Shown: positions 1 through 64,000 of the stretch, piece by piece | How positions within the stretch are numbered: position 1 is the stretch's first letter | Layout: each line of letters opens with the position of its first letter | Virus record (IMG/VR): IMGVR_UViG_3300017716_001756 | Location: 15,047 to 79,046 of that record | Source of the DNA: a virus | Taxonomy: Duplodnaviria; Caudoviricetes | Length of the DNA stretch: 64,000 nt | Strand: one strand, 5' to 3' | Made by a program: the position numbers and the translations under genes | Notes under the pieces: model-generated | The model's input: the letters and a program-made list of their open reading frames with translations, nothing else | Told to the model about the DNA's origin: nothing | Database searches by the model: none

Positions 1-542
1 TACGACTTCCTAGCAGTAGCGAAATACAATCCCAACTGAGGTTCAGCGTTAATGATTGTGTATCCAGCGATCATATCGTTCGGAACCAAGGGTACGTTGG
101 CGATGATACGGACCAGATCGGCGCTGATTCTCATTTCATCTTCTTGCATTTTAGTATACTCGATAACGACAGGGATGGTTGTGGTCGAGGTGGAACTAGT
201 TTTCTTCAGCCCCGTTACGGTATCCGTTCCAGTGGCCCGCGTGGTAAGGACCGCTGCGGGGTGTGTAATCTCAAAGAGCTTCAAAGTCTTATGGATGATC
301 CTGTTGGAGAACATCGAAGGACCATTCTCTCCTGCTAGGTACTGTTTACCAGTTGTCTCGTCGCGGATACGGTCCCCCGGCGTGGCTACAGAATCAGGGT
401 AAGTCTTCAACAGCCTACGCGGCAGGAAGAAATAAGAAGAAGATTCCTCTAGCGGGATAGCAAGAAGCTGGGCGCTGAACGTGGTTTTTCCGTAGGCGTA
501 GAACTTGCTTGCGAAAAGATCGATAGCTCTAGTGAGGTCCAT
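1..542 (-). CDS. Virion head-completion/neck protein (stop codon cut by window edge)
   Basis: Manual translation: ATG at 542, 180 open codons (MDLTRAIDLFASKF...ATARKS), then TA at positions 2-1. Lies in the head operon; product inferred from position only. Confidence 0.6.
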   Translation of the reverse strand, partial: MDLTRAIDLFASKFYAYGKTTFSAQLLAIPLEESSSYFFLPRRLLKTYPDSVATPGDRIRDETTGKQYLAGENGPSMFSNRIIHKTLKLFEITHPAAVLTTRATGTDTVTGLKKTSSTSTTTIPVVIEYTKMQEDEMRISADLVRIIANVPLVPNDMIAGYTIINAEPQLGLYFATARKS

Positions 543-543
543 T

Positions 544-1260
544 TTAGACTCCTGTGACAGGGTCGGCAGGACTCGTGACGACGAAGAGCGTCGGGGTAAC
601 CAAGGGGGAGCTAGTGTAGATGATCGCCAGATACTCGTTGTAGCGAGCATTGATAAGAGCCTCTACCGGTTGTAGACTCGTAGAAGTGCTCAACCGAGTG
701 ATCTTCGAAGTCTCAGATTCTACAGACTTATAAAGTCGCATCCTAGTAATAGGTACAAGATTCAGGAGGGTTTGCCAGAACAGCAACTGCTTGGCTGCAA
801 AAACAAGGTCCATATCGGCGCTAGATAGGGCCGTCAGGAAGTCTTCACCATACTTACCTGAGCTAAGGTCAACGTAAGAGCGGTAGAAATCAATGTCTGC
901 ATCAGGCACCTCAACATCGTTAACTCCAAGAATCAATCGCACCTCATCAGGGGTATGACTGATGAAAAGATCGGGGACAACGTAGTAGGCGTATTGAATA
1001 TCGAAAACCATATTAGATACCTCGTAGGATACCTCAATACGGTGTTGGCGGTATTTCTCACCACCCGTCAGGACGTGGGCGATAGCTGGGATAACGATCC
1101 AAGCAGACGTAGCTCCTGACACAATGGTAATAGGGGTGGAAGTGACCACAATGCCGTCCATATCGCGGACAACAAAGGCCGCAACAGTAGGGGACGCCGG
1201 GTCGTCCCCAATCTTGAAGTCTACTCTAACATTAAGGGTTTTCCCCGGAAAGACGTACAT
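544..1260 (-). CDS. Putative head-tail adaptor/virion structural protein
   Basis: 238-aa ORF two genes downstream of the major capsid gene; beta-rich N-terminal half and helical C-terminal half; synteny. Confidence 0.55.
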   Translation of the reverse strand: MYVFPGKTLNVRVDFKIGDDPASPTVAAFVVRDMDGIVVTSTPITIVSGATSAWIVIPAIAHVLTGGEKYRQHRIEVSYEVSNMVFDIQYAYYVVPDLFISHTPDEVRLILGVNDVEVPDADIDFYRSYVDLSSGKYGEDFLTALSSADMDLVFAAKQLLFWQTLLNLVPITRMRLYKSVESETSKITRLSTSTSLQPVEALINARYNEYLAIIYTSSPLVTPTLFVVTSPADPVTGV

Positions 1261-1275
1261 AGTCTTTATACCTTA

Positions 1276-1680
1276 TTACTCAGCGGCGGTCGTATCTACG
1301 GCGGCTTCACCAGAGCGCGTTCCACGGCCCCGTTTGGCGGTGGCTGTTCGCTCAGCCTCTTGGTCTTCTTGTCGCTCAAGATCAGCGGCGCTCTCGACGG
1401 ATCGCATTCGCTCAACACCGTTGTCTGCGGAAGGAACGACCTTACGATACGCAGCCAGAGCGGCGTCTTCATCACCATTAGCACGAGCCAGATGATTAAC
1501 GTATTCAGTCCAATCCGAGTTTTCGAGAACTTCGACGATCTTCAGTTGACCATGATTGACCAGACCTTCAGCCCACGGGCCGAAAGGAGCAATCGTGTCG
1601 CGCTTGCTCGAAACATATACGCCAGTGCGCGGGTCTTGCAGACCACCTTCACCAATGGCACGGAGAATAGCTACCTTCAT
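1276..1680 (-). CDS. Hypothetical virion-associated protein
   Basis: 134-aa ORF with AAGGA RBS, directly after the major capsid gene. Confidence 0.6.
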   Translation of the reverse strand: MKVAILRAIGEGGLQDPRTGVYVSSKRDTIAPFGPWAEGLVNHGQLKIVEVLENSDWTEYVNHLARANGDEDAALAAYRKVVPSADNGVERMRSVESAADLERQEDQEAERTATAKRGRGTRSGEAAVDTTAAE

Positions 1681-1767
1681 GATGGAATTCCTTTTTATCG
1701 GGGTCGTAACCCCAGAGACCTCATTGTAATGCGAAGGCGGGGGTGATTACAACGGTTAATATGCAAC

Positions 1768-1799
1768 AGAGAAAGGGCCGGGAATAAATCCCGGCCCTT
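1768..1799 (-). terminator. Rho-independent terminator after the major capsid gene
   Basis: 11-bp stem AAGGGCCGGGA/TCCCGGCCCTT followed on the minus strand by TTTCTCT. Confidence 0.75.
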
Positions 1800-1818
1800 C
1801 TTCATTCTTAAGCTTCAA

Positions 1819-3033
1819 TTACGAAGCTTGCGTGTAGTCATAGACCGAACGAGTGTCACCGTGGATCAGGCGGAAGCCCGTATTCATGGTGCGGAAGTAG
1901 CTGATCGTCTGGTTACGAACCGAACGTTCCGATTCGTTAATCAGCGAGCCAGATTCAACCAGTTCTTCCAGCGTGTCGGCTTTCGAGAAGCCGATCAGCT
2001 TACCAGCCGGGGCCGAGGACGAGAGAACGAAGTTCACCGGGCCTTGGAACAGCGGGACAGTGCCGATTTGGAAGCCGGAGCGAGCGAGGTTCTCGTTCAC
2101 ACCGCCACCTTGGGCAGCTTGCGGGACTGCGAACAGTTGCAGCCACTGGAAGTAAGCGTCGTAGTTACCAACGACAGTGTCAATCGGCAGTTGATCTTTA
2201 GCACGATCAACCAGCCACTTCAGGAGACCCTTCCACGACAGCGTACCAGCGGTGTGTCCAGCGTCGAGGGCAAACTGGTTGACCTCAGGGGCGGCACCGT
2301 AGGTGGCGTCGATACCGGTGGTCAGGGCGTGACCGTTGACCAGCAGATTCGTGGCAGAGCGGACACGGGACAGTTCCATGGCGCGTTGAGCACGGTTAGC
2401 GTAGGGAGTCATGATATCCAGCGAGACACGACGTTCGAACTCGTAGGAGGTCCGATAACCCATACCGTGTTTGAAGATACCGACCGACTGTTGGCTGGTA
2501 CGGATCGCGGAGACCGGGATATTGCCCGATTCAGCGATGATACCGGCGACTTCGTAGTCATCAGCCTTGTCAGCAACAACCGTCGAAATCATTTCCACGC
2601 CGTTAATGGTACGCGACTGAGAGACAAGCGATTCGACCGTTTCCAGTTGGTTCTGCTTGTACTTGTAGGTCACCATATCGTCGATGACTTCCGGGAACAT
2701 GGCACGGGTGCCGGGGAAGGTTTGGAACGTGTCAGCGGCGGCTTGCAGGAGAATGCCCTGTTCGAAGTCGTTAGCAACCGGCAGAGCCAGAGCAACCTTG
2801 ACCAGATCGTAACCATTCAGACCGGCGTTAAGAGCTTGGGCCTTCAGATCAGCGTCCTTGGTACCACGAACATCAACCGACAGGTTGAGGTAGTCACGCA
2901 TCGACAGACCAGCTTCCTTAGCCCTCGCGACCAGAAGCTCACCAGCGGCACGAGACTCAGCAGGGTTTTCATGACGGAGATTACCGATCACGTCCTCTAC
3001 AGCTTGTCGCTTCACAGTAGCGAGATTATACAT
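1819..3033 (-). CDS. Major capsid protein
   Basis: 404 aa, follows portal-protease-decoration genes and has a strong terminator behind it; sequence character consistent with an HK97-fold capsid. Confidence 0.8.
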   Translation of the reverse strand: MYNLATVKRQAVEDVIGNLRHENPAESRAAGELLVARAKEAGLSMRDYLNLSVDVRGTKDADLKAQALNAGLNGYDLVKVALALPVANDFEQGILLQAAADTFQTFPGTRAMFPEVIDDMVTYKYKQNQLETVESLVSQSRTINGVEMISTVVADKADDYEVAGIIAESGNIPVSAIRTSQQSVGIFKHGMGYRTSYEFERRVSLDIMTPYANRAQRAMELSRVRSATNLLVNGHALTTGIDATYGAAPEVNQFALDAGHTAGTLSWKGLLKWLVDRAKDQLPIDTVVGNYDAYFQWLQLFAVPQAAQGGGVNENLARSGFQIGTVPLFQGPVNFVLSSSAPAGKLIGFSKADTLEELVESGSLINESERSVRNQTISYFRTMNTGFRLIHGDTRSVYDYTQAS

Positions 3034-3056
3034 AATTACTTTCTCCGTCTTTCAAA

Positions 3057-3458
3057 TTAAAGGAAGTGAACGTGGGCGCGCAGATTCGGAACGTCGAGGA
3101 AGACAGTCCGGTTATGAGCAGTACCCGTAGCAAATTTGACTTCACCAGCACCAGCGCCAACGATGGCTTTACCAATACCAGCAACATCACCCGAGGTCAG
3201 GCCGGTCTTGTAGGGAACCCAATCGATGAACTTCATCGAAACAGTGGCAACCTTGACGCCTTCTTGAACGCGGTCTTCGTAAACTTCCAGACGACCGACG
3301 ATGATATCGCCATCCGCTGCCAGCTTAACAGTCTTGGGGGCAGTCGCATCAAGCGACAGGGCCTTGCCGAGGTCGGCTTGGGTTACCGTGCCCGAAATGT
3401 AGAAGGTCTCTTGAAAGTCTTCAAGGTAGCGACCCTTAGTCGAAATAACACCGTACAT
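3057..3458 (-). CDS. Head decoration/cement protein
   Basis: 133-aa beta-rich ORF between the scaffold and capsid genes. Confidence 0.6.
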   Translation of the reverse strand: MYGVISTKGRYLEDFQETFYISGTVTQADLGKALSLDATAPKTVKLAADGDIIVGRLEVYEDRVQEGVKVATVSMKFIDWVPYKTGLTSGDVAGIGKAIVGAGAGEVKFATGTAHNRTVFLDVPNLRAHVHFL

Positions 3459-4648
3459 TATTTGGTCTCCTTAGAACGGGCTCGGAATGCGCTGAAATCA
3501 GCAACGTCGTTTTTGGCAAGCTTCAGGCTACCAGTATCCACCGGAGTTTCCTTGGTGGCGAACAGATTAACCAGATTTTTACCGGATTCTTTGATCAGAG
3601 TGATCGCAGCTTTCGAATCCACCGCTTCTTGCGGGGCCTTGACACCAGTTGCGACCTGAGCCGCAGTGGCTTGTTCGATAAGGAAAGCCCGAACTTCAGT
3701 CAGTTCAGCTTCAGCAGCGGCCAGCTTCGTACCGGCTTCCGCATCAATCTTACCTTCGGCTTCAGCCAGAGCATCCGTCAGACGGGCGACTTCAGCGTCG
3801 GCAGCGGTCTTGGCGGCGTTGGCAGTAGCAATCTCTGCATCTTTAAGAGCGATCAGAGTATCAGTAGCTGCGCCTTGCTCTTTGAACTTGGCGTCCAGAA
3901 GGGCGGAAATGTCATCTTTATTCATCGAAGGGATTTCCTCACTAATTATGTCCGCTAGGTTAGCGATGAGCGGCAAAAATGTCTTATGGTCATTTTGGTG
4001 ATTTTTGGCTGCGAGCTTGTAGAATTCAGTATTCGCAAATCGCGAAGAATCGTTACCTACAACACGAGAGCCTTTAGAAGCGCCAGTATCGACAATAGAT
4101 TGTTCGATCCATTGAGCCAGCCCATCAACAATGATGTGAGCACCATCGACGCCAAGCTGGTGACCGTTATCGCAAGTCAGGTCCATCAGATTTTCCATCG
4201 TGCCTGTCTTATAGTCGAAGTTACAGGCAGAGCAAAGCAGCTTCTCAGCATTGATGCCGATGCTTACTTGATCAGTCGTACCGGTGTTGATGCTCTCAAT
4301 AAGCTCGACGTTGGTACGGGGTACATAGAACAGCGAGCTAAGTTCAAAGGCACCGTCGTTTGCTTGATCGACACGAGCCATGAAAAGACGACCTACGTTC
4401 AGCAGTTCGGTGTCATGCATCTGGTGCAGAGGAATACCTTCGTCGGAGCTATTGAGGGTCTGGGCCATTTCTTCCAGAGTACGCCGGGTATTGACGGCCT
4501 TTTGGAACAGTCCCTTTTCCCGGCGGAGTGGGCGGGTGTTGAGAGAGCGGGATTCGAAGACAGCGATCTTCGAGAGGTCAACCTTAGCCCCACCGTTAAC
4601 ACGGGTGATGGCGGCGGCAATCTCAGAAGTAACAGGTAGCTCACGCAT
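3458..4648 (-). CDS. Prohead protease with C-terminal scaffold
   Basis: N-terminal protease-like region (LHQMHD...) and Ala/Glu-rich coiled-coil C-terminus; sits between portal and capsid genes. Confidence 0.7.
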   Translation of the reverse strand: MRELPVTSEIAAAITRVNGGAKVDLSKIAVFESRSLNTRPLRREKGLFQKAVNTRRTLEEMAQTLNSSDEGIPLHQMHDTELLNVGRLFMARVDQANDGAFELSSLFYVPRTNVELIESINTGTTDQVSIGINAEKLLCSACNFDYKTGTMENLMDLTCDNGHQLGVDGAHIIVDGLAQWIEQSIVDTGASKGSRVVGNDSSRFANTEFYKLAAKNHQNDHKTFLPLIANLADIISEEIPSMNKDDISALLDAKFKEQGAATDTLIALKDAEIATANAAKTAADAEVARLTDALAEAEGKIDAEAGTKLAAAEAELTEVRAFLIEQATAAQVATGVKAPQEAVDSKAAITLIKESGKNLVNLFATKETPVDTGSLKLAKNDVADFSAFRARSKETK

Positions 4649-6150
4649 TATGCAGCCTTTCTAGTAGAGTCTGACCCCGCAGCGGCGTCAGAGCCGGGTG
4701 CCTTGGCTTGACGGTCAAGAGAGCTTCCTTGCTTCTTGGCGTCACCAGAGGGGTCGGCAGTTGTAGAACCATCGACAGCGGCATCAGCCGCAGCAGCTAC
4801 AGGATTCATGAATCCTGTTCCACTAAGCTCTTGAGCATCAGTGGGCTTGGGGCGACCAAACATTTCGATGTGGAAGTAGTCGTCTGTAATAACTCCGTAA
4901 GACAGTAGCATCAGCAGACGATTTTGCTTCATAGTTCTTTGCGGTTCAAGTTCCAGATCGGGTCGAAGCTCAACTTTGTCGAAGCCGAACTCCACGCGGG
5001 ACTGTGATCCATTAAGACGAAGAGCAAGAGTGAGCATTTCCGACATAAAGTGAGCGATAGGAGTATTCACCGCATCAGAGTGCATCGAGAAGATACGAGA
5101 TTCGACCGACGCGGTATTCACGCCTTTATCACCCCGACCAATCACCGTGGCCATGGTCTTGAGAGCAGCTTGGTTCTGATCGTTGAACATATCGATCATA
5201 GGTTTGATATCGAGGGCCATGCCCGCCGATTTCTCATTCATCATCCCCGGCTCTACAGCGTCGGAGTGAACGAAGGCTTGATCCACAGTAAGGGTGGAGA
5301 TAGTCGTGCTGATTTCTTGGAGGCGAGCTTGCATCCAAGTGTTCATGATGTTCTCATCAGCCTGAGCATCAGCCGGGGCGTTCTTACGAAGGACTTCTTC
5401 CACCACCTTGATATGCATTCGGGGGTAACCCGTCTTACGCATGATGCGGTACATATCGTTGACCACTTGCTGGCGAGCAGCAATGGTATTGATGGCGGAA
5501 ACGAAGGGCGAGTGAGCGTAAACCCCTGTCGGGTCGCGCTTGAGGAAGGAGACGAAGAAGGTAGGGATATCGAGACTGATTTCGTCGGAGCTACCAGCGG
5601 GGACTTGGACAGGCTTCAGTTGGCCGGGGGTCTTCTCTCGCCATTGAACAGTGGCCAAATCAATGTGGCGTAGTTCTGCGGGCAGCATGGTCTTGTCGAG
5701 AACAAGCTCAGTGCCAATACCACCACGGAGCAAGAGAAGATAACGAAGCTCGTCGAAGAAGGGGGCCATCGAAGGCTTCAGTTGGAAGCCGAGGCTATAA
5801 TCGTTCTTCGAGAAGAGACCTTGGAGAAGAATGTTTACTTGGTCATGACCCTGAGAGTCGATTTTGCCGGATTGGTCGTAGACCACCCACCAAGGTTCCG
5901 CTGAAGAGGCCACCGTCAGGTAAGCGTTCACGGATGCTGAAACGTCAGGGTCATGTTTGAAAAGATTTTGAAGCAGGGTGCGGGAATCGTCCGACGCACG
6001 AGACGCGAAGATATCGATCATATGATCGCGGTAGCCGGGTACGGTCAGTACCTGATCGGTATTCTGAGCATTAAACGTCGGCGTTTGGCCGGTCCCCTTG
6101 GGGTTAGCACGTTTTTTGTTCAGAATTATCTGGATTGCTGATTGCGCCAT
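4648..6150 (-). CDS. Portal protein
   Basis: 500 aa, immediately after the terminase large subunit; low-complexity C-terminal tail. Confidence 0.8.
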   Translation of the reverse strand: MAQSAIQIILNKKRANPKGTGQTPTFNAQNTDQVLTVPGYRDHMIDIFASRASDDSRTLLQNLFKHDPDVSASVNAYLTVASSAEPWWVVYDQSGKIDSQGHDQVNILLQGLFSKNDYSLGFQLKPSMAPFFDELRYLLLLRGGIGTELVLDKTMLPAELRHIDLATVQWREKTPGQLKPVQVPAGSSDEISLDIPTFFVSFLKRDPTGVYAHSPFVSAINTIAARQQVVNDMYRIMRKTGYPRMHIKVVEEVLRKNAPADAQADENIMNTWMQARLQEISTTISTLTVDQAFVHSDAVEPGMMNEKSAGMALDIKPMIDMFNDQNQAALKTMATVIGRGDKGVNTASVESRIFSMHSDAVNTPIAHFMSEMLTLALRLNGSQSRVEFGFDKVELRPDLELEPQRTMKQNRLLMLLSYGVITDDYFHIEMFGRPKPTDAQELSGTGFMNPVAAAADAAVDGSTTADPSGDAKKQGSSLDRQAKAPGSDAAAGSDSTRKAA

Positions 6151-7883
6151 ACGCGATTATCACCTTTGCTAACGCCGAGATTGTCATTGACTTGTCTCTT
6201 CAAGTCAATGTTCGAAGTTAGAACCAAAGTTCTGACCTCATCTTTCGAGTTTGCCATGATGTAGTCCGACAACTTCTTTGAGGCCAGCATGAAGGCTAGG
6301 GCATGGAAGTAGTGGTCATTACCAGTCTGTTTCTTCCAGACTGCTTTCTCGCCTTCTTCCTCGTGACGGACGTTATCCATCATATGCTGGATCAATGTAG
6401 ATTGTTGGTCACCAAAGTTGTTAAAGGTCATATGGTTTGTACGAATAGCCTTGGCAACATCGTCCAGCAGCGCGGTTTTGTTTACCTGAGCATAGGTCTC
6501 ATCATCGACAAGCTCGTTCTCCTTGACCGTAACCTCAGTGAGCCCACGGTATTCGACCGGGATGATCTTACCTTTGGAGATAGCCCTCACCGCGATTGCG
6601 GTGGGAGTGTAGGGGTGGCGGTCAATAGCTCCTGAAACAATTTTGTAGGTAGCCAGCAATTCTTCAACCCGCTTCTCAAGCTGAGTGGCAGGGACAGTTT
6701 CCCAGACGAAGACGTTCCATCCATCGACCTTGTTGTAGGTACCCATGACGATGTGGCACGTTTGGCCAACGTCGATACCGATGAAAACTTGCTGGTCGCT
6801 GTACTTCCAGCCGATAGCGCGGCCCAAGGCGGCACGAACCATATCCTCTGATAGTGCGATAGAGTCGTCGATGTAGGCTTCGCCAAGCACCGTGTTGTGG
6901 AAGCGACGAAGGTTCGTCTTCTTCTTGGCCTCGATCAATTCCCCGACGATGTAGCGGATATCTAGGCCATCCAGAGAGAAGGGCCGAACCCGATACCCCC
7001 TAGATATGTCGGATAGGGAAGGCAGTAAGGGAACCCACTCTCTGGACTCATGGTCTCCGAGGTTGAGGGGTTCTCTGCATCGCTCACAGACAACGTGGGA
7101 GTTTCGTAGGTCGAGTTCTCCCACGTTGTCGATATTGATCTGGTCCACCAAGGAGGAATGCTGGTCTCCGATACCGGGAATATCGCAGAAATCTCGGGTG
7201 AAAGTTGGAATTTGCTGATGGTTGCAGTGAGAGCACTTAATGAAGAATTCATGTTGATCTGACTCCGTGAAGTCCTTGTTGATTCCCGCTTTGGGGTATG
7301 TGGGGGTAGAGAACTTCTGGTTAATCTTGTAGCGAGAGCCCTGAAGACGCGACCGGAACAGGTTCAGCATTTCAGGGTCGTCCATCAGGTCGATTTCGTC
7401 GTTCATGACCATATCGGCGGGGATAGAGGTAGCGTCACCTTCTTTCGAGCCGGTGAGGTAGAGGAAGCTCTGACCGAACTGCATCAGGCCCTTGGCGCGG
7501 ACAGCGTCTTCGTCAAACTCAGACATAAACACAGCGTCGTTCTCGACGATAGGCTTGATACGGGTCTGAGAGACCCGGTCCCTCATCACATCGTTAGGCA
7601 TCGTGTAGATTACGCTGACGCCGTCGAGACGACGCACCCATGCGAGGGCTTTACGGACCTGAATCTCTGTCAGGCCCACCTGAGAGGGCTTGACCACGCT
7701 CATGTTCTGGTGAAAGTCGTCTGCGATCTGGCGCTGGAACTCATAACCCTTGATGGAGAAGGGGCGCTTACGAAGCGTCGTATTATGTTCCAGCCACTCC
7801 GTCGTTCCCATGGTCTCCGAATCGATGGAGTAACGGTGGCGAAGACGGTTGAGGAATTTATCCATCAGGTCTTGTTCGTTCAT
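6126..7883 (-). CDS. terL: Terminase large subunit (lambda GpA-like)
   Basis: Walker A-like VVKPSQVGLTE, Walker B VMNDEID, STP coupling motif, CxxC pairs, nuclease motifs IGIDVG and NDHYFHA. Confidence 0.9.
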   Translation of the reverse strand: MNEQDLMDKFLNRLRHRYSIDSETMGTTEWLEHNTTLRKRPFSIKGYEFQRQIADDFHQNMSVVKPSQVGLTEIQVRKALAWVRRLDGVSVIYTMPNDVMRDRVSQTRIKPIVENDAVFMSEFDEDAVRAKGLMQFGQSFLYLTGSKEGDATSIPADMVMNDEIDLMDDPEMLNLFRSRLQGSRYKINQKFSTPTYPKAGINKDFTESDQHEFFIKCSHCNHQQIPTFTRDFCDIPGIGDQHSSLVDQINIDNVGELDLRNSHVVCERCREPLNLGDHESREWVPLLPSLSDISRGYRVRPFSLDGLDIRYIVGELIEAKKKTNLRRFHNTVLGEAYIDDSIALSEDMVRAALGRAIGWKYSDQQVFIGIDVGQTCHIVMGTYNKVDGWNVFVWETVPATQLEKRVEELLATYKIVSGAIDRHPYTPTAIAVRAISKGKIIPVEYRGLTEVTVKENELVDDETYAQVNKTALLDDVAKAIRTNHMTFNNFGDQQSTLIQHMMDNVRHEEEGEKAVWKKQTGNDHYFHALAFMLASKKLSDYIMANSKDEVRTLVLTSNIDLKRQVNDNLGVSKGDNRVWRNQQSR

Positions 7884-7890
7884 TCAAAGA

Positions 7891-8313
7891 TTATTGCACT
7901 AAAAACAACGGATGGAAATAGGGCATTGTTTGTTTGGAGATATCGAAGTTGTTGGATTTCTCTCTGTTCTCTTCTTCTGTGAGAATCTGAAGGTTGGCGG
8001 GAACATGAAGGCCGCAAACTAGAGGGTGGTTAACCGGTACGATATGATCGACCTGATACTGCACACCCTCTAGCAGGGTTTTAAGGGCCGCATCAATGTA
8101 AATCTCACGAACGTCCTTGGCAAAGTGTTTTGCAACAGCCGTTCCGGTGCCTTTTGCACGGCGCATTGCGTCTCTCGCCGCACGGTATCCGGGGTGACGG
8201 CGGTTGATTTGGGAGGATCGGGCGCAGAAAACACAGTGCTTGTTGCTGACGTACCTTTCGGTATTTTCACAACGTTTACAAGGCTTTCCGTGGTATTTTT
8301 CGGCTGGCTTCAT
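7891..8313 (-). CDS. HNH endonuclease
   Basis: N-terminal CKRC/CVFC and C-terminal VDHIVP...[10 protein letters not shown]...N..KSN. Confidence 0.85.
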
Positions 8314-8406
8314 GTTTTATATATTATATTAAACAAATTTTGACGCGCCTCTTTTATTCTGTCACAGTCACACCATATACCCATCTGAGAGAACAAGGAG
8401 AACACC

Positions 8407-8823
8407 ATGAAGACCGAGAGTATCTGGGATTTTGTCCAGCTAATGCAACGCCTGACTACCGAACCCGAACTGTTGGATACGGACCAGTTTCCCCCAGAGT
8501 TCCGTGCGCTGGTCAAACCGCTGCTGCAAACGACGGTGGCGAAAGCCCAAACCATCGACGACCTGATGACTGAAATCCAGAGTCTGTATAACGAACTCAA
8601 TCAGTTCTCTCCCGGTATCCTTGAGGCAGATAGGGAAACATACACCCAATACCTCAAGCTGAAAACATCGCTGATCGGAAAGATCGTGGAGCTTAAGGAA
8701 CGCACCATGAACCTTCGGACTGTAAAGACCTTCCAAGATAGGGTGCTCGCAGCCGTTGACAAGGTGCTGACTTCAGAACAGCGCACCGAGTTCATGAATA
8801 TTCTAGGGGTGTCGGAGAAATGA
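8407..8823 (+). CDS. Helical hypothetical protein (possible terminase small subunit)
   Basis: 138 aa, AAGGAG RBS, divergent from the terminase; function is a guess. Confidence 0.55.
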   Translation: MKTESIWDFVQLMQRLTTEPELLDTDQFPPEFRALVKPLLQTTVAKAQTIDDLMTEIQSLYNELNQFSPGILEADRETYTQYLKLKTSLIGKIVELKERTMNLRTVKTFQDRVLAAVDKVLTSEQRTEFMNILGVSEK

Positions 8824-8966
8824 GGTACGACGTTTTCCTTCGGTGTGAGACTCACCGCAAGGTAGATAAAGAGAAGGCCGAGGCTCTGATTGGTCAGACT
8901 TGGGCTCCCTACTACGTTTATGAGGCAGGGACTTTCAAGATCGCACAGGAGTTTATACCGTTTTGA
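8820..8966 (+). CDS. Small hypothetical protein
   Basis: Manual translation MRYDVFLRCETHRK...; ATGA overlap with the upstream gene. Confidence 0.5.
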   Translation: MRYDVFLRCETHRKVDKEKAEALIGQTWAPYYVYEAGTFKIAQEFIPF

Positions 8967-9145
8967 AACATGAAATCTGGGGTCCAGCGGCTGGATCGAC
9001 ACTTATGACAATCGCCCCGACAGATCATGGTCGGGTTGGTATCAATCTCGGACACGACTTCTCAACGACCTACGGAGTCTTCACCTACGAGGGTATTGAG
9101 AAAATGAGAGACGCACTGAACGAAATTTTGAAAGACAGGAAATGA
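8963..9145 (+). CDS. Small hypothetical protein
   Basis: 60-aa ORF coupled by 4-nt overlaps on both sides. Confidence 0.55.
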   Translation: MKHEIWGPAAGSTLMTIAPTDHGRVGINLGHDFSTTYGVFTYEGIEKMRDALNEILKDRK

Positions 9146-11607
9146 GCAGCACTATTACGACCCGTCGCGATGCGACACCTATCTTCTCTGCGGTGGCACG
9201 AGACTATCTGAAGGCTGGCCTGAGCGTCATCCCTCTCGTGTACCATGAGAAGCGGCCTATCCCGCAGGATTGGTCCCGCTTCCACAACGAGCAGCCTGAT
9301 CAGGAAGAGTTTGCCGAATGGATGCGTGATCACCCGAACGGTAACATCGGTCTGGTGCTTGGTGAGCAATCCGGCATCACTGTGATCGATATCGACCTTG
9401 ATACCACTCAGGAGTCGAACCAGAGGATCATGGCCATCATTGAAGCGGCCCTTCCGAAGTCCCCTTGGCACCGTATCGGTAAGAAGGGGAAGGTCATGGC
9501 CTTCAAATTCAACAACGTCCCGACGTTCCGTATCAAGGACGCTGGCGGGAATATGCTTGTAGAGCATCTGGGAGCCCGTACACAGGTTGTTCTGCCTCCG
9601 AGCATCCACCCCTCCACTCAGCAGCCTTATCAAGCCAACGTGCCCCTCCTGAGCGTTCTGGACCAGCTTCCGATCCTGCCCAACAATATCGAAGATATCC
9701 TTCGGAAGATTTTGCAAGATAACGGGCTGAATCTGAGCCTGTCTGGCCGTACCCGAGTCACCGATTTTACGGCTTCTGGTGCCCGCGACTCCAAGATGAT
9801 TCAAGTTGCGGGTTCTTATGCCAACGGTGTGATGCGGGGGGAGCGTCCCTTGTCGGAGGCTATCCACCTTATGCGTGGTTGGTACGAAGGTTTCGTCGAA
9901 CACGTTGCTGGTGACAAGATCGATATCGACAAAGGCATCCAGCGGATGATCGAATTCATCCTGCGTGACGTTCAAGAGCGCAAGAAGCCCCTTCCCAAGG
10001 GGTGGGATGAAGGTCTGAGCGACGAAGACAAGCGGTCTATGCATCTGGACTTCACCGAAGATCAGGTGGAATGGGACTTCGACCAGATCAAAGAGTACAT
10101 TCAGGCTCAGTTTGAACTGTACCCCGAGAACGACTACCGCCGTACCGAGACCATGGATAAGGTTCTTGAGAAAATCGCTCAGAGCCAGCAAATGAATTCG
10201 CTGGATCAAGAGCGACTCATGAAATACATGATCGATGTATCGAAAGAGAAGATCACCATCAGCAGCTTGAAGAAGCGGCTCAAGGAAATCGGCTCTGGTG
10301 ACCTCTCTGGGGAAGATCATACCGAGATTGCCCAAGCAGTCATCCGTGACTTCCAGCAGTTTGGCGATCTGAGGAACTATGGAGACCGTATCTGGACGTG
10401 GGCTGGTAGCCATTGGGTCGAAAAGCCCAAGTTCGAAATCATGAAGTGGATCGCTGAAGAGTATGGTGCCATGCCTATGGCTCGCCGTGAGAGCGATCAC
10501 AAGCAGATTATGAGCATCGTGAAGACCCTTCTGCCCGCCGGAATCCAGACTATTGCCCAGAAAGGGGTCAATTTCGCTAACGGTTTCTTGGCTACAGACG
10601 GTAAATTGTACGATCACAGCCCCGCATATGGTGCAACTTACACCCTTCCCTTCCGATATCTGCCTGAATTGGCAGGAAAAGCGCCGAAATTCTTCGAATT
10701 TCTCCATCAAGCGTGGGGAAATGACCGGGATTACCAAATGAAGGTGCAAGCACTGCAAGAAGCCATGGCGGTGACCCTCTTTGGTATGGGGCCACGGTTC
10801 CAGAGGGCTATTCTGCTGGAAGGTGCTGCGAAGACGGGTAAATCCCAGCTTTTGAAGATTGTCAGCCATATTGTGCCTGATGCAGCACGTTGCGTCTGTC
10901 CTCCCGATACTTGGGGCGACAAATTCAGTCCTGTGACCATGGATAATAAGATTTTGAACGTTGCTGGCGAGCTTCCTGAGGAAAGCAGGATCAATGGTCA
11001 GCGTTTCAAGGACATTATCTCTGGTGACGAGATTCAGGTGCAGTACAAGGGGGGCCAGTTGTTCCAAACGAGCATTCAGGCCACTCACTGGTTCGGCTCT
11101 AACCACTTGCCGAAGTCGCAGGATACTTCTGAGGGCTTTAATCGCCGTTGGTTGATCTTCCGCTTTGATAACGTGATCAAGGCAGAGCAGCGTATTCTCG
11201 ACTACGGTGAAATCATTGCCATGGAAGAGCGTGAGGGTATCGTTGCTTGGGCCGTGGAGGCGCTTCCTCGTCTGCTTCAGCAGAACGAGTACACCCTTCC
11301 GCCGAGCCACGCTGGTCGTGTCGCTGAAATGGCGAACATCAACAACAGTGTTCGCTTCTTCCTGTCGGAAGGACAGGCTGTTACCTTCAAGCGCGGTTCC
11401 AGCATCGGTGAAATGAAGCTGCACCAGAAGTATTATAGCTTCTGTGTCGGGCCGGGTAATATGCAAGCGTATGGTATGCGACAGTTCAGGACCAAGATGC
11501 GTGATCTATCTCACGAGTTCGGGTTCACTATCAAGATGGAAATGCACCCCTCTGGTTCCATGCAGTGTGTCTATGAGGGAATTGGTCTTTACGAAGGAAA
11601 GAAATAA
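9142..11607 (+). CDS. Bifunctional primase-polymerase / SF3 (D5-like) helicase
   Basis: N-terminal Prim-Pol motifs (GNIGLVLG, VIDID); C-terminal Walker A GAAKTGKS, NVAGEL, WFGSNHLP, GFNRRW. Confidence 0.9.
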   Translation: MSSTITTRRDATPIFSAVARDYLKAGLSVIPLVYHEKRPIPQDWSRFHNEQPDQEEFAEWMRDHPNGNIGLVLGEQSGITVIDIDLDTTQESNQRIMAIIEAALPKSPWHRIGKKGKVMAFKFNNVPTFRIKDAGGNMLVEHLGARTQVVLPPSIHPSTQQPYQANVPLLSVLDQLPILPNNIEDILRKILQDNGLNLSLSGRTRVTDFTASGARDSKMIQVAGSYANGVMRGERPLSEAIHLMRGWYEGFVEHVAGDKIDIDKGIQRMIEFILRDVQERKKPLPKGWDEGLSDEDKRSMHLDFTEDQVEWDFDQIKEYIQAQFELYPENDYRRTETMDKVLEKIAQSQQMNSLDQERLMKYMIDVSKEKITISSLKKRLKEIGSGDLSGEDHTEIAQAVIRDFQQFGDLRNYGDRIWTWAGSHWVEKPKFEIMKWIAEEYGAMPMARRESDHKQIMSIVKTLLPAGIQTIAQKGVNFANGFLATDGKLYDHSPAYGATYTLPFRYLPELAGKAPKFFEFLHQAWGNDRDYQMKVQALQEAMAVTLFGMGPRFQRAILLEGAAKTGKSQLLKIVSHIVPDAARCVCPPDTWGDKFSPVTMDNKILNVAGELPEESRINGQRFKDIISGDEIQVQYKGGQLFQTSIQATHWFGSNHLPKSQDTSEGFNRRWLIFRFDNVIKAEQRILDYGEIIAMEEREGIVAWAVEALPRLLQQNEYTLPPSHAGRVAEMANINNSVRFFLSEGQAVTFKRGSSIGEMKLHQKYYSFCVGPGNMQAYGMRQFRTKMRDLSHEFGFTIKMEMHPSGSMQCVYEGIGLYEGKK

Positions 11608-11608
11608 G

Positions 11609-11761
11609 ATGACGTTCACTACCGGTCTAGCTCTCTATGGCCTGATTACCGCTGGCACTGCCAGTGGTCTGGCACTGTTTCAGTATGTGGTGATGCCTTT
11701 TGTGGAGGGGATCACCAAGTTGAAGGAAATTATCAATGAACGAAGTTCCCGAGCAAAATGA
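11609..11761 (+). CDS. Small membrane protein
   Basis: MTFTTGLALYGLITAG...; one hydrophobic segment. Confidence 0.5.
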   Translation: MTFTTGLALYGLITAGTASGLALFQYVVMPFVEGITKLKEIINERSSRAK

Positions 11762-11912
11762 GGAAATCGAAGAACCACCAATCTATCGCTATATCGTTAT
11801 AGTGGATGGGTCGCCTCATACAAAGTCGGTGACCTTGGAGGCTTCGGTCATATCAGCTAGAGAGGCAGATACAGTGACTGACGATCCTATTGGTATTTAC
11901 TCTCTGCATTAA
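11736..11912 (+). CDS. Small acidic hypothetical protein
   Basis: Manual translation MNEVPEQNEEIEEPPIYRY...; AAGGA RBS; ends at a terminator. Confidence 0.5.
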   Translation: MNEVPEQNEEIEEPPIYRYIVIVDGSPHTKSVTLEASVISAREADTVTDDPIGIYSLH

Positions 11913-11915
11913 ACG

Positions 11916-11946
11916 GGGCCTGTCGCAAGACAGGCCCTTTTCTTTT
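11916..11946 (+). terminator. Rho-independent terminator
   Basis: GGGCCTGTC-GCAA-GACAGGCCC followed by TTTTCTTTT. Confidence 0.85.
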
Positions 11947-12155
11947 GGGCTCTTCATTAACCCGGCGAGCACATACAGAGAAGCCCCCGTCTTGCAGGAC
12001 GAGGGCTTCGGGAGAGAGGACAATATACACATGAGACAGTCGAACGTTGCTAATATAAGCATCAAAGCGCGAAGCGCAAGTGTGGTTCAAAGTGGTTATC
12101 TGGAAATGTGAAAAGTTTCCCCGGAGTGTGAGTGGCATGACCACCCCCAGAACGT

Positions 12156-12170
12156 GAACGAAACAAGAAC
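12156..12170. promoter_or_regulatory. Alphaproteobacterial LexA (SOS) box-like site
   Basis: GAAC-GAAACAA-GAAC matches the GAAC-N7-GAAC consensus. Confidence 0.45.
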
Positions 12171-12424
12171 AAAGGGCCATAGGGGTCTTGTTGCGAGCGG
12201 TTCGCAAAGATAAATGTCTAACCATATCAGTCACTTAGACAGCCCAGGGCGATTGTCACAAAAGGTTCACAATACATCCCGTTCTTTCTCCGATCTAGGG
12301 GCCACTCCACCCCGCCCCTCAACTACCGGGCAAGCCTACCTCCACCCCCCGCCACCCCGGCGGGACTTGCGCCCCTTGCATAGGGGGCAAGATGAACCGC
12401 CACCGGAACCGGCCTAGCCCGGTT

Positions 12425-12438
12425 TCACGGCACCGTGA
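12425..12438. promoter_or_regulatory. Palindromic operator-like site, copy 1
   Basis: TCACGG-CA-CCGTGA, 16 nt upstream of the ATG at 12455. Confidence 0.75.
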
Positions 12439-12454
12439 AAAAAGGGACCACCCT

Positions 12455-13291
<837 letters not shown>

Positions 13292-13301
13292 GGTCCAACC
13301 T

Positions 13302-13327
13302 TCCCGCCATCCGAAAGGGTGGCGGGA
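13302..13327 (+). terminator. GC-rich GAAA-tetraloop hairpin (terminator or processing site)
   Basis: TCCCGCCATCC-GAAA-GGGTGGCGGGA just after the stop codon; no U-tract. Confidence 0.5.
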
Positions 13328-13359
13328 CACTTGGACCCTAGACCACCCGGAACAAAACG

Positions 13360-13396
13360 GAACGGAATGAGAACAAACCGTGAACAAACCGTGAAC
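13360..13396. promoter_or_regulatory. Three overlapping LexA box-like sites
   Basis: GAAC-ggaatga-GAAC-aaaccgt-GAAC-aaaccgt-GAAC, all with N7 spacing. Confidence 0.65.
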
Positions 13397-13487
13397 ATTC
13401 GTGACATACCCGCTTTCTCGCGCTCGCGCCCAGAGGAAAAGCCTTTCCAAAGGTTAAGAAGCGGGCGCTAGAACATTCCGGGAGTTT

Positions 13488-13501
13488 TCACGGCACCGTG
13501 A
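13488..13501. promoter_or_regulatory. Palindromic operator-like site, copy 2
   Basis: TCACGG-CA-CCGTGA, intergenic. Confidence 0.75.
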
Positions 13502-13537
13502 AAGTTCCAAAAAATCTTGACCCTGAAAGGACTTGCC

Positions 13538-13711
13538 ATGTTCGTTCCCTTTATCTGCATCGTCGCAGGACTGTGCCTCGCTCTTTATGCAGCGGCATCC
13601 GCCGGAATGGCGTTCGACCGAAAGGCCCTTGTGCCACTGGCGGGGTGGTCTATCGTGTCTGTGGCATCGTGGGCAGGGGCGCTTGCTGCGGCATCGTCGG
13701 TGCTGGCATGA
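13538..13711 (+). CDS. Small two-TM membrane protein
   Basis: MFVPFICIVAGLCLALYAAAS...; AAGGA RBS. Confidence 0.6.
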   Translation: MFVPFICIVAGLCLALYAAASAGMAFDRKALVPLAGWSIVSVASWAGALAAASSVLA

Positions 13712-13863
13712 TTGGGGATAGCCGGGCCAGTCGCACGGAACAGCGCACCTTTCCGTCGCACGTCCAAGCCCAATCGTGGCTGGACACCCTCGCAGGGCAA
13801 CTGTGTTCCTACGCCCGGTGGCAGGACGCGCAGGGGTGTCATGTGGAGGCGCGTTACAAGTAA
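13708..13863 (+). CDS. Small hypothetical protein
   Basis: ATGA overlap with the upstream gene; 51 aa. Confidence 0.45.
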   Translation: MIGDSRASRTEQRTFPSHVQAQSWLDTLAGQLCSYARWQDAQGCHVEARYK

Positions 13864-13934
13864 CCTCCCCCTCGCGCAGGGGAGAACCGTCTTCTAATAG
13901 TAAGAAGCGCGAGCACCATTATTTCGGGACTTTT

Positions 13935-13948
13935 TCACGGCACCGTGA
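13935..13948. promoter_or_regulatory. Palindromic operator-like site, copy 3
   Basis: TCACGG-CA-CCGTGA upstream of the RBS of the gene at 13970. Confidence 0.75.
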
Positions 13949-13969
13949 TTTTCAAGAAAGGACGAGCCA

Positions 13970-14287
13970 ATGACTGAAATACCTCACATCAATCAGACCG
14001 TGCTCCTTCAGGATTTGGAGCGGGAGTCTCGTGAGTTCGATCCCACCATCACTATGCCCAAGCCCCCGCGCCATGATCTATACAGCGCGGCGCTGGCAGC
14101 AGTGCGCGAGACCGAAAACCTGATCTGGGAGCAGCAACAGATCGATGCTGGACGTGTCATCTACCATGCTGGAACGATCATGGCGCGGGGGGATTGTGAA
14201 CCGGACCGTCCGGGTACAATTCGTCGTCCGGGTACCCGCAGAATCGGCCATAAGAAGCAAAAGTGGGCGATTTGGGCCGGTCAATAA
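13970..14287 (+). CDS. Hypothetical protein
   Basis: 105-aa ORF with AAAGGA RBS. Confidence 0.6.
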   Translation: MTEIPHINQTVLLQDLERESREFDPTITMPKPPRHDLYSAALAAVRETENLIWEQQQIDAGRVIYHAGTIMARGDCEPDRPGTIRRPGTRRIGHKKQKWAIWAGQ

Positions 14288-14534
14288 ACCATACTAAATT
14301 CTTAAAATACTTTGAATTTGTTGGTTTATTTTAATGTTACAGTCAGATTCCTTAATATCAATTATATATATGGTTTTTGACTTTTTAATATTAAAACCGT
14401 TTTTATATATTATATAAAACCCTTTATTTTAATATATAGAACAATTCCCCTATAGGGACGAATTTCCCTAGTGTGACTGTAACATTTGCTTTTCTTGTTA
14501 CATTTCAAAGGATTTTAAGAATTTAGTATGGTTT
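14286..14534. repeat. 249-bp AT-rich nested inverted-repeat (dyad) element
   Basis: 23-bp perfect IR 14286-14308/14512-14534; 13-bp IR 14333-14345/14474-14486; central palindrome TTTTATATA-T-TATATAAAA 14401-14419; all centred at about 14410. Confidence 0.85.
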
Positions 14535-14786
14535 TTTGCCCCAAAATTTCCATGCTCCACCACCATGCCCGAAAAAGCAGCAGATGCGCTAAGGGTATGA
14601 TGTTACACGACTTTCCCTAATTCGGGCGATTGGGGACTTTTGGGCTAAGCCTAAAATATCCCCCTTCCCCGAGCCAGTCAGCCTTTCAACCTGACTGGCG
14701 CTTACCACCACCATGCTGCAATGCTTTCGCCTAGCAGCATGGTGCTATGAGACCTCCTGAAACCTCGGCCAAATCCAAGGCCAAAA

Positions 14787-14800
14787 TCACGGTGCCGTGA
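14787..14800. promoter_or_regulatory. Palindromic operator-like site, copy 4
   Basis: TCACGG-TG-CCGTGA, 2 nt before the ATG at 14803. Confidence 0.75.
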
Positions 14801-14802
14801 AA

Positions 14803-15114
14803 ATGTTCAGACATTACATCATCAGCGACGGCTGCGATGAAGATGGCCTCGGCCAGTTTCAAATCCGGGTCCAAGAGTTTCAGTTGAAACTCCTTCTCGA
14901 TCATGACCTGATCTACGAGGACACCGTCTCGGAATACGTCAAACCCTCCGGTCGTCGGCACTTCCACCCGATGCATGAGCGCACCGATATGGCCGAACTG
15001 ACGGAAATCGTCATGAACTGGCCCGGTTTCGGGAGCGTGAGCCGCGCTCAAATGCTGTACCAAGCCAACCACGATCTGACCGTCAACGTCCCCTCTAACG
15101 AGTATCTGAAATGA
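14803..15114 (+). CDS. Hypothetical protein
   Basis: ORF of about 103 aa, coupled to the next gene. Confidence 0.55.
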   Translation: MFRHYIISDGCDEDGLGQFQIRVQEFQLKLLLDHDLIYEDTVSEYVKPSGRRHFHPMHERTDMAELTEIVMNWPGFGSVSRAQMLYQANHDLTVNVPSNEYLK

Positions 15115-15335
15115 AACAGAACCTCTACCTTCTCGCAATCATCGTCACGCTGACCGCGATTGGTATCGCAATGGTCAGCATTCAAGCCTACGCCGACGCA
15201 GAATCACGGTACCGTGATTTCACCGAGCACACGATCATCTGCGACGGCGAAAGAGTCACCCTCACCCAAATGTCGGTGCGCGAAGCCGCCTCGTGGGGTG
15301 TAGATCGCTGCGAAAATATGGAGATTCTGCCGTGA
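15111..15335 (+). CDS. Small protein with N-terminal TM/signal segment
   Basis: MKQNLYLLAIIVTLTAIGIAMVSI... Confidence 0.6.
   Translation: MKQNLYLLAIIVTLTAIGIAMVSIQAYADAESRYRDFTEHTIICDGERVTLTQMSVREAASWGVDRCENMEILP
15204..15217. promoter_or_regulatory. Palindromic operator-like site, copy 5 (intragenic)
   Basis: AATCACGG-TA-CCGTGATT, a perfect palindrome. Confidence 0.65.
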
Positions 15336-15673
15336 CTCGGGAATTCCACAGGCGCGAGCGAGCCGTCGTAATCTACATGAATGGCACACTCGCCGGTCAT
15401 GTTGAAATCGACCGGAATAATTTCATCCACTTTCAGATTCGCGAAGATTTCCGCCGTCAAGGTCTGATGACCGAGGCGGTCGATTATCTTCGCGAAATCT
15501 ATGAGCCCCGCTGGTGTGATGACCCCGCCGTCGTCGATTCTTCCTGCTTCATGACCGAGAACGGTCAAGCCTTCGCTGATGCCTACCGCACCTCGCGGGG
15601 GCTTCCCCTTTCGACCATGATGTGGGTTCCCTGCGGTGAATGGGGGCGTGAACTTCAACCCCGCATCGCCTGA
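15332..15673 (+). CDS. GNAT-family acetyltransferase (putative)
   Basis: Acetyl-CoA binding motif A-like FQIREDFRRQGLMTEAVDYL; GTG start overlapping the upstream stop. Confidence 0.6.
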   Translation: MTREFHRRERAVVIYMNGTLAGHVEIDRNNFIHFQIREDFRRQGLMTEAVDYLREIYEPRWCDDPAVVDSSCFMTENGQAFADAYRTSRGLPLSTMMWVPCGEWGRELQPRIA

Positions 15674-15753
15674 TTTCACCACTTATCCTAGTGTCGAGAG
15701 GGACTAGGATTTGTCGTGCAATTAGCACGATCACGCTAACGGGAGTCAAACCA

Positions 15754-16005
15754 ATGCGTATCACGACCTACATCCGCAATCTGATCTTCGGCACCGAAGC
15801 GCCGATCACTGAATCGGTGCCCGCACCCCCCGAAACCGACACCGGCGACACCTGTGGTTTTTCGGTCGGTGACGCCGTCGTCACCCCCAAGGGGAACGTC
15901 GGCTCCATTCGGGCCATCGTGGACAGCGAGGCGTGGGTGAAAACCGGCGGCAAGGGACAGAACGTCGTCGTCCACTGCTCGCTGCTCGACCGCCCGAACC
16001 TGTAA
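15754..16005 (+). CDS. KOW/SH3-like motif protein
   Basis: FSVGDAVVTPKGNVGSIRAIVDSEAWVKT. Confidence 0.6.
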   Translation: MRITTYIRNLIFGTEAPITESVPAPPETDTGDTCGFSVGDAVVTPKGNVGSIRAIVDSEAWVKTGGKGQNVVVHCSLLDRPNL

Positions 16006-16040
16006 ACCCTCCCACCCCTCTCGAAAGGAAAACCCGCACC

Positions 16041-16160
16041 ATGAACAGCATCCGCTGGCTCATCACCGACCGCAAGACCGGCAAGGTCCACACGGTCCCC
16101 CACCCCGCCAACAAGCAGGAACGGGAGGAATTCCAGCAAATCCTCCATAACGTCCTGTAA
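16041..16160 (+). CDS. Small hypothetical peptide
   Basis: AAGGA RBS, MNSIRWLITDRKTG... Confidence 0.5.
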   Translation: MNSIRWLITDRKTGKVHTVPHPANKQEREEFQQILHNVL

Positions 16161-16235
16161 CCCCCGATCCGGGTTCTGAGCCCCTTCCTCCCCATCTACT
16201 GCGTTAGCGGTGGGTGGGGAGATTTGGTCTCAAAA

Positions 16236-16249
16236 TCACGGTGCCGTGA
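16236..16249. promoter_or_regulatory. Palindromic operator-like site, copy 6
   Basis: TCACGG-TG-CCGTGA, 1 nt before the ATG at 16251. Confidence 0.75.
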
Positions 16250-16250
16250 A

Positions 16251-16424
16251 ATGTCGTTGAATATGTCTGTCATCCTGAATAAGGATGGTTCCGTCCTGAA
16301 ATTTCCTGTGGCCAGCGAGGGTCTCTATGCCGAAATCAAAAAGCTTCCTGAGGTTTTTTCGGTCTCCCTCTACGACGGCGACGAACACGTCAAAACACAC
16401 GTTCAACGCTTCGCCCAGCGTTAA
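16251..16424 (+). CDS. Small hypothetical protein
   Basis: ORF track frame; start uncertain. Confidence 0.45.
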   Translation: MSLNMSVILNKDGSVLKFPVASEGLYAEIKKLPEVFSVSLYDGDEHVKTHVQRFAQR

Positions 16425-16495
16425 ACACCTGATCCTCTGGTTCTGCCTCGGCTGGATTTTGGCCGCAATTCTCGCTCCCTTCATAAAGGTTGACC

Positions 16496-16678
16496 ATGAC
16501 TGGCCCGAAGACGACGCTGGCTATCGCTGAAGTTTGGCAAGGCACCACACTTCTGGAAAGTTTCACGGCTTACCGTGAAACTGATGCCCGCTGGAAGGCT
16601 CACCTCTATTGCCGGTCAACCGGCGTTCGTGGACACCGTATCCACGTCTATTTCAATCTCTGTGGAGAAGACCTGTGA
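16496..16678 (+). CDS. Small hypothetical protein
   Basis: 60-aa ORF coupled to the next gene. Confidence 0.5.
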   Translation: MTGPKTTLAIAEVWQGTTLLESFTAYRETDARWKAHLYCRSTGVRGHRIHVYFNLCGEDL

Positions 16679-17367
16679 CCCCACCTTTCACCCGCCTACG
16701 CAAGATGGGCGATGAAGTTCGCATCATCAGCGATTTCGATTCCAAAAACAACGGTCGCATCGGCACGATCAGACAGGTGGTCCAAGCATTCGGACCAATC
16801 GTCTACATCGTCGATTTTCCAAAAAACCCATGCTGCCCCAAGGCCGATGTTGCAGGGACTTTTCCCGAGCATAAGGTGATGGATGCGGCCCTGAAGGTCG
16901 GTGACCGCGTTCGCACTGCCGTTGATGGGAAACTTAACGGCGCTTCGGGTACCGTTGAACGTATCCGCACCGATGGTGCCTTCGTCCTCTTCGACGGCCA
17001 ATCCACCTCCACCTACCACCACGGATCGTGGTTGGTGGTGCAGCGCCCTCTCCCCCAGAAAATCGAGGTGGGTGACACTGTTCGAATCACTCAAGAATTC
17101 AAAATCACCAACATCAGCCCTTACGGTGATGTTGGTACCCCCTTCGGTCACTTCAGCCAAGAGTTCCTGAGAAATCACGGTGCCGTGATTACTGACAAGG
17201 CACCATTGCCCTATATTCCGAAGGTGGGTGAAAAATTCACCGTCGAACACTGCGGCCCCTACGTCGCCGTGTACGTTGATGCCCTTGTGGTGGCCTTCAC
17301 CAATGGTCAGCCCCACGATCTTGCTGCGATCATGAAGATCGCTGAGACCAACTTCCGTCCCGCTTAA
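16675..17367 (+). CDS. Multi-KOW/SH3-like repeat protein
   Basis: Four xxVGDxV-type motifs (MGDEVR, LKVGDRVR, IEVGDTVR, PKVGEKF). Confidence 0.65.
   Translation: MTPPFTRLRKMGDEVRIISDFDSKNNGRIGTIRQVVQAFGPIVYIVDFPKNPCCPKADVAGTFPEHKVMDAALKVGDRVRTAVDGKLNGASGTVERIRTDGAFVLFDGQSTSTYHHGSWLVVQRPLPQKIEVGDTVRITQEFKITNISPYGDVGTPFGHFSQEFLRNHGAVITDKAPLPYIPKVGEKFTVEHCGPYVAVYVDALVVAFTNGQPHDLAAIMKIAETNFRPA
17175..17188. promoter_or_regulatory. Palindromic operator-like site, copy 7 (intragenic)
   Basis: TCACGG-TG-CCGTGA. Confidence 0.65.
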
Positions 17368-17381
17368 CAAACGAGGAAAAA

Positions 17382-19037
17382 ATGTTCAGAATTCAATATG
17401 TTGGGGAATACGAATTCCTCTACAATCTTTCAGCGGTGTATGAATCGGAGGAAGCCGCCAAGGCCGCTTTCCCGCCGATCCACTCTGAAGATCGTTCCAG
17501 CTACTACACCCGTCGCGACTACTACCCTGAAGGCGCTCCGCTCTTCAAGGCGTACAAGATGAGTGCCTTTGATGCGATGAGGCACGTCACGGATTTTTCG
17601 AGCTTCGCTCAGAATCCGTGGCGCAACGAGCGCAACATCGTTCGCTATATTTCGAAGGATATGTATATCCACCCCGATCCCGAGAATAACGCTCTCGTTC
17701 GTTTCTGGGATTTCGGGGCTGAACGCTGGACTTCGATGAAGCCGGGGAAATTCCTCAAGAAATTCTTCGAAGGCACTTTCACGGATCGCCAGATCGATTT
17801 CTACTCCGAATTCTGGCGCTCTGGCGAGCGCCCTATGCCCGCCGTCAACTTCGCCATTGCGATGACCGAAGAGGAAATGGTCTGGGTCTACAAGCATGGC
17901 CCTCAGTCCTGTATGAAGGGGTTCGATGCCGTCAAGGTCTATGCCGCCGGAGACCTCGGCCTCGGCTACCTGACGGACGAACAGGGGCGGGTTATGGCCC
18001 GCGCTCTCTGCTGGCCCGAACGCAAAATCTACGGTCGTGTCTATCCCACCGAAGGCCGCGCGGATTCTGACCGCATTCTCTATGAGAGCGAAGAGGTTCT
18101 CCAATCGATGAGAAACGCCCTCATCAAGAAATTCAGGGACGACGGCTATTCCTCCTTGGCCGAAAATCCTGCGGGTCTCGATGGTGCTCGAATCCGCTAC
18201 ATCAAGCACGAGAATGGGGCAGTGATGCCCTACCTCGACAATAATCTGAAGCTTCAGATTACGGATTCCTCGGCGGGGCATTTCACGGTCAGCCGTGATC
18301 CTCTGGCTATCGCTGCGGGCACCACCAGCGGCTATATGTCGATCCAGTGGCAGACTTGCCACCACTGCAAGGTGGAGGCTATGTCTGGATCGGCGCAGCC
18401 TCAAGTCAATCGGAACTGGAAGAATTTCAATACCAGCGGTGGCACCAGAGTCCATGTGTGTACCGCCTGCAACAACCTCGAAACGCCCGCCTCGTGGAGA
18501 GACTCTGATGGCATTTGGTGGCTGACGAAGGGCAATACCCCCATCAACGCCCTGACGCAGGACTTGCCCACCAATCATCCCGACTACTCCCGCTACATGA
18601 AGAAAATTCACCCTGAATCTGATGCTGCAAGGCGTATCTGGGTCTCGGACGGCAATGGGTTGAGCTATCATGGCAGATATGTCGCTGCCCAAATTCTCCC
18701 GAACGGGAAAAAATACGCTCCTTCCGAACTGATCGAGTACCCCCGCTGGTCGGGCCAATACTTCCTCAAGGACAGTTCCGAGCATATTCAGGCCAAGAAA
18801 GACGCCGCCAAGGTTCGTTTGAAGCTCAAGGCCGAACAGGCGCAAGCCCAATTGGGCTGGCTGAAAGAAGACAAGTCGTACTACGACAAGCACGGCGAAT
18901 ACGAAACGTCCAAGCGGATTTCCGCTCAAATCATGACGGCGGGCATGAAAGCCTCCCTCGCCGCCAAGAAAGCTTCGTTGCAAACCCGCAACGAGCAACT
19001 TAATTCCCTGAGAGGGTCTACCTTCAATGTCGGCTAA
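17382..19037 (+). CDS. Large hypothetical protein (SCM...ARALxW motif, two CxxC)
   Basis: 551 aa, GAGGA RBS, phage-like codon usage; function unknown. Confidence 0.75.
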   Translation: MFRIQYVGEYEFLYNLSAVYESEEAAKAAFPPIHSEDRSSYYTRRDYYPEGAPLFKAYKMSAFDAMRHVTDFSSFAQNPWRNERNIVRYISKDMYIHPDPENNALVRFWDFGAERWTSMKPGKFLKKFFEGTFTDRQIDFYSEFWRSGERPMPAVNFAIAMTEEEMVWVYKHGPQSCMKGFDAVKVYAAGDLGLGYLTDEQGRVMARALCWPERKIYGRVYPTEGRADSDRILYESEEVLQSMRNALIKKFRDDGYSSLAENPAGLDGARIRYIKHENGAVMPYLDNNLKLQITDSSAGHFTVSRDPLAIAAGTTSGYMSIQWQTCHHCKVEAMSGSAQPQVNRNWKNFNTSGGTRVHVCTACNNLETPASWRDSDGIWWLTKGNTPINALTQDLPTNHPDYSRYMKKIHPESDAARRIWVSDGNGLSYHGRYVAAQILPNGKKYAPSELIEYPRWSGQYFLKDSSEHIQAKKDAAKVRLKLKAEQAQAQLGWLKEDKSYYDKHGEYETSKRISAQIMTAGMKASLAAKKASLQTRNEQLNSLRGSTFNVG

Positions 19038-20214
19038 AGGAAAATACGTCGATCCGCTCCTGATGCGGATGCTTCAGTATAAACGACCGGCATGGTCAGC
19101 GACTGAAGAGATTTTCATCGATAAATTCTTGATGGTGCTCCCCGGCGCTCACCAAGACGACTTCGGCAATGTTCTCGTCGAAGTCGGTGACAATCCCAAC
19201 ATCATGTGGTCGGCTCACACCGATACTGTCCACCACAAGGATGGGATTCAGGGTCTCAGGGTCAATGGCCCTTGGATTACCCCGATCACCGGCAAAAAGC
19301 GCGAGCTTTCCAATTGTCTGGGAGCCGACGACACCGCTGGAATCTGGCTCATGGTCAAGATGATCGAAGCCAATATTCCCGGCCTCTACATCTTCCACCG
19401 TGCCGAAGAAGTCGGTGGTCTTGGGTCCAAGCACATCGCTTCCAAGACCCCCGAAGTAGTTGAGAGCATCGATTACTGTATCGCCCTTGACCGCAAGGAC
19501 TATACGTCAGTCATCACCCACCAACGCGGCACCCGTTGCTGTTCCGCCGATTTTGCCGACAGTCTCTGTGGCATTCTGGGGTCCAATGACTGGAAACCCG
19601 ACCGTACCGGCGTCTTTACTGACAGCGCCAACTACACCGATTTGATCGGTGAATGTACGAATTTGAGCGTCGGATATTTCGCTCAACATGGCCCCGCCGA
19701 AAAGCAAAACTGGCTCTTCCTTCAGAATATGCTGGAAATCCTGATTGCCGCCGATTGGGGCCTCTTGATCGCCAAGCGCAAGCCCGGTGAAGCTGACCCC
19801 GACAAGCCGGTCTGGAAGCCCTACTCTGGCGCTGGTGGCAGCTACGTCGGCGGCGGTCACCCCTACAAGCCGTGGCAGGGGTATCAAGACGACGGCGATT
19901 GGGTCGGCAAATCTGATACGGCTCCGAAACATATCAAGAGCCGTCAAGATTACGTCGCTTCTGTCGAAGATTTCTGCTACCAGAATTACGCCTCTGTCGC
20001 AGAATTCTTCGAGGAACTCGGAATCACCCTCGAAGACCTCGAAGAATACCGTGAGGGTACCTCTGACGCCTTCGATATCATCATCCGATCCGGTATCGAT
20101 GAAGTCGGCGGTGACGAGCCTCCGCCTAAGGCCCTCCCGGCACCGGCTCCGAAAAAGCCTACCAAGGTTGCTCCCAAGCCCAAGGGCCGGGGTAAAATCG
20201 TTCAGGTCCACTGA
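19027..20214 (+). CDS. M28/M20-family zinc peptidase
   Basis: Metal-ligand motifs SAHTDTVH, LGADDTAG, AEEVGGLGS, ALDRK and a late H. Confidence 0.85.
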   Translation: MSAKGKYVDPLLMRMLQYKRPAWSATEEIFIDKFLMVLPGAHQDDFGNVLVEVGDNPNIMWSAHTDTVHHKDGIQGLRVNGPWITPITGKKRELSNCLGADDTAGIWLMVKMIEANIPGLYIFHRAEEVGGLGSKHIASKTPEVVESIDYCIALDRKDYTSVITHQRGTRCCSADFADSLCGILGSNDWKPDRTGVFTDSANYTDLIGECTNLSVGYFAQHGPAEKQNWLFLQNMLEILIAADWGLLIAKRKPGEADPDKPVWKPYSGAGGSYVGGGHPYKPWQGYQDDGDWVGKSDTAPKHIKSRQDYVASVEDFCYQNYASVAEFFEELGITLEDLEEYREGTSDAFDIIIRSGIDEVGGDEPPPKALPAPAPKKPTKVAPKPKGRGKIVQVH

Positions 20215-20288
20215 TTAGGGCCTTGTGCTCTTATCAAAAGTGACTATCTGAGATAGCCGGGAGTTTCCGACAGTTTCTCCCCGGTTAC

Positions 20289-20415
20289 GTCTGCGTGGCT
20301 GAGTGGCTTAAGGCATTGGTTGTGACCCAATAATCTACCTCATGGGTCTAGACTAATGGCAAGTGGCGAATGGTAGTGTCGTACTTGCCCGTGGGTTCGA
20401 ATCCCACCACAGACA
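20289..20415 (+). tRNA. tRNA-His(GUG)-like gene with a 59-nt variable region; CCA not encoded
   Basis: Acceptor GTCTGCG/CACAGAC, D arm TGGCTGAGTGGCTTAAGGC, anticodon arm ATTGG-TTGTGAC-CCAAT, T arm GTGGG-TTCGAAT-CCCAC. Confidence 0.7.
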
Positions 20416-20503
20416 AATAATTCTCCAAGGGGGCTTATGCCTTTCGACCCTTGGAGTTTCAGCCCCGACGCTCCCTCGCGGGTAGAGCGTCGGGGCACAG
20501 TTT

Positions 20504-20517
20504 TCACGGAGCCGTGA
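20504..20517. promoter_or_regulatory. Palindromic operator-like site, copy 8
   Basis: TCACGG-AG-CCGTGA, 2 nt before a TTG start. Confidence 0.7.
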
Positions 20518-20519
20518 TT

Positions 20520-20687
20520 TTGAAATACTCTGATCTTGGCAAAGTCTCGTGGCGCAATCATGAGCGCGACGATGAAGACTCCCGTAAGAATTGGCGGAAA
20601 TTCAACCGCCATGGCCAGCCCGAGGAATTTTCCCGCGAAGAATGGGAATCCAAAGGCAAAAAACCCAAGCGTAAGGACCACCGATAA
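20520..20687 (+). CDS. Small highly charged protein
   Basis: 55 aa, TTG start, coupled to the next gene. Confidence 0.45.
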   Translation: MKYSDLGKVSWRNHERDDEDSRKNWRKFNRHGQPEEFSREEWESKGKKPKRKDHR

Positions 20688-20872
20688 TGTACGGTTCAGT
20701 AGGCTCTGATTTCCGAAACACCGATCCTGCGGCCTATCGCGCCTCTTCCAATGCCAATCAGGCAAGGTTCAAGCGCGACGACCGCCAACGCATTCTCAAA
20801 GCCATGCTGGATGAAGGCTTTGACCCGAACGTGAGTCTGGGCGAGACTTACAAAACCATAATCCGAGGATAA
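20687..20872 (+). CDS. Small hypothetical protein
   Basis: 61-aa ORF, TAATG overlap. Confidence 0.55.
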   Translation: MYGSVGSDFRNTDPAAYRASSNANQARFKRDDRQRILKAMLDEGFDPNVSLGETYKTIIRG

Positions 20873-20873
20873 A

Positions 20874-21029
20874 ATGAAAGCCCCGAATTCCGAAGCTGCT
20901 GACCGCGCCCGCATCACGAAGCAATACGCGGATATGCAGAAGACCCAAGCCCTTCTTCAAATTCCGATTCTGGAATCGATGGGTTACGTCGTCACCCTTC
21001 CCGACACTCTGGTCCCTGAATTGGGGTAA
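20874..21029 (+). CDS. Small hypothetical protein
   Basis: Manual translation MKAPNSEAADRARITKQ...; GAGGA RBS. Confidence 0.5.
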   Translation: MKAPNSEAADRARITKQYADMQKTQALLQIPILESMGYVVTLPDTLVPELG

Positions 21030-21034
21030 CTGAT

Positions 21035-21286
21035 ATGGTCATCAAGAAAATCAATGCGGCTCGCGCCGCTGCGTATCTTGCGTGTAAGCGCAATCGGCAC
21101 CATATCGTCCGACACGGACTTCTGGGAACCGCTCTGATCGTCTTCTTTCTTGATGCCGCTATGTCGGCATTCCCCATGGTGTCGGCATTCGCCCACACCT
21201 TTCTGAAACCGTTCGCCGTTCCTATTGCGGCATTCGCTGGTCACCTCGGGTTTCTCATGAAACCCGAGCCCAAAGCTCCCGCGTAA
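21035..21286 (+). CDS. Small membrane protein
   Basis: 83 aa with two hydrophobic stretches; hairpin and T-run follow. Confidence 0.55.
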   Translation: MVIKKINAARAAAYLACKRNRHHIVRHGLLGTALIVFFLDAAMSAFPMVSAFAHTFLKPFAVPIAAFAGHLGFLMKPEPKAPA

Positions 21287-21363
21287 AAAGCGGGTATTGC
21301 GGGGCCGGGAGGGGGCTTGACTCCACCTTCTTTCGGCCCCGCCTCCTTTTCTGGATATCTGAA

Positions 21364-21720
21364 ATGATCCTCGATCCTGTCGAAATTCTTCTGTACGGCA
21401 CTGCCGCTTTTTTCCTGACTACGATTATCTACCCCGCTTGGGTGATGACTCGTAAGGAGAAAAAGCGTGAAGAAGCCAAACCCGCAGCCGCGATCTTCTA
21501 CGGAATTCTGGAACAAGACGTAGGAAGTGGAGCGCGAACGTGGCTCACACCCTTCGATATTCCGACTATCGATAAAGCTCTGCATGAAGCCGCTGTTTGT
21601 TTGAGGGATCGCCGGATCGCTTCTACCACTGTCTTCGTCAGCAAAAATGGGGTCATGACCCCCTTGGTTACGATTACTCGCGCCGACTCCAATATTCTGG
21701 AACCGAAAACTCATGCTTAA
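21364..21720 (+). CDS. Hypothetical protein with N-terminal TM
   Basis: 118-aa ORF. Confidence 0.55.
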   Translation: MILDPVEILLYGTAAFFLTTIIYPAWVMTRKEKKREEAKPAAAIFYGILEQDVGSGARTWLTPFDIPTIDKALHEAAVCLRDRRIASTTVFVSKNGVMTPLVTITRADSNILEPKTHA

Positions 21721-22015
21721 CGTCTTTCAAGCCGTCAAGAAGTACGAAATGGGTGCCCCTTGGGCAGATGCCGCCAGTGAATTGGCGCTGCACCCCGAGA
21801 GTGGCCTCTTCATGCACCAAGGCGAATACGCCGTGGTCGAACTTCCGCTCAATTTCGCCTTCCCTCCTGTTCACCTTACGTTCCTGACCGCTGAAGGCGT
21901 CATGGTCAACGCTGGTGAAGACTTCGCCTGTTTTGAAACTGAAGATGACCGCCACTGCCTGTGGCGTCTGGATGCGCTGAAGAAGCCTCCTGTCATCCCA
22001 CCGCTGGTGGCTTGA
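21713..22015 (+). CDS. Hypothetical protein
   Basis: 100-aa ORF overlapping the upstream stop. Confidence 0.55.
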   Translation: MLNVFQAVKKYEMGAPWADAASELALHPESGLFMHQGEYAVVELPLNFAFPPVHLTFLTAEGVMVNAGEDFACFETEDDRHCLWRLDALKKPPVIPPLVA

Positions 22016-22151
22016 AAAAAGTTTCCCCTATGCCCTTGATCGACGGTCAAGGCTCCCCATCTTCGTGTCTCACGAAGACCACCGACTGTCATTCTGGCAG
22101 TCTTAACCTGCTGGTCAAAATCCAGCTTCTACAAGAGAAAGTGACTAAACC

Positions 22152-22499
22152 ATGTGTGGATCGACTCAAACCACTGCTTCGCGTACCGCCTCCGCTTCGG
22201 TGAAGGCTTCCGCCCGCCGCACTTTCGCGGTCGGTGACACCGCCCGTACTCCGGGTGGCTCGACCGGCACCATCATCGCTCAAGATGGTGGTATGTCGTG
22301 GATCAAGACGGCGAGCGGGAAGAATTTCTTCCGCAACACCGCTGATCTGCTGGATCGCTCGCTGATCGCTGGCGATGCGGTCATCACCCAGAAGGGCAAC
22401 AAGGCCACGGTTCGCGCCGTTGTCGATGGTACCGCTTGGGTTCAGACCCGTGGCAACCGTCAGGTCGCTCGTTCGGTTGACAGCCTGACCCGCGCCTAA
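22152..22499 (+). CDS. Tandem KOW/SH3-like protein
   Basis: FAVGDTARTPGGSTGTIIAQDGGMSWIKT and LIAGDAVITQKGNKATVRAVVDGTAWVQT. Confidence 0.7.
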   Translation: MCGSTQTTASRTASASVKASARRTFAVGDTARTPGGSTGTIIAQDGGMSWIKTASGKNFFRNTADLLDRSLIAGDAVITQKGNKATVRAVVDGTAWVQTRGNRQVARSVDSLTRA

Positions 22500-22507
22500 G
22501 CATCTTG

Positions 22508-22541
22508 ATCACGGTGCCGTGAATTTTCACGGCACCGTGAT
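22508..22541. promoter_or_regulatory. Head-to-head pair of palindromic sites (copies 9 and 10)
   Basis: ATCACGGTGCCGTGAA-TT-TTCACGGCACCGTGAT, itself a 16-bp perfect inverted repeat. Confidence 0.8.
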
Positions 22542-22598
22542 TGCTGCCTCTAAGCCTGTTAGTCTAAATCACTGACGGTCTTAGAGGCGGCAATTTTT
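22541..22598 (+). terminator. Long hairpin with T-tract (terminator or RNase III-type site)
   Basis: TTGCTGCCTCTAAG/CTTAGAGGCGGCAA outer stem, CTGTTAGT/ACTGACGG inner stem, then TTTTT. Confidence 0.6.
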
Positions 22599-22620
22599 CC
22601 GTCTGAAACCAGAGAAGAAA

Positions 22621-22971
22621 ATGAAACTCGCAGATTTGAAACCCGGCCAACGTGTCCGAGTGACCGTTGAGGGCGTTGTCTCAACGACCGGCGACCCGAA
22701 TTACGTTCGTCTGGATGGTGTCGAAGGTAAGGGAGTCTTCCTCGGCAGAAAACACCCCGGCGTCACCAACATCGAAGTTCTGCCCGAGCCTCTGAAGGTA
22801 GGCGACAGGGTCAAGCCCGGTGCCTCACGATCCTCACAGAAGCACCTTCGAGGGGAAATTCGGTACATTGACGAAGGTGACCAAGCCGTCGTCCGTTGGA
22901 CCAACAGTGGTTACGCCCTGAATATCTGGAATCTCTCGAATCTTGAGAAGGCCGACGACTGTGAGTGCTAA
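22621..22971 (+). CDS. Tandem KOW/SH3-like protein
   Basis: LKPGQRVRVTVEG and LKVGDRVK...GEIRYID...AVVRW. Confidence 0.7.
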   Translation: MKLADLKPGQRVRVTVEGVVSTTGDPNYVRLDGVEGKGVFLGRKHPGVTNIEVLPEPLKVGDRVKPGASRSSQKHLRGEIRYIDEGDQAVVRWTNSGYALNIWNLSNLEKADDCEC

Positions 22972-23341
22972 TCGAAAAACGACGCAGTACCCCATGATAG
23001 GGGACGAAATCGTCGGAGGAATTTTCGACGGCTATACTCTTGCCGCTGAGAAAGCGAACAGGAGTATCGTTCTGACCCGTAATAAAGACGAGCGCATCGT
23101 CATTACGGGAACTTCATGGGCGAATTTCCCCCACTTCGATTTTGCCCCTCCGATCCCCCCGATGAAAGTCGGTGATCGTGTTCGTGCAGCGAAACCCGGT
23201 GATTATAGCTCTACAACAAGCGCAGGAACGATCCGGTTTATCGTACCCAATATGGACTACGGCGTCGTGGTCCAATGGGATTCACAGGAGCGTCTCAACG
23301 TCTGGAAAGCTGAAAACTTGGAGCACCTCAATGATTGCTGA
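22961..23341 (+). CDS. KOW/SH3-like protein
   Basis: MKVGDRVRA...GTIRFI...VVVQWD. Confidence 0.65.
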   Translation: MSANRKTTQYPMIGDEIVGGIFDGYTLAAEKANRSIVLTRNKDERIVITGTSWANFPHFDFAPPIPPMKVGDRVRAAKPGDYSSTTSAGTIRFIVPNMDYGVVVQWDSQERLNVWKAENLEHLNDC

Positions 23342-23789
23342 TCGACAACTCTATCGTAAGGGTGATCTGATCGTCCTTCAGACAAAACCTGAACGTCCTT
23401 ATCAGATGAGTGCCAACAAAGGCGCTGTCGCTATCGTCGTCGCACCTGAAACGAGTGGTCAGGTTCGTGTCCGATGGCTTTGTGGCCAAAATGGTCAGAT
23501 GGACGGTGGGTATCGTTCACCGAATTTCCGCTACGCCAACCTCACTGACCAAAGAACCGCCGCCCAAATTCTTCAGAATGAGGCTGATGCTGCTGTTTGC
23601 TGGACCCCACCCCCACCTCCGCCAGTGCCTCTGAAGGTGGGGGACAAAGTTTCGACCCGTCTCCACGGAGCCAAACTTGGAGAAATTCGTTTCATCGAAG
23701 ACGACTACGCCTTCATCAAAAATTCAAGCGAATATGTCGCTTGGAGAATCAACAACCTCAAACTCACGGAGAACCCCTGTGACTGTTAA
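23331..23789 (+). CDS. Tandem KOW/SH3-like protein
   Basis: YRKGDLIVL...VRVRW and LKVGDKVST...GEIRFIEDDYAFIK. Confidence 0.65.
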   Translation: MIADRQLYRKGDLIVLQTKPERPYQMSANKGAVAIVVAPETSGQVRVRWLCGQNGQMDGGYRSPNFRYANLTDQRTAAQILQNEADAAVCWTPPPPPPVPLKVGDKVSTRLHGAKLGEIRFIEDDYAFIKNSSEYVAWRINNLKLTENPCDC

Positions 23790-24114
23790 AGTTTCGAGCC
23801 TGAAAAAAGGACAGCGCGTCCGAATCGTCGTTGAAGGCGTCGTAAATGACCCGAGTGCGGCAGATATTTATCTCCGACTGGATTCTGTGGGAGACAAAAA
23901 ATCCGTCTATATCGGTCACGATCACCCCTCCCTGAAAACCCTCGAACTCGTAGACGACCCCATCGTTCAAGGAACGAAGGTCGCGCTCCCTTCAGGGTCA
24001 ATCGGTGTTGTTCTCTTCCAAGATGGCGGCAAATCTTGGGTTCGCTCCGGCAATTCCCATGGCACCTACCTGACCGACTCTCTCCGCAACGCAGATTTTG
24101 ATAAGGACTGCTGA
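23779..24114 (+). CDS. Tandem KOW/SH3-like protein
   Basis: LKKGQRVRIVVEG and IVQGTKVALPSGSIGVVLFQDGGKSWVRS. Confidence 0.7.
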   Translation: MTVKVSSLKKGQRVRIVVEGVVNDPSAADIYLRLDSVGDKKSVYIGHDHPSLKTLELVDDPIVQGTKVALPSGSIGVVLFQDGGKSWVRSGNSHGTYLTDSLRNADFDKDC

Positions 24115-24277
24115 TGATCGATTCCCCTCACGCCACCCAATTCACCCAGACAGGCGAACATGACTTCACCAACCGGAAACCGTTTCGCACAAAAGCTCAG
24201 AAAAAAGCTGCGAAAGCTGATGCGTGGCGTGATGATCGCGGTATTTGGCACAGCCCCGCTCCTGTGAGTTATCACTA

Positions 24278-24478
24278 ATGCGGAAACTTTTCCTCATCCC
24301 CCTTCTGGATGAACTGCCCATGCCCCAACCCCGAACTGATTCCGAAAAGCTGGCGCTGTTGATGGAATATCTGGCGAATTCTCTAGCCAGTTTCCAGATG
24401 GACCCGGCTGATTCCCCCTTCCAACGTGGCTACGAAGCCGCAATCAAGGAAACTGAAACCTATGCCCGAGACCTTTAA
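24278..24478 (+). CDS. Small hypothetical protein
   Basis: 66-aa ORF. Confidence 0.5.
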   Translation: MRKLFLIPLLDELPMPQPRTDSEKLALLMEYLANSLASFQMDPADSPFQRGYEAAIKETETYARDL

Positions 24479-24605
24479 CCCCGGCGATGCGGTCACTTAT
24501 ACCGCTCACGCCGTCGTCATTGCTGTTGATGACGACGGCGTTGCTTTCCTGAATGATGGACAGGCCATCCACGTCGATAATCTGGTGCTGTCCGATGGAG
24601 GATAG
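24462..24605 (+). CDS. Minimal KOW/SH3-like protein
   Basis: Manual translation MPETFNPGDAVTYTAHAVVIAVDDDGVAFL... Confidence 0.5.
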   Translation: MPETFNPGDAVTYTAHAVVIAVDDDGVAFLNDGQAIHVDNLVLSDGG

Positions 24606-24688
24606 TTACGTCTTCGAGATTGATGACGAAGTCGAAGTCGATATCGAAGTCATTCTCTGGATGCACCCCGCCTACTCCGTGGATAACT

Positions 24689-24901
24689 ATGCCAATGCAA
24701 TTTCCGACACTTGAAGCTGTAGAGGTGGCTTCTCAGTTAGAACTGGCTCGATGGATGAGACACCTACCTTCTCCGGGGCTCAGAGCAGCGGGGCAACCTG
24801 ATTTTGAAGCCGTTTTTAATTCCGAGAATTTGATAATGACCCGGATTTCTGATCGATTTCAAGGCTGGACTCCTGCGCTCAGCAAAGGCGTAGGCTGGTA
24901 A
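24689..24901 (+). CDS. Small hypothetical protein
   Basis: 70-aa ORF. Confidence 0.5.
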   Translation: MPMQFPTLEAVEVASQLELARWMRHLPSPGLRAAGQPDFEAVFNSENLIMTRISDRFQGWTPALSKGVGW

Positions 24902-24902
24902 A

Positions 24903-25337
24903 ATGCAACTCCAAAGAGCCCCTGCTGGCGGGCTAGATAAATTCGGTCAGCATTACGGCGGAGGGGAATTCGTCCCCTTCTTCGTTCCCCGCATCCTCAT
25001 GCCCCAAGTGGAAGGACAGTATTACGATGAATTTCGTCAATTCGCTGGTGATCTGGTTTCTGAAGCTCGCAGCGTTGATCCACACACGCTGGTCCCCCAC
25101 CAAAAAATCGAAGTGTCCTACGCCATTAACCTCACACCCGAGATTGCTGGCAAACCCATTCTCGTCTCACGAGATAGCTACATTCTTGATGGACACCACC
25201 GATGGTACTGGCACATCACGCAGCCCCAAGAAATGAACACGTTGGTAGTGGATAAGGACTTCGAAGACGCGATTGCGTTCCTTTTCGAATTTCCGAAAAC
25301 CTACTGCTATCGGGACAATCCGGGGGATGAGCGGTGA
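24903..25337 (+). CDS. ParB/Srx N-terminal domain protein
   Basis: PILVSRDSYILDGHHRW motif. Confidence 0.75.
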   Translation: MQLQRAPAGGLDKFGQHYGGGEFVPFFVPRILMPQVEGQYYDEFRQFAGDLVSEARSVDPHTLVPHQKIEVSYAINLTPEIAGKPILVSRDSYILDGHHRWYWHITQPQEMNTLVVDKDFEDAIAFLFEFPKTYCYRDNPGDER

Positions 25338-25558
25338 GTGTCAAATTCGTAGATGAAGCCCCGACACCGTTTCAACGGGCGTCTCATTGGGTTCATTTCA
25401 ATCTCTATGAAATCGAAGAAGTTCGCCAAGGGCGCGACCGAAGTTACTCGGCGCGAGAAGACGGATGCATCATGGAGAGCACAGACTTCGAATACGAGTG
25501 CGTAGGTACTTGGAAACTCGAAGGAAACAACATCGTCATCGAAATCGAGAGCTACTGA
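25334..25558 (+). CDS. Small hypothetical protein
   Basis: 74 aa, GTGA overlap. Confidence 0.5.
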   Translation: MSVKFVDEAPTPFQRASHWVHFNLYEIEEVRQGRDRSYSAREDGCIMESTDFEYECVGTWKLEGNNIVIEIESY

Positions 25559-25679
25559 TGCCTGACGAAACAGACGACGACTACATCACAGGCGAGTTTT
25601 ACTCGCCTGATGAACTCCAACGTGGAGTAAACCTGATTATCGACGAGTTTGTCGATAACTTTGAAGAGGACTACCCCCA

Positions 25680-25946
25680 ATGAAATCTCTTAAGACCCTT
25701 ATGATCGAGGCCAAGGTACAGAAGGCAGCAAAGCGAGCCGCATTCCCCCCCAAGAAACCTCCGATCAACAATCGGCTGATCGCAATGATGCTTCTGCCTA
25801 ACGATTTCATCCAAGGATTGATCGTTGGCGCTACGCAATCGACCTACGTTCCCGTCCCGAAAGGCGATGGGCGTCCGCTGGCGATGCTTCATCGTACCCG
25901 CAAGGAAGACAAGCGCCGCCGTGATTGGCAGGGAATCGTCGCTTGA
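25680..25946 (+). CDS. Basic hypothetical protein
   Basis: 88-aa ORF. Confidence 0.5.
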   Translation: MKSLKTLMIEAKVQKAAKRAAFPPKKPPINNRLIAMMLLPNDFIQGLIVGATQSTYVPVPKGDGRPLAMLHRTRKEDKRRRDWQGIVA

Positions 25947-26193
25947 GTCCGAAATTTGCTTCCGCTGCAACTAGCTATGCAGCGATTGTAAGTCACGCCT
26001 CAGCAAATATGGGGGAGAAGGTCATGGCCTTCTCCCAAGTCCTCGGTGCCGCCGTTTTCATGAATGGTGAAAACTGGACTGACCAAGAAAAAGCGCAATT
26101 CTTGGCAGCAATCGTAACTACCGCGCTCAACAATATGCCTGAGCTTGAACTCGAATTCGATATAGCTAGGGCACAGATGCAGGAACTCACCTG

Positions 26194-26472
26194 ATGGACG
26201 ACAAAGCCCACGACACTCAAGATGCTCTCGTTACGAATTTCGTGACGGATGGTTTTTTGGACAGCGATGGAGTAGCTGAATTTACTACTCTTCTTGCCAA
26301 AACCCTTGGCGCTTCTGCCAAGGCGCTTGAAATGACCGGGTTTACCCCCGAGCAGCAAGCTGGTGTTCTCGTTGCTGCCCTTAACTCGGTCGGCAAGGTC
26401 ATGCCCCACCTCCACGCTCCCCTGAATGCAATGATGCTGAAGGCCCTCACTCTTAACGGAACCGCCCAATGA
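26194..26472 (+). CDS. Hypothetical protein
   Basis: 92 aa, coupled. Confidence 0.55.
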   Translation: MDDKAHDTQDALVTNFVTDGFLDSDGVAEFTTLLAKTLGASAKALEMTGFTPEQQAGVLVAALNSVGKVMPHLHAPLNAMMLKALTLNGTAQ

Positions 26473-26753
26473 AAATTCGTCTGACTCTCGACGCCCACGC
26501 TCTCCAATCCGGCCCTGTTCTGAAGGCGGCTCGTACCGCCTTCGGGGACGGCTTCGTGGATAAGTACAAATTCCGAAGTCAATCGATTGACGTGGATTGT
26601 ACCGCCGAGCAACTGGCGCGTTTCCTCGTCCTTCGTGATGACCTTGGCGCACAGAACCTGTGGAAGGCCCTGAACGTGCGTATCATGGAAGATTGCCCGG
26701 TGCCACCCTCGGTTCTGGTTGATGTTCGTCCCATCAATGGCCGCTGCGGCTAA
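26469..26753 (+). CDS. Hypothetical protein
   Basis: 94 aa, coupled. Confidence 0.55.
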   Translation: MKIRLTLDAHALQSGPVLKAARTAFGDGFVDKYKFRSQSIDVDCTAEQLARFLVLRDDLGAQNLWKALNVRIMEDCPVPPSVLVDVRPINGRCG

Positions 26754-26756
26754 GAC

Positions 26757-27398
26757 TTGACCACCCGCGAGGCGCTCACTATATGGGCGTCTCGCATTTC
26801 TAAAACCCCTGCGGAGAAATCTCTAATGCTTCAACCAGTAAATCAGGACTTCAACGATTGGTCCAACTTTATCGCTTCAGAGATTTTTCCTCTGGGCTTC
26901 GAACGCTGTCATCGTGCCCCCAACACGATGCACGAACTTCACGTTTGGTGTAACATCAAGGGTCGAATGGCTATTTGGACGGGGGACTACACCCACTCCT
27001 GTTTCGCTGATTCCGAAACTTGGCTCCAATTCCGTGCTTGGCACGATTGGATTCACCAACGCTACGACTGCCCCTTCACTCTCGAAGGCGAACATAAGGC
27101 TTGTATCATACAGGCCGGTCAACTCATGCGCCTCTATGGACGGGGCGAAGACGTGCGCGACGTTATCGCGTTGATGTTTAGCGAAATCCTCTCCAAGTTG
27201 GAGTACATCGTGGAACATGGCTCCCCTGTCTCGGATGGTCATGCCTTCACGAAGGAAGTCTGGAAAGATTGGATTCCGTATGCCCAAAACATCATCGAAA
27301 CCCAAGGTCACACCGACGTTGATGCCATAGCGTTTGCCAAAAGCGCCTACGACTTCCGTGACCAATTCGGCCCGAAGGTGCCTGTTCCCAATGTCTGA
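26757..27398 (+). CDS. Hypothetical protein with FRAWHDWIH (HDxxH) motif
   Basis: 213 aa; possible metal-binding motif. Confidence 0.65.
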   Translation: MTTREALTIWASRISKTPAEKSLMLQPVNQDFNDWSNFIASEIFPLGFERCHRAPNTMHELHVWCNIKGRMAIWTGDYTHSCFADSETWLQFRAWHDWIHQRYDCPFTLEGEHKACIIQAGQLMRLYGRGEDVRDVIALMFSEILSKLEYIVEHGSPVSDGHAFTKEVWKDWIPYAQNIIETQGHTDVDAIAFAKSAYDFRDQFGPKVPVPNV

Positions 27399-27602
27399 TT
27401 GCCCCGAATCTGTCCGTCAGATTGTGCTGAGCCACGGCATTCAGCAGACCCTTCGGCATATCCTGACTCATGTAGTTGAACAGAAAAAACGCGCACAAGC
27501 GGCCTGTTGTTCTTATGAAGCCGATGAAATGGATTACCACCAACTTCGCGAGACCACTCGATGCCACGAAGTTTTGAGCCGAACTTGTGAAGACCTGAAC
27601 AA

Positions 27603-28115
27603 GTGAGGAAATCGACGCCTGTACTCGAAAGAATCCAGAATCACCTTCTTGTCACCATCATCGGAGACTTGTCTAACGACGTGAGGGACGACCACTGGAC
27701 TTGGCACGGTAAACTGTCGCCACTAGCAAGGCGGAAAGTATTGATGGGTCTTAAACAGCCAATCTTTCGAGACAGGATACAGGTTCCGCCGAGAATTCGT
27801 GACGAAGACGGGAAAATCAAATCCGTTTCTCGCATTCTCTTCAGAATCTTCAGGGGTATTGACTACGGCCATTCCCCTAGCCGAATTGAAGGCTGTGACT
27901 ACACTTGCGTAAACCCTTTCCACATGAAACCCTCCAACAGCATCATTCCCGATGCAGAAGTAGCTGAACCCGATGAAGATGCCGACATTGAAGGACTTAC
28001 TGATGAAATCCGTGACTTCATCGCCTCTCATGGTCGCAGCGAACAAGCCATTCGTGATCGTTTTGGCCTCGACTACACCGACACCGAAATAAATTTAGCT
28101 CTCAGAAAGATATGA
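27603..28115 (+). CDS. Degenerate HNH-fold protein
   Basis: HWTWHG...GCDYTCVNPFHM resembles the HNH_3 CWxWxG...CVNPxHL pattern but lacks some ligands. Confidence 0.5.
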   Translation: MRKSTPVLERIQNHLLVTIIGDLSNDVRDDHWTWHGKLSPLARRKVLMGLKQPIFRDRIQVPPRIRDEDGKIKSVSRILFRIFRGIDYGHSPSRIEGCDYTCVNPFHMKPSNSIIPDAEVAEPDEDADIEGLTDEIRDFIASHGRSEQAIRDRFGLDYTDTEINLALRKI

Positions 28116-28405
28116 AAATGAATTCGACTCAAATTCTCGACGCCACCCAACAAGGTCATCTTGCAGGAAAGGCTCTCTTCGCCGCCGAGGGCGGTGATAT
28201 CCATAAGATTTCCGGCGTTGTCGGTTTCCTGCTGGCTTCGCTCTACGACCGCTTCCTTGAAACCCAAGGTCAAGCCGCCGCTGATCACTTCATGGTCCAT
28301 GTTGACCAAGTAATTGACGTAATTGTACAGGATGACACCCAACTTGTGCCTTTTTACGGTCAACCTTTGGACCTGAATTTCAAAGTACAAGGTTCTCCGA
28401 CATAG
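28112..28405 (+). CDS. Hypothetical protein
   Basis: 97-aa ORF. Confidence 0.55.
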   Translation: MKMNSTQILDATQQGHLAGKALFAAEGGDIHKISGVVGFLLASLYDRFLETQGQAAADHFMVHVDQVIDVIVQDDTQLVPFYGQPLDLNFKVQGSPT

Positions 28406-28414
28406 GAGAACCAA

Positions 28415-28846
28415 ATGAGGAAAATCCTCTTAACACTGATCGCCGCTGTTGCCCTAGTCTCTTCGACTACGGGCTTCAGCGCAGATTCAGAGGTAAATTG
28501 TCTTGCCCAAAACATCTATCATGAGGCTCGTGGAGCATCAGCGTTGGATCAAAGAGCGGTTGGCCACGTTACACTCAACCGAAAAGAGTCGGGAAGATTC
28601 CCTAACACGATTTGTGCAGTCGTGCGCCAGCCGAGCCAATTCAGTTGGGTGCGCCGAAACCCCGGCATCACAGACACGATTTCCTACAATAGGTCTATAA
28701 GGACCGCAGAGGCGGTCCTGAGCGGCAACTCGTCTGATCCGACTCATGGTGCCACTTACTTCTGGAATCGCTCTGTGAACCCCCCGTGGAGCCACAGGAT
28801 GACCGTTACCCTCAGAACCCAAGGACATACCTATGCGAGACACTAA
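28415..28846 (+). CDS. SleB-like cell wall hydrolase (Hydrolase_2) with signal peptide
   Basis: CLAQNIYHEARG, VGHVTLNR, FPNTICAVVRQPSQFSW. Confidence 0.9.
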   Translation: MRKILLTLIAAVALVSSTTGFSADSEVNCLAQNIYHEARGASALDQRAVGHVTLNRKESGRFPNTICAVVRQPSQFSWVRRNPGITDTISYNRSIRTAEAVLSGNSSDPTHGATYFWNRSVNPPWSHRMTVTLRTQGHTYARH

Positions 28847-29069
28847 GGTCATCACCGCGATTTACGATGCATTGAACAAAGCGGCCCTTACTTACTCAGC
28901 AATGAGTTGGTCGGGCTTCAATCTTGTCGGAGACAAGAAGAGCATCGATAAGCTGACGAGTCTTGTCCACCACGAAAACTCCATCGAAACTTTCTGGCGT
29001 CCTGAAGTAATCAAACTTCGCGCCGAAATAGAGGCGCTGAAGAATGCAAATCGGGTCTTTGGTCCCTAA
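28833..29069 (+). CDS. Hypothetical protein
   Basis: 78-aa ORF. Confidence 0.5.
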   Translation: MRDTKVITAIYDALNKAALTYSAMSWSGFNLVGDKKSIDKLTSLVHHENSIETFWRPEVIKLRAEIEALKNANRVFGP

Positions 29070-29673
29070 CATAACTTGTTTCCAACGCGATGCACTCGCT
29101 ATCGCCGGGGCGATGCGTGAAGAGCCTGAAATTCTCCACCGAACTATTGTCATGGTTCTGCTATCGATTCGCCAACCTTGGTACAAGGTGCCGGAGCAAT
29201 TCGCAGACGTGATGAAGCGTGGGGCCGACTCCAAATACCTGTTTGGCTTCAAGCGCGACGGCTATGAGAAATCGCGTCAGTACGAAAAAATCATCCACAA
29301 AATGATTTTCGAGAATCCTGACGATCTTGACTTCGTAATCCTGACCTTGATGAAAATCCCCGGCCTTGGTCTTGCAAAAGCCTCCTTCGTTGCCCAAATG
29401 GCTGTAGGCGATGGGGCCTGTCTCGACAGTCACAACCTTCGCCGTATAGGATTAACTGCCGACTTCACGCGATTGAACAAGAACGCCAATGGGGCAATCA
29501 TCAAGAGCAAAATCGAGACCTACAATGAAGCATGGAAAACCTATGGAGACTCCGAATTTTGGTGGAATTCATGGTGTGAGGCCCTCGCCCAACGATCCCC
29601 GACGAAGTTTGAGTCGGCATCCGCAGTATCAACAATTCATCGTCTTCCCCTATATGATTGGTACGTTAAATGA
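29044..29673 (+). CDS. HhH-family DNA glycosylase/lyase (Ogg-like)
   Basis: HhH motif LMKIPGLGLAKASF with the catalytic-position Lys, followed by CLDSHNLRR. Confidence 0.6.
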   Translation: MQIGSLVPNITCFQRDALAIAGAMREEPEILHRTIVMVLLSIRQPWYKVPEQFADVMKRGADSKYLFGFKRDGYEKSRQYEKIIHKMIFENPDDLDFVILTLMKIPGLGLAKASFVAQMAVGDGACLDSHNLRRIGLTADFTRLNKNANGAIIKSKIETYNEAWKTYGDSEFWWNSWCEALAQRSPTKFESASAVSTIHRLPLYDWYVK

Positions 29674-29835
29674 CCGGGTTTGAAATTACTTTGGCTGTAA
29701 TGGCATACATCATCGTTGGGATGATTGTTGCCGAAACCGCCCGAGTCTGGGCGGGTATGTGGTGGTTGAGCGTTAGTTTCTCGACCATTCTTCTTTGGCC
29801 GCTAATCGCTATTTCTGCAATCTTTGGAAAGCACC

Positions 29836-30147
29836 ATGATTGAATTTCACGCTATGCACCCCCGCGCCGCCGATCTGGTTGGCTTTCTTCCCATGATGCT
29901 GGACGACAGCGACTCTCGCCTTGCCGCCGAACAATTCAACGAAAGCTACGCCCATGGTGGTGGATGGAACCCCTTCAAGGGATTCGTTTTCCGCCCTGAT
30001 GACCAGAGCATCAAGTACCCCGGAGACCCCGCATATAAGCCGGTGGCCATGGCGCTTCTGGGCGACGAAACGATCTACGTTTATGAACACGCTTGGGTCG
30101 CAATCGTGCAACCTGACGGTTCCTACGAAATTTCGAGGATGGATTAG
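29836..30147 (+). CDS. Hypothetical protein
   Basis: 103 aa, YPGDP motif. Confidence 0.6.
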   Translation: MIEFHAMHPRAADLVGFLPMMLDDSDSRLAAEQFNESYAHGGGWNPFKGFVFRPDDQSIKYPGDPAYKPVAMALLGDETIYVYEHAWVAIVQPDGSYEISRMD

Positions 30148-30498
30148 GTGAAAATCAATCCTAGACGTGTACACAATAATATCGATGGGTATCTTGAAAG
30201 TGATAATGATTACCTCGAAAATAATCTTGAAGCAGCCGTGAGGCTTCTGGATCAAGAGCTTGCGAGGCAGTCGGCCCGCCCACCAAAATCTGGTCCTTGG
30301 ATCGTTGTGGTGAGACGTAATCGTAGAACAAATTATGTGACTGCGGCATCTACCGATGTTAAAGGCAACATAATTGCTGAAAGCGTACAATTGGTGAATG
30401 TCCGTGGGGGTGCCCATGGTTTCAGTTTCAATATAGCCAGCCAGTTGGTGAATTACTTCGGTGGCGATATTGCTGAAGCGGAGAATATTGTAGGATGA
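30148..30498 (+). CDS. Hypothetical protein
   Basis: 116-aa ORF. Confidence 0.5.
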   Translation: MKINPRRVHNNIDGYLESDNDYLENNLEAAVRLLDQELARQSARPPKSGPWIVVVRRNRRTNYVTAASTDVKGNIIAESVQLVNVRGGAHGFSFNIASQLVNYFGGDIAEAENIVG

Positions 30499-30719
30499 AA
30501 CTCACAGACTTGAACGTGGCTATTCGAGACCTGAAGGGTAATCCTCAAATTACCCTTCGTCTCAGCCCCGACGACACTGTTGGACTTCCTCTGACAGTTG
30601 AGAAATCCAAACTACTGGCGGCGCTCAAGGAACGGTTCGTTGAGCGTAGTGCTGAAACCAACCTTCGTCTGCGCGACGATGGTTTTCTGAGTACGGAGAC
30701 GAATGATGGCGACCTCTAA
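30495..30719 (+). CDS. Hypothetical protein
   Basis: 74 aa, coupled. Confidence 0.55.
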   Translation: MKLTDLNVAIRDLKGNPQITLRLSPDDTVGLPLTVEKSKLLAALKERFVERSAETNLRLRDDGFLSTETNDGDL

Positions 30720-30851
30720 CTGCATGATTCTGCTGGCACGGCACGAAGAAGCTTCCAACGATTACATGAACGCAGTCACTGCTATGGATCGTCAGGATGC
30801 CCTTGAAGAACTGAATGATCTTGAAGACCAACTTTGGAAGGCTGGTTGTAG

Positions 30852-31172
30852 GTGAAAACCATAGTGACTGATCCGTTTCCCCTTTTAGAACGACAACGAG
30901 TAGAGCAAGTCGTAAAAAGTTTTTACGACTATAAAATGCCACTTTCGACTTTGATCGATAGTCTGACTGAAGCTAACACTAAAGCCACAACAGACGATGT
31001 TGTTGATCTTTATTATGAAATGGGTAGTCAAAGTAGCTTCCTCATTGGCAAGCGATGGGAAACTGACACCGAGCTTCGTGAACGGAGCCGACAAGATTAT
31101 CTAGCAAATCGAAGACAACGAGAAACTCGACGCGCCCAATATGAAGCACTGAAGAAGGAATTTGAAACATGA
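30852..31172 (+). CDS. Hypothetical protein
   Basis: 106 aa; C-terminus (RRAQYEALKKEFE) resembles that of 32670..32990. Confidence 0.55.
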   Translation: MKTIVTDPFPLLERQRVEQVVKSFYDYKMPLSTLIDSLTEANTKATTDDVVDLYYEMGSQSSFLIGKRWETDTELRERSRQDYLANRRQRETRRAQYEALKKEFET

Positions 31173-32233
31173 GTAAAGGCGCAGAAGTTTATGCCGTCGC
31201 TATTGAAGAGCATCCAAACGCAGACCGGCTTGAGCTTGCCATTATCGGAGGCTATCGCAGCCTCGTTAGCAAGGGCCAATTCCAGACAGGCGACTTGGTG
31301 GCCTATATCCCCACAGGGTATATTGTACCACAACCCCTCCTTGCCGAAATGGGACTCGAAGGGAAGCTTAACGGGTCGGCTCGTAACAGGGTCAAGGCTC
31401 AGAAATTCAGGGGAATTCTGAGCGAAGGTCTTTGCTATCCTGCACGTCCTGAATGGACTGAAGGCGAAGACGTAACCGAAGCCCTTGGGCTGGTTAAATT
31501 CCAAGCTCCGATTCCTCGCCAGCTTGAAGGCTTCATGTACCAACTTGAGGATCATGAACGTCTGGGCTTCGACATTGAGAACCTGAAGCGTGAACCCGAT
31601 CTTCTCCAACTCGGTGAGGAAGTCATCATCACCGAAAAAATCCACGGCACCTTCATGCTGGTCGTTGGTCTGCCTGAACGTCTGCGTCGTGACGACACCT
31701 TCCACTTTGAAGGCCGAGCGATTGTGACTTCCAAGGGTCTCGGCGGCAAGAGCATCGGTCTGAAACAGACCGAAGAGAACGACGGTAACCTCTACATTCG
31801 TGTCGCCAAACAATATGGTCTTCGTGAAATTGCTATGCAAATGGCTGATGCTTACGACCAGCCAGTCTATCTCCTTGGCGAAGTTTATGGACAAGGTGTC
31901 CAAGACCTTCATTACGGCGCAGAGCTTCCCAAGTACGCCAATTTCGATATTAAGATTGGCCAAGACTGGTTGCCCTCAATCGATTGGGGGATGAACGCTC
32001 AGACATTTCAATACCCTACGGTCCCTGTTCTTTACAAAGGCCCCTTTGATCCTGCAATTGTCGCTCAACTGACCGAAGGCATGACGACACTGGCCGATGT
32101 TCCACCCCATATCCGAGAGGGTGTGGTGGTGAAAGGTACTACTAACCGAGCCGACCGCCATGGTAGTCGGATCATTCTGAAATCAGTGAGTGAGGCATAC
32201 CTCACTCGTAAAGACGGAACGGAATTTAACTGA
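31169..32233 (+). CDS. RNA ligase (Rnl2/Rnl5, DRB0094-like) with N-terminal OB domain
   Basis: HPNADRLE N-terminus; motif I EKIHGT, GEVYG, FDI, motif IV REGVVVK, motif V ILKSVSEAYL. Confidence 0.9.
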   Translation: MSKGAEVYAVAIEEHPNADRLELAIIGGYRSLVSKGQFQTGDLVAYIPTGYIVPQPLLAEMGLEGKLNGSARNRVKAQKFRGILSEGLCYPARPEWTEGEDVTEALGLVKFQAPIPRQLEGFMYQLEDHERLGFDIENLKREPDLLQLGEEVIITEKIHGTFMLVVGLPERLRRDDTFHFEGRAIVTSKGLGGKSIGLKQTEENDGNLYIRVAKQYGLREIAMQMADAYDQPVYLLGEVYGQGVQDLHYGAELPKYANFDIKIGQDWLPSIDWGMNAQTFQYPTVPVLYKGPFDPAIVAQLTEGMTTLADVPPHIREGVVVKGTTNRADRHGSRIILKSVSEAYLTRKDGTEFN

Positions 32234-32403
32234 TGTTTACGAAGTATTATCTGGTCGCTGATGGTGGCGACGGCTCATCCAGTATTCAGTGGTTTGATGA
32301 GAAGCCTGATCTTGAGGCTCTTCAAGACGAAGACCCCGAGACCTATAATCAAAACGATTATGTAGGTGAAATTTCTTCAGCCTCTGAAATTAAGGTGCGT
32401 TAA

Positions 32404-32670
32404 ATGAGATACTCTCTCTCAAGAACCCGAGACGGTGCTGGTGATTCCGGCCCAATGTCTCTCGCCATTGATTATGTTGACGGCAAGTATGTGGAAGACG
32501 GCAATCGTCCCAAGATTGGCTACGCCATGAGGGTGGGTTCTTATCGCGCGGGTACCTACAGCACTCAAGATTACTGGACAACGACCCGAGTGACCGAGAT
32601 TCTGGAAGAGCGTGACGATTACGTTCGCTTCAAGACTGGTAACTCTGAGTACGAGTGGGGAACTTTTTAG
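32404..32670 (+). CDS. Hypothetical protein
   Basis: 88-aa ORF. Confidence 0.6.
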   Translation: MRYSLSRTRDGAGDSGPMSLAIDYVDGKYVEDGNRPKIGYAMRVGSYRAGTYSTQDYWTTTRVTEILEERDDYVRFKTGNSEYEWGTF

Positions 32671-32990
32671 TGGCCGAACTGAAGAAAATTAAGGTAAATC
32701 TTGACTCCCTCTATATGGATGGAACCAAGGTCGATGCCTTTATCTCTGAACTTCAAAAAGCCAAGACGAAGTACGCCAAGAAGGGTTACGCCGACTTTAC
32801 GCTCGAAAGAGAAGATGAGGGGTATGGCGAACCCTACCACGTCTGGTACCTTGCTGGTGAGCGGATCGAAACAGTTGCAGAAGCTACTGCTCGTGAAGCC
32901 AAGGAAAAAGAAGCTGCGGATAGGCAACTGTTTTACCAGCGTCAGCAATTCGAGGCATTGAAGAAGAAGTTTGGTAATGACCAAGATTGA
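32670..32990 (+). CDS. Hypothetical protein
   Basis: 106 aa, GTG start overlapping the upstream stop. Confidence 0.55.
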   Translation: MAELKKIKVNLDSLYMDGTKVDAFISELQKAKTKYAKKGYADFTLEREDEGYGEPYHVWYLAGERIETVAEATAREAKEKEAADRQLFYQRQQFEALKKKFGNDQD

Positions 32991-33183
32991 TCAACTCGTA
33001 GCAGACCTTCGCCATATAGGGGGGTGCCGCGATGGAAACTGTAAGGTTATCCGCCCTGTAGGAATGCACACGAACGGGGGTTGCAAATGCCTTCGGCATG
33101 ACCCAATTAAGGCTGAACGAGTCGTTGCCGCGTACCAGCGTTACGTCGGCTACGAAAAATTAGACGAAGCGAGGAAGAAATGA
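32977..33183 (+). CDS. Small Cys-rich protein
   Basis: GGCRDGNC...GMHTNGGCKC. Confidence 0.6.
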   Translation: MTKIDQLVADLRHIGGCRDGNCKVIRPVGMHTNGGCKCLRHDPIKAERVVAAYQRYVGYEKLDEARKK

Positions 33184-33361
33184 AACTCAAGAAAATCAAG
33201 AAGCGCCTTAGGGCGCTTGAAGAACACTCTCACGAGCCGCAAGAAATTGCCCCCCGCATTCATACAGAACTGGAACGGATGCGAATTCTTGCGGAACTTT
33301 TTCAAGACGTACCCACCGTCTATCTCAAAGAAGTTGCCTATAAAGGACTGGAAAATATCAA

Positions 33362-33688
33362 ATGAAACTCTATCAAATTCTCATCCCCAATCTCGACAAC
33401 AAGGGGCTGACGTTCCCTTCTGATATCCGACGCGACTTTCTTCTGAAGGTGAGCGGAATCGTTGGCGGTGCCACTATGTTGAACGCCACCCAACAGGTCT
33501 ATGGCGTTTGGCGGGGCCACGATGGTTCTCTGTTCACAGATTCCTCAGCACCGATGCTGGTCGCTGTTGAAACCAAACATCAACTGCAACAAATCATGAG
33601 TCTCGCACGAACCACGTTTGAGCAAGATTCGATCATGGCTTGGTTGGTGAGTGAGGAAGTCATCTTCAATGAAGACTCCGGTAACTGA
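33362..33688 (+). CDS. Putative SAM lyase / PII-like fold protein
   Basis: GGAT...YGVWRG...LARTTFEQDSIMAW resembles the T3 SAMase pattern (GCYRE...LACNEWEQDCVLV, recalled from memory). Confidence 0.5.
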   Translation: MKLYQILIPNLDNKGLTFPSDIRRDFLLKVSGIVGGATMLNATQQVYGVWRGHDGSLFTDSSAPMLVAVETKHQLQQIMSLARTTFEQDSIMAWLVSEEVIFNEDSGN

Positions 33689-34103
33689 CTTCTTTCGAAG
33701 TCTACTTTCAATTCCTCTGGCGCTTCTTGGGGGGATCGAACCGCGTTGCAAAAGCACAGGCAAATCCACGTTTATCGTGGGCTGCTCAATCCTGACGCCT
33801 ATGGGAAGCGGAGTGGTAACGTACTTCAGTAACCACTTCGTAACCATAAGCATTGAGGGCGTAAGATATACCTTGCATCCTGACTGCGTAACACTATATC
33901 TGGGGGGAGACGCAGGAGAATCCCCTCATGACAAATTTGTTTCGAATTGCATCCCAAGCTGCATCAGAACTTGAAAATACTATCCCCGATATGGTCGATG
34001 CTATCGAAACAGAAAAGGAGCGTAAACAAATACGAGCGATTCTAAATCGCCTAGCGGTTCTGGTGAATGAATCACGGAATCAAATGTAACTTTAAGGATT
34101 ACC

Positions 34104-34361
34104 ATGCGCTATCTCATCATCGACTCCGAAATCTATCCGCCGAACGCCGATGGAGTAGGAGACCGGTACCGTATCATCTACGATACTCAACGGGCTCACT
34201 TCCATACTGTTCAGAAACATACCCCCGACCCCCGGCCCAACGATGCAGATCGAAAGATTTGGAAGAACGCCCCTCTGGTGGCTGACGCCGAATTTTACGA
34301 TTACTACCCCGGTCACGCCAAGAATATTCGAGGCACAGACAAACTCCCCAACTGGAAATAA
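34104..34361 (+). CDS. Hypothetical protein
   Basis: 85 aa, AAGGA RBS. Confidence 0.55.
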   Translation: MRYLIIDSEIYPPNADGVGDRYRIIYDTQRAHFHTVQKHTPDPRPNDADRKIWKNAPLVADAEFYDYYPGHAKNIRGTDKLPNWK

Positions 34362-34364
34362 ACC

Positions 34365-34907
34365 ATGAACCGGCTACGTCCCCCTGAGGAAACTGACTCT
34401 CCTGCTAAGAAGATCATTTCCGAGCGGGACGAACAAATTGTGTCTGCTTATGATGCTCAAGGAAACTCGCCGGATATCCCGGCGCTTGCTTACCGATTCA
34501 AAATAAGTGCACAAACAATCAGGAACACTCTGGAAAGAAATGGTATCAAGCCCATTTCAAACAGTAAGCGGGGTCGTAAATCTATCTCAGGTATGCGGCC
34601 CAATACTCCTGTTCACGCACACATCGCACAGGTTCTTCGTAAAATTTACGCTGACTATGAACTCCAAACAGGCTATCCACCATCACACACGCTGGTAGCT
34701 GAAGAGATTGGTTTGAATAGAGCAGCGTTCCTTGAGCTTTCAGCCGGTCGTAGAGACGCCCGACTCAGTGAGTTGATTGTGATCGCAAAAGCTGCGAAGA
34801 TTTCTCTCGCAGAACTAGTAACCCCTAAATGGATAACAAAGAAAAATGCCACTGGAACAATCGATCACAAACTTCTGGATTCTAGCAAAGCACTGGCGTC
34901 GAACTAG
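34365..34907 (+). CDS. Transcriptional regulator with two HTH motifs (C-terminal XRE-like)
   Basis: IPALAYRFKISAQTIRNTL and HTLVAEEIGLNRAAFLELSAGRRDARLSELIVIAKAAKISLAEL. Confidence 0.75.
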   Translation: MNRLRPPEETDSPAKKIISERDEQIVSAYDAQGNSPDIPALAYRFKISAQTIRNTLERNGIKPISNSKRGRKSISGMRPNTPVHAHIAQVLRKIYADYELQTGYPPSHTLVAEEIGLNRAAFLELSAGRRDARLSELIVIAKAAKISLAELVTPKWITKKNATGTIDHKLLDSSKALASN

Positions 34908-34996
34908 AGACCCCCTGACCTATCAAACGCTCATGAGTTTGAAGCGTGAAGATATCCCACCTTCTATCATGAAAAGAATTGTAGAGATTGAGGCCA

Positions 34997-35698
34997 ATGA
35001 ACAAGCAACGAACGGATCACTACGGAGTGCATCTAGCCTCTAATGGCCTTTGGTTTCTTATCCAGAATGACGAGCAAAATGAACGTGGACTTCTCAATGT
35101 CAAAAGTAATATCGCAGTTAAAACACATCGTAACCGACCAGTCTCTCACTCAATCCGGTTGGGTTCTGGCGAACTCGGTGACGATCTTTCTGCTGCAACT
35201 CTCGAATGGCTTTCTAGGGACAAGCTAGGAAGCCTTCTGCTCCCTGATCCTCGGAACGCGGGTAGGGTGGTCTTCGTAGAAGAAGACCCTAAACTTCACA
35301 ATCAAATCTATCTTGTAGGCTCGCTGACTTCATCGATTCGTGCGCCAGTACGACTGGCGTGGACCGTGACCTTGGGGGAGGCCAAGGCAGAATTTCGGCT
35401 CACAAATGTTCAACCCTTCATCATCACCGGTGTCACTCCTAAATGGATGGCGCAACATGGTTCCGAAATCGCCGCCCTATTCAGGGCGGGTACTAGACCT
35501 CTTATCCTTGTTGGCTCTAGCGACGTTGTTATACCTCGCGAAGTCCAAGAAAGATTGAAGCCCGGTGCCTTCCGTCGCCTAGGAAAACACACCCCTCAAC
35601 AGCTTGAGCAAATGGGTTCAAGCTTTCTTCAGAAATGGTTTACCGATGCAAGAAAAAATAACGATCAGTGGCGAGCAGTATTCGTACCAAGAATTTGA
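34997..35698 (+). CDS. Hypothetical protein
   Basis: 233-aa ORF. Confidence 0.65.
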   Translation: MNKQRTDHYGVHLASNGLWFLIQNDEQNERGLLNVKSNIAVKTHRNRPVSHSIRLGSGELGDDLSAATLEWLSRDKLGSLLLPDPRNAGRVVFVEEDPKLHNQIYLVGSLTSSIRAPVRLAWTVTLGEAKAEFRLTNVQPFIITGVTPKWMAQHGSEIAALFRAGTRPLILVGSSDVVIPREVQERLKPGAFRRLGKHTPQQLEQMGSSFLQKWFTDARKNNDQWRAVFVPRI

Positions 35699-36098
35699 TT
35701 ACATTCAGGAAGATACCACGGTATTGGCTCAGATTCTGAGAACACAAGCCAATCTCCTTGATAGAGGGGTCTCTGATGGACTCACCTTCAGCGCCGATGC
35801 CCCGGTTAACGTTCTCTATCATAAAGACCTAGTTGTAGGTTTCATGATTTATGAAGACACTGGCTCCATCGAACGCACGATCACTCTTGCGTGGGTCCAT
35901 CCCGCACATCGACAGAAGGGTCTCCATAGTTTTCTGTTTAGGAAACTGAAGGATCAGGCAACCGAACACGGATTCTTCCGAATCCTCCGAGGGCATCATA
36001 AGGAAAATTATGCGTCTGCTCTTGCACAAATGAGTCAGGGTTCCCAGATTTACGCCACGAACGGTGATTACGTTTACACGAGGAACGATCTGCGATGA
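35646..36098 (+). CDS. GNAT-family acetyltransferase
   Basis: VVGFMIY...LAWVHPAHRQKGLHSFL...N.AS. Confidence 0.8.
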   Translation: MQEKITISGEQYSYQEFDYIQEDTTVLAQILRTQANLLDRGVSDGLTFSADAPVNVLYHKDLVVGFMIYEDTGSIERTITLAWVHPAHRQKGLHSFLFRKLKDQATEHGFFRILRGHHKENYASALAQMSQGSQIYATNGDYVYTRNDLR

Positions 36099-36107
36099 CC
36101 CCGATTT

Positions 36108-36323
36108 TTGTATTCAGCTCAAATCTCTCTGGTAACTTCTATCTATGTGCATAGACCCGAGGGACATGAGGTAGATCATGAGATACCATTAAATCATCCT
36201 TTAGTATGTGGGCTACATTGTGTAGCCAATCTTCAGTATCTTATTGCTGAAGTTAACAGAGAAAAATCAAATAGGTTTAACCCCAATGACTTCAGTTACC
36301 CTTCGCGACTATCAACAGCTTGA
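36108..36323 (+). pseudogene. N-terminally truncated HNH endonuclease overlapping the helicase start
   Basis: [25 protein letters not shown]...NREKSNRF, a paralogue of the two full HNH genes; only a TTG start, no clear RBS. Confidence 0.65.
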
Positions 36324-37770
36324 TCTAGCCTACATGATTCATAAGGGTCGAGGTCTCTTCATGCACGATCCGGGAGTTGGATAGCCCGAAAGGGCACATG
36401 GAAAAACCCCCCCCGCCTGTATCTTCATCTATTATGTCTGGGCCAAGCATAGGGCTAAGACACAGTGGGCAATGCCTACACATTTGATGAAGAAGAACAA
36501 GGCCGAACTACTGCGATGGAGTAATTTCAGGGATGAAGAGATTGTCATTGTGGACGGTACCGCAAAGCAGCGAGACGCTCTGCGTAACAATAGTGTTGCC
36601 AAGGTATTCATTACTTCTTTCCCCGAACTTACCCGCAAGGATAAGCAGAAGGTTCCTGCTTGGCAAAAGTTCCCCGGCACCGATCTGATAGTTATCGACG
36701 AATTCCAGAAGTATTTCTCGAATCACGATAGCCCCTCTACTCAAGAGCTTTACCGATGCATGAAGAGCAAGAAATTCTTCCTCGGCATGAGCGGTACCGT
36801 GATGAAGGGAAGACTGGACAGCGCCTACCCGATGATTCAAATCATCGCCCCACAATACTACGGGAACTATTGGGACTTCTTGATGCAACACGCTATCAAG
36901 GATTTCTGGGGTAAGGTTATTGGATGGAGAAACCATGAGAAGCTTAAACAAGTCCTCTATAGGATCGGTCGTCGTACATCTTTTGAAGATGTTTTTGGCA
37001 AGAGAGATATCGTTTTCTTTATTGAGGAAATTGATATGGGACTCGGTCAGAAAAAACTATACGACCAATTCAAATCCATGGGGATGGTTGAGCTTGAGAA
37101 AGTCGTCCTCGAAGGGTCGAACGAAGGCGTAAACCTTCTAAGACTCCGACAGATTCTGGCACACCCCGAACGAATCTCTGTCCCGATGGAGAGAGATAAG
37201 GACGGAAAGATTACTAGGTTTGAAGTCGTCGATGCCTCAGGGAGCGTTGACACGGAACGTGACGAACGTATCAAGCTTCATATCCAAGACCACCTCGATA
37301 CCAAGGAGCCACTTGTTATCGTATCGACCTTGATTCCCGAGCAAGAGCGTCTATATAAGCTCGCAACCAGCATGGGGATGAAGACGGCCCTCATCAATTC
37401 CAACACGCCTAACAGCACCCGATGGAAGATTGACGAGGACTTTCAGGCTGGAAGACTTCAGTGCGTGGTAGGTTCGCCCACCACTATGGGCACAGGCTTC
37501 AATTGGTCGCACATCAACCATATCCTTTTTGCAGGATTGGATTTTGCGACTGATGATTTCATTCAGATGCTGATGCGAGCCTTCCGGGGCAAGCGGAATC
37601 AGCCTCTGAAGGCCACACTGATTCAATACAAGAATTCTGTGGAGCAGCACTTGGATAAGGTACACGACGAGAAGAGCCGACAGTCGAGCATTGTCGATCC
37701 TACTTATCTCACACTGAACCTGAGCGGGCATCATAGAACACCTGAAAATGGGGTCTTCGTGAGCGGTTGA
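36286..37770 (+). CDS. SF2 (SNF2/DEAD-like) helicase interrupted by a 21-nt in-frame coding gap (36382-36402)
   Basis: ATG 36286: Q motif LRDYQ, HDPGVG-[TAG...GGA]-KT, motif Ia WAMPTHL, II IDEFQ, III SGT, V GTGFN, VI QMLMRAFR; 487 aa if the gap is skipped. Confidence 0.85.
36379..36402 (+). other. Candidate programmed ribosomal bypass element
   Basis: GGA(take-off) TAG CCC GAAA GGGC ACAT GGA(landing); hairpin GCCC-GAAA-GGGC. Confidence 0.75.
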
Positions 37771-37795
37771 CAAAGACCCACACGGTCCCCATATT
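37767..37795 (+). promoter_or_regulatory. Sigma70-type promoter
   Basis: TTGACA-17 nt-CATATT upstream of the gene at 37853. Confidence 0.65.
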
Positions 37796-37852
37796 AGTTC
37801 GGCCTTAGGGCTAGAACTTGAAACTACGAATACGAAAAAGGAAATTGAAACT

Positions 37853-38512
37853 ATGAACGATATTGATAATCTCATCGCGCAAGCTGAAGATCGTGGCAGC
37901 GAAGTTGCCCAAAATGCTCCCCAAAATAACGCTGTAGCCGTGCGGACTGAGCCCAATGCTCTGGCCCGTCGCCCTTCGCTCGACAACCTGATGAACTCAG
38001 GCATGAGCGTTGATGACTACATCAAGGTGAGCGAACACGGTCTGTCGGTCGTCGTCGAAAACAAATCGACGCTGTTCGATGAAGTCCAAGCGGTCCTCGA
38101 TATGACCGAAGTTGTCTCCACTGAGGCGATCAAGTTCGGCAACCCGCCGACCTACTTCAAGACCATGGATGGTCTCGTCTGCGCCGATGGTCGCACGACT
38201 TGGACCCAAGCTATCGAGAAGGGTGCCGCGTACAATCCGCCCGCCACTCCGTACTCGTCGGCTGATATCCCGTTCACGATCACGACTCCGATTGTGGACA
38301 AAAAGGGCGCTGTCGTTTACGACACTGGTACCCGTCTGGGCTACTCGCTGTCTACTACGAACCGCGAAGCCTTCGCTCGCTTCCTCCGTGAAGTGAACGA
38401 GAACAATCTGCGCCATGAACGGGTCCGAGTGAAGATTGGCTACGAAGCCAAATCCAACAAGGATTACACTTGGGGCATCGTGACCTTCGAACTGCTTGGC
38501 GTTGCTGAGTAA
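37853..38512 (+). CDS. Putative ssDNA-binding/replication accessory protein
   Basis: 219 aa, strong RBS, own promoter and terminator, located in the replication block; function inferred. Confidence 0.5.
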   Translation: MNDIDNLIAQAEDRGSEVAQNAPQNNAVAVRTEPNALARRPSLDNLMNSGMSVDDYIKVSEHGLSVVVENKSTLFDEVQAVLDMTEVVSTEAIKFGNPPTYFKTMDGLVCADGRTTWTQAIEKGAAYNPPATPYSSADIPFTITTPIVDKKGAVVYDTGTRLGYSLSTTNREAFARFLREVNENNLRHERVRVKIGYEAKSNKDYTWGIVTFELLGVAE

Positions 38513-38533
38513 CCCAAGGTCCATGACAGACTG

Positions 38534-38562
38534 AATGGCGGGCTTCGGCCCGCCATTTTCTT
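38534..38562 (+). terminator. Rho-independent terminator
   Basis: AATGGCGGGC-TTCG-GCCCGCCATT followed by TTCTTT. Confidence 0.9.
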
Positions 38563-38620
38563 TAGGAAAATCAAATGATGGAATTTATTCTAGGAATGCT
38601 GGTGTTCTGGCTCTTCTTCT

Positions 38621-38932
38621 GTGAGCAATGTCCGCGTCGTGTTTGACCTATTTGACGCCGATTTCGCTGAGATTGAAGCAAGAGTTCTAGCAACCTCGAC
38701 CGAAGACCGAGACTACGGAGAAGTCCGTCGTGTGGTTTCGGACGTTGAAGAAACTGTAGACGACAGACTCGACGCAAAAGAAACAATCACCCGCCGTAAA
38801 CTGGCTTACGCTCTCTATCGAGAAGATGCCTACACCTACGGCACCAAACCGGTCTCTGAGAGAGACCTTCCCAAGCTCGATCATCATACCTACATGATGA
38901 AAGCTGGCAGGATTATAGGATTTTCAAGGTAG
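38621..38932 (+). CDS. Hypothetical protein (contains DFAEIEARVLA)
   Basis: 103-aa ORF; start uncertain. Confidence 0.5.
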   Translation: MSNVRVVFDLFDADFAEIEARVLATSTEDRDYGEVRRVVSDVEETVDDRLDAKETITRRKLAYALYREDAYTYGTKPVSERDLPKLDHHTYMMKAGRIIGFSR

Positions 38933-38933
38933 T

Positions 38934-39377
38934 TCAAACGTTAAATGAGTTACCCTTTTCAACGTTGGCTTTAGCAGTTAGGTACTGGAAGTTCTGAACT
39001 GTGTGAAGTCCACAAACGTTCTTCCCCTTGAGAGGAATCACATGATCAACATGGTGTCCTTCAGGACAGGCTTCATAGAAAGCTTTGATCGCTTCTTGAT
39101 CTGCCCATTTAGGTGTTTGATTTTTGGTTCTTAGACGACGAGCGTTAGTATGGTAGTTGACGAGACCCTTGTTGGCTTTTTTCCATTTAGGTCCGTAAGC
39201 TTTCATATAATCAGCATGATATCCCTTGTTGGCCCTGAAGAATTTTAATGTCCGTTCCTTATTACACACGACGCAATCGTTGTTGCTGACGTAGCGACCA
39301 GAATCGTGTCTGTACTTACAGACTTTTCCTGACGTATAAATGTTTGAGCCAGCGGCTATTGCTTCTGTCTTGGTCAT
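38934..39377 (-). CDS. HNH endonuclease inserted antisense to the replication operon
   Basis: CKYRH...CVVC and HVDHVIP...CGLHTVQNFQYL...N..KGN. Confidence 0.85.
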   Translation of the reverse strand: MTKTEAIAAGSNIYTSGKVCKYRHDSGRYVSNNDCVVCNKERTLKFFRANKGYHADYMKAYGPKWKKANKGLVNYHTNARRLRTKNQTPKWADQEAIKAFYEACPEGHHVDHVIPLKGKNVCGLHTVQNFQYLTAKANVEKGNSFNV

Positions 39378-39410
39378 CCCCTATCTTAACATCTGAAAAC
39401 GAGAAAACAA

Positions 39411-40244
39411 ATGGTTACTTATACACTCATTGATGGGTCGAACTGGCTCCGTCGCAAGTTTGAGGAAGACCGGAATATCTCCGGTCTCCGTGCCAGCGTT
39501 AACGCACTCCGCAGCGAAATTGCACGACCGGGAAATCAGGTCGTCTTCTTCTGGGATGGTAGTGGTGGCAACGATTATCGCAAGGCGATCTTCCCCGACT
39601 ATAAGGGCAACCGAGACAAGACCAACGATGGTCTTGAAGAGTTCTATATCCAGCAAAGAATTTTCCGTGAGATTGTGAGGAATCTTCCGATCCCCTACTT
39701 CCGCACCGATGGATATGAGGCCGACGATATCATCGCGGCTTTCGCCAGCGTCCTCCCCCCCGAATCCAAGGTTCATATCAAGTCCACAGATAAGGACTTC
39801 GAACAAATCCCCGGATCGACTCATGAAGGTAAGACCATTACTGAAGTCTTGCAGAAAGAAATCGATGCTGCTGCTGCAAAAGGTAAGCCGATTGTTGGCG
39901 CTGATCCTGTCGTCACTTCGGACCTTGTTATTCCCTTCAAGGTCATGGTTGGAGATAAGTCAGACAATATCCCCGGTATACCCGGCTTCGGAGCCAAGAG
40001 GTGGCTGTTGTCTGACAAGGCAGCTATCGATAGATGGTTCCGATCCGACTTCGATCCAATCTGTGTCCCCGAAATGTCCGACAAACTCCAACTGTGGTGT
40101 GCTGAGAACAGGGACTTGCTCCGTGCGATGAGAGACATTTGTAGGTTCCGAACCATTGACAAAGAACTGCTCAACACTCATATGAAAATGGGTGTTGATA
40201 ACCCCTCTGCCGTCGAGCAGATTTTGAAAGAGAACTTGGCCTAA
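39411..40244 (+). CDS. 5'-3' exonuclease / FEN (PolI N-terminal-like)
   Basis: LIDGSN, WDG, YKGNR, YEADDIIA, STDKDFEQI, GDKSDNIPGIPGFG. Confidence 0.92.
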   Translation: MVTYTLIDGSNWLRRKFEEDRNISGLRASVNALRSEIARPGNQVVFFWDGSGGNDYRKAIFPDYKGNRDKTNDGLEEFYIQQRIFREIVRNLPIPYFRTDGYEADDIIAAFASVLPPESKVHIKSTDKDFEQIPGSTHEGKTITEVLQKEIDAAAAKGKPIVGADPVVTSDLVIPFKVMVGDKSDNIPGIPGFGAKRWLLSDKAAIDRWFRSDFDPICVPEMSDKLQLWCAENRDLLRAMRDICRFRTIDKELLNTHMKMGVDNPSAVEQILKENLA

Positions 40245-40588
40245 TGAACGCTGGCGTACAACTCACAGGAATTATCCAACCCTCCCCGGATATGATCTAC
40301 GACCAAAATTATGAGACCGGAGAAACAATTCTCCCCCTCGTAGAGGGGCAGTGGACTATATTCAGTGTGCAGCCGATCTTTACTCAAAAAGATGAAACCC
40401 TTCCTATCCAGCGGGACTACCATGCAGGACACCCTGCGGGTAGTCGTTGCCAAGTAACTTGGCTTGCTGCCGATCAGGTGGCCTACAAACACAGTGTTGG
40501 ACTCTTCCTCGCTCAACAAGAAAAACAACGGCAAGCACAGATTGCCCAATCCTCCAAGCCTAAGCTCGTACTGCCCCAACTAGGATAA
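40244..40588 (+). CDS. Hypothetical protein
   Basis: 114 aa, TAATG overlap. Confidence 0.55.
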   Translation: MNAGVQLTGIIQPSPDMIYDQNYETGETILPLVEGQWTIFSVQPIFTQKDETLPIQRDYHAGHPAGSRCQVTWLAADQVAYKHSVGLFLAQQEKQRQAQIAQSSKPKLVLPQLG

Positions 40589-40593
40589 AGATC

Positions 40594-41088
40594 ATGTGGA
40601 AAGCTGCCGCAATCGCAGCGCACGGCGACCAGCGTTACGGAAACAAACCGTATTGGCGTCACCTTCAGGACGTTGAAGACGTTCTGAAGGACTTTGGATT
40701 CGTATCATCTGACTACCAAGCAGCCGCTTGGCTTCACGATGTAGTCGAAGATACTGCGATCACCATCGACGATATTCATAACCAATTTGGTAAGGAAGTT
40801 TCTCGGTTGGTGTGGGCAGTCACGGGTGAAGGGCATAACCGCCGAGCCCGACAAGCCAGCATCATGAAAAAGCTCCACAACACGAAGGAAGCTTGCCCCC
40901 TGAAACTGGCAGATAGAATCGCTAACCTTGAGGCCGCTGTCCAAGAAGGCAACGTCCAAGGGAAGTTTGCGATGTACCATAAGGAACAGGCAGAATTCGC
41001 GAAGGTGGTCCAGAAACACGTTCCCGCTGAAATGTGGGACCGTTTGGTTCGCCTCTTTGACTATGCCGCAGCAAAAGGATGGGTCTAA
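40594..41088 (+). CDS. HD-domain (p)ppGpp hydrolase-like protein (small alarmone hydrolase/Mesh1 type)
   Basis: AHGDQRY...PYWRHL, AAWLHDVVEDT, LKLADRIANL. Confidence 0.85.
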   Translation: MWKAAAIAAHGDQRYGNKPYWRHLQDVEDVLKDFGFVSSDYQAAAWLHDVVEDTAITIDDIHNQFGKEVSRLVWAVTGEGHNRRARQASIMKKLHNTKEACPLKLADRIANLEAAVQEGNVQGKFAMYHKEQAEFAKVVQKHVPAEMWDRLVRLFDYAAAKGWV

Positions 41089-41339
41089 TGACTCTTATCG
41101 GAAAACATATTCTGACTCTCGACGATATCTCTCACGTTATCTACGATAAAGGGAAAGACGAGTACACGCTTATCAACGAACACGGCCTTCCGTTCGTTTC
41201 CAACTTGAAGCTGGACGCTAATGAGTATGAGCAACTGTTGGTCGAGCTTGGCGTGGAATTCGATTTCCCACACACCGATATCGCTTGGGACGATTCCTCA
41301 GGACATTTCGTTACGGAGTGTCCGACTGATGGTTCCTAA
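41088..41339 (+). CDS. Hypothetical protein
   Basis: 83 aa, coupled. Confidence 0.5.
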   Translation: MTLIGKHILTLDDISHVIYDKGKDEYTLINEHGLPFVSNLKLDANEYEQLLVELGVEFDFPHTDIAWDDSSGHFVTECPTDGS

Positions 41340-41892
41340 CCCTTATTCAATCCGAACCCGGAGCGGCAGCTTTCTGGATTTCCAGAACCCTCAACCAGAT
41401 GCGATTCATCTGGAAGATATCGCTGTCGCTCTGTCCCGAGCCCCTCGTTTCAACGGCCACACTGGCCCCTTCTACAGTGTGGCCCAACACGCAGTCTTCG
41501 TAGCACGGTTCATTGATAGGGATAGGGATCAAGTTTCGCCAGTCAGCAAGTACGGGCTTCATCACGACGATAGTGAAGCCTATCTAGCCGACGTTCCTAC
41601 GCCAGCAAAGCGGCTGATGCCGGAGTATTACGCTCTTGAAATGAAAGTCATGAGTGCCGTAGCGACCAAGTTTGATTTGCCACAAGATTTCCAGACCCAT
41701 GGGCTTGTGATCGAAGCTGATCGAGCCATGTTGTTCATGGAACGGGATCAGATGATCGATGATACGGTTCGATGGACTAACGAGGACCAACACCCCGGCC
41801 TCAAATTACTCGAAGTCTTCCCTGATTGGGAGCCTTGGAGCAGCGAAAAAGCCGCCAGTATTTTTTATTCCGAAGCATTGATGAGGAACTGA
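41329..41892 (+). CDS. HD-domain 5'-deoxynucleotidase (YfbR/YfdR-like)
   Basis: EDIAVALSRAPRFNGH, YSVAQHAV, LHHDDSEAYLADVPTPAK, EADRAML. Confidence 0.85.
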   Translation: MVPNPYSIRTRSGSFLDFQNPQPDAIHLEDIAVALSRAPRFNGHTGPFYSVAQHAVFVARFIDRDRDQVSPVSKYGLHHDDSEAYLADVPTPAKRLMPEYYALEMKVMSAVATKFDLPQDFQTHGLVIEADRAMLFMERDQMIDDTVRWTNEDQHPGLKLLEVFPDWEPWSSEKAASIFYSEALMRN

Positions 41893-42038
41893 TGTATAAA
41901 GAAAAAGAAGACTATATGGAATTCCTAAACGGTCAGGAAGCTTACGACCGTGGGGACGAACGGGATGACACCCAGAGCCTTATGTGGGTTTCTGGATGGG
42001 ATGAGGCTGAACGTCTTGACCCTCAGCAACAATTGTAA
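41892..42038 (+). CDS. RMF-like small protein
   Basis: GQEAYDRG...WVSGWDEA. Confidence 0.4.
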   Translation: MYKEKEDYMEFLNGQEAYDRGDERDDTQSLMWVSGWDEAERLDPQQQL

Positions 42039-42091
42039 TCGCCCCCTAAAGCATTCCCTAGACCCTCACGTCAGGCATCTGGCGGAGACAC

Positions 42092-42490
42092 ATGAGCCCT
42101 ACAATAAGGATCAATCAGATGAAACAAGACCAAATCAAATACGTCCGCGCGAGAGCGGAGAGCATTCTGGCCCAGAAACAAGCGAATCTTAAAAGGAAAC
42201 ACACTACCGGAGCCATCACACTGAGCAATCGTGAGAAGGCTCAAGCCATCCAAGATGGGGAATTCACCATCGATGTTGAAGCTGCGAGCGATGACCGCTA
42301 CGGCAACCAATGGTACGGTCTCATCAAGTTCCCGGCGGAACGTTACCAAAGCTTTGACCAAGATGAATACAATAAAATCAATGCCCCGCTCGTCGTCGCC
42401 TACAACAAACTGCTGGATGAACTGATGCTTGGGGACAACACTCAGGCTCTGGAACTTCTGCGGGCTTTTGAGGCTCTTAGTGACTCCTAA
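42092..42490 (+). CDS. Hypothetical protein
   Basis: 132-aa ORF. Confidence 0.6.
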   Translation: MSPTIRINQMKQDQIKYVRARAESILAQKQANLKRKHTTGAITLSNREKAQAIQDGEFTIDVEAASDDRYGNQWYGLIKFPAERYQSFDQDEYNKINAPLVVAYNKLLDELMLGDNTQALELLRAFEALSDS

Positions 42491-42582
42491 CGAGTTCAAC
42501 AGGCAAACCGCCCAGACTCTGATTCATCTAGCCTCCGACCTGTTGAGTGGTAAATACCAAGCCTCTCAATGGGAAGGTGGTG

Positions 42583-42834
42583 ATGAAGACAGCGGAGAAT
42601 TTTATGTCCGATACTACCGCCACAACCCCTGCAAATTTCAGGCTGATATATCCTAACCTCTTCATAGCTCTGGCTCTCGATTATAGTCACAGTAAGGATT
42701 GGGGTTACATTTACGCCATCATGTTGGGCGACACCAATTCAATGCGATTGTTCCGAGGAACAGGCAAAACCAAAGAGGAAGCTATCAATGAAGCACTCCG
42801 ATCATACGAAAACGAATTTCATTCTAAGCACTGA
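42583..42834 (+). CDS. Hypothetical protein
   Basis: 83-aa ORF; start uncertain. Confidence 0.45.
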   Translation: MKTAENFMSDTTATTPANFRLIYPNLFIALALDYSHSKDWGYIYAIMLGDTNSMRLFRGTGKTKEEAINEALRSYENEFHSKH

Positions 42835-43237
42835 GACAAAATACGGCGTTGAATATGTAGGCTATTACGACCTCCCTGATGGTCGTGAGGGCATCTATGT
42901 ATTCTATCAAAAGAATCCCCGTACCGATCTTGGTCACAGCAATTACATGGGGGTCTTCTTCGATGTAACTCAAGGATGGTTCGTTACGAATGCTAAATCA
43001 ATCGTTCAAGCTAGGTTCCCCGCTATCCAGCTTCCGAACGGTAAATTCATTGTCTCTCGCTATCGTCATGATTTCGTTCAGGACGAAGACACAGGAAAAT
43101 TTATTGATGGTGGATTGGATTACACCCGTAGTAATTCAGCAGTGAATGCCTATATGAACATCATAGATGGTAAGGAAATTTTTTATGCAAACGCCCCCAC
43201 ACGACAAGATCAGATCGGTACTGATCGACCGGCGTAA
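42788..43237 (+). CDS. Hypothetical protein (SRYRHDF...FIDGGLDY motif)
   Basis: 149-aa ORF. Confidence 0.6.
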   Translation: MKHSDHTKTNFILSTETKYGVEYVGYYDLPDGREGIYVFYQKNPRTDLGHSNYMGVFFDVTQGWFVTNAKSIVQARFPAIQLPNGKFIVSRYRHDFVQDEDTGKFIDGGLDYTRSNSAVNAYMNIIDGKEIFYANAPTRQDQIGTDRPA

Positions 43238-45818
43238 CTTCCGGGGGTTCAAAGATTTTCTGCTTAAACTCATGGCCAAGCCGGAACTCACCGGCATTGA
43301 CCTTGAGACCCATAACGATAACGCCCACGCGGGCATCAAACAGTACGACGAAGACGGTGTCTTCGATCTTCGTCGTACTGTCATCACTGGTTTCTCCCTC
43401 TACAAGGACGGTGAGAACGAAGCTTACTATTTCAATCTGGAACAGGCTGACGTAGAGAATCGGCTGACTTGGGAAGAAGTAAAACCTGTTCTTGAGGCGA
43501 ACGCCAGTGGTCTGTGGATAGCTCACAACGCCACGTTTGAACGTACCATGCTGTTGTCCGTGAAGGATTACCAGCTTGATGATGAGCGCCTGATCGACAC
43601 CATGCAAATGGCAGTGTCGAACCATAATCGCGACGAATATTCTATTGAGTCTCTCGTCAGCACCGGCATTGAGGCGTTTGCTCCGATCATTCCGAAGGCG
43701 GCTGTAGCCTTTGCCGAATTCGCTGGCCGTAATCATATGACCAGCGAACAATCTGAGGTTCTCGGCCAAGTCATTGGCAAATCCTCCAAGGCGGCGTTCA
43801 GTTATAACGGCTTGGTCAAGAGCATCGCTTACGGCTATGGCCTCAAGCAGATCGTTGAACGTTTCTTCGGGGTCAAGATGACGACCTACGAGGAAGTGCT
43901 GCGTGGGCGTAAGCACATGGGCCTTCTTACGGGTGACGAAGTTGTCGAGTATGGTGCCGATGATGCCTATTGGGCAGTGCGTGTCTTCAAGGAACTGAAG
44001 GACCGGATGCTGGAAAGCAACCCGCTGGTTCTCAAGACGTTCCTGACGCAAGAGAATCCGATGATCAAAGTGTACTCCGATGTTTGGAGACATGGGGTTC
44101 GCATCAATACCCCTAACGTCAAGGCCCGACAGGCAGTTGAGCGTGATGCTTACGCTATGAAGTTGCGTGAGCTTCGTCCCGTGATTCGGGGGCTTCTGCC
44201 GTTTGACGAAGCTCCCCACGCAGGGTTGGCTAAGGACGACAAGTCCTATATGAGAAACGAAGCTTACAAGAAATACCGTAAGCGTATCGAAGATTGGGCA
44301 AACACTGACGACAGTGGTATGACCAACTACGAAGTCAGTAAGCAAGTCTCCGGTGCGGTTTCAGAGTCGTGGACCTATGAGCACGACGATAAGAACGGCG
44401 ACCTTAACTTCGCCTACTGGATGACGCAGCGCGTCTTGATGTACGACCTGTTCCGTATCCCTGTGCTCAAGTACAAGGGTAAGGTACAGTCGGACGCCGA
44501 CGCCCGTGGTAAGCTCATGGAGAAAATGAGCGGTGAAAAGCTTGCCGCCATGAGGATTCTCAATGAAATGGTGGGTATTGAGCAGCGCATGAAGCTGTAT
44601 CTCAATCCTTATCTGATGCTTCTTGATCCTGAAACTGATAGAATCTATCCGCAGCTTTCGTCTATGCTAAACACTCGGCGCATGGGTACTTCGTTCCCCA
44701 ATCCTATGCAGCTTAGCAAGCGTGGTGAGAGTACCTATATTCGAGGATTCTATCTACCCGATGAAGAAGACCACGTTATTGTTTCATTGGATTGGTCTAG
44801 CTTTGAGCTTGTTATCATTGGTGAGCTTAGTGGTGATCCTGAATTTGCCCGTAATTTTTCACAGCTTCCCTTTGGCGACCTCCATACTGGCGCTGCTGTC
44901 GATTGCCTACGGGTCACGATACCGGAACTCACGCTAGACCTGTTTAACAATCTGGACACTCTGTCCATTGAGGAAATCAATGCTATTAACCCGAAGATTC
45001 TTATCGATCCATCGGGTAATAGTATGGACCCCAAGAAGGCCAAGAAGTTCTGGCGAACTGTCGTCGGCAAAGGAGCCAACTTCAACTACTTCTACTCTGG
45101 TGCCCTCTCCACTGTTGGAGACACGCTAGGCTGGTCGTCTGATACCATGTGGGAAGCGACGGATAGATACCGTCAACGCTTCGCAGTGGCTGAAGCGTGG
45201 CGCGTTGATACCATCCAGCGTCTGCAACGTGACGGCTATCTGACCCTGCCTGACGGCCACCGTAGGGTTCGTTATGAGGCTACCCAAGAGTGGGCCAGCT
45301 TCATGAAGAACCAGTTCTCTCAGAAGCAACAGTATCTTGGCCTCCAAACCAAGGCACTGACCACCTTCGGGGGGCTTGTTATCAAGTCCTTGCAGTCCAG
45401 AGCCAACAACCAAGGTGTAAACGCACTGGTGCAAGGCACTAACGCCTTCATCGCCAAGCGTTCCATCCTCAGGATCATCCCTGCGGCTACGGCTGCTGGT
45501 TTGAGGTTCCGTTTCATGTTCCCTGTTCACGACGAGCTTGTCTGGTCAGTTCATAGGGACGATGTTGCAGCTTTCATTCAGATCGCTCGCGCCATTATGA
45601 CGGATCACCCTGATATCTTCCCGACCCTGAAGCTAGATTGTACTCCCTCTGTTGGTCGTACCTTCGAGCCTTGGGACGCTAAGAAAGCCCCTGTGGGTCA
45701 GATTGAGCTTGCAGAAATCCAAGCTGATATGTTCGGGTTCAAGAGGAACCAGAACATTGTAGAAGACACTAACGCTATCCAAGAAATTGTAAGGAACCTA
45801 TATGAAAAACGGACCTGA
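43185..45818 (+). CDS. polA: Family A DNA polymerase with 3'-5' exonuclease
   Basis: ExoI GIDLETH, ExoII AHNATFE, ExoIII YGADDA; motif A DWSSFEL, motif B KGANFNYFY, motif C VHDEL. Confidence 0.95.
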   Translation: MQTPPHDKIRSVLIDRRNFRGFKDFLLKLMAKPELTGIDLETHNDNAHAGIKQYDEDGVFDLRRTVITGFSLYKDGENEAYYFNLEQADVENRLTWEEVKPVLEANASGLWIAHNATFERTMLLSVKDYQLDDERLIDTMQMAVSNHNRDEYSIESLVSTGIEAFAPIIPKAAVAFAEFAGRNHMTSEQSEVLGQVIGKSSKAAFSYNGLVKSIAYGYGLKQIVERFFGVKMTTYEEVLRGRKHMGLLTGDEVVEYGADDAYWAVRVFKELKDRMLESNPLVLKTFLTQENPMIKVYSDVWRHGVRINTPNVKARQAVERDAYAMKLRELRPVIRGLLPFDEAPHAGLAKDDKSYMRNEAYKKYRKRIEDWANTDDSGMTNYEVSKQVSGAVSESWTYEHDDKNGDLNFAYWMTQRVLMYDLFRIPVLKYKGKVQSDADARGKLMEKMSGEKLAAMRILNEMVGIEQRMKLYLNPYLMLLDPETDRIYPQLSSMLNTRRMGTSFPNPMQLSKRGESTYIRGFYLPDEEDHVIVSLDWSSFELVIIGELSGDPEFARNFSQLPFGDLHTGAAVDCLRVTIPELTLDLFNNLDTLSIEEINAINPKILIDPSGNSMDPKKAKKFWRTVVGKGANFNYFYSGALSTVGDTLGWSSDTMWEATDRYRQRFAVAEAWRVDTIQRLQRDGYLTLPDGHRRVRYEATQEWASFMKNQFSQKQQYLGLQTKALTTFGGLVIKSLQSRANNQGVNALVQGTNAFIAKRSILRIIPAATAAGLRFRFMFPVHDELVWSVHRDDVAAFIQIARAIMTDHPDIFPTLKLDCTPSVGRTFEPWDAKKAPVGQIELAEIQADMFGFKRNQNIVEDTNAIQEIVRNLYEKRT

Positions 45819-46362
45819 ACTGTGGGACAAAATCCTGTCTCATTTCCCTGAAGACACTATCCTCGCTGGTGGTGCTGTACGAGACTTCTTCCTTGGCGTA
45901 GAGCCGAAGGACTTTGATCTGTTCAGCCCCTATAGCTCATACAAAGCTGACATTGAGGGGATGAACCACATCGACTTCGATGATGGTGAAGGTACCCATG
46001 CTGAAGAATATGAGGCCATGGGTGAAATCGGTATCGTCATGAAGGGCGAGATTGAAGGTGTGAATGTCGATTACATCGGTATGCATCTGGACGATCCTGT
46101 CGCTATGATCGAGAGCTTCGATACGGATATCAACCAAGTCTTCTTTGCCCGTGGGGGTCGTCTGTATAAGAAGGCAGGGTTCATCAAGGCACTGGAAACC
46201 AAGATCGTGACAGTGCAACGGGGTGACCGATTGGAGCGTACCCAAGAACGCTTTGACCGCTTTAATCTCAAGATGCACGGACAGTTCACCCTCGTTGTCC
46301 CTGAGGGTTTAGCGATGCCTGAAGTTACGAACGATCCTGAGTTTAATTTCGGAGCAGACTAA
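45802..46362 (+). CDS. Minimal CCA-adding/poly(A) polymerase-type nucleotidyltransferase
   Basis: ILAGGAVRDFFLGVEPKDFDLF; FDTDINQ. Confidence 0.75.
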   Translation: MKNGPELWDKILSHFPEDTILAGGAVRDFFLGVEPKDFDLFSPYSSYKADIEGMNHIDFDDGEGTHAEEYEAMGEIGIVMKGEIEGVNVDYIGMHLDDPVAMIESFDTDINQVFFARGGRLYKKAGFIKALETKIVTVQRGDRLERTQERFDRFNLKMHGQFTLVVPEGLAMPEVTNDPEFNFGAD

Positions 46363-46376
46363 GCTATACTGCCGGT

Positions 46377-46829
46377 ATGACAAAAGCAAAAAACACCGGC
46401 AAATCTAGTGAAGCTCTCTTCGACAACACCATCAAAAGTGTTTACGGAATCAAGGGCCACGTCCAAATCTTCTACGACGCTGCTTACCTTCATGGTTTGA
46501 ACCGTCGTCCTGTACTAGCCCCGGAACAACCAGCCGACAGACTGGTGACCGTTAATGGAACGACTTTCTACGCAGAGATTAAATCAGTTTCTGATGGAAA
46601 GTCGTTCCCATTTGGGATGATAAAAACGAATCAAAAGGCTGCTGCGAAGTTGCAAACGCTCGCTGAAGGACTATATAACTTCTTCGTCCACGATCTTGCT
46701 ACAGATACATTCTACGTTGTCCCCGCCTCTCAAGTGCTCGCCACTATGGAGGCTGGTAAACAGTCTCTGAAGTGGAGCGAAATGACTGTCTGGCAAGACT
46801 ACGAGACGTATAAGGAGTCACATGACTAA
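46377..46829 (+). CDS. RecU-like/PD-(D/E)xK Holliday junction resolvase
   Basis: PADRLV...FYAEIKS motif. Confidence 0.65.
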   Translation: MTKAKNTGKSSEALFDNTIKSVYGIKGHVQIFYDAAYLHGLNRRPVLAPEQPADRLVTVNGTTFYAEIKSVSDGKSFPFGMIKTNQKAAAKLQTLAEGLYNFFVHDLATDTFYVVPASQVLATMEAGKQSLKWSEMTVWQDYETYKESHD

Positions 46830-47373
46830 TCCCCCCTTCACCGACGTAATGGTTGATATCGAGACTACAGGAACACAGCCTAACCGATCAGGTATTCTTC
46901 AGATCGGTGCCGTGAAATTTAATCTTGCTGAGCGAACAGTTTCTCCAAACCTGTTCAACCGATCCCTTCGTGTCCCCGCGTGGCGGTCTTGGGATGAAGA
47001 CACCCGAGAGTGGTGGGCCAAGCAGCCTGATGTTCTATACAACATCGTAGCTCGCTCAGAGTCCCCCCGAGTGGTGATGGACGACTTCGTCCAGTGGGCC
47101 ATGCAGCCCGGTGGCCAGCTTCGGTTCTGGGCCAAGCCCACCAGCTTTGACTTCTCGTTTGTCAGTTCCTATCTGAGAGACTTCGAGCTTCCTCAGCCGT
47201 TTTCCTACAGGGATGCCACAGATATGAACTCGTTCTTCAGTGGGCTTTACTTCCCCCTTCCCGTTGACCGTGAGGGCGAGCCCACTATGGTCGGCACCGC
47301 ACACAACGCATTAGCTGACGCCCTCTTCCAGACCAAGCTCGTGTTCCACCACGCAGATAAGGTAGGCAAATGA
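46822..47373 (+). CDS. DEDDh 3'-5' exonuclease
   Basis: VMVDIETTG, SFDF, AHNALADA. Confidence 0.85.
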   Translation: MTNPPFTDVMVDIETTGTQPNRSGILQIGAVKFNLAERTVSPNLFNRSLRVPAWRSWDEDTREWWAKQPDVLYNIVARSESPRVVMDDFVQWAMQPGGQLRFWAKPTSFDFSFVSSYLRDFELPQPFSYRDATDMNSFFSGLYFPLPVDREGEPTMVGTAHNALADALFQTKLVFHHADKVGK

Positions 47374-47505
47374 GTAGAGCAGAAATTGAAATCGGGGCCA
47401 TCGCAATGTTTACAGTGGCGTATCCCGGAAGTAATTGGTACTCCGTAGGCTATGCTGTCCGTCATAGTTGGAGGGTCAAATTTAGCGAAATGGTGCGGGA
47501 GTCCT

Positions 47506-48498
47506 ATGCGTAACCCACAAATCGAACTGAACGGTAAGCTGTACCAAACCATCGGTGATAGCCACCTTGGTCGTAAATATGTGAATGGCGTCCCCCTCCA
47601 TATGCGGGGCAAAATCGAGGAAATGCAGCGTGAAAAATTCGAAAGCCTTTTGGGAATTGATGGTGTTCAAGGGTATATTCTGGTTGGCGATAGCTTTGAC
47701 GACTTTATCGTCGATCCTACTGACGTTGACTATGCTTCTAGCACTATTCTCACTGCTGCCCGTAATAATCCCGACCGCCGGGTTGTGGTACTTGGTGGGA
47801 ATCATGATGAATCGAAAGACCTTACTCGCAAGTCTTCTTTCGACAACCTTAAAACAATCCTCAAAGAAGCGGCGCTAAGCAATGTTTCCGTTATCGAGGA
47901 ACCCACTATCATCGATGGAGTGGGGTATATTAGCTGGTCTGCTAAGTATTCCGCAAAAGAACTCGCTGAACAACTGGTTAGTAAAGCGGGGGATGAACGT
48001 CTTGCCGCTGTCTTCGGCCATTGGGACGTTGTACTGCCGTCCAACGCCAACCATTACAACATGGTGCCCACAGACACGCTGGTAGCTATCACGAATAAGG
48101 TAGTCACTGGTCACGTCCATAAGCCCGGTGTGATTGAGCGTGATGGTATAGAGATTACTATGACCGGATCGATCATGCCTCTGGCCCACGGAGAAGAGAC
48201 GGATGAAGATGAACTGTTCTACACAATCACCAGACAGGACTACGATGCGGACCCGGCAAAGTACGAGGGCAAGTTTGTTCGCTTCACGCTATTTGAAGAC
48301 GAGGAACTCCCTGATGGCAATTTCCTTCAGATCAAAGCCTACGTCAAACCCACTAAGCAATCTCTTGAAGATGATTCAGGGCCGACTGAGTTTGATATAT
48401 CCAAGATTCTGACCAAGTTCCTGATCGATCAAGAGATTGCCCCCGACAAGACTGCCGAAGTAGTAGAGAGATTTAATGCTAAACAAGATCGAGATTAG
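47506..48498 (+). CDS. SbcD/Mre11-like metallophosphoesterase nuclease
   Basis: GDSHLG, GDSFD, GGNHD, GHWD, GHVH. Confidence 0.85.
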   Translation: MRNPQIELNGKLYQTIGDSHLGRKYVNGVPLHMRGKIEEMQREKFESLLGIDGVQGYILVGDSFDDFIVDPTDVDYASSTILTAARNNPDRRVVVLGGNHDESKDLTRKSSFDNLKTILKEAALSNVSVIEEPTIIDGVGYISWSAKYSAKELAEQLVSKAGDERLAAVFGHWDVVLPSNANHYNMVPTDTLVAITNKVVTGHVHKPGVIERDGIEITMTGSIMPLAHGEETDEDELFYTITRQDYDADPAKYEGKFVRFTLFEDEELPDGNFLQIKAYVKPTKQSLEDDSGPTEFDISKILTKFLIDQEIAPDKTAEVVERFNAKQDRD

Positions 48499-50377
48499 AA
48501 ATGTATTCGCACATAAACATACGGTTATCGATTTCAACACCGGACTTACTCGACTTCATGGGGCTAACGAGGCGGGTAAATCCCAAGTCTTCGAAATGGT
48601 CAGATGGGCACTCTTCGGCAGCAAGGCGCTTCGTACCTCTGTCGAAGACTACAAAGGCGGCTCCGTTACCCTCACGTTCAATGGAGACTATACGGTACAT
48701 AGAACCACTGCGAATGCCACCCTCCACTATAAGGGAGAGTTGGTCGCCCGGTCGTCCTCTGCTGTAAACAAGAAGATCATCGAAATCATCGGCTACGGTC
48801 TCAAGACGTTCGACAACGTTAACTCCATCCAGCAGGATGAAGTGACCAAGCTGACCAAGATGAAAGCCGAAGAACGCAAGAAGTTCCTTGACGAATTGAT
48901 TGGCGCTGCCCAGATCGATGCTCTTACTACTGAATACCGTACCGAGGTCGCTATCGCCAAGGCAGAGATTGACGCCTTGTCGGCCAACATTCTGAACGTA
49001 CCTATGCCCAAAGACCCCGGTGTCCCCCTCCTAGAGGCTATCGAGAAGTCCTTGGATGAAGCCGCAGACAGGCGTTCTGATCTTCGCCACCAAGAGAACG
49101 TGGTGGCTGTCTTGAGGACCGAAGTGGCTAAGGTCAAGTATGCCCCTGACTCCTTCCCGGAGTCTTCTGTCGAGGACTTGGAGGCGACCCTTGAGTCTGC
49201 CCGCCAGCTAGATGCAGCATCCAAGAAGGCCCGTATTGAGTATCCTGAGATTGCTCGTATCTTCGATATGGGCGCTCGTGGTATCAGTGTCGATGGTCTC
49301 AAGGACGATGTTGCCGCTGTGGTAGCATCGCGCTTGGTGCGTAAGCCCCCTCATACCCTTGAGGGTATCGCTGACTTCATGGAGAAGCATATCCAGAACG
49401 ATGCCCATATCGAAGTACAGAGGCTGCAAGCGGAGCTTGAGACCTATACTCGTTGCCCCGGCTTCGAGAAGGAGCACAAGGACACTGTTGCCAAGATCAA
49501 CGCCCTCCTGTCTGATGCGCGGCCCTACAGTGGTCTTCCTAGCCGAGAGGCTCTGGTGGATTGGGAGAAACAGAACCATGAGTATGCTTACGCCCAGAAC
49601 GCAGTGGAACACATCGCCTCTCCCTACGCCCAAGCCTTCTCGGGTCATGTAGAGTTCGACCAAGGCACTTATGACAAGATCGTAGCTATACTTAACACTC
49701 CGGTACCAGATATTCTTTCGATCTACAGCGCCTTGAACGCCAAGCGTTCTGCTGTAGAAGTTGAGACCAAGAAAAAACAGCTTGAGGAAGAAGAAAAGAA
49801 GCTGGACCCTCTTGCATTGAAGGCTCTTGATGACGATATTGATGGACTACGACAAGCCCGTTCTCTTCGTCAGAAATATGATGCAGAGCTTCGGTACTAT
49901 CAGGAGGCAATGGATAAGAACGAAATCATCGAGCAATCGCTGGTTTCAAAACGAGAGAATCATGAAGAGAGTGTGAAGGTCGTTAAAGCCCTGCAAGGCT
50001 TCAAATACTATATCAACACTTACTTCTTGCCCTCCGTCAGTAGAGCCGCATCCGCCATGTTGGTTACTATGACCAACGGGAAACGTAAGCGGCTCGCCAT
50101 TACGGACAAGTTTGAGATTTCCGTGGATGGTCAATCCGTTGAAGCCATGAGCGGCAGCACTAAAGCGATTATCAACATCGCGCTGCGGTTTGCACTACAG
50201 TTTGTCCTTACCAAGAATTCCTTCTCGGTGTTTCTGGCAGACGAAGTAGACGGTTCAATGGATGAGAACCGTGCCAAGTATCTGAATGAATCTATGGGCC
50301 ATATGGTCGAGCACATTACTCAAGTGATCGTCATTTCCCACAAGGACATTGTCGCACCTAACAACATTAAGCTCTAG
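48476..50377 (+). CDS. SbcC/Rad50-like ABC ATPase
   Basis: Walker A GANEAGKS, long coiled coil, signature MSGSTK, Walker B FLADEVDGSMD, H-loop ISH. Confidence 0.9.
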   Translation: MLNKIEIRNVFAHKHTVIDFNTGLTRLHGANEAGKSQVFEMVRWALFGSKALRTSVEDYKGGSVTLTFNGDYTVHRTTANATLHYKGELVARSSSAVNKKIIEIIGYGLKTFDNVNSIQQDEVTKLTKMKAEERKKFLDELIGAAQIDALTTEYRTEVAIAKAEIDALSANILNVPMPKDPGVPLLEAIEKSLDEAADRRSDLRHQENVVAVLRTEVAKVKYAPDSFPESSVEDLEATLESARQLDAASKKARIEYPEIARIFDMGARGISVDGLKDDVAAVVASRLVRKPPHTLEGIADFMEKHIQNDAHIEVQRLQAELETYTRCPGFEKEHKDTVAKINALLSDARPYSGLPSREALVDWEKQNHEYAYAQNAVEHIASPYAQAFSGHVEFDQGTYDKIVAILNTPVPDILSIYSALNAKRSAVEVETKKKQLEEEEKKLDPLALKALDDDIDGLRQARSLRQKYDAELRYYQEAMDKNEIIEQSLVSKRENHEESVKVVKALQGFKYYINTYFLPSVSRAASAMLVTMTNGKRKRLAITDKFEISVDGQSVEAMSGSTKAIINIALRFALQFVLTKNSFSVFLADEVDGSMDENRAKYLNESMGHMVEHITQVIVISHKDIVAPNNIKL

Positions 50378-50388
50378 GAGTACCCCCA

Positions 50389-50850
50389 ATGCTTAACCTA
50401 TTCGAACGGGCACGAGCCCGCTTTCCTTCTACTGACAGCTTCAAGCTGACTGAAAGTCTTATGGCCGAAATCAAGAGCGACGTTCGTTCTGCCAAGGCTA
50501 CCCCTGTGCGTATCGCCAGCCGTCTTGGTGTTCCTATTGCCCTTGTTCGCTTCATCATGAATGAGACCCCCAACGGCACAAGTATCTTCAGTGTGCTTAG
50601 TGAGGACGGTTGGGGTCGTAGTGAACTGCGCGACTTCATCATCACTCGTCGGTCAGCCTCGGCTGGTGAATGGCCTAAGGAAGATGAAGCCGTCATCCAA
50701 CGTCATCGAGACGCTTACGATAGTGGGTTGATTGAAATGGCCCAAGGCCGCGATGGCAACTTCATTATCCTCTACGCTTTCCCGCGTAACAAACCAGCGA
50801 AGCGGGACTACGCCTACTTCGCCAGCATGACGGAGCTATTCCATGACTGA
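50389..50850 (+). CDS. Hypothetical protein (possible HTH)
   Basis: TPVRIASRLGVPIALVRFI. Confidence 0.55.
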   Translation: MLNLFERARARFPSTDSFKLTESLMAEIKSDVRSAKATPVRIASRLGVPIALVRFIMNETPNGTSIFSVLSEDGWGRSELRDFIITRRSASAGEWPKEDEAVIQRHRDAYDSGLIEMAQGRDGNFIILYAFPRNKPAKRDYAYFASMTELFHD

Positions 50851-51058
50851 TAAAGAAATCGAGATTCAGCAAATGGTCAACGCAGAGGTTCGTGATCTTA
50901 TGGTCCGAACCCGAGCCATTCTGGCCGACTATGGTAAACAGATTCGTGTAGGTCTGACCATTCAAGTTGGCGGTCAGACCTTCGAATACTCAATCAAGAG
51001 CCCCGCTCTGGATGGTGATGATATGCTGCAACGTGAACGACCGGAGCTTACTACATGA
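50843..51058 (+). CDS. Small hypothetical protein
   Basis: 71 aa, coupled. Confidence 0.55.
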   Translation: MTDKEIEIQQMVNAEVRDLMVRTRAILADYGKQIRVGLTIQVGGQTFEYSIKSPALDGDDMLQRERPELTT

Positions 51059-51768
51059 TCGAACGGGGTCTTATCAAATCAGAACTGATCGAGCACATGG
51101 GGTCGGACCTTAGTGTAGTGAACGCTGCCCGCGTAAGCTTCAACAAGGTCAGCACTGATCTTGTGCCTAAGGACAAGGGACTACTGAACTTTCTAGCCAA
51201 GCACCAGCATTGGTCTCCCTTTGCCCACCCACAACTGAGCTTCAGGTACACTGTGCCTATCTTCGTCGCGCGACAGGAGTTCAAACATATCGTGGGGCTC
51301 GTTCGTAACGAGATTAGCCGCCGCTATGTGGCTGATAGTCCTGTCTTCTTCCTACCTGATGAATGGCGTGGGGCTCCTACAGATGGTGCGAAGCAGGGGT
51401 CTTCAGACGAAATCATCGATCACGTCGAATGGATCATTAAAGACCCTGAAGACGAGCTTGGTGGGGGCGAAGAACTTACGATGAGCGTCCCCATCGATAC
51501 GTTTGTTGAACAGGGCTTCGAAGATGCTCTCTTCCGCTACGAGACCTTGGTGGTGAACAACGTGGCCCCCGAACAAGCCCGCATGGTACTTCCACAAGCC
51601 ATGTTCACTTCCTATATCGTGACTGGTTCTCTGTACGCCTTCGCTAACTTCGTGAAGCTTCGTACCGATCCCCACGCGCAAAAAGAAATACGCGATCTGG
51701 CTCAGCTTACGGCTGCTCAGATCGAGCCTCTGTTCCCTGAATCTTGGAAGGTACTGATGAATGTCTGA
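51055..51768 (+). CDS. thyX: Flavin-dependent thymidylate synthase
   Basis: VVNAARVS, HWSPF, RQEFKH...NEISRRY, ARMVLPQ, HAQKEIR. Confidence 0.95.
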   Translation: MIERGLIKSELIEHMGSDLSVVNAARVSFNKVSTDLVPKDKGLLNFLAKHQHWSPFAHPQLSFRYTVPIFVARQEFKHIVGLVRNEISRRYVADSPVFFLPDEWRGAPTDGAKQGSSDEIIDHVEWIIKDPEDELGGGEELTMSVPIDTFVEQGFEDALFRYETLVVNNVAPEQARMVLPQAMFTSYIVTGSLYAFANFVKLRTDPHAQKEIRDLAQLTAAQIEPLFPESWKVLMNV

Positions 51769-51964
51769 TAGAGAAATTGATTTTGAAAAGGTGACTTTTG
51801 CCCAGATTGCAGAGACGGTAGATACCATTAAGGACCGAGTGGAACTCGCTGCGACTAGCAAGGAAGAATATAACGCCATTATGATCGGTAGTCTTCTTGG
51901 TCTGATCTACATACTGACTAACAAACTTGCCAGCATGGAGAAGGAGAACCAGTATGAAGCTTGA
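51761..51964 (+). CDS. Small hypothetical protein
   Basis: 67 aa. Confidence 0.5.
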   Translation: MSDREIDFEKVTFAQIAETVDTIKDRVELAATSKEEYNAIMIGSLLGLIYILTNKLASMEKENQYEA

Positions 51965-52328
51965 TCGTCCAGACGCGAACCCCAAGAGCGCCTTCGGTAT
52001 CAAGAAGCCGTCCATGCACCTGATCCCCGGTACTGCTCTCATGTATCTGGCCAAGGTCATGGCTCTGGGTGCCGCCAAGTACGGTGCCCACAACTGGCGA
52101 GACCAACCAGTTGCGGCTACGGTCTATGTCTCTGCGGCCCTTCGACATATTTATCAATGGTTGGACGGTGAAGACATTGACCCGGAGTCGGGGGCTCCCC
52201 ATCTAGCTCATGCGATGGCCGATATGGCTATCCTGCTGGATGCTCTAGCCTCAGGTACTCTGATCGATGACCGACCCGCTCCGGGGGCTACTTCTAAGGT
52301 GATTACAGAAATGACGGTGAAAGAATAA
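51954..52328 (+). CDS. dATP/dGTP diphosphohydrolase N-terminal domain protein (DUF5664-like)
   Basis: GAAKYGAHNWR, AALRH, DIDPESGAPHLAHA. Confidence 0.85.
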   Translation: MKLDRPDANPKSAFGIKKPSMHLIPGTALMYLAKVMALGAAKYGAHNWRDQPVAATVYVSAALRHIYQWLDGEDIDPESGAPHLAHAMADMAILLDALASGTLIDDRPAPGATSKVITEMTVKE

Positions 52329-52329
52329 C

Positions 52330-52842
52330 ATGGCTAAGAAACCTACTGATCTAACCCTCCGTGAGTATGAAGATAACGCTCACAAGACTATCTCTAACTC
52401 GACTTCAGACTATCTGGAACAAGTCCTGACGGCTGAACTGGTTGGCATCCTGCGTAGGTTTGTTGACCTGTCCCGCTCTATCGATAACTACAAGAAAGCA
52501 GCCTTCTATGGCCGTAATATCGAGACCTTCCCTCAACCCCTGAAGCCTATGGATCGTAAAGGTATTCCCTTCCAACTGTTCCACGGTGTTCTTGGTATGG
52601 CAGGGGAATCCGGCGAAGTCGTCGAGCTTCTGCTGAACGTTCTGGAAGGCCGGATGACGATGGAAGAGGCTACTCCACTTCTCAAGGCAGAGCTTGGCGA
52701 TAACCTGTGGTACCTGACTGTCGGCGCTCGTGCTGTTGACGCTGAGGGTGGTCTTGAAGCCGTGGCTGTTGGTAATAATAAAAAGCTGGAAGACCGTTGG
52801 GGTGACAAGATTGAAGCTGGTAAAACCGACTTCAAGTCCTAA
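52330..52842 (+). CDS. mazG: MazG-like NTP pyrophosphohydrolase
   Basis: LGMAGESGEVVE...KAELGDNLWY. Confidence 0.85.
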   Translation: MAKKPTDLTLREYEDNAHKTISNSTSDYLEQVLTAELVGILRRFVDLSRSIDNYKKAAFYGRNIETFPQPLKPMDRKGIPFQLFHGVLGMAGESGEVVELLLNVLEGRMTMEEATPLLKAELGDNLWYLTVGARAVDAEGGLEAVAVGNNKKLEDRWGDKIEAGKTDFKS

Positions 52843-52868
52843 GTTGCACTCCATTTAGAACGCTTAAC

Positions 52869-52905
52869 AAGAGCGCCCAATAGGCTTACATTGGGCGCTC
52901 TTTTT
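52869..52905 (+). terminator. Rho-independent terminator
   Basis: AAGAGCGCCCAAT/ATTGGGCGCTCTT stem followed by TTT. Confidence 0.8.
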
Positions 52906-52928
52906 CTATGAATCACAGGAGATATTTA

Positions 52929-54701
52929 ATGCCCGAGGCTGGTAAGCCCTTAGAGTTCTCTGGACCTTCTTACAAAATCCAGACCGATGATAGCCGTGAT
53001 GCTCTCCTGACCGATTTCGGTAAGACTACCCTCAAAGATCGATATACCCTTCCCGGTGAATCCTATCAGGACGTTTTCGCTCGCGTAGCTGTAGCTTACT
53101 CTGACGACCAGCCCCACGCCCAACGTGTCTACGACTATATGTCGAAGCTTTGGTTCATGCCCTCGACCCCTATTCTTTCCAACGGCGGTTCGGGTCGGGG
53201 ACTTCCTATCTCTTGTTTCCTGAACGATGTTCCTGACAGCATGGAAGGCATCACCGATACTTGGAATGAGAATATCTGGATGGCCCGCAACGGCGGCGGC
53301 ATCGGTACCAATTGGAGTGGGGTTCGCTCCATTGGTGAGGCGGTCGGTCAATCTGGTAAGACTACTGGCATCATTCCATTCATTCATGTGATGGACAGCC
53401 TGACGTTGGCCATCAGTCAGGGCTCGTTGCGCCGTGGTTCGGCTGCGGTGTACCTTGATATTCACCACCCGGAAATTGAAGAGTTTCTAGGCATCCGTAA
53501 GAAGGGCGGCGACGAGAATCGCAAGGCGCTAAATATTCACCATGGGGTGAATGTCACTGACAAATTCATGGAAGCTGTCCGAGATAATACGACCTACGAT
53601 CTGATTTCCCCTAAGGATGGTTCAGTCAGGAAGACCCTTGCGGCTCGACCGATCTGGCAGAAGATTTTGGAAACCCGTCTTCAAACAGGTGAACCTTATC
53701 TGCTGTTCATCGATACGGCCAATCGTGGTCTCGCTCAACACCAACAGGACTTGGGACTGACTACCAAGCAATCGAATCTCTGTGCCGAAATCAATCTGCA
53801 CACTGGCCGCGACCACCTTGGTAACGACCGCACTGCCGTCTGCTGTTTGTCGTCTTTGAATGCTGAGACTTACTTCGAGTGGCAGAACGATCCTTTGTTC
53901 ATCGAAGACGTATTCCGTTTCCTAGACAACGTTATGAGCGACTTCATTAAACGCGCTCCTGACGAAATGTCTAAGGCACGTTACGCCGCCGAGCGCGAAC
54001 GTTCTGTGGGCTTGGGTCTCATGGGCTTCCACTCGTTCCTTCAATCCCAAGGGGTTGCCTTCGAAGGTGTTATGGCCAAGTCGTGGAATATGCGTATCTT
54101 CACCAAGCTGCGTAAGGAAGCTGACGCTGCCTCTCGTAAGCTGGCTGAAGAGCGTGGGGCCAATCCCGACGCTGCTGAGAGGAACGTTATGGAACGGTTC
54201 TCGCACAAGCTGGCGGTGGCCCCCACGGCGTCTATCTCTATCATTGCGGGGGGTACTTCCGCAGGGATCGAACCTATCCCCGCCAATATCTACACCCACA
54301 AGACCCTGAGCGGCACCTTCGCTGTCAAAAATAAGTATCTTGAGAACCTCTTGGAAGAAAAGGGTCTGAACGATCAGGCCACTTGGGACCATATCCTTGA
54401 GAACGAGGGCTCCGTACAAGACCTTGAGGGCCTGACCGAAGAAGAGAAAGCTATCTTCAGGACTGCTTTCGAAATCGACCAACGTTGGATCGTGGAATTC
54501 GCTGGCGACCGTGCTCCGAAGCTCTGTCAAGGGCAGTCCGTCAATCTGTTCGTCCCTGCCAAGGTGGATAAAGAAGAATTGCATTATCTTCACGCCCACG
54601 CATGGAAGATCGGTGTGAAGTCCCTATATTACCTTCGTAGCAAAAGTATGCAGCGGGCTTCGTTCGCTGGAACCGATAAGGAATGTCTCTCTTGCCAGTA
54701 A
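52929..54701 (+). CDS. nrdA: Ribonucleotide reductase class Ia alpha subunit (no ATP cone)
   Basis: PISCFL, GGGIG, QSNLCAEI, VCCLSSLN, APTAS, GIEP, KSLYY and C-terminal CLSCQ. Confidence 0.95.
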   Translation: MPEAGKPLEFSGPSYKIQTDDSRDALLTDFGKTTLKDRYTLPGESYQDVFARVAVAYSDDQPHAQRVYDYMSKLWFMPSTPILSNGGSGRGLPISCFLNDVPDSMEGITDTWNENIWMARNGGGIGTNWSGVRSIGEAVGQSGKTTGIIPFIHVMDSLTLAISQGSLRRGSAAVYLDIHHPEIEEFLGIRKKGGDENRKALNIHHGVNVTDKFMEAVRDNTTYDLISPKDGSVRKTLAARPIWQKILETRLQTGEPYLLFIDTANRGLAQHQQDLGLTTKQSNLCAEINLHTGRDHLGNDRTAVCCLSSLNAETYFEWQNDPLFIEDVFRFLDNVMSDFIKRAPDEMSKARYAAERERSVGLGLMGFHSFLQSQGVAFEGVMAKSWNMRIFTKLRKEADAASRKLAEERGANPDAAERNVMERFSHKLAVAPTASISIIAGGTSAGIEPIPANIYTHKTLSGTFAVKNKYLENLLEEKGLNDQATWDHILENEGSVQDLEGLTEEEKAIFRTAFEIDQRWIVEFAGDRAPKLCQGQSVNLFVPAKVDKEELHYLHAHAWKIGVKSLYYLRSKSMQRASFAGTDKECLSCQ

Positions 54702-55666
54702 CAAATGAACTCCTGATCCCCTCCAAGGGTTACAAGCCGTTCCGTTTTGATTGGGCCTTCGATCTTTGGAAGAAGCAACAACAGGTCCATTGGCTCCCTG
54801 AGGAAGTTCCTCTGGGCGAGGACGTGAATGATTGGACCAACAACCTGACTCCTTCTGAGAAAAATCTGCTGACTCAGATTTTCCGCTTCTTCACTCAGGC
54901 GGATATCGAAGTGGCAGATAACTATATGGAAAAGTACAGTCGGGTCTTCAAACCGACTGAGGTTAAGATGATGCTGGCTTCGTTTGCGAATATGGAAACG
55001 ATCCACATTGCCGCTTACGCACTTCTTCTTGAAACCGTTGGGATGCCCGAGAGTGAATTCGGGGCCTTCATGGAATATGAGGAAATGCGTGATAAGCACG
55101 ACTACATGGCTCAGTTCGGTGTAGACACTGACGCTGATGTTCTTCGTACCCTTGCCATGTTCGGTGGCTTCTCTGAAGGTCTCCAACTGTTCGCCAGCTT
55201 CGCCATGTTGATGAACTTCCCTCGTCTCAATAAGATGAAGGGCATGGGGCAGATCGTTTCGTGGTCTATCCGTGATGAGAGCCTCCACGCAGAAGGTATC
55301 ATCAAGCTTTTCCATGCTTACGCTCAACAGAGCGGGGCGCTGACGCAGGAAGTCAAAGACGACATTGTGAACCACTGCCGCAATGTGGTGGCGATGGAAG
55401 ATCGCTTCATCGATCTGGCCTTTGGGTTGGGTGATATTGAGGGCATGACTGCCGACGATATCAAACAGTATATCCGTTTCATCGCTGATTGGCGGCTTCG
55501 CCAGCTTGGTCTGCCTGAGATTTATGGTGTTAAAGAGAACCCGCTCCCGTGGCTTCAATCGATGCTCTCAGGGGTGGAACACGCAAACTTCTTTGAAGCC
55601 CGCGCAACCGAGTATTCGAACGCCTCATCCACTGGTGAGTGGGACAAAATCGATTGGAGTATGTGA
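54683..55666 (+). CDS. nrdB: Ribonucleotide reductase class Ia beta subunit
   Basis: WLPEEV, FFTQAD, ETIH, EGLQLF, RDESLH, NFFE. Confidence 0.95.
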   Translation: MSLLPVTNELLIPSKGYKPFRFDWAFDLWKKQQQVHWLPEEVPLGEDVNDWTNNLTPSEKNLLTQIFRFFTQADIEVADNYMEKYSRVFKPTEVKMMLASFANMETIHIAAYALLLETVGMPESEFGAFMEYEEMRDKHDYMAQFGVDTDADVLRTLAMFGGFSEGLQLFASFAMLMNFPRLNKMKGMGQIVSWSIRDESLHAEGIIKLFHAYAQQSGALTQEVKDDIVNHCRNVVAMEDRFIDLAFGLGDIEGMTADDIKQYIRFIADWRLRQLGLPEIYGVKENPLPWLQSMLSGVEHANFFEARATEYSNASSTGEWDKIDWSM

Positions 55667-55839
55667 TGGAAATCGGTGCCAAGGAATTTTATGAAGGTGA
55701 GAAGGCTCGAAGAGCCGGGAAACCTAAGACCGATAACCCCTACAAGGCGGAGGGCGACGATGCGTCTCTCCCCTATTGGGAAACCATGCAGCGGCGCAAT
55801 GCTTGGTTACGGGGCTGGCAGTCGCTGTCAATCATGTAA
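55666..55839 (+). CDS. RMF-like small protein
   Basis: FYEGEKARRAGKPKTDNPY...RNAWLRGWQ. Confidence 0.55.
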   Translation: MEIGAKEFYEGEKARRAGKPKTDNPYKAEGDDASLPYWETMQRRNAWLRGWQSLSIM

Positions 55840-55917
55840 AGAAGACCACAATCAACTCGGACTGAACGCCCTCCATTCTTTATAGTGGAGGGCGTCTTAG
55901 TATGGAGTATCCATTGT

Positions 55918-56580
55918 ATGTCTAAGCCTAAGCTAGTTGTTATCCCGCCCTCTGGCCGACAACAACTTAAAGCCCTCAATCCAGAGCAAGCCGAATATCT
56001 CAACCTAATCAAATCAGAAGAAATGGTATTCGCCACAGGACGCGCGGGTACTGGTAAGACCTATGTGCCAGTAGCCTATGCTGCCGATGAGCTTATATCT
56101 AGGCGTCTAAAGAAACTGATCCTTGCTCGTCCTGCCGTAGACGCGGGCGAGAATCTAGGATACCTACCCGGTGATCTGGACCAGAAGCTGGCCCCATGGG
56201 TCTTGCCTTTCATGGACGTTCTTGAAGAGCGCCTTGGTAGAGGCAACCTAGCGGAGCTACTGATGAAAGAGGCTATTAGTGTAGAGACCTTCCAGCATAT
56301 GAGAGGCCGTACATTCAACGACGCTCTCATCATTCTGGATGAAGCCCAGAACACCACTCCTGAACAGATGCAGCTTTTCCTGACCCGCATCGGCAGGAAT
56401 TCCAAAGTCATCGTAACTGGTGATCTGAAGCAGACTGATCTTCGTAAGGGGAACGGACTTGCTCACGCATTGAAGCTTAATGAGCGATTCAATATCGCCC
56501 CTGTGATCACTCTGACACAGGTTGAGCGGAGTGGCCTAGCCGGTAAATGGGCTGACGCATATGAAGAAACCCCCGAGTAG
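55918..56580 (+). CDS. phoH: PhoH-like ATPase
   Basis: GRAGTGKT, GENLGYLPG, HMRGRTF, LDEAQN, TGDLKQTD. Confidence 0.95.
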   Translation: MSKPKLVVIPPSGRQQLKALNPEQAEYLNLIKSEEMVFATGRAGTGKTYVPVAYAADELISRRLKKLILARPAVDAGENLGYLPGDLDQKLAPWVLPFMDVLEERLGRGNLAELLMKEAISVETFQHMRGRTFNDALIILDEAQNTTPEQMQLFLTRIGRNSKVIVTGDLKQTDLRKGNGLAHALKLNERFNIAPVITLTQVERSGLAGKWADAYEETPE

Positions 56581-56592
56581 GGGGTTTCTTTT
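56564..56592. terminator. Bidirectional terminator at the convergent junction
   Basis: AAGAAACCCCC-GAGTA-GGGGGTTTCTT between the phoH and o-spanin stops. Confidence 0.65.
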
Positions 56593-56977
56593 ATTCTACA
56601 GGGGGGTCAGGAGTAAAGACGCAGTACGCAGGAGGATCGCTCTCGGGAGTTAGCCCCATATCAATCCTCATCTGTCTCGCCTTCCATTCAGCCACACAAG
56701 TTAGCGATTGACGACGGAGCGCATTAGTTTCTTGAAGAGAGTTGATATACCTCGCCGTATAGAGGTCACCATCCGGCCCACTGAGTTGATCCACCGTTGG
56801 ACCAACGGCATCTGAACCCACAACCAGCAATGAATCAGGAGGATACCGATAAGAAGCCGTGCCTCCAACAGTTTCTGGCGCATCATTGTGGGCACACGCC
56901 AGTAATAGCGCAGACAGTGGCAGCACCAGCAGGGCCGCTCGAATCTTGCCTATTGATTTCAGCCTCACGTTCATCAT
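56591..56977 (-). CDS. Outer-membrane spanin (Rz1-like lipoprotein)
   Basis: Signal peptide with lipobox LLAC; overlaps the 3' end of the i-spanin; Pro-rich. Confidence 0.7.
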   Translation of the reverse strand: MMNVRLKSIGKIRAALLVLPLSALLLACAHNDAPETVGGTASYRYPPDSLLVVGSDAVGPTVDQLSGPDGDLYTARYINSLQETNALRRQSLTCVAEWKARQMRIDMGLTPESDPPAYCVFTPDPPVE

Positions 56978-57302
56978 GTTCTTTCCTTATACGATCAAGC
57001 TCTTTCTGATTGCTGACAATGACCGAGCTATCGACCACAGCGCCAACTTGAAGACGAGCGATTACGCCGTGTAGTTCTTGGTTATTATCGATGGCTTGTT
57101 CGATACGAGCCTCTTGGGCCTTTTGTTCGACCAGAAGCTCTCGGTTCTGACCAGAGACTACCATGTTGGTAATGATGAGCCAGCCTAGACCGACTGCTAC
57201 AGCAGCACCAGCCCAGAACTTCCAAGAGCGGAAGCCTTCCCAGCTTACGATCTTCTTACCTACACCAAGAGCCTTGAGGCCCAGAATTGCAAGACTAGCC
57301 AA
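56883..57302 (-). CDS. Inner-membrane spanin (Rz-like)
   Basis: N-terminal TM followed by coiled coil; directly after the endolysin. Confidence 0.7.
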   Translation of the reverse strand: MASLAILGLKALGVGKKIVSWEGFRSWKFWAGAAVAVGLGWLIITNMVVSGQNRELLVEQKAQEARIEQAIDNNQELHGVIARLQVGAVVDSSVIVSNQKELDRIRKEHDEREAEINRQDSSGPAGAATVCAITGVCPQ

Positions 57303-57999
57303 AGTTCTTCTCCTGCATACCGATCACGAGTTGTTCCATCACCTTACCAGCGGCTTCCGCCTTTGTCACCCGAGAATCACGGTTCTTATCGAGACCGGCG
57401 TTGGCTGAGTAGGTAGAGTTACCCTTGATGAAGATCGGATGATCCATCGGCTTGCCCATACCAGCGGGCCAGAGGACGGCCATGTAGGCGTCCTCAATAG
57501 AGCGGATCGGGCCACGCTCTTTGATCTTCTGGGAGAAGTAGCGGTAGACATAGTTGAGTTGGTCCCAAGCGGTCATAGCGGCCAGCTTGGTAGTGGTCGT
57601 GCCCATTTCCTTAGCAGTGAACGCCATGAACTGAATGAGGCCCGTGGCCGTGCTTACAGGGTTCTTCTTGCTGGCAGAGAAGCTCCGACCAGATTCGAAG
57701 GCCATCACACCCATAAGCCAGTTAGCGTCGAACAACGCCCCTTGCTCTTGGCTGAGCTTCCATGCGACCCAGAACACCCGGTCCATGAAAATTTGACCAT
57801 TCTCAGCACCGTGGATGCGCTTCACTTCCTTACCCCAAGCCAACGCGGGGGTAGTAGCAACAAGCTCAGCTACAGGAGCAGGAGCAGGAGCAGGAGGACT
57901 AGGTTGTGGTGCGGGGACTGCTTGGGTCGAACCAAGGAGCGTCAGAGCCTCCGTCAACAGGGATTTCAGCCGGGACAGGGATTGGGGGGAGAGGGTCAT
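57295..57999 (-). CDS. Endolysin (lysozyme-like/lytic transglycosylase)
   Basis: MAFESG...ATGLIQF motif; EF-hand-like DKNRDSRVT; position in the lysis cassette. Confidence 0.8.
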   Translation of the reverse strand: MTLSPQSLSRLKSLLTEALTLLGSTQAVPAPQPSPPAPAPAPVAELVATTPALAWGKEVKRIHGAENGQIFMDRVFWVAWKLSQEQGALFDANWLMGVMAFESGRSFSASKKNPVSTATGLIQFMAFTAKEMGTTTTKLAAMTAWDQLNYVYRYFSQKIKERGPIRSIEDAYMAVLWPAGMGKPMDHPIFIKGNSTYSANAGLDKNRDSRVTKAEAAGKVMEQLVIGMQEKNFG

Positions 58000-58285
58000 T
58001 TTCGATTACCTTAGGTTCAATTGGCGCAGGAGAAGGTCTCTGGGCCAAGGCTTGGATAGTAGCACGGTCTTGATCGTTACCACGAGGCCACATACTTGTG
58101 GCAACAGCACCGATCACAGGACCAAGCACGGCGAGTCCCTGTAGGACAATCGTGCCAGCGTCGGGCGGGAGAGCAAAGAACATTGCCAGAATTAGAATCA
58201 AGAAGTAACCGACAAACAAGATGCCCGCCAGCATGAACTTACCTAGATTCAACCAATCGTTTGGGGTGATGTTGCTCTTAATCAT
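57899..58285 (-). CDS. Holin (two TM) with Pro-rich tail
   Basis: MIKSNITPNDWLNLGKFMLAGILF...; overlaps the endolysin start. Confidence 0.65.
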   Translation of the reverse strand: MIKSNITPNDWLNLGKFMLAGILFVGYFLILILAMFFALPPDAGTIVLQGLAVLGPVIGAVATSMWPRGNDQDRATIQALAQRPSPAPIEPKVIENDPLPPIPVPAEIPVDGGSDAPWFDPSSPRTTT

Positions 58286-58625
58286 TTTCTCGTCTCCGCC
58301 TACCCGCTTCGAAGAGGACGAGGTCGATCCGCCCTGTAATTGTCGCCGTAGTATCGCGAAGAGCGATGGCAATGCCTTCAATGGCCCGGTTCGTAGCGTC
58401 TCTATCATTCTGATAATCATCCTTCGACACCGCGTTTTTCTCCAATAGCTCAAGTCTGTTTTTGAAGTTAGTGTGATCCTCCTTAACTGCCGCCACTCTG
58501 GCGACAGTCGCAGTATCTTGTGCTTTGAGTTTCTTATCGACAAGACCAAAAAACCAGATCGCCCCTGCGAACAGAGGCGATGCAATGGCCATCAAAGTGA
58601 CGATCATCCCTGTTGTAATAACCAA
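58278..58625 (-). CDS. Single-TM coiled-coil lysis-associated protein
   Basis: 115 aa, N-terminal TM. Confidence 0.55.
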   Translation of the reverse strand: MVITTGMIVTLMAIASPLFAGAIWFFGLVDKKLKAQDTATVARVAAVKEDHTNFKNRLELLEKNAVSKDDYQNDRDATNRAIEGIAIALRDTTATITGRIDLVLFEAGRRRREND

Positions 58626-58687
58626 AACACTGCTCCAAAGTGGTACTAGATATAGATTCTATATAATCTAGTACCACTTTGAAATGG

Positions 58688-58918
58688 TTAGTCTACAACC
58701 GTGGGAGTAATCGTGAGGACGTAATCCGTATTAGGGAAATAGTCCAGCGGGCCGTTCAGATCGGTAAAGGTCAGGGTAAAGTTTTCGATCTTGTTAGTCG
58801 GCGCTTGAGCGTCAACATAGCTGAAACTGACAGTAGCAGCCGGGACTTGGACGACTTCGCCGTTGGGGGCGGATTGCCCTCGGCTGAAATAGTTAACGTT
58901 GATACAGCGTACATTCAT
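58688..58918 (-). CDS. Small hypothetical protein
   Basis: 76 aa, downstream of the tail gene. Confidence 0.55.
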   Translation of the reverse strand: MNVRCINVNYFSRGQSAPNGEVVQVPAATVSFSYVDAQAPTNKIENFTLTFTDLNGPLDYFPNTDYVLTITPTVVD

Positions 58919-58924
58919 TGGGAT

Positions 58925-59122
58925 TTAGTCTCCTTGGGGTTGGGGCTTAGTTTGACGGATAATTTGTGCTTTGTATTGGGCCAGTTCATTATACGCAGCG
59001 TTACGTTGCTCAACAACCGCGTTTGCAAAATCTTCAAGCGAGGCGACTTGATGAGTCAGTTGGATGATCTGCTGATCGCGAGCATCGAAATCAGATTCGG
59101 AGGTGGTAGCAGTCTTGGCCAA
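58925..59122 (-). CDS. Small coiled-coil protein
   Basis: 65 aa, AGGAGA RBS. Confidence 0.6.
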   Translation of the reverse strand: MAKTATTSESDFDARDQQIIQLTHQVASLEDFANAVVEQRNAAYNELAQYKAQIIRQTKPQPQGD

Positions 59123-59135
59123 AGGAAATCTCCTA

Positions 59136-62100
59136 TTAGTTTCTTTGAACAGCTATTCTAATCGTAGTTTTAGCATTATTCAAGTTCGGACCACCACCTT
59201 GGTGCATCATAAGCCTAAACTTTCCACCGCCACCAAATTTGAACTTCCACTGGCGGCTGATATCGCTGAAGTTATCAGTGGTATCAACAGTCGTGTCGGT
59301 GACGTATGTTGCATTGATGCCTGAGCCAATAATGCTGGTTGACCAAGTCCCTGAGTGAATCAGGCGTTTGGTAGAGTCGGTGAACGATGAGTCAAACTCA
59401 TACAACTGCCAAGAGCCAGTGGGCGCGATAGTGGTGCTCCCCCCAACCGTAGTCCCGTAAGTGTACAGCAGACCCATTTGAACCGTAAAGAAGGAGTTCA
59501 CAGAGATAGACGCTGGCAGAGTGTAGTCGTGCATGGTGGTGAAAGTCGAACCGGTGCCGACAACATCAACATCGGTATCAGTATCATTGATGACGCCGGT
59601 TTCGGAAATCTCAGTGATAGTGCCGCCGATCTTTCCCTTCAGGGCCGGGGGGAAGACACTGGTATCGACGTACATATCACCGTTGACCATACCAGCGGAG
59701 TTGGCAGCAGCGTCCCCAGAGAATTGACCGATATAACGACCACCAATTTCGTTCACACCGTAGTAAGTCTTACCGTCAGTGGCTAGGGCGAATACCCCAT
59801 TAGTCTTGGTAGCAGAGCCGATAGCAGTACCCACCGGGCCGTACCACAGCACGAGGTCCGAAGAAGCGCCGAACCCTGCCCCCTCATATTTGACATAGGA
59901 GCCAGCAGTCGTAGTGATCCGTCCATTGGTAACGTCGATGACGAAGGTGGACCCACTGTTACGCACGGTACCAGCGGTCACCGTGCCGAGGTCCGCGATA
60001 ATGGCAGACAGCGAAGTGACGTTGATCTTGGTAGCGGTCACCGCCCCCGCAGCAATTTCAGTGGCGGTGATAGCATTTGCAGCGATCTGAGAAGCAGTGA
60101 TCGTATCCGTGGCGATCTGCGTAGCAGTGATCGTACCCGCTGCGATCTGAGAAGCAGTGATCGTATTGGCTGCGATCTTAGCCGCCGTGATCGTGCCATC
60201 GACAATGAGTTCAGCGTTAACAGCGCGGCTCGCACGGGGGTTCGCCAGATACATATACCCGGCGTTGTTCAACGTCGGTGAACGTTGCATTTCAAATCCA
60301 ATGGCGATCTGCCCCGTAGTACCCGCAGGGGAGACGATAGCAGTAACATTGCCGAAGGTATCTGCGCCAGCGGCGGTGCTTCTCCAATCGGTGGTTTGAC
60401 CCACCTGAATAGCTCCGATGTAAGTACCCGCAGGGTTGTATTGGTACAGATACAAGATACCGCGACCGGTGAAGCCTGAAGTAACCCAATAGTCGAGGCT
60501 AACTCGAATAGGCTTACCCCCAAGCTCAATAGGCGAGCGACCGTTGTAAACAACTTGGTCGTACTTAGCCGCGTGAGTAGTACCAGAGGGGGCTCCCGAT
60601 TTCAGAACACGAGTAGAGGAAAGAGCGGCAACCGCACTGGCGTCCGTGTTAATGGTCCACGCGGGGGACTGACTGTTCAACGTCCACATAGCTGCGTCTG
60701 CGAAGGTCGGGTCGATAACCATGTTAACAGTATCGATAAGGGAAAGCTTCGAGGCAGTGATCGCCGCAGCGGCAATCTGAGTAGCCGTGATCGTGGCCGA
60801 AGCGATCTGAGTAGCCGTGATCGTGGCCGAAGCGATCTGAGTAGCCGTGATCGTACCCGCCGCGATCTGACCGGCAGTGATCGTGTTAGCGGCAATCTTG
60901 GCGGCAGTGATGGTCGTAGCGGCGATCTGAGTAGCCGTGATCGTGGCCGTAGCAATGTCCGCTGCCACAATGGTCCCAGCGGCGATCTTACCGGCGGTCA
61001 CGGAGTTAGCCGCCAGTTCACTTGCAGTGATAGCCCCTGCGGCGATCTGGGTCGCAGTGATCGTATCGGCTACGATCTTTGCAGCAGTGATAGTGCCGTC
61101 AACAATGAGTTCACCATCAGCCGCCTTCATCAGACGAGGATGAGAGACATAAAGAGAACCGGCGTTGTTTAGAGTGGTTGACCAATCTATAACCGCAAGC
61201 CAAAGAACCGAATAAGCCGTAGCAGGAGCTTGGAAGATAACAGAGGCATCAGCTTGCTGGACACCTGAAGCCGCCACGGTCCTATAATCTGCCACCACAT
61301 GATTAGTGGCGCTTATACTGGCCCCTGCGCGGTCGAACCAAGAGGCTCGCAAATTGATCCTGCCAGTGAAGCCGCTCAAGGCTCTAGTTCTAGCGAAAGC
61401 TCTGACGTATTTGCTGGGCTCCACAGCGGCCTGTCTGATAACAGTGACACTAGCCTCAGCCTGTGAAGTCGTACCGTTACCCGCGTTTGACTTGAAAGCT
61501 TGAGGTGCTGACATAGCGTTCAGTGCGGAGGTGTCGTTATTGTTGATAGTGAAGTTAACAAGGCTCCACGCTGAGGCGTCCGCGATGGTCGCATCAAGAA
61601 CATAGTTCGTTGTATCGATTACCGCCAGCTTTGCTGTCGTAATAGCCCCCGCAGCAATTTCTGTAGCAGTGATTACCCCTGCCGAAATCTTACCAGCGAT
61701 GACGGAGTTGGCAGCGAGTTCGTTCGACGTGATGGCGTTGGCAGCGATCTGGGTAGCAGTGATCGTGTCTGTCGCAATCTGGGTAGCAGTAATGGTACCG
61801 GCGGCGATCTGCGCTGCTGTGATCGTATTTGAGACAATGTTCGAAGCAGTAATCGTACCCGCCGCAATCAACCCACCAGTGATCGTCGCTGATGCAATAT
61901 CTGAAGCAGTGATAGTCCCTGCTGCGATTTCATTAGTAGTGATCGTACCCGCTGCGATTTGAGAAGCGGTGATCGTATTAGCGGCGATCTTGACCGCAGT
62001 GATAGCGCCATCCACGATGAGTTCGCCGTTGGCGGCACGGCGAATAATGGGAGAGCCGAGGTAAGCCTGAGTGGCCCCCCCACCGGTCTTAAGCAGAAGC

Positions 62101-64000
62101 ATTACTGCGAAGCGGGCGGTAGCCGGGGCGGTAATGGTGCTAGAAACCGTCGTGAACGTATTCGTAGAGATACTGCCAATGGATTGTGTTGAGATAGAAG
62201 TTTTGACACCAGCGGCGTCCATACTAAACCATTCAACAAGCAGATTAAGATTGGTGGGGGTAGTGCCTCCTTGCCCAATGAACCCGCTGAAAAAATACGG
62301 CTTATTAGCTTCAACAGGGATATAGTCAGTATAGAGCGACCTATCCGAAACGTTTGCCGTCATATAGAGATAGTTAGTAGAAGAGATAGCCCCACCAGTA
62401 GTCGTCAAACCAGTGGCGCTACCAAACCATGCGGCGAGGTCCACCACACTAGAATCAGGGATCATGTTAGATTTATCGAAGACGACAAGCTTCGAGGCAG
62501 TAATCGACCCTGCGGCGATTTCCGTTGCGGTAACGGCAGCAGCAGCAATCTTACCAGCAATGACGGAGTTAGCCGCAAGCTCGCTTGCAGTAATGGCCCC
62601 GGCGGCGATGTTACCAGCAACAATAGTGTCGGCAGCTATCTGGGTCGTAGTAATAGTCCCGGCTGCGATCTGAGTAGCAGTGATCGTATTCGAAACGATG
62701 TTCGAAGCAGTGATCGTCCCCGCCGCAATTTTCCCGCCAGTAATCGTACTGGCAGCAATGTCAGCAGCAACGATAGTCCCTGCGGCAATCTTACCCGCGA
62801 TAACAGAGTTAGCGGCCAATTCAGAGGCCGTGATAGCCCCTGCTGCGATCTGGGTAGCGGTGATGGTGTCTGAGAGAATGTTTGTAGCGGTAATAGTGCC
62901 AGCGGCAATCAGTCCACCAGTGATCGTCGCTGAGGCAATGTCCGCAGCAACGATAGTCCCTGCGGCGATCTTGCCCGCAGTTATGGCCCCCGCAGCGATT
63001 TTGGTAGCCACAATCGATCCATCAACGATTAGTTCGCCGTTGGCTGCGCGGCGGATGATCGGTTCGGCGTAATAGCCGCTCCCGGTCCCACCCTGCTCAA
63101 ACCAAAAGCCCATTCGGACAGCGTTCGAAGGGGGGATAATCTGTGCGCTAACCCGCGTGGGGGTCATAGTGGCGTTGCTGCCAATGAGCGGAGTGTTGCT
63201 AACTAGAGCGTCCAACCGGTCATAGAACGTCGCATACACGTTTGCTGTCGTTCCGTTCGCGAAGACGACGGCGCTCATGTAATACGGCTTGCCGGGTTCA
63301 ATCGGCACCGCGCCTTCAACGGAGGTCCGCAAGGCTTTAATGGACCCAGCCGAGGTAACCAAGGCGTAGTTCTTCGACGCAATGTCGAGGCTCATACCCG
63401 TCGCCGGGTTGAAGGAGAAGCTGCCCGTTGGAGTGATCCACAGGCTAGGGTCTCCAAGCATGGCGCTGTCACGCATCATGTTCGACGTATCGGTTACTGA
63501 CAGCTTCGAGGCAGTGATAGCCCCAGCGGCTATTTCGGCGGCGGATACGACCCCAGCGGCGATCTTGCCAGCGATAACAGAGTTCGCAGCAAGCTCACTG
63601 GCGGTAATAGCGTTAGTGGCAATGTTTGCAGCGGTGATGGTGTCACTACCAATCTGTACGCCGGTAATGGTGCCGATAGTAATATCAGCAGCGGCCAGCG
63701 AGGTGATGAAAGTCGTACCATTGTAGCGGTAGACTTTGTTATCTGTGGTCAGGAAAACAGTTCGGCCAGTAAAGTTCCCTACACCCGGAAGGGTTCCCAA
63801 GATTTCAACAGGAGCAATCCCTGTAGCGAATTTGGTAGCAGTGATTGCAGCATCCGTGATCTGAGCACCAGTAATAGTTCCACTAAGATCAGTGGTAGCG
63901 GTGGTCGAAATAAAGCTCGTACCATTGTGACGATAGAGTTTGTTATCCGAGGTCAGGAAAACAGTTCGGCCAGCAAAGTTCCCGGTAACGGGGAGGGCAC
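59136..64000 (-). CDS. Giant tail fibre/host-specificity protein (5' end outside the window)
   Basis: Frame stays open from 63998 to the stop at 59136 (more than 1600 aa); (I-T-A-x-x) repeat tracts alternate with four globular beta modules. Confidence 0.85.
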   Translation of the reverse strand, partial: ALPVTGNFAGRTVFLTSDNKLYRHNGTSFISTTATTDLSGTITGAQITDAAITATKFATGIAPVEILGTLPGVGNFTGRTVFLTTDNKVYRYNGTTFITSLAAADITIGTITGVQIGSDTITAANIATNAITASELAANSVIAGKIAAGVVSAAEIAAGAITASKLSVTDTSNMMRDSAMLGDPSLWITPTGSFSFNPATGMSLDIASKNYALVTSAGSIKALRTSVEGAVPIEPGKPYYMSAVVFANGTTANVYATFYDRLDALVSNTPLIGSNATMTPTRVSAQIIPPSNAVRMGFWFEQGGTGSGYYAEPIIRRAANGELIVDGSIVATKIAAGAITAGKIAAGTIVAADIASATITGGLIAAGTITATNILSDTITATQIAAGAITASELAANSVIAGKIAAGTIVAADIAASTITGGKIAAGTITASNIVSNTITATQIAAGTITTTQIAADTIVAGNIAAGAITASELAANSVIAGKIAAAAVTATEIAAGSITASKLVVFDKSNMIPDSSVVDLAAWFGSATGLTTTGGAISSTNYLYMTANVSDRSLYTDYIPVEANKPYFFSGFIGQGGTTPTNLNLLVEWFSMDAAGVKTSISTQSIGSISTNTFTTVSSTITAPATARFAVMLLLKTGGGATQAYLGSPIIRRAANGELIVDGAITAVKIAANTITASQIAAGTITTNEIAAGTITASDIASATITGGLIAAGTITASNIVSNTITAAQIAAGTITATQIATDTITATQIAANAITSNELAANSVIAGKISAGVITATEIAAGAITTAKLAVIDTTNYVLDATIADASAWSLVNFTINNNDTSALNAMSAPQAFKSNAGNGTTSQAEASVTVIRQAAVEPSKYVRAFARTRALSGFTGRINLRASWFDRAGASISATNHVVADYRTVAASGVQQADASVIFQAPATAYSVLWLAVIDWSTTLNNAGSLYVSHPRLMKAADGELIVDGTITAAKIVADTITATQIAAGAITASELAANSVTAGKIAAGTIVAADIATATITATQIAATTITAAKIAANTITAGQIAAGTITATQIASATITATQIASATITATQIAAAAITASKLSLIDTVNMVIDPTFADAAMWTLNSQSPAWTINTDASAVAALSSTRVLKSGAPSGTTHAAKYDQVVYNGRSPIELGGKPIRVSLDYWVTSGFTGRGILYLYQYNPAGTYIGAIQVGQTTDWRSTAAGADTFGNVTAIVSPAGTTGQIAIGFEMQRSPTLNNAGYMYLANPRASRAVNAELIVDGTITAAKIAANTITASQIAAGTITATQIATDTITASQIAANAITATEIAAGAVTATKINVTSLSAIIADLGTVTAGTVRNSGSTFVIDVTNGRITTTAGSYVKYEGAGFGASSDLVLWYGPVGTAIGSATKTNGVFALATDGKTYYGVNEIGGRYIGQFSGDAAANSAGMVNGDMYVDTSVFPPALKGKIGGTITEISETGVINDTDTDVDVVGTGSTFTTMHDYTLPASISVNSFFTVQMGLLYTYGTTVGGSTTIAPTGSWQLYEFDSSFTDSTKRLIHSGTWSTSIIGSGINATYVTDTTVDTTDNFSDISRQWKFKFGGGGKFRLMMHQGGGPNLNNAKTTIRIAVQRN
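60775..60860. repeat. 30-bp tandem repeat within the tail gene
   Basis: ATCTGAGTAGCCGTGATCGTGGCCGAAGCG twice plus a partial third copy, encoding ASATITATQI units. Confidence 0.8.

What the first reader, a model, noticed from the sequence alone, without database searches (positions are those of the whole stretch)
20289..20415. tRNA-His(GUG)-like RNA with a class II-type D arm and a 59-nt double-hairpin variable region
Seen: acceptor, D, anticodon and T arms are all present. Between the anticodon and T arms lie 59 nt (20332-20390) that fold into two hairpins: TCTAC-CTCATGG-GT(CT)AGA and GGCAAGT...ACTTGCC. The first has a 7-nt loop centred on CAT, like a second (Met) anticodon loop. The discriminator is A, there is no G-1 and no encoded CCA. 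Known: tRNA-His normally has a short variable loop, and several alphaproteobacterial orders use G-1-less tRNA-His with A73. Inference: an intron-bearing or extended tRNA, a nuclease-resistant replacement tRNA, or a tRNA-mimic decoy.
Basis: partly seen in the sequence, partly recalled or inferred. Interest (0 to 1): 0.7.

Follow-up and report, generated by a model that had tools for sequence, protein, structure and literature searches.

The report
Phage tRNA-like gene with masked anticodon
A freshwater phage carries one oversized (127-nt) gene clearly derived from a tRNA, but an extra 27 bases pair with its own anticodon arm and hide the anticodon, so it is more likely a tRNA mimic, a precursor or a decaying gene than an ordinary histidine tRNA; no relative was found to decide between these.

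Summary
Window 20289-20415 (+) matches the Rfam tRNA model end to end (38.7 bits against a threshold of 29) with a 57-nt insert. It has a 7-bp acceptor stem, a class II (Ser/Tyr-type) D arm, a GUG anticodon arm, a canonical T arm and A73. It has no G-1 and no encoded CCA.

The proposed "two-hairpin variable region" is not the favoured fold. Nucleotides 55-70 are an imperfect inverted copy of nucleotides 26-41, so a 14-bp extended arm forms (-17.6 kcal/mol, z -3.9). It replaces the anticodon hairpin and hairpin B (-1.9 kcal/mol each), whose pair probabilities are about 0. The 30-nt hairpin C sits where a class II variable arm would.

The element is the phage's only tRNA-like gene. It lies between a peptidase gene and strong terminator-like hairpins. 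I found no homologue in IMG/VR, JGI metagenomes, GTDB genomes, GenBank phages or related phage records, so covariation could not be tested.

The element is not a YrlA RNA, tmRNA, allo-tRNA or BHB/group I intron tRNA. As an alphaproteobacterial G-1-less tRNA-His it fails on U72, G37 and body type.

My best reading (about 0.4) is an anticodon-masked tRNA mimic that is processed like a tRNA. The rivals are a decaying remnant, a precursor that is spliced or remodelled, and a plain decoder.

The same stretch was noted before in this scan on an overlapping window.

The parts
20289..20295 (+). Acceptor stem, 5' strand (GUCUGCG). Base -1 (20288) is C, so there is no G-1.
   Evidence: Pair probabilities are 0.87-0.99 for pairs 1-5.
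20298..20314 (+). Class II-type D arm (GCUGAGUGGCUUAAGGC): a 3-bp stem and a long loop carrying A14, G15, G18 and G19.
   Evidence: With its flanks, the 20-mer is exact in 75 bacterial species, mostly in tRNA-Ser and once in tRNA-Tyr.
20315..20331 (+). Anticodon-arm sequence AUUGG-UUGUGAC-CCAAU (U33, GUG at 20322-20324, A37). It is canonical in sequence but predicted not to form.
   Evidence: The Rfam alignment is. The arm alone folds at -1.9 kcal/mol. Its pair probability is about 0 in the full RNA.
20332..20358 (+). 27-nt insert. Positions 20343-20358 are an imperfect inverted copy (12 of 16) of 20314-20329. The insert is bounded by the imperfect direct repeat CCAAU/CUAAU.
   Evidence: Read from the sequence. 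Hairpin B alone folds at -1.9 kcal/mol and its pair probability is about 0.
20314..20358 (+). Extended arm: an 8-bp stem, a 2x2 internal loop (G34 U35 facing U A), a 6-bp stem and a 13-nt loop AUAAUCUACCUCA. It swallows the anticodon loop.
   Evidence: -17.6 kcal/mol, z -3.9, 0 of 200 shuffles as stable. The minus strand gives only -11.1 kcal/mol, z -1.6. Pair probabilities are 0.83-1.0.
20359..20388 (+). Hairpin C (GCAAGUG...UACUUGC, 10 bp with one bulge and a 9-nt loop), in the position of a class II variable arm. CC (20389-20390) follows, which gives a possible G15-C48 pair.
   Evidence: -9.1 kcal/mol, z -2.4. Pair probabilities are 0.92-0.98 for six pairs and 0.45 for the G.U pair 77-94.
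20391..20407 (+). T arm GUGGG-UUCGAAU-CCCAC (G53-C61, T54, psi55, C56 and A58 all in place).
   Evidence: Pair probability is about 0.97.
20408..20415 (+). Acceptor stem 3' strand (CACAGAC) and discriminator A73. No CCA follows.
20424..20496 (+). Two terminator-like hairpins just downstream: 20424-20455 and 20462-20496, the second followed by ACAGUUUU.
   Evidence: -15.8 kcal/mol (z -2.8) and -28.8 kcal/mol (z -5.6). The simple terminator scan did not flag them.
19027..20214 (+). Upstream gene: an M28-like phage peptidase (phrog_4191) that ends 74 nt before the element. No promoter-like site lies between them, so co-transcription is likely.
31169..32233 (+). Phage RNA ligase with an N-terminal OB fold and a nucleotidyltransferase domain, the NgrRnl (Rnl5) type. 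This is context only; no link to the element is shown.
   Evidence: PF09414 at 62.4 bits plus PF21189. phrog_968 'RNA ligase'. The PDB sequence match is to the Naegleria RNA ligase 5cot.

Best explanation
The element is a phage-encoded RNA derived from a tRNA with a class II body and a GUG anticodon. It keeps everything needed to fold the tRNA 'elbow' and acceptor end: a 7-bp acceptor stem, U8, A14, G15, G18G19, a T loop and a possible C48. A 27-nt insert that is an inverted copy of the anticodon arm zips that arm into a 14-bp extended helix, so the anticodon is not displayed.

The likely course of events (all inferred) is as follows. The element is transcribed at the end of the early peptidase operon. 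It is cut out by RNase P and by 3' trimming plus CCA addition, like any tRNA. It then acts as a stable tRNA mimic with a masked anticodon, for example by occupying or diverting tRNA-binding host factors such as tRNA-targeting defence nucleases or a synthetase. It would not act as a routine decoder of His codons.

Shown: the tRNA ancestry, the architecture and the dominance of the masked fold in silico. Inferred: transcription, processing and the mimic role.
For: - The tRNA model matches end to end at 38.7 bits and the tertiary-core nucleotides are intact.
- The masked fold dominates. The extended arm is -17.6 kcal/mol against -1.9 for each local hairpin. Its z-score is -3.9, with 0 of 200 shuffles as stable. 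Pair probabilities are 0.83-1.0 against about 0. The minimum-energy fold of the growing transcript switches to the extended arm once nt 60 is made, so a kinetic trap is unlikely.
- The helix is much better on the tRNA strand than on the opposite strand (-17.6 against -11.1 kcal/mol). It includes two G.U pairs. The repeat is imperfect, which argues against an assembly or snap-back artefact.
- The gene sits in a compact early region between a coding gene and strong terminator-like hairpins. It is the only tRNA-like gene in the 64-kb window.
- Structurally expanded single tRNA genes are kept by selection in this phage family. Phages JWF and Achromobacter 2-1 share an 87-88-nt tRNA-Lys(CUU) whose extra hairpin shows four compensatory pairs, CACU/AGUG against UGCA/UGCA.
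- Oversized class II-bodied tRNA-like genes recur in viral and metagenomic contigs. One family of 9 sequences has 7 of 22 predicted pairs showing compensatory changes, most in the acceptor and T stems and two in its insert hairpin.
Against: - This is one sequence only. No homologue was found anywhere, so there is no conservation or covariation for the insert or the extended arm.
- There is no expression data.
- The acceptor stem has a C.A mismatch, and no CCA is encoded.
- A masked anticodon is also what a freshly damaged gene would look like.
- A decoy for anticodon nucleases would be expected to display the anticodon loop, not hide it.
- Nearest-neighbour energies ignore tRNA tertiary contacts, modifications and proteins.
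Confidence: 0.4

Rival explanations
1. Decaying remnant. The phage lineage once carried a tRNA array, and this is its last gene. A small inverted duplication at the anticodon arm inactivated it, and it has no present function.
For: - Among 44 phage records related by large terminase, RNA ligase (PF09414) was found only in the three that carry 15-19 tRNAs, one of them just below the Pfam cut-off. This phage has the ligase but only this one odd tRNA-like gene.
- The acceptor stem has a C6.A67 mismatch, there is no CCA, and the anticodon is masked.
- There is no homologue anywhere, so nothing shows selection.
- A related record, G012, holds degenerate tRNA-like pieces beside a normal tRNA-Asn.
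Against: - All tertiary-core positions and the D and T arms are intact.
- The repeat has diverged (12 of 16) yet keeps pairing, partly through G.U pairs on the tRNA strand only.
- 127 nt of dead DNA plus flanking structure in a tightly packed early region would be expected to be lost.
- Expanded single tRNAs are under selection in kin.
Confidence: 0.3
2. Precursor with an intervening sequence. About 26 nt are removed (for example element positions 38-63, the canonical 37/38 site) or the arm is remodelled. Removal would leave a 101-nt class II-bodied tRNA(GUG) with the anticodon stem AUUGG/CUAAU, the loop UUGUGAA and a 33-nt variable arm. The ends would be rejoined by the phage's nick-sealing RNA ligase.
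For: - The insert is bounded by CCAAU/CUAAU, so either copy can close a 5-bp anticodon stem.
- The insert pairs with the anticodon region, as tRNA introns do.
- The predicted product resembles natural bacterial class II-bodied tRNAs with non-Ser anticodons and 30-44-nt variable arms: L176 (GUU), L154 (CCC) and L204 (CAU), which score 51-59 bits on the tRNA model.
- The phage encodes an Rnl5-type RNA ligase, a nucleotidyltransferase (phrog_1614) and a DEDD-type exonuclease.
Against: - There is no bulge-helix-bulge motif. The internal loop is a symmetric 2x2 loop.
- 26 nt is far too short for a group I intron.
- No bacterial or phage enzyme is known to excise such a segment.
- No polynucleotide kinase-type domain (PF13671) was found.
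- RNA ligase is not enriched in 32 viral contigs that carry oversized tRNA-likes.
- The contigs in my hits with clean 37/38 introns are small fractions of very large viral genomes by CheckV. I infer, without testing, that these are giant viruses with eukaryotic hosts.
Confidence: 0.12
3. One reading: a working tRNA-His(GUG) for a host with G-1-less tRNA-His. It would decode CAY while carrying a 59-nt variable region of two hairpins.
For: - GUG, U33, A37, A73, C3-G70 and the lack of G-1 are all present.
- An alphaproteobacterial host is plausible. GAAC-N7-GAAC boxes number 9 against 2.6 expected, including a triple array. Caulobacter phage Seuss is among the terminase relatives.
- Alphaproteobacterial phages are known to carry unusual tRNA-His with A73 and no G-1 (PMC5389517).
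- tRNAs with large engineered V-arm hairpins can still translate (PMC7590224).
- A 129-nt tRNA-like RNA with three hairpins between the D and T arms exists in soil metagenomes (L202/L214).
Against: - The anticodon stem and hairpin B have a predicted occupancy of about 0.
- C72 replaces U72; U72C costs 91-fold with Caulobacter HisRS. A37 replaces G37. The body is class II rather than the class I body with a 9-nt D loop (PMC3064791).
- No other class II-bodied tRNA(GUG) with this D arm exists in 185,579 genomes or in IMG/VR.
Confidence: 0.13

Closest known systems
Irregular bacterial and phage tRNAs of Mukai et al. 2017 (allo-tRNAs, (8/4) tRNA-His of alphaproteobacterial phages, E-loop tRNAs; PMC5389517)
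   Same: These are tRNA genes from phages or metagenomes with Ser/Sec-like long-arm bodies joined to non-Ser anticodons. [quoted passage not shown] Some are thought not to be used in translation.
   Different: Those are defined by 8/4 or 9/3 acceptor/T stems, whereas this element is 7/5. None is described with an insert that pairs with and hides the anticodon arm. This element has A73 where most allo-tRNAs have G73 or U73.
G-1-less tRNA-His of Rhizobiales/Caulobacterales/Rhodobacterales (Yuan et al. 2011, PMC3064791)
   Same: No G-1, A73, C3-G70 and a GUG anticodon.
   Different: This element has C72 rather than U72, A37 rather than G37, a class II D arm rather than a 9-nt D loop with U20a, and 59 extra nucleotides. 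Its anticodon is predicted to be paired.
Class II tRNAs (bacterial Ser, Leu, Tyr)
   Same: The D arm is identical to that of many bacterial tRNA-Ser genes and one acidobacterial tRNA-Tyr. A helical arm lies directly before the T stem. A73 occurs as in Leu and Tyr.
   Different: The anticodon is GUG. The variable arm is 30-33 nt, longer than usual. There is an extra 27-nt insert.
Intron-containing pre-tRNAs of archaea and eukaryotes
   Same: Extra sequence next to the anticodon loop pairs with the anticodon region to give an extended anticodon helix. Removing 26 nt at the 37/38 site restores a cloverleaf.
   Different: There is no bulge-helix-bulge motif. The setting is a tailed bacteriophage. 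No splicing endonuclease is known for such hosts.
Engineered tRNA scaffolds and aptamer-tagged tRNAs (e.g. PMC7590224)
   Same: A tRNA body carries foreign hairpins in the anticodon or variable-arm position and is still handled by tRNA enzymes.
   Different: Those are artificial. Here the added sequence is complementary to the tRNA's own anticodon arm.
Single expanded tRNA-Lys(CUU) of Achromobacter phages JWF and 2-1 (terminase 42% identical to this phage's)
   Same: Phages of about 80 kb from the same broad family, each with one oversized tRNA gene in the early or replication region. The extra hairpin is maintained by compensatory changes.
   Different: The anticodon, the insertion site (T stem or variable region) and the locus all differ, and there is no peptidase gene in those phages. 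The anticodon loop is left free there.

Membership tests
tRNA (Rfam RF00005) | Full-length match to the covariance model above the gathering score | tested here: met
   38.7 bits against 29, model positions 1-71.
tRNA (Rfam RF00005) | A 5-bp anticodon stem presenting a 7-nt loop | tested here: inconclusive
   It is present in the sequence (AUUGG-UUGUGAC-CCAAU). Its predicted pair probability is about 0 because nt 26-41 pair with nt 55-70. No probing data exist.
tRNA (Rfam RF00005) | Variable region within the natural range (4-5 nt, or one arm of up to about 21-24 nt) | tested here: not met
   59 nt lie between the anticodon stem and the T stem. ARAGORN at default settings finds nothing.
G-1-less alphaproteobacterial tRNA-His | No G-1, A73 and a GUG anticodon | tested here: met
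   Base -1 is C, the discriminator is A, and GUG lies at 20322-20324.
G-1-less alphaproteobacterial tRNA-His | G1-U72 pair (U72C costs 91-fold), conserved G37, and a 9-nt D loop with U20a on a class I body (PMC3064791) | tested here: not met
   The element has G1-C72, A37, and a class II D arm with a 3-bp stem and an 11-nt loop.
Class II tRNA (Ser/Leu/Tyr) | Class II D arm plus a helical variable arm next to the T stem | tested here: met
   The D-arm 20-mer is exact in 75 bacterial species, mostly in tRNA-Ser. Hairpin C lies at 20359-20388.
Class II tRNA (Ser/Leu/Tyr) | A Ser, Leu or Tyr anticodon, and G73 for Ser | tested here: not met
   The anticodon is GUG and the discriminator is A73.
allo-tRNA (Mukai 2017) | 8/4 or 9/3 acceptor/T-stem composition | tested here: not met
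   The composition is 7/5. U8 cannot pair with the base that follows the T stem.
Archaeal/eukaryal intron-containing tRNA | Bulge-helix-bulge motif at the splice sites | tested here: not met
   The extended arm has one symmetric 2x2 internal loop and no staggered 3-nt bulges. ARAGORN's intron model needs a 40-nt intron that breaks hairpin C.
Group I intron in a bacterial tRNA | A catalytic intron of about 200 nt or more in the anticodon loop | tested here: not met
   The extra sequence is 26-27 nt (59 nt at most), and no Rfam intron family matches.
YrlA / bacterial Y RNA | Match to the family model, with the 5' and 3' ends forming the Ro-binding stem and a closed acceptor-like stem | tested here: not met
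   No Rfam match even at E up to 10. Here the 5' and 3' ends form the acceptor stem.
tmRNA | tRNA-Ala-like ends (G3.U70) and a tag reading frame | tested here: not met
   ARAGORN's tmRNA search finds nothing. The element has C3-G70.

The most novel reading that the evidence does not exclude
A 'self-splinted' or latent tRNA. The built-in complement of the anticodon arm would hold the anticodon region in a duplex, so host anticodon nucleases could not cut it. If it were cut, the break would become a nicked duplex, which is the substrate of the phage's Rnl5-type nick-sealing RNA ligase. Equally, the same ligase could rejoin the ends after removal of the 26-nt segment. Either way this would be a protein-dependent tRNA repair or splicing pathway of a kind not known in bacteriophages.
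Probability: 0.07. Interest if true: 0.85.

Novelty: new variant of a known kind. Interest (0 to 1): 0.45.

Why it matters
Phage tRNAs are now understood as weapons against host defences that cut tRNA (PMC10264068, PMC11555353). Charged tRNAs are also used by phage enzymes outside translation, as with Mu Mom (PMC13219725). A phage tRNA body whose anticodon is deliberately hidden would be a new way of using the tRNA shape, whether as a mimic, a protected spare or a spliced precursor.

In searching for relatives I also met many oversized class II-bodied tRNA-like genes in viral and metagenomic contigs. Standard tRNA finders miss or misname them. This suggests an under-described class of RNAs.

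Against this, the present element is a single orphan sequence and may simply be a damaged gene.

Tried and rejected
**Searches for homologues, all empty**
- blastn of 20200-20520 against GenBank phages.
- Exact and gapped DNA patterns in IMG/VR, JGI metagenomes and GTDB genomes.
- nhmmer against 80 loci that carry the peptidase gene.
- A covariance model of the element (R1) against 50 whole phage records.
- Single-protein searches for loci in IMG/VR with three neighbouring genes.
- The closest terminase relative in IMG/VR is 49% identical and the closest peptidase relative there is 52%.

**Relatives I could not reach**
- The two nearest peptidase relatives (62% and 60%, P0002 and P0003) lie in Logan and ENA assemblies.

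**Readings rejected**
- YrlA, tmRNA and any other Rfam family.
- ARAGORN's 40-nt intron model, because it breaks hairpin C.
- An attP or tRNA-fragment reading, because both halves are present and form an acceptor stem.
- An assembly snap-back artefact, because the repeat is imperfect.
- A mobile palindromic element, because no other copy exists in the genome.

**Leads that came to nothing**
- The 13-nt loop has a 12-nt complement at 36165-36176, inside a decayed HNH gene. About 1.1 such matches are expected by chance.
- The loop of hairpin C resembles a tRNA-Leu D arm (GUGGCGAAUGGUAG), but the tRNA model does not match the insert alone.
- RNA ligase is not enriched among contigs with oversized tRNA-likes.
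- The JWF and 2-1 tRNA locus is not syntenic with this one.
- The genome search with RF00005 on the phage's own record reported no match, although cmscan does. I took this to be a limit of that tool's first-look step for a 127-nt hit.

Full report
**1. What is there**

The window is part of a 79,046-bp IMG/VR virus record estimated 96% complete. It is a tailed phage with a gpA-type large terminase, a primase-polymerase, PolA, ribonucleotide reductase, ThyX and PhoH. By large terminase it is only 39-44% identical to Pseudoalteromonas phage KB12-38, Achromobacter phages JWF and 2-1, and Caulobacter phage Seuss.

At 20289-20415 (+) the Rfam tRNA model matches from its first to its last position. 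The score is 38.7 bits against a gathering score of 29. The E-value is 1.3e-4 for the whole window against all families. A 57-nt insertion lies between the anticodon stem and the T stem. It is the only tRNA-like sequence in the window.

The sequence shows the following:
- The acceptor stem is GUCUGCG/CACAGAC, with one C.A mismatch.
- U8 is present.
- The D arm GCUGAGUGGCUUAAGGC is of class II type and carries A14, G15 and G18G19.
- The anticodon arm is AUUGG-UUGUGAC-CCAAU.
- The T arm is GUGGG-UUCGAAU-CCCAC.
- A C precedes the T stem, which allows a G15-C48 pair.
- The discriminator is A. Base -1 is C. No CCA is encoded.

**2. Where the tRNA body comes from**

The 20-mer TGGCTGAGTGGCTTAAGGCA is exact in 75 bacterial species. 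ARAGORN reads most of those genes as tRNA-Ser and one acidobacterial gene as tRNA-Tyr. So the D arm is a standard class II arm, not a His arm.

No other gene joins this D arm to a UUGUGA anticodon loop in 185,579 bacterial and archaeal genomes or in IMG/VR.

**3. The fold**

Element positions 55-70 (UGGGUCUAGACUAAUG) are an imperfect reverse complement of positions 26-41 (12 of 16). Two of the four differences still allow G.U pairs. The result is an 8-bp stem, a 2x2 internal loop (G34 U35 facing U61 A62), a 6-bp stem and a 13-nt loop.

The evidence that this extended arm wins:
- Alone it folds at -17.6 kcal/mol, with z -3.9 and 0 of 200 shuffles as stable.
- It is part of the minimum-energy structure of the whole RNA, -46.1 kcal/mol. 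Forcing the cloverleaf gives -35.2 kcal/mol.
- In the partition function the anticodon stem and hairpin B have pair probabilities of about 0. The extended arm has 0.83-1.0.
- The minimum-energy fold of the growing transcript switches to the extended arm once nt 60 is made. The 5-bp anticodon hairpin is therefore a poor kinetic trap.
- The opposite strand folds much less well (-11.1 kcal/mol, z -1.6).

Both structures look real in an evolutionary sense. The anticodon arm is too canonical to be chance, being a 5-bp stem with a 7-nt loop, U33 and a purine at position 37, at the right distance from the D arm. The complementarity of the insert is also too good to be chance.

The insert (element positions 44-70) is bounded by CCAAU and CUAAU. 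Removing 26 nt in either register restores a cloverleaf. The product would be a 100-101-nt class II-bodied tRNA(GUG) whose variable arm is hairpin C (30-33 nt).

**4. Setting**

The element starts 74 nt after an M28-like peptidase gene. No promoter-like site lies between them.

Two strong hairpins follow it: 20424-20455 (-15.8 kcal/mol) and 20462-20496 (-28.8 kcal/mol, z -5.6, then ACAGUUUU). It therefore looks like the last element of a transcription unit.

Elsewhere the phage encodes:
- an RNA ligase of the Naegleria/Rnl5 type, with an N-terminal OB fold and a nucleotidyltransferase domain;
- a small nucleotidyltransferase (phrog_1614, with a sub-threshold match to the PolyA_pol head domain);
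- a DEDD-type exonuclease.

No kinase of the PF13671 type was found.

**5. Relatives**

I found no homologue of the element; section 9 lists the searches.
- The nearest terminase relative in IMG/VR is 49% identical and the nearest peptidase relative there is 52%.
- The best peptidase relatives overall (62% and 60%) are in Logan and ENA assemblies.

**6. Indirect evidence from kin and from look-alikes**

*tRNA content and RNA ligase in related phages.* In 44 records related by terminase, tRNA content is none (35 records), one to four (6 records), or 15-19 (3 records). RNA ligase was found only in the three tRNA-rich records, one of them just below the Pfam cut-off. This phage has the ligase with a single odd tRNA-like gene. 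That fits either a specialised survivor or a remnant of a lost array.

*A selected expanded tRNA in kin.* Phages JWF and Achromobacter 2-1 share one 87-88-nt tRNA-Lys(CUU). Its extra hairpin differs at all four pairs yet stays paired (CACU-GACG-AGUG against UGCA-GACG-UGCA). The acceptor and outer T stems also show compensatory changes. So single, structurally expanded tRNAs are under selection in this phage family. That gene is neither homologous nor syntenic to the present one.

*Oversized class II-bodied tRNA-likes elsewhere.* The gapped pattern scans returned dozens of genes of 109-138 nt. Several match the Rfam tRNA model end to end.
- A nine-member phage family has a conserved hairpin in place of the anticodon arm, and 7 of its 22 predicted pairs show compensatory changes.
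- A 129-nt RNA has three hairpins between the D and T arms (L202/L214).
- Some bacterial tRNAs have Ser-type bodies, non-Ser anticodons and 30-44-nt variable arms (L176 GUU, L154 CCC, L204 CAU).

These show that the general category exists and can be functional. They say nothing direct about this element.

**7. Comparison with known kinds**

- *Irregular tRNAs.* Mukai et al. (PMC5389517) described allo-tRNAs, E-loop tRNAs and (8/4) tRNA-His without G-1 and with A73 in alphaproteobacterial phages. The present RNA is 7/5, so it is not an allo-tRNA.
- *G-1-less tRNA-His.* Yuan et al. (PMC3064791) showed that Caulobacter HisRS needs the anticodon, U72 (U72C costs 91-fold) and A73. The natural set also conserves G1-U72, C3-G70, G37 and a 9-nt D loop. 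The element meets A73, no G-1, GUG and C3-G70. It fails U72, G37 and the body type, and its anticodon is predicted to be paired.
- *Host.* An alphaproteobacterial host is plausible but not shown. GAAC-N7-GAAC occurs 9 times against 2.6 expected, with a triple array at 13360-13396.
- *Other families.* YrlA, tmRNA, group I intron and bulge-helix-bulge intron models are not met.

**8. Verdict**

The feature is real and unusual. Its most distinctive property is the self-complementary insert that hides the anticodon, not the "double-hairpin variable region".

My probabilities:
- a tRNA mimic with a masked anticodon that is processed like a tRNA: about 0.40;
- a decaying remnant: about 0.30;
- an ordinary His decoder: about 0.13;
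- a precursor that is spliced or remodelled: about 0.12;
- something else: the remainder.

Because it is a single orphan sequence without expression or comparative support, I rate interest at 0.45. I class it as a new variant of a known kind, the non-canonical phage tRNAs.

**9. What led nowhere**

- All homologue searches were empty.
- The Rfam search of the insert alone found nothing.
- The loop's 12-nt complement at 36165-36176 is at chance level.
- RNA ligase is not enriched among contigs with oversized tRNA-likes.
- ARAGORN did not recognise edited, insert-free versions either, probably because of the 30-nt variable arm.

Noticed in passing
L053:4279-4442, L057:4426-4502, L061:4290-4366, L066:4284-4459, L080:158-673: Five phage contigs that carry the same peptidase family also carry, mostly about 1 kb downstream of the peptidase gene (upstream in L080), one or two tRNA-Glu-like genes. 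In four contigs (L053, L057, L061, L066) these are 77 nt with an encoded CCA and a conserved six-membered anticodon loop CCCUCA; the two L080 copies (76 and 78 nt) differ. ARAGORN calls them 'tRNA-???'.
   Followed up: partly
L087:4279-4397, L090:5111-5248, L092:7079-7187, L093, L094, L100, L107, L109, L113: A family of 109-138-nt phage tRNA-like RNAs. They have Ser-type acceptor, D and T arms but a conserved structured insert (GCCGC...GCGGC hairpin) in place of an anticodon arm. 7 of 22 predicted pairs show compensatory changes. Rfam sees them only as tRNA, and only some of them.
   Followed up: partly
L121, L123, L130, L136, L153, L158, L163, L165, L174, L181, L193 (Afipia, Bradyrhizobium and relatives): tRNA-Ser-like genes (GGAGAGG or GGAAAGG acceptor, and an encoded CCA in three of them) whose anticodon arm is reduced to a stub hairpin (ACCGC-AU-GCGGU or similar), with a normal variable arm and T arm. 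ARAGORN does not call them. Rfam did not match the two loci tested (L121, L163) at the gathering score.
   Followed up: partly
L176:6813-6915, L154:638-737, L204:1784-1899, L207, L212, L209: Bacterial and metagenomic tRNAs with Ser-type class II bodies, G73 and, in L176, L207 and L212, an encoded CCA. They carry non-Ser anticodons (GUU, CCC, CAU, UAG, CAA, GCA) and very long variable arms of 30-44 nt. The three that I scanned (L176, L154, L204) score 51-59 bits on the tRNA model.
   Followed up: partly
L304:1498-1585 (phage JWF record) and L085:1499-1585 (Achromobacter phage 2-1): The single tRNA-Lys(CUU) of these phages is 87-88 nt. It has an extra 4-bp hairpin (loop GACG) inserted in the T-stem or variable region. 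All four pairs differ between the two phages but remain paired.
   Followed up: yes
G062, G087, G092 (IMG/VR records related by terminase): Within this phage family, RNA ligase (PF09414) occurs only in the three records that carry 15-19 tRNA genes, one hit being just below the Pfam cut-off. In G092 the ligase-like match lies inside the tRNA array.
   Followed up: partly
window 13360-13396 (also 12156-12170): Three overlapping GAAC-N7-GAAC boxes, the form of the alphaproteobacterial LexA box. The window holds 9 matches against 2.6 expected; 1 of 100 shuffles reaches 9.
   Followed up: partly
window 11879-11952 (+) and 1770-1836 (-): Sub-threshold Rfam matches to two alphaproteobacterial sRNA families: mmgR/suhB (28.5 bits against 41, E 0.08) and SorX (23 bits against 46.6, E 0.37).
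   Followed up: no
window 36165-36176: CATGAGGTAGAT, inside the HEVDH motif of a decayed HNH gene, is the exact complement of the loop of the element's extended arm (element positions 45-56). One such 12-mer is expected by chance.
   Followed up: yes
window 45802-46362 and 46822-47373: A small nucleotidyltransferase (phrog_1614, with a weak PolyA_pol head motif at 20.6 bits) and an Rv2179c-like 3'-5' exonuclease, separated by one small gene (46377-46829). These are possible RNA 3'-end enzymes. No link to the tRNA-like gene was tested.
   Followed up: no
L310:1501-1612 (-) in record G012: A related 81-kb phage holds a 112-nt degenerate tRNA-like sequence (30 bits) and further tRNA pieces beside a normal tRNA-Asn(GUU).
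   Followed up: partly

Follow-up and report, generated by a model that had tools for sequence, protein, structure and literature searches.

A putative translational bypass cassette within the Walker A codons of a phage SNF2-type helicase gene

Introduction

The DNA considered here, a stretch of 64,000 nucleotides (the window), comes from a freshwater tailed phage of ~80 kb (79-kb genome); among cultured phages, the closest to it are Achromobacter phage JWF-like siphoviruses, at ~40% identity. Within the window, 21 nt at 36382-36402, comprising the stop codon TAG, the hairpin GCCC-GAAA-GGGC and then GGA, split the Walker A codons of an SNF2-type helicase between HDPGVG and KT. How could a gene interrupted in this way, at its nucleotide-binding loop, give rise to a helicase? 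A preliminary description of the locus proposed that ribosomes hop over the gap as they do in T4 gene 60. Programmed translational bypassing is represented by very few natural systems in the literature searched, where it is reported only in other genes.

The comparisons presented here make it probable that the 21 nt are a minimal bypass cassette of the T4 gene 60 type that doubles as homing immunity. They draw on related loci, on the selection acting on the interrupted gene and on a mobile, putatively HNH-type endonuclease element with which the cassette is associated.

Results

Anatomy of the gap

All features named in the preliminary description, from the upstream ATG to the AGGG 5 nt ahead of the second GGA, are present in the sequence (Table 1). 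The reading frame from the ATG runs for 32 codons up to CAC GAT CCG GGA GTT GGA, passes through the gap as TAG CCC GAA AGG GCA CAT GGA and continues with AAA ACC CCC CCC GCC TGT, in a single frame throughout. Leaving out the 21 nt yields HDPGVGKTPPAC and a 487-aa product, and helicase motif I is contiguous only when they are skipped. The predicted restoration of the P-loop in an SF2 helicase of this length agrees with the Pfam domains (PF00176, 29.9 bits, cut-off 24.9; PF00271, 34.4 bits, cut-off 23.5) and with an alignment of 18 homologues. In that alignment the window alone has extra codons, exactly seven, between the G and K of HDPGxGKT. The uninterrupted homologues have a contiguous HDPGxGKT, with MSDPGTGKS in its place in one of them (P0008/L049).

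Table 1. Features of the interrupted helicase locus in the window
Feature	Position	Strand	Basis or remark
Decayed HNH-type endonuclease ORF, 71 aa, C-terminal catalytic half only; 3' end overlaps helicase start	36108..36323	+	
Helicase 5' coding segment, MTSV..HDPGVG, 32 codons	36286..36381	+	matches N-termini of uninterrupted homologues (alignment)
Take-off codon GGA, end of 5' segment	36379-36381	+	sequence
In-frame stop TAG directly 3' of take-off GGA	36382..36384	+	invariant in 5/5 cassette lineages
12-nt hairpin, stem GCCC/GGGC, first G = G of UAG; GAAA tetraloop at 36388-36391	36384..36395	+	centroid structure of fold
AGGG, possible internal Shine-Dalgarno-like triplet set (putative role)	36391..36394	+	GGG ends 5 nt before landing codon
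Landing codon GGA, final 3 nt of the 21-nt gap	36400..36402	+	sequence; constant among the four 21-nt variants
Helicase 3' coding segment, KTPPAC... through stop	36403..37770	+	Pfam SNF2-rel_dom and Helicase_C above cut-offs

A Logan contig from sequencing run X1 (36x, possibly the same sample) covers 35900-37100 with zero differences from the window, and three other runs gave only short pieces ending short of the insert. The sequencing-run search found no RNA run containing the locus.

The local fold energy of the gap region shows no advantage over shuffled sequence (z 0.58), and in one related locus, L003, the minimum-energy fold favours pairing of GCGGGG with a downstream C-run. Stem covariation, looked for across five lineages, was not found, because the stem is invariant. 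That the hairpin and the cassette exceed chance is accordingly a matter of the related loci and not of folding energy.

Recurrence and variation of the cassette

A cassette occupies the same site in four further metagenomic phage lineages from other samples, making five lineages with the window; since these share both cassette and site, the insert is not an artefact. L002 and L003 carry the same cassette at the same site as the window. Further contigs were chosen solely for encoding endonucleases closely homologous to that of L003, with the presence of the cassette predicted beforehand, and both kinds of contig so obtained carry it (L060; L057/L058/L059).

Across the five lineages the stop, the stem and the following CA are constant while surrounding synonymous sites are saturated. 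All eleven core positions (TAG CCC .. GGG CA) are invariant, as compared with 6/91 four-fold degenerate sites in the same genes and 0/9 near the junction. Between L003 and L060, dS is ~0.9, yet the cassette differs at 1/21 positions. L002 and L003 differ within the cassette by four changes only, which are the four loop bases (GAAA to UGCG), and the tetraloop is always either GAAA (GNRA) or UGCG (UNCG) among the cassette lineages; GNRA and UNCG loops are stable tetraloop classes. To judge from these comparisons, the cassette is constrained as RNA or DNA and not as codons.

None of the four 21-nt variants shifts the reading frame; in them the landing GGA is constant while other glycine codons vary, and GGG ends 5 nt before that codon. 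The gap of L057 is 24 nt long and lies one codon further 5' (GTA / TAG CCC TGCG GGG CA TAA AAT GTA / GGT AAA); it contains TAG plus TAA, and its GGG ends 8 nt before the landing codon. [quoted passage not shown] Landing on an in-gap GGG or GGC in L003 was considered and rejected, as it yields a frameshift or a 3-residue insertion instead of the native loop. Shorter stop-first gaps at the same motif were observed in two loci from other helicase clades, L054 and L055.

When 50,697 phage records were searched by blastn with the region, nothing matched, and a scan of IMG/VR for close relatives of the helicase likewise found none. A profile scan of IMG/VR retrieved 42 loci, none above 40% identity and each with its P-loop region intact; the cassette pattern TAGCCCNNNNGGGCANNNGGAAAAAC had 0 matches in IMG/VR and 0 in GTDB genomes, and the scan of a single metagenome returned one locus only, L047, which is empty.

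The variants bear directly on the possibility that a suppressor or near-cognate tRNA decodes UAG and that the helicase functions with seven extra P-loop residues. The in-frame insert of the four 21-nt variants would suit such read-through, and the family tolerates some change in the loop, some distant homologues having a degenerate Walker A (DPATQKT, DPGSAKT). We nonetheless consider read-through very improbable, in keeping with the preliminary description. It is excluded for L057, whose gap has an in-frame TAA besides the in-frame TAG. CCC, GCA and GGA show no change at the third base, whereas such changes as did occur would be radical at the protein level (ER to CG, H to L). The hairpin, moreover, begins inside the stop codon, and the same arrangement in T4 blocks both termination and read-through (PMC5462505). 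TAG terminates 12/55 large ORFs of the window genome and is therefore an ordinary stop there, and neither a suppressor tRNA gene nor any other tRNA gene was found in the 79-kb genome; the phage thus does not resemble those with stop reassignment or suppressor tRNAs. Decoding of UAG in the manner of pyrrolysine was likewise rejected, given the start of the hairpin within the stop codon and the additional TAA in L057.

Selection on the interrupted gene

The helicase 3' segment has no in-frame start codon in codons 36403-36471, the first being ATG 36472, and gene callers shortened the helicase in all five cassette lineages. Between the window and L002, pN and pS are 0.18 and 0.71 for the 5' segment and 0.15 and 0.64 for the startless segment. 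For the pair L003-L060, omega is 0.15 in the 5' segment, 0.04 in the startless segment and 0.046 in the remainder. By these substitution rates both halves of the helicase, the startless stretch included, are under strong purifying selection, and the interrupted gene is alive. Selection on both sides and on the startless segment suggests that a single polypeptide may be made across the gap.

These values leave the idea of a helicase pseudogene, or of an assembly error of 21 nt, extremely improbable. All loci are metagenome assemblies, which would lend such an explanation some room; against it, the cassette recurs across five lineages that differ in sample and assembler, varies far less than neutral sites do, and is flanked on both sides by sequence with omega of 0.04-0.15 in a pair of which both members carry it.

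The same startless segment weighs on a split gene, in which translation would stop at UAG and restart downstream, the 32-aa peptide assembling with a C-terminal fragment. Insertions of homing endonucleases do split genes into interacting halves, as in T4 gp39/gp60 and Aeh1 NrdA, and a G-rich Shine-Dalgarno-like element does precede the landing codon. Even so, there is very little likelihood that the helicase is made in this way: the 23 codons ahead of ATG 36472 have no in-frame start and yet are under strong purifying selection, the out-of-frame ATG 36398 is missing from L002, L003 and L060, and the P-loop would be cut between G and K.

The associated element and its putative HNH endonuclease

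The ORF that overlaps the helicase start retains the motif VDH..IPL..VCG.H..N.QYL..N..K.N, can be aligned to the complete endonucleases (161-190 aa) of L003 and L049, and matches phrog_26577 (E 2.6e-07) and phrog_1035, 'endonuclease VII' (E 7e-06), in PHROGs. The family motif VDHIIP..VCGLH..N.Q.L..N..K.N is invariant in 30 homologues; P0121 and P0123 are further close endonuclease homologues. PHROGs matches of the endonuclease are phrog_1035 (E 1e-17) and phrog_144, 'HNH endonuclease' (E 1e-3), and sequence searches against Pfam, NCBIfam and PDB gave none. Residues 97-157 of an AF2 model (pLDDT 85) retrieve almost only HNH domains, weakly (Foldseek E ~1, VIA Z <=3.3). The endonuclease genes of the elements show pS of 0.62-0.94. 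The endonuclease of the window and that of L002 have decayed, the cassette being retained in both.

An endonuclease gene lies directly upstream of the helicase on the same strand at 5/5 cassette loci and is absent from the four empty loci whose DNA was read (L004, L047, L048 and L051). L049 has a related endonuclease on the other strand, no cassette and altered P-loop codons (MSDPGTGKSIPAAL). Eighty IMG/VR loci with distant relatives of the endonuclease (28-54% identity) contained no helicase homologue, and a scan of these loci for a stop plus a GNRA/UNCG hairpin gave terminator-like sites only; the single candidate, L114, was rejected as an ordinary gene end.

The extent of the element is visible in a near-isogenic pair, L051 (empty) and L057 (occupied), which are 92-95% identical on either side. 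Here L057 has 1186 nt where L051 has 120 nt, and homology picks up again at the landing codon, followed by a gradient of divergence across the next ~100-300 nt, as in co-conversion of flanking sequence. This comparison shows an element of ~1.2 kb that consists of a predicted HNH endonuclease gene, an element-borne copy of the helicase 5' end and, at the 3' end of the element, the cassette. In the helicase tree the cassette state requires at least three changes on well-supported branches, with a patchy distribution, which shows on this phylogeny that the element has been gained by or lost from the helicase lineage several times. By analogy with T4 MobA, we infer that the insert breaks the endonuclease target in the highly conserved Walker A DNA, so that the carrier would be protected while its protein stays unchanged.

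Discussion

Proposed mechanism

The reading of the locus as a T4 gene 60-like bypass is favoured by the recurrence in five lineages, the matched codon pair that moves with the site, the selection on the gene and the HNH element. We infer the bypassing itself from sequence comparison, and the following course would fit it. The ribosome would decode the take-off GGA, bringing UAG into the A site, where the 12-nt GCCC-GAAA-GGGC hairpin, including the G of UAG, may form in or at the site and hinder the release factor. Peptidyl-tRNA-Gly would then detach from its codon and the ribosome slide over 21 nt, perhaps with guidance from the GGG triplet that precedes the landing site by 5 nt. After re-pairing of the tRNA with the landing GGA, decoding would restart at AAA ACC to give one 487-aa helicase with the HDPGVGKT loop intact.

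Several observations speak against bypassing. [quoted passage not shown] The G-rich triplet of L057, at 8 nt from the landing codon, falls outside the 5-7 nt range. A cassette-specific nascent-peptide signal was not visible, the 32-codon 5' segment resembling that of empty relatives.

The insert might also be removed from the mRNA ahead of translation, as a micro-intron or by some other excision and ligation, and the conserved hairpin and precise boundaries would fit an RNA-processing signal as well. This is quite improbable: we know of no bacterial or phage system that excises a segment of 21-24 nt from mRNA, and such removal would leave unexplained the arrangement with the stop codon first, the matched flanking codons that move together (GGA/GGA to GTA/GTA) and the G-rich triplet at Shine-Dalgarno distance from the landing codon.

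Significance

On balance we lean towards a second natural bypass family, distinct from that of T4. Its minimal module of 21-24 nt would join a stop to a 12-nt tetraloop hairpin in the A site, with a G-rich triplet ahead of the landing codon; the module would need no nascent-peptide signal encoded by the element, would tolerate a third-base mismatch, and would be carried by HNH elements as self-immunity for helicase Walker A DNA. If so, a compact 21-nt cassette lies in a gene and a phage group unrelated to the T4 paradigm. Taken with the gaps of L054 and L055, bypass as homing immunity would then be a general, overlooked strategy in phage replication genes. The locus would also support the view that, where a sequence is too conserved to change, bypass cassettes evolve as a means of immunity for homing endonucleases. 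The five natural variants would provide a ready mutational series for identifying the necessary bypass signals: they span two classes of tetraloop, two pairs of codons and two lengths of gap, with landings matched in some and mismatched in others. For annotation, the locus serves as a warning that N-terminally truncated phage helicase calls can conceal intact recoded genes.

Comparison with known systems

T4 gene 60 (NC_000866) reads GAT GGA TAG CCTTCGGGC..., and its first 8 nt, GGATAGCC, are identical to those in the window, bearing out a match named in the preliminary description. The take-off complex of T4 holds in its A site a 12-nt hairpin with three C-G pairs and a tetraloop, which contains the stop codon (cryo-EM, PMC5462505). 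Features that occur among T4-type cassettes are GNRA loops, a gap of 20 nt and, 5-7 nt ahead of the landing codon, a G-rich triplet; their site shifts between G46 and D45, and the take-off/landing pairs reported so far are all read by the same tRNA (bioRxiv 10.1101/2022.08.31.505936). The T4 bypass and its homologues belong to the MobA element, which encodes an HNH homing endonuclease (Manning and Atkins, bioRxiv 10.1101/2022.08.31.505936).

The helicase cassette shares much of this organization. A glycine take-off codon is followed by UAG, a tetraloop hairpin overlaps the stop codon with the size and position of the T4 A-site hairpin, and a G-rich triplet lies ~5-7 nt ahead of the landing codon (5 nt in the window). 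As in MobA, the cassette forms the 3' end of a ~1.1-1.2 kb mobile element with an endonuclease, putatively of the HNH type in the helicase case; the element carries its own copy of adjacent host coding sequence, ends at or just after the landing codon and is patchily distributed, its endonuclease decaying while the cassette stays. In both systems the site may move by one codon, with the codon pair changing to match.

The two systems also differ. The host gene in the window encodes an SNF2/SF2 helicase, at its Walker A motif, whereas that of T4 encodes the topoisomerase II large subunit, and the phage has JWF-like siphovirus relatives (~40% identity) instead of being a T4-like myovirus. The gap of the helicase cassettes is 21-24 nt and in frame, compared with 50 nt in T4; the hairpin is only 4 bp and is not accompanied by a long take-off stem, no element-specific nascent-peptide signal is evident, and the helicase gene has not been divided into a pair of ORFs bearing extra tails. 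In two helicase lineages (L003 and L060), E. coli-type decoding would assign the take-off and landing codons to different tRNAs. Shared ancestry with T4/MobA is not indicated for the cassette, with 8 nt in common and a different host gene, nor for the endonuclease. Because the host gene is a helicase, only these 8 nt are shared and the published T4 bypass family is exclusive to the Topo2L (topoisomerase II large subunit) genes of T4-like phages, the cassette would work like the T4 family without being a member of it.

The Streptomyces phage Hau3 terminase gene has 10-nt gaps with a candidate bypass triggered by UUA, supported by mass spectrometry in E. coli (PMC10732093). It resembles the helicase locus in having a short coding gap in an essential phage gene and in the signals proposed, namely a slow A-site codon, nearby RNA structure, an internal Shine-Dalgarno sequence and a landing codon. 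It differs in that its trigger is a rare sense codon and not a stop, its proposed role is regulatory, its gaps shift the frame, and no homing endonuclease is associated with it.

In the yeast Magnusiomyces capitatus, the mitochondrial 'byps' are short non-coding inserts of tens of nucleotides that interrupt coding sequences and are likewise hopped between matching or near-matching codons, with landing mismatches tolerated. They differ from the helicase cassette in being mitochondrial, present in many copies per genome and translated by a different system, and they have no known tie to an endonuclease gene.

Group I introns and inteins with homing endonucleases are selfish elements that reside in the most conserved parts of essential genes and remove themselves from the product. 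The helicase element is similar in that a selfish endonuclease element occupies a highly conserved site in a presumably essential gene and would avoid harm. Unlike introns and inteins, which splice themselves at the RNA or protein level, it keeps its endonuclease gene outside the ORF, and only the 21-nt, putatively target-breaking insert, too small for removal as an intron or intein, lies inside.

A stop-first insert in the helicase P-loop

The helicase frame of the window is divided by a gap that opens with a stop codon (see table). The preliminary description of this arrangement matched base for base when positions 36200-36560 were read and 36286-37770 translated, including its remark that ATG 36472 is where the helicase begins in the ORF list. 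A translation that continues through the stop passes the Pfam cut-offs for SNF2-rel_dom and Helicase_C and also matches PHROG 'DNA helicase' families. The source record is a 79,046-base IMG/VR virus, 96% complete, of which the window takes bases 15047-79046; the phage encodes a 1969-aa tape measure protein, a primase, a DNA polymerase and an SbcC-like protein. Its closest cultured relatives by helicase are ~80-kb phages, such as Achromobacter phage JWF (~40% identity).

A database search returned 139 helicase homologues, and the 18 closest formed alignment A1. The proposed insertion was borne out there, the window having exactly seven additional codons between the G and K of the P-loop, where uninterrupted relatives are contiguous. 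The uninterrupted proteins all read HDPG[VTG]GKTPPAC except P0008, which has MSDPGTGKS. An independent Logan contig (36x), which may come from the source sample, covers 35900-37100 with zero differences from the window.

Features of the helicase loci (slashes and parentheses mark gap or insert boundaries)
Locus	Feature	Position	Strand	Sequence or remark
Window	GNAT-type acetyltransferase ORF	35604-36098		upstream of endonuclease remnant; Pfam Acetyltransf_1 23.5 bits, cut-off 20.7
Window	helicase 5′ segment	starts ATG 36286	+	32 codons ending CAC GAT CCG GGA GTT GGA
Window	gap	36382-36402	+	TAG CCC GAA AGG GCA CAT GGA
Window	helicase 3′ segment	after gap to stop 37768-37770	+	opens AAA ACC CCC CCC GCC TGT, same frame
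Window	C-run past landing	36403-36420		equivalent place in L003, L060
L002	cassette			GGA/TAG CCC GAAA GGG CA TTA GGA/AAA
L003	cassette			GGT/TAG CCC TGCG GGG CA TTA GGA/AAA; site at same codon
L060	cassette			GGC/TAG CCC TGCG GGG CA TCA GGA/AAA
L057 (L058, L059 too, other runs)	cassette			GTA/TAG CCC TGCG GGG CA TAA AAT GTA/GGT AAA
L055 (ENA ERZ27249409 k141_274778)	insert	2318-2440		GAC CCT (TAA CTT) GGC; 6 nt within this span, in frame
L054 (JGI 3300049472 Ga0499968_000706)	insert	140-330		GAC CCG (TAAAAGTACA) GGT; 10 nt within this span, frame-shifting

The cassette in related phages

P0005 and P0009, both close homologues, were called without N-termini, and the DNA of their loci (L002 and L003) explains this by the presence of the cassette. 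At locus L057 the site lies one codon more 5′, the 24-nt gap contains two in-frame stops, and GTA/GTA flanks it in place of GGA/GGA. The insert is absent from the DNA of four related loci (L004, L047, L048 and L051). Immediately upstream of the helicase, each cassette locus encodes an HNH-like motif in an ORF that lies on the same strand and overlaps the helicase start; this ORF is missing at the empty loci. The association was used predictively: homologues of the L003 endonuclease were searched for and two contigs taken with their helicases unseen beforehand. Both have an adjoining helicase, N-truncated in the call, with a cassette (L060 and L057).

Constraint on the cassette and the gene

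Five lineages share an unchanging stop, four-pair stem and adjoining 3′ CA. Of 91 four-fold degenerate sites in these genes just 6 are invariant, and of the 9 near the junction none is. Synonymous sites of the element's own endonuclease gene, the neutral yardstick, are likewise saturated (pS 0.62-0.94), so recent spread does not explain the invariance of the cassette. L003 and L060 have a dS of ~0.9, yet differ at one cassette position; L002 and L003 show exactly four differences, the four loop bases, GAAA (GNRA) becoming UGCG (UNCG). If translated, the cassette changes would be drastic replacements (ER to CG, H to L), while CCC, GCA and GGA keep their third bases unchanged. Judged by these substitutions, the variation is the opposite of coding behaviour, and the cassette is constrained as a nucleic-acid element. 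The stem never varies and shows no covariation among the five lineages, and the folding energy of the cassette region is by itself unremarkable; the structural case thus rests on invariance and loop classes.

This pattern bears on read-through of the stop, which the preliminary description considered improbable. TAG is an ordinary terminator in the window phage, since 12 of its 55 largest ORFs end in it (TAA 23, TGA 20), and no tRNA genes were found in the whole 79,046-base genome; the insert stop is not a recoded stop. Together with variation that runs opposite to coding behaviour, these observations make read-through unlikely in the window, and two different in-frame stops exclude it in L057.

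Synonymous sites are saturated among the window, L002 and L003 (Nei-Gojobori), and pN stays at 0.14-0.31 both in the 5′ segment (32 codons) and between the gap and the first in-frame ATG (23 codons). Between L003 and L060, both cassette-bearing, omega is 0.15 in the 5′ segment, 0.04 in the startless segment, 0.035 in the next 40 codons and 0.046 in the rest. By these measures the startless segment evolves as protein, which implies that ribosomes must arrive from upstream. Termination followed by reinitiation downstream would cut the P-loop, and the start codon for it is missing. RNA-level excision of the gap would leave the stop-first, matched-codon architecture unexplained, and we know of no precedent for excision of such a gap. 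The recurrence of the cassette among related phages, its constraint as a nucleic-acid element and purifying selection on both gene halves all contradict a pseudogene or artefact.

The K-T-P-P codons past the landing site are AAA AC[CT] and mostly CCC CCC in cassette genes, giving runs of 6-8 C, whereas empty relatives have AAG ACG CCT/CCA, and all empty genes AAG AC[GA]. In the minimum-energy fold of L003, the C-run pairs with the cassette's G-rich 3′ arm, enclosing the landing site; this alternative fold may be a second structure acting in landing, or donor sequence carried along.

A mobile element with an adjoining endonuclease

Cassette-bearing and empty genes are interleaved in the helicase tree, which requires at least three changes on well-supported branches. 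The empty L051 and the occupied L057 form a near-isogenic pair (dS 0.13 over most of the helicase). In blastn their flanks are 92% and 94.6% identical, and between the flanks 1186 nt of L057 replace 120 nt of L051. Along with the cassette, the 1186 nt hold a metallophosphatase-like ORF, an endonuclease of 169 aa and a second, diverged helicase 5′ segment. Homology picks up again at the landing codon; the next ~120 nt are only 73% identical, and divergence declines over ~300 nt, a gradient of the kind that co-conversion at a homing site should leave.

Where the endonuclease is full length it evolves under purifying selection (pN 0.11-0.19); the 71-aa ORF of the window and the fusion remnant of L002 retain the catalytic half alone. 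Assignment as a nuclease draws on an invariant motif in the homologues, on profile and sequence searches and on a structural model. PHROG profiles match 'endonuclease VII' (E 1e-17) and 'HNH endonuclease' (E 1e-3), sequence searches of Pfam, NCBIfam and PDB gave no match, and the confident AF2 model has HNH domains as its sole structural neighbours, with weak matches. Eleven records of cultured phages, 9g-like coliphages and Salmonella phages among them (Escherichia phage JenP1 and Salmonella phage SE1, for instance), encode relatives at 35-41% identity, labelled 'hypothetical proteins' and adjoining a queuine/7-deazaguanine transferase gene. Because of these relatives and at least 518 in IMG/VR, the endonuclease represents a widespread, unnamed family of putative free-standing nucleases. 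In place of the window's acetyltransferase ORF, most relatives encode a 137-163-aa PHROG 2072 protein (FVFGSNxAGxHGAGAA); at L002 the endonuclease remnant carries the beginning of this protein as a fusion.

Other unusual helicases

L049, sister to L003, lacks the cassette. At L049:182-870 and L050 (Logan SRR10682031 / SRR10681955), a related 190-aa HNH gene lies just upstream of the helicase on the opposite strand. L049 has substitutions at four residues in and next to a P-loop that is otherwise invariant (MSDPGTGKSIPAAL vs MHDPGTGKTPPACL), which may confer target immunity by substitution, an alternative to bypass.

The Walker A DNA is broken too in a more distant clade (L055 and L054; ~40% identity, ANLSDPGTGKT), two codons upstream of the window's site and by inserts that are both stop-first. 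At L055, a CCU to CUU hop would permit one G-C and two G-U pairs with a GGG anticodon; no endonuclease adjoins this helicase. The L054 insert has no matching landing triplet, and an AP2-like ORF lies upstream of its helicase. At L053:1691-2500 (Logan SRR23704187) the helicase is intact though called from a late Met, and the residues past GKT are unusual (GKTGPCVVMSYYVW). A 200-aa ORF upstream has an AP2-like domain, possibly a homing-endonuclease DNA-binding module.

Proposed mechanism and comparison with T4 gene 60

The best-supported reading is a ribosome hop over the gap. The ribosome would take off at the codon before the gap, slide across it and land on the landing codon, with a possible role for the GGG triplet; the endonuclease would cleave the empty Walker A site. 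The matched flanking triplets could instead have arisen by target-site duplication. The helicase cassette shows no apparent nascent-peptide signal.

Each element of the window cassette has a counterpart in T4 gene 60, and the take-off sequence given in the preliminary description agrees with NC_000866, which reads GAT GGA TAG CCTTCGGGC...ATT GGA TTA. In the cryo-EM structure of the T4 take-off complex, a 12-nt A-site hairpin with a tetraloop on three C-G pairs includes the stop codon and blocks both release factor and read-through (PMC5462505). The window hairpin is equal to it in size and register.

Manning and Atkins (bioRxiv 10.1101/2022.08.31.505936) describe T4-type cassettes with stop-first gaps (20 nt in one clade), GNRA and also UUCG loops, a G-rich triplet 5-7 nt ahead of the landing site, and one-codon site shifts with matched codon pairs. 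In their survey, the ~1.1-kb MobA element brings along a copy of the neighbouring coding sequence and extends to the landing codon or just past it, the endonuclease decays while the cassette is kept, and the cassette's known function is protection from self-cleavage. All these features recur in the helicase cassettes, which by analogy may serve the same protection. Published T4-type codon pairs are always same-tRNA, and latitude in P-site re-pairing is noted there and in work cited there (bioRxiv 10.1101/2022.08.31.505936); L003 and L060 pair GGT or GGC with GGA.

In the searched literature, phage bypass cassettes are 'exclusively' in T4-type topoisomerase genes (bioRxiv 10.1101/2022.08.31.505936), the Hau3 terminase is a candidate phage bypass (PMC10732093), and nothing relevant links helicase, Walker A and bypassing. 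The helicase cassette would work like the T4 cassette but is not a member of the T4 family.
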